Source: a virus. From it: a DNA stretch of 31,114 nucleotides. How positions within the stretch are numbered: position 1 is the stretch's first letter; the number at the start of each line of letters is the position of its first letter. Under the pieces are notes generated by a model. That model saw only the letters and a program-made list of their open reading frames with translations. It had not been told where the DNA came from and did not search any database. Location: UHGV virus genome UHGV-2113044, one strand, 5' to 3'. The position numbers and the translations under genes are program-made. This document shows positions 1 to 31,114 of the stretch, piece by piece.

Positions 1-134
1 AGGTTGCTCCGGGCTATGAAATAGAAAAATGAATCCGTTGAAGCCTGCTTTTTTATACTAAGTTGGCATTATAAAAAAGCATTGCTTATCAATTTGTTGC
101 AACGAACAGGTCACTATCAGTCAAAATAAAATCA
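1..134 (+). other. attL: attL (B-O-P') junction: host flank, 15-bp lambda core GCTTTTTTATACTAA at 47..61, then the attP P' arm
   Basis: Core and P' arm sequence (GTTGGCATTATAAAAAAGCATTGCTTATCAATTTGTTGCAACGAACAGGTCACTATCAGTCAAAATAAAATCATTATTTGATTTC) match lambda attP as I recall it; the int stop lies immediately downstream. Confidence 0.85.
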
Positions 135-1205
135 TTATTTGATTTCAATTTTGTCCCACTCCCTGCCTCTGTCATCACGATACTGTGATGCCATGGTGGC
201 CGACTTATGCCCGAGAAGATGTTGAGCAAACTTATCGCTTATCTGCTTCTCATAGAGTCTTGCAGACAAACTGCGCAACTCGTGAAAGGTAGGCGGATCC
301 CCTTCGAAGGAAAGACCTGATGCTTTTCGTGCGCGCATAAAATACCTTGATACTGTGCCGGATGAAAGCGGTTCGCGACGAGTAGATGCAATTATGGTTT
401 CTCCGCCAAGAATCTCTTTGCATTTATCAAGTGTTTCCTTCATTGATATTCCGAGAGCATTAACATGCAATGCTGTTGGGATGGCAATTTTTACGCCTGT
501 TTTGCTTTGCTCGACATAAAGATATCCATCTACGATATCAGACCACTTCATTTCGCATAAATCACCAACTCGCTGCCCGGTAACAACAGCCAGTTCCATT
601 GCAAGTCTGAGCCAACATGGTGATGATTCTGCTGCTTGATAAATTTTCAGGTATTCGTCAGCCGTAAGTCTTGATCTCCTTACCTCTGATTTTGCTGCGC
701 GAGTGGCAGCGACCGGGTTTGTTGTTATATGGCCTTCAGCTATTGCCTCTCGGAATGCATCGCTCAGTGTTGATCTGATTAACTTGGCTGACGCCGCCTT
801 GCCCTCGTCTATGTATCCATTGAGCATTGCTGCAATTTCTTTTGTGGTGATGTCTTCAAGTGGAGCATCAGGCAGACCCCTCCTTATTGCTTTAATTTTG
901 CTCATGTAATTTATGAGTGTCTTCTGCTTGATTCCTCTGTTGGCGAGGATTTTTTCGTAGCGATCAAGCCATGAATGTAACGTAACAGAATTATCACTGT
1001 TGATTCTCGCTGTCAGAGGCTTGTGTTTGTGTCCTGAAAATAACTCAATGTTGGCCTGTATAGCTTCAGTGATTGCTATCCTCCTGTCTCGGCCTAATCC
1101 AAACTCTTTACCCGTCCTTGGGTCCCTGTAGCAGTAATATCCATTGTTTCTTATATAAAGATTAGGGGGTAAATCCCGGCGCTCATGACTTCGCCTTCTT
1201 CCCAT
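135..1205 (-). CDS. int: Integrase (tyrosine recombinase), lambda Int
   Basis: 356-aa ORF, full-length match to lambda Int as recalled (MGRRRSHERRDLPPNLYIRNNGYYCYRDPRTGKEF...); adjacent to attL. Confidence 0.95.
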   Translation of the reverse strand: MGRRRSHERRDLPPNLYIRNNGYYCYRDPRTGKEFGLGRDRRIAITEAIQANIELFSGHKHKPLTARINSDNSVTLHSWLDRYEKILANRGIKQKTLINYMSKIKAIRRGLPDAPLEDITTKEIAAMLNGYIDEGKAASAKLIRSTLSDAFREAIAEGHITTNPVAATRAAKSEVRRSRLTADEYLKIYQAAESSPCWLRLAMELAVVTGQRVGDLCEMKWSDIVDGYLYVEQSKTGVKIAIPTALHVNALGISMKETLDKCKEILGGETIIASTRREPLSSGTVSRYFMRARKASGLSFEGDPPTFHELRSLSARLYEKQISDKFAQHLLGHKSATMASQYRDDRGREWDKIEIK

Positions 1206-1401
1206 TTTTGATCCTCTTCAAAAGGCTACCTGTTACTGGTCGATTTAAGTCAACCTTTACCGCTGATTCGTGGAACAGATACTCTCTTCCATCCTTAACC
1301 GGAGGAGGGAATATCCTGCACTCGCGTACCCATCGACGAACTGTTTCAAGGCTTCTTGGGCGTCGCTGGCGTGCGTTCCACTCCTGAAGTGTCAAGTACA
1401 T
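1183..1401 (-). CDS. xis: Excisionase Xis
   Basis: 72-aa ORF matching lambda Xis (MYLTLQEWNARQRRPRSLETVRRW...), overlapping the int start as in lambda. Confidence 0.93.
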   Translation of the reverse strand: MYLTLQEWNARQRRPRSLETVRRWVRECRIFPPPVKDGREYLFHESAVKVDLNRPVTGSLLKRIKNGKKAKS

Positions 1402-1440
1402 CGCAAAGTCTCCGCAATTACACGCAAGAAAAAGCCGCCA

Positions 1441-1608
1441 TCAGGCGGCTTGGTGTTCTTTCAGTTCTTCAATTCGAATATTGGTTACGTCTGCATGTGC
1501 TATCTGCGCCCATATCATCCAGTGGTCATAGCAGTCATTGATGTTCTCCGCTTCGATAACTCTGTTGAATGGCTCTCCATTCCATTCGCCTGTGACCCGG
1601 AAGTACAT
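1441..1608 (-). CDS. Small hypothetical protein (55 aa) downstream of xis, followed by a hairpin plus T-run
   Basis: 55-codon ORF found by manual translation (MYFRVTGEWNGEPFNRVIEAENINDCYDHW...), below the ORF-track size cutoff; the GC hairpin GCCGCC-atca-GGCGGC at 1432..1447 with a T-run on the minus strand overlaps its stop. Confidence 0.4.
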   Translation of the reverse strand: MYFRVTGEWNGEPFNRVIEAENINDCYDHWMIWAQIAHADVTNIRIEELKEHQAA

Positions 1609-2043
1609 TTATCATCTCCATAAAACAAAACCCGCCGTAGCGAGTTCAGATAAAAGAAATCCCCGCGAGTGCGAGGATTGTTATTGTCTTTTCTTCGTGC
1701 ATTTGTCGCACATTCGGCACCATCCAGATAGGCACATCCGTCCGCAATTAACACATATAGGCCACATCATTTTTCCTCTTTTGGTTTATGAATCTGAATG
1801 GTCATGCCGCTTTGAGTGGTGACTACAATGACAGAACCAGGCTGAAGGCTGTTAAGATTGAATGCTTTGTAAAACGAATCCAATGCCAGTGCTTTTTTAT
1901 TCTTTCGGTTCCACCAACGCCATCCCTTTCTACAGGCTACACTGACAATCCACTGTCCACTCCTGTAAGCCATATAAACCAGATGAGCAAAACCTGAAGG
2001 AATGCTATCCAGTCAATAATCGTATATTTCGCGAAGGAGTCCA

Positions 2044-2862
2044 TCACTTCACCTCCTGCGGCGGCTCCGGTAGCGGCATCCAGTGGGTTACACCGCCAAT
2101 TGGCTCATCGTCGTCGTACTCCAATGCGGCTATATAGAACCCGTCACGACGAGAATAAGAAATCCCGGACATTACAATGCCATCCGAAACAACAATAATG
2201 TCACCCGTTTCTTTCGGCATTCGCTCACTACAGCTTATCCAACTATCCGGAGTTACCGGAAGCGAGAACGGCAGCACATCTCTGTGAACAAGTTTTTGCT
2301 GTGACAGGTTATCCAGAACTTTCTGTACTGCTGCATCACCGAATACACCAAGCGCATCTGCCATAACTCCTACAACCTGATAAGCCTCAGCGCATACCGT
2401 GGATAAACCATCCGGAATTACCGGAGAGTTGCCGGGTTCTTTAATGTGCAAGCGAGGCTCACCATCTTTTGGCTCAGGCCACTGGCGCTCCATGTTGATC
2501 TTCAATTTATCTTCCATAGCAGCGGTAATTTCAGCATCGCTGATGCCGGCACGGCGCTGTGCATCCCACAACAGAAACTGCATATCAGCCCACTCGCTAA
2601 GATCGTCTGGTTCGGCTGCGGCTTCCAGAGCCTCTTTTGAGAGGTGTTTCAGTGGACCAATGGGGCCAACGCAGCCAAATGTGGAGTCAGACCATTTGGC
2701 ATGCTCGTGGCGAATCTGTTCGCGTTCCAGTGAGGCGAGAGCGATTTTAAATGCTGTAAGCATGTGTGCTTGATCGTTGTCGAGTCCGAATGGCATTTCA
2801 TCTCGTGCTGACTCAATACTGGTAATCGTATTTTGTAGCCATTCTTTGGTAAAAGTGCTCAT
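2044..2862 (-). CDS. Hypothetical prophage protein with a DUF551-like C-terminal region
   Basis: 272-aa ORF; start overlaps the upstream gene's stop (ATGA); C-terminal sequence recalls the DUF551 family common in enterobacterial prophage early-left regions. Confidence 0.55.
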   Translation of the reverse strand: MSTFTKEWLQNTITSIESARDEMPFGLDNDQAHMLTAFKIALASLEREQIRHEHAKWSDSTFGCVGPIGPLKHLSKEALEAAAEPDDLSEWADMQFLLWDAQRRAGISDAEITAAMEDKLKINMERQWPEPKDGEPRLHIKEPGNSPVIPDGLSTVCAEAYQVVGVMADALGVFGDAAVQKVLDNLSQQKLVHRDVLPFSLPVTPDSWISCSERMPKETGDIIVVSDGIVMSGISYSRRDGFYIAALEYDDDEPIGGVTHWMPLPEPPQEVK

Positions 2863-3230
2863 CGTAAAATATCCTCTATACTGGTAAGTCCTTCATTATT
2901 TAGCCAGATCATGGCGTCATCCGGCAACTTGCTGTCTGGTTTGGCGTTTTTGAGAGAGGAACTCAGTCGCTTAATCCACATTGTCACCTCAGTAATGCGC
3001 CTGTCTTTGCCTTCCAGCTCAACGCGCAGCTTCCCTACCGTTAGCGCAATATCCTCGTTCTCCTGGTCGCGGGATTTGATGTATTGCTGGTTTCTTTCCC
3101 GTTCATCCAGCAGCGCCAGCACAATCGATGGTGTTACCAGCTCATGGAAAAGGTCCGCATCAAATCCCCAGTCGTCATGCATTGCCTGCTCTGCCGCCTC
3201 ACGCAGTGCCTGAGAGTTAATTTCGCTCAC
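2859..3230 (-). CDS. Ea22/Ead-like early protein
   Basis: 123-aa ORF; N-terminus MSEINSQALREAAEQA...W resembles the conserved start of Ea22-like prophage proteins; coupled to neighbours. Confidence 0.5.
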   Translation of the reverse strand: MSEINSQALREAAEQAMHDDWGFDADLFHELVTPSIVLALLDERERNQQYIKSRDQENEDIALTVGKLRVELEGKDRRITEVTMWIKRLSSSLKNAKPDSKLPDDAMIWLNNEGLTSIEDILR

Positions 3231-3448
3231 TTCGAACCTCTCTGTTTACTGATAAGCTCCAGATCCTCTTGGCAACTTGCACAAGTCCGACAACCCTGAA
3301 CGACCAGACGTCTTCGTTCATCTATGGGATCGCCACACTCACAACAATGAGTGGCGGATATAGTCTGGTAGTTCAGACGACGCATTTTTATTGCTGTATT
3401 GCGCTGTAATTCTTCAATTTCTGATGCTGAATCAATGATGTCCGCCAT
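3227..3448 (-). CDS. TraR/DksA-family C4 zinc-finger protein
   Basis: 73-aa ORF with CxxC-(17)-CxxC (CCECGDPIDERRRLVVQGCRTCASC), typical of phage TraR/DksA-like proteins. Confidence 0.6.
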   Translation of the reverse strand: MADIIDSASEIEELQRNTAIKMRRLNYQTISATHCCECGDPIDERRRLVVQGCRTCASCQEDLELISKQRGSK

Positions 3449-3546
3449 CTTTCATTAATCCCTGAATTGTTGGTTAATACGCTTGAGGGTGAATGCGAAT
3501 AATAAAAAAGGAGCCTGTAGCTCCCTGATGATTTTGCTTTTCATGT

Positions 3547-3762
3547 TCACCGTTCCTTAAAGACGCCGTTTAACATACCGATTGCCAGACTTAAATGAGT
3601 CGGTGTGAATCCCATCAGCGTTACCGTTTCGCGGTGCTTCTTCAGTACGCTACGGCAAATGTCATCGACGTTTTTATCCGGAAACTGCTGTCTGGCTTTT
3701 TTGATTTCATAATTAACCTGACGGGCAATACTGCGAAGGGCGTTTTCTTGCTGAGGTGTCAT
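3547..3762 (-). CDS. Small early-left hypothetical protein (lambda orf61/orf63-region type)
   Basis: ORF track gives 93 aa; the internal Met at MTPQQENALRSIARQ... (71 aa) is the likelier start. Confidence 0.45.
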   Translation of the reverse strand: MTPQQENALRSIARQVNYEIKKARQQFPDKNVDDICRSVLKKHRETVTLMGFTPTHLSLAIGMLNGVFKER

Positions 3763-3838
3763 TGAACAAGTCCCATGTCGGCAAGCATAAGCACACAGAA
3801 TATGAAGCCCGCTGCCAGAAAAATGCATTCAGTGGTTG

Positions 3839-4030
3839 TCATACCTGGTCTCTCTCATCTGCTTCTGCTTTCGCCACCATCATTTCCAGCTTTTGTGAAA
3901 GGGATGCGGCTAACGTATGAAATTCTTCGTCTGTTTCTACTGGTATTGGCACAAACCTGACTCCAATTTGAGCGAGGCTATGTGCCATCTCGATACTCGT
4001 TCTTAACTCAACGGGAGATGCTTTGTGCAT
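3839..4030 (-). CDS. Lambda orf63-like protein
   Basis: 63-aa ORF ([23 protein letters not shown]...) in the lambda position upstream of exo. Confidence 0.55.
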   Translation of the reverse strand: MHKASPVELRTSIEMAHSLAQIGVRFVPIPVETDEEFHTLAASLSQKLEMMVAKAEADERDQV

Positions 4031-4185
4031 ACAGCTCCCCGTTTATTATTTATCTCCTCAGCCAGCCGCTGTGCTTTCAGGGGATTTCGGATAACAGAAA
4101 GGCCGGGAAATACCCAGCCTCGCTTTGTAACGGAGTAGACGAAAGTGATCGCGCCTACCCGGATATTATCGTGAGGATGCTTCAT
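4003..4185 (-). CDS. Lambda orf60a-like protein
   Basis: ORF track 62 aa; start at the third codon gives 60 aa with an ATGA overlap on the exo stop. Confidence 0.45.
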
Positions 4186-4862
4186 CGCCATTGCTCCCCA
4201 AATACAAAACCAATTTCAGCCAGTGCCTCGTCCATTTTTTCGATGAACTCCGGCACCATCTCGTCAAAACCCGCCATGTACTTTTCATCCCGCTCAACCA
4301 CGACATAATGCAGGCCTTCACGCTTCATACGCGGGTCATAGTTGGCAAAGTACCAGGCATCTTTTCGCGTCACCCACATGCTGTACTGCACCTGGGCCAT
4401 GTAAGCCGACTTTATGGCCTCGAAACCACCGAGCCTGAACTTCATGAAATCCCGGGAGGTAAACGGGCATTTCAGCTCAAGGCCGTTGCCGTCACTGCAT
4501 AAACCATCGGGAGAGCAGGCGGTGCGCATACTTTCGTCGCGATAGATGATCGGGGATTCAGTAACATTCACGCCGGAAGTGAATTCAAACAGGGTTCTGG
4601 CGTCGTTCTCGTACTGTTTTCCCCAGGCCAGCGCCTTAGCATTAACTTCCGGAGCCACACCGGTGCAAACCTCAGCCAGCAGGGTGTGGAAGTAGGACAT
4701 TTTCATGTCAGGCCACTTCTTTCCTGAGCGGGGCTTTGCTATCACGTTGTGAACTTCTGAAGCGGTGATGACGCCGAGCCGTAATTTGTGCCATGCATCA
4801 TCCCCCTGTTCGACAGCTCTCACGTCGATCCCGGTACGCTGCAGGATAATGTCCGGTGTCAT
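4182..4862 (-). CDS. exo: Lambda exonuclease (Red alpha)
   Basis: 226-aa ORF matching lambda Exo; coupled to bet. Confidence 0.95.
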
Positions 4863-5644
4863 GCTGCCACCTTCTGCTCAGTGGCTTTCTGTTTCAGGAA
4901 TCCAAGAGCTTTCACTGCTTCGGCCTGTGTCAGTTCTGACGATGCGCGAATGTCGCGGCGAAATATCTGGGAACAGAGCGGCAATAAGTCGTCATCCCAT
5001 GTTTTATCCAGGGCGATTAGCAGAGTGTTAATCTCCTGCATGGTTTCATCGTTAACCGGAGTGATGTCGCGTTCCGGCTGACGTTCTACAGTGTATGCGG
5101 TATTTTCGACAATGCGCTCGGCTTCATCCTTGTCATAGATACCAGCAAATCCGAAGGCCAGACGGGCACACTGAATCATGGCTTTATGACGTAACATCCG
5201 TTTGGGATGCGACTGCCACGGCCCCGTGATTTCTCTGCCTTCGCGGGTTTTGAATGGTTCGCGGCGGCATTCATCCATCCACTCGGTAACGCAGATCGGA
5301 TGATTACGGTCCTTGCGGTAAATCCGGCATGTGCAGGATTCATTGTCCTGCTCAAAGTCCATGCCATCAAACTGCTGGTTTTCATTGATGATACGGGACC
5401 AGCCATCAACGCCCACCACCGGAACGATGCCGTTCTGCTTATCAGGGAAGGCGTAAATTTCTTTCGTCCACGGATTAAGGCCGTACTGGTTGGCGACGAT
5501 CAGCAATGCGATGAACTGCGCATCGCTGGCATCGCCTTTAAATGCTGTCTGGCGAAGAGTGGTGATCAGTTCCTGTGGGTCGACAGAATCCATGCCGACA
5601 CGTTCAGCCAGCTTCCCTGCCAGCGTTGCGAGTGCTGTACTCAT
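4859..5644 (-). CDS. bet: Bet (Red beta) single-strand annealing protein
   Basis: 261-aa ORF matching lambda Bet. Confidence 0.95.
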
Positions 5645-5649
5645 CCGTT

Positions 5650-6066
5650 TTATACCTCTGAATCAATATCAACCTGGTGGCGGGCAATAGTTTCAACCAT
5701 GTACCGGATGTGTTCTGCCATGCGCTCCTGAAACTCAACATCGTCATCGAACGCACGGGTAATGGCTTTTTTGCTGGCCCCGTGGCGTTGCAAATGATCG
5801 ATGCATAGCGATTCAAACAGGTGCTGGGGCAGGCCTTTTTCCATGTCGTCTGCCAGTTCTGCCTCTTTCTCTTCACGGGCGATCTGCTGGTAGTGACGCG
5901 TCCAGCTCTGAGCCTCAAGACGATCCTGAATGTAATAAGCGTTCATGGCTGAACTCCTGAAATAGCTGTGAAAATATCGCCCGCGAAATGCCGGGCTGAT
6001 TAGGAAAACAGGAAAGGGGGTTAGTGAATGCTTTTGCTTGATCTCAGTTTCAGTATTAATATCCAT
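5650..6066 (-). CDS. gam: Gam, RecBCD inhibitor
   Basis: 138-aa ORF matching lambda Gam ([36 protein letters not shown]...). Confidence 0.95.
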
Positions 6067-6164
6067 TTTTTATAAGCGTCGACGGCCTCACGAAACATCT
6101 TTTCATCGCCAATAAAAGTGGCGATAGTGAATTTAGTCTGGATAGCCATAAGTGTTTGATCCAT
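6021..6164 (-). CDS. kil: Kil, host-killing / FtsZ-inhibiting protein
   Basis: 47-aa reading frame [47 protein letters not shown] inside the 89-aa ORF; overlaps the gam start as in lambda. Confidence 0.85.
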
Positions 6165-6297
6165 TTTTTGGGACTCCTGGCTGATTAAGTATGTCGATAA
6201 GGCGTTTCCATCCGTCACGTAATTTACGGGTGATTCGTTCAAGTAAAGATTCGGAAGGGCAGCCAGCAACAGGCCACCCTGCAATGGCATATTGCAT
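6133..6297 (-). CDS. cIII: cIII, FtsH inhibitor that stabilises CII
   Basis: 54-aa frame [54 protein letters not shown] matches lambda CIII. Confidence 0.9.
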   Translation of the reverse strand: MQYAIAGWPVAGCPSESLLERITRKLRDGWKRLIDILNQPGVPKNGSNTYGYPD

Positions 6298-6369
6298 GGT
6301 GTGCTCCTTATTTATACATAACGAAAAACGCCTCGAGTGAAGCGTTATTGGTATGCGGTAAAGCCGCAC

Positions 6370-6738
6370 TCAGGCGGCCTTGATAGTCATATCATCTGAA
6401 TCAAATATTCCTGATGTATCGATATCGGTAATTCTTATTCCTTCGCTACCATCCATTGGAGGCCATCCTTCCTGACCATTTCCATCATTCCAGTCGAACT
6501 CACACACAACACCATATGCATTTAAGTCGCTTGAAATTGCTATAAGCAGAGCATGTTGCGCCAGCATGATTAATACAGCATTTAATACAGAGCCGTGTTT
6601 ATTGAGTCGGTATTCAGAGTCTGACCAGAAATTATTAATCTGGTGAAGTTTTTCCTCTGTCATTACGTCATGGTCGATTTCAATTTCTATTGATGCTTTC
6701 CAGTCGTAATCAATGATGTATTTTTTGATGTTTGACAT
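6370..6738 (-). CDS. ea10: Ea10 early protein
   Basis: 122-aa ORF matching lambda Ea10. Confidence 0.85.
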   Translation of the reverse strand: MSNIKKYIIDYDWKASIEIEIDHDVMTEEKLHQINNFWSDSEYRLNKHGSVLNAVLIMLAQHALLIAISSDLNAYGVVCEFDWNDGNGQEGWPPMDGSEGIRITDIDTSGIFDSDDMTIKAA

Positions 6739-6846
6739 CTATTCATATCCTCATAGATAAAAAATCGCCTTCACACTGGAGGGCAAAGAAGATTTCCAAT
6801 AATCAGAACAAGTCGACTCCTGTTTAGTTACGAGCGACATTGCTCC

Positions 6847-6874
6847 GTGTATTCACTCGTTGGAATGAATACAC
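6847..6874. repeat. Perfect 9-bp inverted repeat GTGTATTCA-N10-TGAATACAC in the intergenic region between ea10 and the cargo gene
   Basis: Read directly from the sequence; no adjacent U-tract on the pL-transcript strand, so it looks more like a dimeric protein-binding site or RNA processing hairpin than a terminator. Confidence 0.5.
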
Positions 6875-6926
6875 AGTGCAGTGTTTATTCTGTTGTTTGC
6901 GTGAAAATGAAAGCCGCCTGAGCGGG

Positions 6927-7808
6927 TTATGACCACTTTTTGTTTGGATTTCGTTGGTGAGCGTGGTTTACAGGATTATTTGATATACCCCATAACTCTG
7001 ACTCGCTTATCTCTACACGAGAGAAAGACCTGCTTTCTTTCAGTTCTTTTATAAACCTAGAACCTACGATGACATCTATTGTCCCAGAAAGTTCTTGTAA
7101 AAGATCTTTGTTTTTTCTGAGGAAGAAAACATCTTCTTTATATTTAATTTTTACATAGAATTTATTCTGTATTTTTAATATATCAAAGCATGGCAGATAT
7201 CTATATCCCTCATGCTTTCGCCACTGCTTAACAATTATAACATCTCTTTCATTTACTGCATTAATCAGCCCAAGACCAAGTATAGGTATGAATATTCTAT
7301 TGTCTGCCGAAAGCGTACAATTATCACCACCAGGCAAATATGTATAAATCATGTCGGAATTTTTATACGCATCAACGAATGCACGTAAGAATCGTACATA
7401 TTTTTGCCATCCGTTTATACCAAATTTACCATATAAGTATTCTTTATTTGTTAGAAGAAAACTATTTGTATCAGGAGCCTTATCTACAGACCTGTCGATA
7501 AGATCTCCAACTACGTTTATAAAGTCAAAGACAGAGTTTAATAAGAACAATTGTCTTTCAGTCGGGCGAATTTCAATTATGTAGCCTGGATGAAGACGAT
7601 ATTGCATCTGCTTACGAAGTATACTGAACGCTTGGGTCCGGGCATCTGAAAGCAACTTCCTGTCGCCATCGCCGTGAGCATTGTTTCTAATAAAACTGAT
7701 ATAATTTGCTAATTTTTCAGCCTCTTTTTTGTGTTTTTTTCGCTCTGATGCTGAGTCTATTGGTTTTGGTATGGACTTGTAATCAATTTTCTTCATTACG
7801 TACCTCAT
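6927..7808 (-). CDS. Unknown 289-293-aa protein at the ral/sieB position immediately downstream of N; candidate superinfection-exclusion or anti-phage defence gene
   Basis: Long ORF whose first ATG overlaps the N stop (ATGA); a second ATG at 7796 has a GAGG Shine-Dalgarno 6 nt upstream. The coding DNA is visibly AT-rich compared with the flanking lambda genes. No lambda homolog recalled and no catalytic motif recognised. Confidence 0.7.
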   Translation of the reverse strand: MRYVMKKIDYKSIPKPIDSASERKKHKKEAEKLANYISFIRNNAHGDGDRKLLSDARTQAFSILRKQMQYRLHPGYIIEIRPTERQLFLLNSVFDFINVVGDLIDRSVDKAPDTNSFLLTNKEYLYGKFGINGWQKYVRFLRAFVDAYKNSDMIYTYLPGGDNCTLSADNRIFIPILGLGLINAVNERDVIIVKQWRKHEGYRYLPCFDILKIQNKFYVKIKYKEDVFFLRKNKDLLQELSGTIDVIVGSRFIKELKESRSFSRVEISESELWGISNNPVNHAHQRNPNKKWS

Positions 7809-8128
7809 GCCAATGGAATGGATTTCCCTTTAACCTTTTGTCTTCCTTGACAAGTTATACCGAACTCACTTGGCTTGCTATACCAAAATCGATGATTCTT
7901 GCGCTCAATACGTTGCAGGTTGCTTTCAATCTGTTCGTGGTATTCAGCCAGCACCGTAAGGTCTATCGGATTCAGTGCGCTTTCTACTCGTGATTTCGGT
8001 TTGCGATTCAGCGAGAGAATAGGGCGGTTAACTGGTTTTGCGCTTACCCCAACCAACAGGGGATTTGCTGCTTTCCATTGAGCCTGTTTCTCTGCGCGAC
8101 GTTCGCGGCGGCGTGTTTGTGCATCCAT
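7805..8128 (-). CDS. N: N antiterminator
   Basis: 107-aa frame MDAQTRRRERRAEKQAQWKAANPLLVGVSAKPVNRPILSLNRKPKSRVESALNPIDLTVLAEYH... matches lambda N with a few substitutions; the ORF-track N-terminal extension is not used. Confidence 0.9.
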   Translation of the reverse strand: MDAQTRRRERRAEKQAQWKAANPLLVGVSAKPVNRPILSLNRKPKSRVESALNPIDLTVLAEYHEQIESNLQRIERKNHRFWYSKPSEFGITCQGRQKVKGKSIPLA

Positions 8129-8286
8129 CTGGATTCTCTTGTCAGTTAGCTTTGGTGGTGTGTGTGAGTCGTAGTCCTGAACGAAAACACCCCACGATTG
8201 GCTCATTTGCAGCTAATCCGGATTCGCACTTCTGGCCAATGCTTCGTTTCGTATCACACACCCCAAAGCCTTCTGCTTTGAATGCT

Positions 8287-8317
8287 GCCCTTCTTCAGGG
8301 CTTAATTTTTAAGAGCA
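8287..8317 (-). promoter_or_regulatory. nutL: nutL (boxB hairpin GCCCTGAAGAAGGGC plus adjacent boxA-like GCTCTTAA, read on the minus strand)
   Basis: Reverse complement of 8287..8301 is the lambda nutL boxB; boxA-like sequence directly upstream. Confidence 0.8.
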
Positions 8318-8362
8318 TCACCTTCAATGGTGGTCAGTGCGTCCTGCTGATGGCTTAAAATT

Positions 8363-8431
8363 ACAAGAAAGATTGTATGTTGTAAACAAGAGATATTGTA
8401 AAAAAGGGGCATGAAAAACAAACTCCATTGT
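8363..8431 (-). promoter_or_regulatory. OL operator cluster / pL region, 434-type 14-bp sites (ACAAGAAAGATTGT 8363..8376, ACAAGAGATATTGT 8386..8399, ACAAACTCCATTGT 8418..8431)
   Basis: Three ACAA-N6-TTGT sites matching the 434 operator consensus, upstream of N on the leftward strand. Confidence 0.7.
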
Positions 8432-8481
8432 TTTTAAACGGAAAATAGTTTGTTTTTTGGTTATCGAGATTGAGGTGGGGA

Positions 8482-9837
<1,356 letters not shown>

Positions 9838-9845
9838 GACATTCC

Positions 9846-9877
9846 CGCTCTTACACATCCCAGCCCTGAAAAAGGGC
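9846..9877 (+). promoter_or_regulatory. nutR: nutR (boxA CGCTCTTA 9846..9853; boxB GCCCTGAAAAAGGGC 9863..9877), followed by the tR1 region
   Basis: Exact lambda nutR boxA and boxB motifs downstream of cro. Confidence 0.85.
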
Positions 9878-9956
9878 ATCAAATTAAACCACACCTATGG
9901 TGTATGCATTTATTTGCATACATTCAATCAATTGTTATCTAAGGAAATACTTACAT

Positions 9957-10249
9957 ATGGTTCGTGCAAACAAACGCAACGAGGCTCTACGAATCGAGAG
10001 TGCGTTGCTTAACAAAATCGCAATGCTTGGAACTGAGAAGACAGCGGAAGCTGTGGGCGTTGATAAGTCGCAGATCAGCAGGTGGAAGAGGACTGGATTC
10101 CAAAGTTCTCAATGCTGCTTGCTGTTCTTGAATGGGGTGTCGTTGACGACGACATGGCTCGATTGGCACGACAAGTTGCTTCGATTCTCACCAATAAAAA
10201 ACGCCCGGCGGCAACCGAGCGTTCTGAACAAATCCAGATGGAATTCTGA
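9957..10249 (+). pseudogene. cII: cII transcriptional activator, frameshifted (apparent 1-bp deletion in a G-run near codon 45)
   Basis: Lambda CII N-terminus MVRANKRNEALRIESALLNKIAMLGTEKTAEAVGVDKSQISRWKR is in frame from the ATG at 9957; the CII C-terminus DWIPKFSMLLAVLEWGVVDDDMARLARQV...ERSEQIQMEF is only readable in another frame ending at the TGA at 10247..10249. The window reads aagAGGact where I recall lambda aagAGGGac. Confidence 0.75.
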
Positions 10250-10271
10250 GGTCATTACTGGATCTATCAAC
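10195..10271 (-). ncRNA. oop: oop antisense RNA (about 77 nt) with intrinsic terminator inside the cII 3' end
   Basis: Minus-strand hairpin CGCTCGGTTGCCGCCGGGCG followed by TTTTTT at about 10200..10226; position between the cII stop and the O start matches lambda oop. Coordinates are projected from lambda. Confidence 0.6.
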
Positions 10272-10281
10272 AGGAGTCATT

Positions 10282-31114: not shown

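Follow-up and report, generated by a model that had tools for sequence, protein, structure and literature searches.

The window, by which we mean the whole stretch of 31,114 nucleotides that was analysed (UHGV virus genome UHGV-2113044), holds a region of a 434-type lambdoid prophage; this region shares 97.4% identity with Escherichia phage 434 (OL657226). Along the minus strand the genes and sites follow in the order cI and hex (8482..9515), oL/pL, the nutL boxB, N, the ORF under study, ea10 (6370..6738), cIII, kil, gam and bet. Homology to lambda breaks off within the 3′ end of N, at position 7872, and is back at position 6898 with 99% identity, the lambda content between those breakpoints being sieB, orf28 and ral. 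The ORF (6927..7808, minus strand) has a GC content of 0.349; N is at 0.478, ea10 at 0.388 and the window as a whole at 0.492. An earlier note on this DNA had described an AT-rich ORF between N and ea10 in the place of lambda sieB/ral and had proposed that it was acquired horizontally; the ORF is there as described, and the sharp mosaic boundaries at 7872 and 6898 support the proposed acquisition. The features of the locus are as follows.

8287..8301, minus strand: nutL boxB, GCCCTGAAGAAGGGC, upstream of N, which puts the ORF in the immediate-early pL unit.
7805..8128, minus strand: lambda-type N, 107 aa, its stop overlapping the upstream ATG of the ORF; the pairing of N and ORF is kept across N variants.
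6927..7796, minus strand: coding sequence of 289 aa, under purifying selection, with phage 434 CPT_434_48 as its counterpart.
7593..7796, minus strand: predicted basic helical hairpin, residues 1-68, containing RKKHKKEAEKLANY; confined to the Nun-tailed phage subfamily.
7137..7592, minus strand: predicted core, residues 69-220 (beta1, a three-helix insert, then a beta-barrel and one helix), resembling the WED+REC of TnpB/Cas12.
7026..7136, minus strand: predicted C-terminal helices, residues 221-257, with a KESxS(F/Y)(S/A)RV(E/D) motif common to the distant relatives.
6972..7025, minus strand: linker, residues 258-275, with pLDDT below 50, variable in the alignment and acidic (pI 4.3).
6930..6971, minus strand: tail codons V276-S289, VNHAHQRNPNKKWS, equal to HK022 Nun 96-109, the RNA polymerase (RNAP) arrest peptide.
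6898..6926, minus strand: weak terminator-like hairpin and U-rich tract directly 3′ of the stop; its HK022 equivalent is the first pL terminator, behind nun.
6860..6972, minus strand: block of 113 nt, 96% identical to HK022, spanning the tail codons, the stop, the hairpin and downstream DNA.

Two start codons are available to the ORF, as had been noted before, and both were confirmed in the sequence: an upstream ATG at 7808 which overlaps the N stop (ATGA) and would give 293 aa, and an ATG at 7796 which carries GAGG and a 6-nt spacer on its 5′ side. Translation most likely starts at the second, giving a product of 289 aa, because the phage 434 annotation starts at its counterpart, ribosome-binding site included, and all homologues begin at the same position (MKKI/MRKI/MRE). 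The ratio dN/dS for the ORF against phage 434 is 0.25, and in comparison with deep homologues pS is about 0.8-0.9, at which synonymous sites are saturated, with pN at 0.20-0.44; on these comparisons the ORF is a genuine gene. It lies behind pL and directly after N, and in this phage it is thus, by position, an immediate-early lytic gene. A promoter-like site at 7813..7786 was rejected since the predicted transcript start falls downstream of both ATGs.

The gene was formerly taken to be an unknown one, but this does not hold, as its counterpart in phage 434 is CPT_434_48 / UMO75312.1, annotated as a “Nun C-terminal peptide-containing protein”; GenBank already has a record of the gene, Nun-like tail included. 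It was found in 94 of 5426 complete E. coli genomes (about 2%) where, among the matches listed, the copies are labelled “hypothetical protein” and adjoin N each time. The 90% cluster of the protein holds 1042 member sequences and PHROGs places it in phrog_12139, a family of unknown function. The protein gave no match in Pfam or NCBIfam, and a PADLOC check proposed earlier gave no match to any model either (PADLOC-DB 2.0, 0 families at E up to 1). Searches of the literature on Nun, HK022, TnpB and phage 434 found no account of this protein. What appears to be undescribed is the fold of the body, the way selection acts along the tail and the portability of that tail, the substitution for nun, and the relatives in BREX and defence islands.

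The last 14 residues of the protein, VNHAHQRNPNKKWS, are identical at 14 of 14 positions to residues 96-109 of HK022 Nun (PDB 6ALG chain N). The alignment with Nun by BLASTP is confined to this tail, and the match to the PHROG profile of Nun-like transcription termination factors (phrog_5632) covers only the last 20 residues, at profile positions 93-112. The Nun peptide enters the active-site cleft of the E. coli RNAP elongation complex and stops translocation; in the cryo-EM structure of that complex Nun is ordered over residues 87-109 only, with contacts made by N97, H98, H100, R102, K106, K107, W108 and the C-terminal carboxylate, whereas N103A is a neutral mutant that was used as a control (Kang et al., 2017; PMC5386594). 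The same work found that H93 and R94 of Nun touch the upstream duplex DNA and matter for binding (PMC5386594); both are N at the aligned positions of the present protein. In seven homologues with 38-68% identity overall, the tail residues V, N, H, A, H, R, K, K and W are invariant, all seven Nun contact residues are conserved, and variation within the tail is limited to the positions of Nun Q101, N103, P104, N105 and S109; the roughly ten residues upstream of the tail are freely variable and disordered in the predicted model. The tail codons differ from those of HK022 by four synonymous and no non-synonymous changes, and from those of the deep homologues by 6-8 synonymous and 3-4 non-synonymous changes among 14-15 codons. 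The pN of the tail, 0.09-0.13, is the lowest of all segments, against 0.20-0.44 for the whole protein, and on this measure the tail is the most constrained segment of the protein. The earlier remark that no catalytic motif was recognised and that the function is open had overlooked the Nun tail, which supplies a concrete mechanism.

The mosaic junction with HK022 falls exactly at codon V276, and because the 113-nt block begins there and runs on past the hairpin, the tail and the terminator have, to judge from this junction, been swapped recently as one module. The tail itself is nevertheless old in this family, since the diverged homologues have it too, with diverged DNA.

The hairpin which follows the stop (CCGC-UCAG-GCGG at 6925..6914, then CUUUCAUUUU at 6913..6904) is present where it had been reported, but its 4-bp stem is weak; it scores under the threshold of a consensus terminator scan, which left it unreported, because of a G>C change, and CCCGC-TCAG-GCGGG is the commonest variant at other loci. 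A 14-bp hairpin at 6880..6841 was considered as a gene-specific element and rejected, as it is common to lambda and HK022. Scanning IMG/VR with a degenerate DNA pattern built on the invariant tail residues recovered 108 tail-bearing ORFs, 64 with HK022-Nun-like bodies, 25 with the 289-aa body and 19 others. Among these 19, 14 are small (79-103 aa), nearly all with differing arginine-rich N-termini, and the other five are truncated, four being fragments of 17-18 aa and the fifth a cut copy of 92 aa. A GC hairpin and T run stand directly 3′ of almost all the tail-bearing genes checked, L037/L072 being the exception, and the tail gene is thus the last before the first pL terminator, as nun is.

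Word-index searches returned three clusters only, and an exhaustive HMMER search of 1.84 billion representatives returned 18 proteins. Full-length homologues with a Nun-type tail (P0004, P0005 and P0006, later also P0021 and P0026) are accompanied by distant relatives of 213-333 aa whose similarity covers the core, roughly residues 72-228, and a Y(S/A)RV(D/E) motif; these relatives are without the N-terminal 70 residues and end in another basic tail, ...G(R/K)PV(S/Q)GGLPSLGK(R/H)R. The gene comes directly after N in L003, in L005 and in 24 of the 26 IMG/VR loci, the two genes either overlapping by ATGA or standing a few nucleotides apart, an arrangement that holds for three N variants and for four or more immunity types. 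A different arrangement is found in L006 and L035, which have HK022-type immunity: their cro-cI-pL region is about 76% identical to that of HK022, and a 71-nt leader block, 94% identical to HK022, stands at the position of putL, which in HK022 lies just downstream of pL (PMC9378689). N is absent from both, and a 42%-identical homologue sits in the nun slot behind the putL-like leader.

Some of the distant relatives are found beside defence genes. Three of them (P0020, P0023 and P0025) lie between BrxC and PglX in BREX operons on three metagenomic contigs, and since these relatives are 57-77% identical to one another the three contigs are counted as one lineage. Among the representative genomes of GTDB there was a single match, a Crenobacter intestini variant of 219 aa, which is the third gene of a co-directional cluster adjoining type I restriction-modification (R-M) genes, on an element that also has RepB-primase, ParA and resolvase genes. 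PADLOC gave no match for the distant relatives either. The association with defence loci thus comprises four loci in all, the three BREX contigs of one lineage and the one type I R-M locus; neighbours such as brxC-pglX and R-M genes are the kind of association that the earlier note had looked to, but with so few independent cases they do not amount to a measured enrichment. No conserved non-coding DNA was found beside the gene at L006 and the BREX loci, where the gaps are 33-46 nt or the genes overlap, and Rfam held no relevant family at the HK022, L002, L003 and L006 loci.

The body of the protein was approached through structure prediction with AlphaFold (AF2), for which an alignment of 3 sequences gave a pLDDT of 39, and a usable model was obtained only after the distant relatives had been added (21 sequences). 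This second model has a mean pLDDT of 80 and a pTM of 0.71, with pLDDT 86-96 over residues 10-225 and disorder from residue 258 on. Its predicted elements are a helical hairpin (16-65), a strand (71-77), three helices (80-145), a beta-barrel and one helix (152-219), two helices (221-257), the linker and the tail; the whole protein is basic (pI 9.6). A Nun-like arginine-rich motif was considered in the basic helix of residues 17-28 and rejected, as the basic and aromatic residues are not conserved. In the REC lobe of TnpB a helical REC domain is inserted after beta1 of the WED beta-barrel (PMC10097598), and the order of elements in the model is that of the published TnpB WED/REC map.

A structure-based search had been proposed for this protein, and when Foldseek was run with the model against the PDB the top ten hits all belonged to the Cas12 family (best E 5e-3, probability 0.96); against BFVD it returned giant-virus TnpB/Fanzor-type “transposases” and a Cas12f1-like TNB protein. 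Similarity at the level of sequence profiles is marginal at best. Using hhalign, E was 0.4 against a single InsQ sequence and a marginal 0.055-0.066 against the InsQ-family profile in default local mode, the best local match pairing IFLPKLGW...GKWYISI with IPILGLGL...NKFYVKI, which is the expected segment. The greedy alignment, a single planned comparison, gave 158 colinear columns at E 0.029, and in it the motifs P-x3-Q, LP-x-LG and GK(W/F)Y line up. The Pfam families PF12323, PF01385 and PF07282 did not match the protein, ten relatives gave noise only, and the HMMER profile searched against PDB sequences also gave noise only (YadA, E 0.28). A phmmer hit in the PDB to D-Ala-D-Ala ligase (E 0.05) was judged spurious. 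Taking the model and the searches made with it together, the core of the body probably has a fold of the REC-lobe (WED+REC) type. Neither a RuvC D-E-D triad nor a TNB zinc finger was found, and because the barrel is followed by just about 70 residues (two helices and the disordered tail), the nuclease lobe with RuvC and TNB is absent.

Comparison with HK022 Nun brings out both likeness and difference. The two proteins share the 14-residue arrest peptide at the extreme C-terminus, the same terminator DNA downstream, a place in the first pL transcription unit and a modular build of tether and tail, and a homologue of the present protein fills the nun slot. Nun, however, has 109 aa and is largely disordered, whereas here there are 289 aa with a predicted folded body of about 255 residues; the boxB-binding arginine-rich motif is undetected by sequence, H93 and R94 are absent, and whilst Nun replaces N, the 434-type protein coexists with a lambda-type N and nutL, its gene being second behind pL and following N. 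Of four features of a Nun that could be tested, three are thus lacking (an arginine-rich motif, H93/R94, and small size combined with the N slot), and the nun-slot position is held only by the L006 and L035 homologues. The small Nun variants of IMG/VR (79-103 aa, mostly of the arginine-rich-motif type) likewise have the conserved tail and a terminator-proximal position, but the 289-aa family is the only one in which a large folded body was found with the tail. Lambda SieB and Ral resemble it as products of accessory genes in the N-ea10 slot of the pL operon with roles in phage competition or restriction; there is no relationship in sequence or structure, and sieB lies on the opposite strand.

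With the RNA-guided nucleases TnpB (IS200/IS605 OrfB), Cas12f and Cas12n (for example PDB 8H1J, 8IAZ and 9UDI) the protein shares a predicted WED beta-barrel that is interrupted behind beta1 by the helical REC domain, with colinear landmark motifs and a lobe of about 155 residues here against about 176. It differs in being without RuvC, the TNB zinc finger, a recognisable omegaRNA locus and transposon ends, in its setting in a lambdoid pL operon, and in having extra N-terminal helices and a C-terminal effector peptide. As there is no nuclease lobe, no guide locus and no significant sequence homology, the protein is therefore not a TnpB. Nor is it a TldR, one of the TnpB-like nuclease-dead repressors, in which an inactivated RuvC lobe and the guide RNA are retained and which act as roadblocks at promoters. 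If the predicted fold has been assigned correctly, both would reuse a TnpB-type recognition scaffold against transcription; the difference is that here the entire nuclease lobe is missing and the protein would act through a polymerase-inserting peptide.

We favour the reading, drawn from the sequence together with the model, that the ORF product is a modular transcription-elongation arrest factor, a large protein of the Nun type in which the body would serve as the targeting tether, and we give it a probability of roughly 0.58; a use in phage competition or exclusion is likely. The behaviour of Nun itself provides the background. The nut site merely tethers Nun and is not needed in vitro, surplus Nun is toxic and brings any elongation complex to arrest, binding to a non-specific complex has a Kd of about 300 nM against about 100 nM Nun present in lysogens, and entry of the tail seems to require a paused complex with an open clamp (PMC4496710, PMC5386594); nun is not needed for the growth or lysogeny of HK022 (PMC4496710). 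In the arrest factor proposed here the body would replace the arginine-rich boxB-binding peptide of Nun as the tether, binding a nucleic-acid feature near the transcribing polymerase, either a short duplex-DNA motif or a structured RNA, and so raising the local concentration of the tail until that polymerase is arrested. A short duplex-DNA motif would be the most natural ligand because the WED/REC cleft of the TnpB REC lobe reads the TAM duplex (PMC10097598), and a body seated on re-annealed upstream DNA would be well placed since the Nun tail goes in beside the upstream duplex of the complex (PMC5386594); a structured RNA is equally possible as the ligand. Lambda boxB is an unlikely target in this phage because the phage itself relies on a lambda-type N and nutL.

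The probable role of such a factor would be to block transcription of the templates of a competing phage, of other foreign templates or of those of the host. The phage might itself escape, and here we speculate, if its own N-modified complexes (put-modified in the HK022-type phages) resist the pausing which entry of the tail requires. Lambda N might also rival the tail for one cavity of RNAP, an idea on which the reading does not draw. Against the reading as an arrest factor stand the loss of Nun H93/R94, the position of the gene behind a repressed pL and the lack of a PADLOC model; as pL is repressed in the lysogen, an exclusion role there would need read-through or another promoter. The earlier suggestion that the gene is a candidate for exclusion or defence is thus partly supported, in so far as the protein carries the arrest peptide of HK022 Nun, a classical superinfection-exclusion factor, has a 42%-identical homologue that replaces nun, and has distant relatives of its body in BREX operons and next to a type I R-M system, but PADLOC lends it nothing.

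Other explanations differ from this one chiefly in the part that they give to the tail. It might be a passenger, the 3′ module being a recombination linker of lambdoid phages and the function lying in the body alone, for example as a DNA-binding regulator or as an anti-restriction or anti-defence protein instead of ral, with RNAP unaffected. The 113-nt block with 96% identity to HK022 does start at the tail in the manner of a typical mosaic junction, the gene does occupy the ral/sieB slot, Nun H93 and R94 are missing and the distant relatives work with quite a different tail; yet the peptide is kept in homologues whose DNA is synonymously saturated, it has the lowest pN of any segment, its invariant positions are the residues that matter in Nun, and variation is free just upstream of it, which together make a passenger quite unlikely. 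Alternatively the tail could be the active part of an abortive-infection or host shut-off toxin, the body sensing an infection cue, or the protein accumulating, until host RNAP is arrested genome-wide. Such a role would accord with the non-specific arrest and toxicity of overproduced Nun and its Kd of about 300 nM (PMC4496710, PMC5386594), with the relatives in BREX operons and a defence island, and with the search for a conserved adjacent target element, which found none. However, the phage needs host RNAP throughout, so that arresting it everywhere would harm the phage too unless the antiterminated complexes of the phage were immune; moreover the large conserved folded body points to specific recognition, there is no sensor/effector partner and PADLOC has no match, and we consider a shut-off toxin unlikely.

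If the tail does act on RNAP, its object could also be the early transcription of the phage itself, the protein working with or against N at nut-modified complexes and so limiting or timing read-through from pL/pR or influencing the choice between lysis and lysogeny. The strict adjacency to N with translational coupling, which is kept with each of three N variants and in four or more immunity types, would suit such a regulator, as would the location in the immediate-early unit ahead of the first terminator, and on direct reading the N-terminal basic helix (RKKHKK-E-AEKLANY) resembles the arginine-rich motif of lambda N (RRRERR-AEKQAQW). That resemblance is, however, absent by BLASTP and by the Nun PHROG profile, and the residues concerned, the aromatic one included, vary among homologues; the gene is also present without any N in the HK022-type phages, and HK022 can grow and form lysogens without nun (PMC4496710). 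A regulator of this kind therefore seems an improbable account. An RNA-guided device like TnpB or TldR, in which the REC-lobe-like body would carry a guide RNA and make the arrest of polymerase programmable, would draw on the resemblance of the fold to the TnpB/Cas12 REC lobe, which touches the guide-target duplex and part of the omegaRNA. In TnpB, though, the omegaRNA scaffold is gripped by WED and RuvC (PMC10097598), and RuvC is absent here; a dedicated guide RNA is unlikely because there is no conserved flanking DNA (gaps of 33-46 nt or overlaps at L006 and the BREX loci), and Rfam found nothing at L002, L003 and L006. We would give an RNA-guided mechanism very little credence.

Nun has long been the model for a peptide that freezes RNAP, and has been known as a small protein, tethered to boxB and directed at one target, lambda. 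Here the Nun peptide, under strong selection, is attached to a large folded body, both in phage 434, a classical phage, and in some 2% of the complete genomes of E. coli, while other viral contigs have it on small proteins with differing arginine-rich N-termini. This suggests that the tail is a module for polymerase arrest which is general and portable and takes its specificity from interchangeable tethers. One might go further and propose a class of targeted RNAP-arrest devices derived from TnpB, in which a lone WED+REC reads a DNA motif, or holds a guide or structured RNA, and a C-terminal peptide enters RNAP, the Nun tail being one of at least two interchangeable effectors; this extension is doubtful, but if true the GGLPSLGK(R/H)R tail of the relatives in BREX and defence islands would be a second effector and would tie BREX accessory genes to transcription arrest. 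Should the body derive from the recognition lobe of TnpB/Cas12, the protein would represent a domestication of TnpB that kept the recognition half and added a different effector and, if so, the BREX-embedded relatives would hint at an unstudied accessory function.

Features noted around the 289-aa gene, and one at the nun locus of HK022, are as follows.

Window 8482..8958 (-): hex ("heterologous exclusion"), an ORF that overlaps the 3' end of cI
Window 7805..7872 (-): 3' segment of N that diverges from lambda, lambda DNA homology ending at 7872
Window 6841..6880 (-): strong hairpin between the 289-aa gene and ea10, its stem 14 bp long (z-score -4.3)
HK022 (L002) 2855 / 3913: the IS903 copy of HK022, inserted beyond the nun terminator in conserved DNA

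Upstream of N, hex belongs, as in phage 434, to the PRM-cI-hex operon; it is known to exclude P22 in Salmonella and to shield the repressor against cleavage stimulated by RecA (PMC3564112). In the interval between hex and N, the minus strand has no predicted intrinsic terminator. The last ~22 residues of the N protein (HRFWYSKPSEFGITCQGRQKVKGKSIPLA) are unlike those of lambda N because DNA homology to lambda ends inside the gene, and the mosaic junction falls within N and not at its end. On the downstream side, the hairpin coincides with a terminator annotated in the phage 434 record and is common to lambda and HK022, so it is not specific to the 289-aa gene. Homology between HK022 and the window resumes beyond IS903. 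At the locus of the 49%-identical homologue (L005), the gene is followed by 547 nt without a called gene (8873..9420) and then by two HNH_3 genes.

Three homologues are decayed copies. One protein (P0007) is a chimera in which residues 1-23 of Bet are joined to residues 217-289 of the 289-aa protein, which implies that an E. coli prophage has undergone a deletion; in a second (L036 4001..5202), residues 109-248 have been swapped for ~750 nt, and the third (L032 ~4057..4072) is frameshifted around residue 20.

Distant relatives of the core were found within or beside defence loci, at the following positions.

L008 376..1368: relative of ~330 aa, between BrxC and PglX in a BREX operon
L010 692..1672: relative of ~330 aa, between BrxC and PglX in a BREX operon
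L011 1213..2205: relative of ~330 aa, between BrxC and PglX in a BREX operon
L038 8974..9633: short relative of 219 aa with the tail IEGRPVSGGLPSLGKR, Crenobacter intestini NZ_STGJ01000028

The three BREX-embedded relatives share the C-terminus ...EGWGVNGGLPSLGKHR and have no PADLOC model. The gene for the short relative comes third in a co-directional cluster that also encodes two unknown proteins (403 and 263 aa); this cluster adjoins the S and M genes of a type I R-M system, on an element which also carries a RepB-primase, ParA and a resolvase. The second-best structural match in BFVD, A0A386K639 of Dickeya phage vB_DsoM_JA11 (362 aa; probability 0.98, TM 0.30), is an uncharacterised phage protein and may represent a further phage-encoded TnpB-like protein.

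The Nun tail also occurs on proteins of only 79-103 aa in IMG/VR (L048, L058, L063, L079, L115, L116, L119 and others), and one viral contig carries two tail-bearing genes.

L107 3257..3591 (-): two tail-bearing genes, ~300 nt apart

One of this pair encodes a 79-aa protein without an obvious arginine-rich motif. The small Nun-tailed proteins of the IMG/VR loci differ in their arginine-rich N-termini, of which there are several kinds (such as NSRNRRREARKAERAEKE, NSKARRYIRRGEYLARKAL and KNSRARCKARRKQRRMAIAIEK), and these proteins may be forms of Nun that target different nut sites.

Follow-up and report, generated by a model that had tools for sequence, protein, structure and literature searches.

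The cII gene of the viral genome UHGV-2113044 is broken in its reading frame, which raises the question whether the gene has been inactivated by mutation or merely misread, and what its loss would mean for the element that carries it. The sequence analysed, referred to here as the window, is a stretch of 31,114 nucleotides. According to an earlier note, made from the letters alone, the lambda CII N-terminus reads in frame up to SRWKR and then leaves the lambda sequence, the C-terminus is undamaged in a different frame, and the gene is 1 nt short of lambda length, with AGGact in the place of lambda AGGGac. Alignment to lambda (NC_001416), phage 434 (OL657226) and lambda imm434 (OM418626) bears out these points, including the lambda motif. 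A single missing G is the sole indel in cII: at the deletion site the references have GAAGAGGGAC (in 434, GAAGAGGGAT, which ends in T) and the window has GAAGAGGAC. Positions 10080-10099, read directly from the sequence, are aggtggaaga ggactggatt; after codon 45, AGG (10089-10091), the window continues with ACT and all three references with GAC. The shortened run lies within the segment 10081-10096 in which the note had placed the lesion. The features of the damaged gene are as follows.

10090-10091, plus strand: GG run (GGG in the references) at the site of the 1-nt deletion, located by alignment; cII nt 134-136, ~lambda 38493-38495.
9957-10322, plus strand: frameshifted cII frame from ATG 9957, with 45 native codons (M1-R45, including the helix-turn-helix) followed by 76 aberrant ones.
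10094-10249, plus strand: displaced cII codons 47-97 and stop, undamaged but in the other frame; part of ORF 10082-10249.

The frame opening at ATG 9957 translates as MVRANKRNEALRIESALLNKIAMLGTEKTAEAVGVDKSQISRWKR, continues for 76 out-of-frame residues and ends at the stop codon 10320-10322, 38 nt beyond the start of O (10282). The displaced ORF 10082-10249 contains ...DWIPKFSMLLAVLEWGVVDDDMARLARQVASILTNKKRPAATERSEQIQMEF. The Pfam profile Phage_CII (PF05269) is divided in the same manner: its positions 1-46 of 91 match in ORF 9957-10322 and positions 45-91 in ORF 10082-10249, and when the G is restored the cII sequence scores 163 bits over profile positions 1-91. The protein repaired in this way equals lambda CII (PDB 1XWR, 1ZPQ, 8IGR, 1ZS4) except for A75S. 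Instead of a single uninterrupted CII frame of ~97 codons, the window therefore holds a gene split by a 1-nt deletion at 10090-10091, that is, a pseudogene of the Phage_CII family and not a functional member.

As judged by synteny with the lambda and 434 annotations, the gene lies between cro/nutR and O, with the -35 repeat of pRE in its 5' end and oop at its 3' end. It is thus the same gene in the same place as lambda cII (NC_001416 38360-38653; PF05269; PDB 1XWR/1ZS4), with pRE repeat and oop overlap kept, but it lacks one G at nt 134-136 and only residues 1-45 of its product are native. The oop region has the 434 sequence but for two SNPs near the oop 5' end (window positions 10253 and 10263).

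9966-9979, minus strand: pRE -35 / CII binding repeat TTGC-N6-TTGC, unchanged; reverse complement of gcaaacaaacgcaa, positioned by homology to the 434 annotation.
10196-10282, minus strand: region of the oop antisense RNA, which overlaps the 3' end of cII; coordinates taken over from the 434 record.

Judged by its sequence, the element around this locus is a lambdoid prophage of E. coli with 434-type immunity, located at the lambda attachment site next to ybhC. This placement follows from the left end of the window: starting at base 1, its sequence corresponds to the ybhC-int junction of E. coli Br_167_kylling, and it represents the left junction only. To the left of the immunity region lie N, cIII, kil, gam, bet, exo, xis and int, and to the right of cII follow O, P, ren, the nin genes, Q, two tRNAs, the lysis genes and a non-lambda head and contractile-tail module. 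The genes int, xis, the red genes, cI and cro are still open, and N, P, Q and the lysis genes look open as well. Over 3.6 kb the window is ~98% identical to phage 434, and it shares with 434 and lambda imm434 the cI gene (3 amino acid differences), the cro gene (identical), hex, OR1, OR3 and the gene order; an intact hex-like gene follows cI. It differs from both in a central A>G change in OR2, in a longer C run between the pRM -10 element and cI, in its broken cII and O genes and in its late genes, which are non-lambda-like (E217/DUF2213-type head and contractile-tail genes). A laboratory construct such as a lambda imm434 vector with amber mutations was considered and rejected: the late genes are non-lambda and the element is a natural mosaic with relatives in E. 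coli.

8883-9515, minus strand: 434-type cI repressor, intact; 3 amino acid differences from phage 434, identical to that of E. coli 09A19CPO009.
9573-9586, no strand assigned: 434-type OR2 with a central change at 9580, ACAAGATACATTGT to ACAAGATGCATTGT (A>G).
9622-9837, plus strand: 434-type cro, intact; protein identical to that of phage 434.
6252-6310, minus strand: Lambda_thermo (cIII thermoregulator) ahead of an intact cIII, from Rfam.
15931-16005: tRNA-Asn(GTT) downstream of Q, from Rfam.
16011-16086: tRNA-Thr(TGT) downstream of Q, from Rfam.

The Rfam scan returned nothing beyond the cIII thermoregulator and the two tRNAs. An apparent fusion of cIII and kil (an 89-aa ORF at 6021-6290) was discarded, as there is no indel relative to the relatives and the ORF is merely a kil frame that stays open upstream. 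The C run at 9535-9542, between the pRM -10 element and the cI start, comprises eight residues in the window and in 09A19CPO009, seven in MEI1A-0323 and five in phage 434; this tract of the pRM leader region thus varies in length.

The neighbouring O gene is also broken. A 7-bp deletion (AAAAGAA) removes one copy of a tandem 7-mer (window 10727-10747) in the AT-rich region of the origin, at ~lambda 39141-39147, and thereby both frameshifts O and shortens this region.

10282-10806, plus strand: O N-terminal fragment, comprising the origin-binding domain and a 23-aa out-of-frame tail; 7-bp deletion after 10733.
10803-11174, plus strand: O C-terminal fragment of 123 codons; its GTG start overlaps the preceding TGA (GTGA).

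The O deletion is found well outside this lineage. Of the 1330 records with the O segment, ~14 have it, which amounts to about 1% for complete E. coli genomes, and many prophages whose cII is intact and whose immunity is of another type carry it too. Defective lambdoid prophages of E. coli such as those of FDAARGOS_946, O55:H7 DEC5A and several O157:H7 strains share it with the window, and their O is called 'frameshifted' in RefSeq; unlike the window, these prophages have other immunity types and an intact cII. The tandem 7-mer looks like a mutation-prone site. A related contig with 434 immunity (L027) carries the O deletion next to an intact cII, and none of the sequences compared had the cII deletion without the one in O. 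This distribution would fit an O deletion that preceded the cII deletion, the order being unproven as the tandem 7-mer makes recurrence likely.

Two further lesions affect the late region.

22800-24020, plus strand: DUF2213 head gene (406 codons) with a premature TAG; CAG>TAG at 23823-23825 (Q342*), CAG in all relatives.
29764-30984, minus strand: IS30 of 1221 bp, with its transposase at 29771-30922, inserted behind the tail assembly chaperone gene.

The truncated DUF2213 product occurs in 18 public contigs. To the right of IS30, up to position 31114, IS3-family DNA stands in place of the remaining tail module, that is, no prophage sequence follows. A prophage of E. coli EPSSH018 whose early region is different has IS30 at this junction too, which suggests an IS30 hot spot or an exchange of the tail module. 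Together, the cII frameshift, the 7-bp deletion in O, the stop codon in the head gene and the IS30 in the tail module make up several independent inactivating lesions in essential genes of the phage, as is typical of a defective prophage.

We consider it very probable that an inherited -1 frameshift (GGG to GG) knocks out cII of a decaying 434-immunity lambdoid prophage of E. coli. CII serves the establishment of lysogeny by an infecting phage and nothing else; once a prophage is resident, it is kept by cI expressed from pRM. The CII tetramer activates pRE, pI and paQ, and its C-terminal helix assembles the tetramer. The shifted product would retain the N-terminal helix-turn-helix (residues 1-45) but lose the C-terminal tetramerization helix and the tail. 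Since the C-terminal half is missing, it should be unable to activate pRE, pI and paQ, as judged from the established structure and function of CII. The prophage can almost certainly make no progeny, because O and the origin are broken, the head gene carries a stop codon and IS30 sits in the tail module. Without an infectious cycle cII would no longer be under selection, so that the loss of one G by slippage in a short run could drift to fixation and subsequently travel with the host lineage. The cII lesion is, accordingly, an ordinary pseudogene in a decaying prophage, a kind of thing that is already known.

Alternatively, the loss of cII and O may have been selected rather than tolerated. 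The change at 9580 in OR2 may weaken repressor binding and thereby render pR leaky; leaky expression of CII, which is toxic when over-made, and O-dependent initiation from the trapped origin would then harm the host, so that null mutations of both genes would be favoured and the immunity module kept. Several observations agree with such a scenario. Between 8233 and 12358, the window and the closest intact relative, 09A19CPO009, differ at only eight positions, and three of these are the changes in OR2, cII and O. Wherever a deletion-bearing contig covers OR2 it has the changed base, which 434, lambda imm434 and the intact relatives all lack; cI, cro and hex stay intact. Moreover, Hayes and colleagues have described how cells in which a cryptic lambda prophage is induced escape replicative killing through the loss of O or P (PMC3349717). 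However, a count of three events gives no basis for statistics, a lowered affinity of the repressor for the changed OR2 is a supposition, and the O deletion recurs in unrelated prophages with intact cII and is probably just the product of a mutation-prone site. The stop codon in the head gene and the IS30 insertion, in turn, speak for general decay rather than a targeted loss. On balance we regard selected loss as unlikely.

An extension of this scenario would see the cII and O null alleles together with the OR2 change as a selected 'taming' of the pR operon, in which the host keeps the prophage for 434-type immunity and exclusion, and in which oop and the intact iterons could hinder incoming lambda-type replicons. 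Hayes and colleagues report that oop and iterons on multicopy plasmids inhibit lambda-type replication (PMC3349717), an effect that may not apply to a single copy, and we hold this extension to be rather improbable.

The earlier note had left two options, a genuine mutation of a defective prophage or an error in sequencing a homopolymer, and a change by 1 nt in the length of a G run is indeed the classic signature of such an error. In addition, no complete RefSeq E. coli genome has the deletion: a 61-nt query for this cII segment matched 824 complete E. coli genomes (825 records), of which 0 have the deletion and all have the extra G. A 26-nt pattern across the deletion likewise gave 0 matches in genome contigs and 0 in metagenome contigs and matched in viral contigs only. 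The identical deletion recurs, however, in no fewer than nine further public assemblies, made from different runs by different pipelines (Logan, an ENA k141 contig and JGI); most of them match the window at 100% throughout their overlap with it. These were found largely by an exact look-up of the shifted product in the 141-aa version that gene callers start at the upstream ATG 9897, which is present in eight contigs (SRR27381341, SRR7295726, SRR13318237, SRR7295725, SRR35865853 and SRR29490267 from Logan; ERZ27268167 from ENA). Exact look-up of the 121-aa product from ATG 9957 gave no match, the callers having used ATG 9897, and the 55-aa downstream ORF was not found as an exact sequence in the protein collection. 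The same deletion is also carried by Logan ERR1190758 and by the JGI metagenome 3300045988, with 100% identity (contigs L029 and JGI 3300045988). SRR7295725 and SRR7295726 are adjacent accessions and some runs may be related samples, so that the truly independent observations number fewer than nine.

The JGI contig (Ga0495776_161089, the same sequence as IMGVR_UViG_3300045988_066558) equals the window over 282-29818 except for the Q-gene cassette at 15602-15881, where it carries another allele of the Q antiterminator (172 aa) and a gene for a 170-aa HNH/AP2 endonuclease, ~700 bp that are absent from the window (L009/L021); either a cassette swap or the insertion of a mobile endonuclease gene accounts for the difference. 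On account of its different Q cassette the JGI contig is a separate sequence and not a copy of the window, and yet it shares both the stop codon in the head gene and the IS30 junction, which indicates that the lesions were inherited together. The same set of lesions is common to many contigs, which, along with the left junction, would be compatible with vertical inheritance in a host chromosome. A homopolymer error cannot make the substitution, the 7-bp deletion and the IS insertion that these contigs have in common.

The quality of the assembly points in the same direction. When ~25 kb of the window were aligned to three close E. coli relatives, no frame-breaking indels were detected in the genes annotated in these relatives besides the missing G in cII, the 7-bp deletion in O and a possible frameshift in a DUF4752 gene; the remaining indels are intergenic or compensated. 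Hence, the assembly is not indel-noisy. Longer homopolymers in coding sequence elsewhere are undisturbed, with the A run of the DUF4752 gene as a possible exception, whereas the run in cII is only three nucleotides long. That a 3-nt run is miscalled identically by several pipelines is not credible, and we therefore take the cII deletion as real. Of the two options offered in the earlier note, the genuine mutation gains support from the allele in other assemblies and from the accompanying lesions; the sequencing or assembly error, which would leave the real gene intact, appears very improbable and, as far as the compared sequences tell, is effectively excluded in favour of an inherited mutation.

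As to the DUF4752 gene (1767-2044), it has 1 nt fewer in an A run (deletion after 1975) than in Br_167_kylling, the one relative compared, and a 68-codon ORF compared to 92 codons; this difference may represent a further frameshift. A gap in the alignment of the NinI phosphatase gene was rejected as a frameshift, since it marks a mosaic junction and the gene is intact at 223 aa. Length differences relative to the relatives were also noted in two intergenic places, namely in an A run near 8399-8401 and, after the major capsid gene, as an extra G at 25503 in a GC-rich hairpin (gccccctggcGggggcc).

The least probable reading, which we consider close to negligible, is that the frameshift is compensated by programmed -1 ribosomal frameshifting, by transcriptional slippage or by assembly of the two halves, so that functional CII is still made: the downstream half is perfectly conserved and starts in an ORF with a GTG at 10082, and the site offers a purine-rich, Shine-Dalgarno-like GGAAGAGG and a rare AGG codon, but there is neither an X XXY YYZ slippery heptamer in TGGAAGAGGACTGG (10083-10096) nor a homopolymer long enough for transcriptional slippage, no ribosome-binding site is evident ahead of GTG 10082, and the two-frame arrangement is not conserved, being absent from the 824 E. 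coli genomes mentioned above and forming, as the shifted cII product, a cluster of one among ~15 billion proteins. The conservation of the downstream half reflects the youth of the mutation. Over 9940-11190, the nearest relative, E. coli 09A19CPO009, shows zero substitutions against the window and differs from it by the 1-nt and the 7-nt deletion alone, and both the cII and the O deletion must therefore be recent.

With the inherited frameshift as the preferred reading, annotation should record a cII pseudogene within a defective prophage, and the missing G should not be put back as if it were a sequencing error. Beyond annotation, its importance is small. Nevertheless, the combination of OR2 9580G, the cII deletion, the 7-bp deletion in O, the TAG at 23823 and the IS30 junction at 29764 provides a precise marker for tracking this prophage lineage in metagenomes, and exact-product look-ups across public assemblies can decide between real mutation and homopolymer error without raw reads.

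The lesion has a counterpart in the laboratory cII null mutants obtained with the lambda cII selection assay, in which +/-1 slippage in a G run likewise destroys the function of cII. In one such collection, 425 of the 656 cII mutants fall in the 6G repeat at nt 179-184 (bioRxiv 10.1101/2025.08.29.673000). The earlier note had spoken of a frameshift in a G-run, which holds inasmuch as a run loses one G; the run in question is only GGG, though, at nt 134-136, and is distinct from the lambda 6G hotspot, which reads GGGGTG in the window as in 434 and aligns without a gap. Moreover, the laboratory mutants were selected on an FtsH-deficient lawn, whereas the mutation described here has become fixed in a natural prophage lineage.
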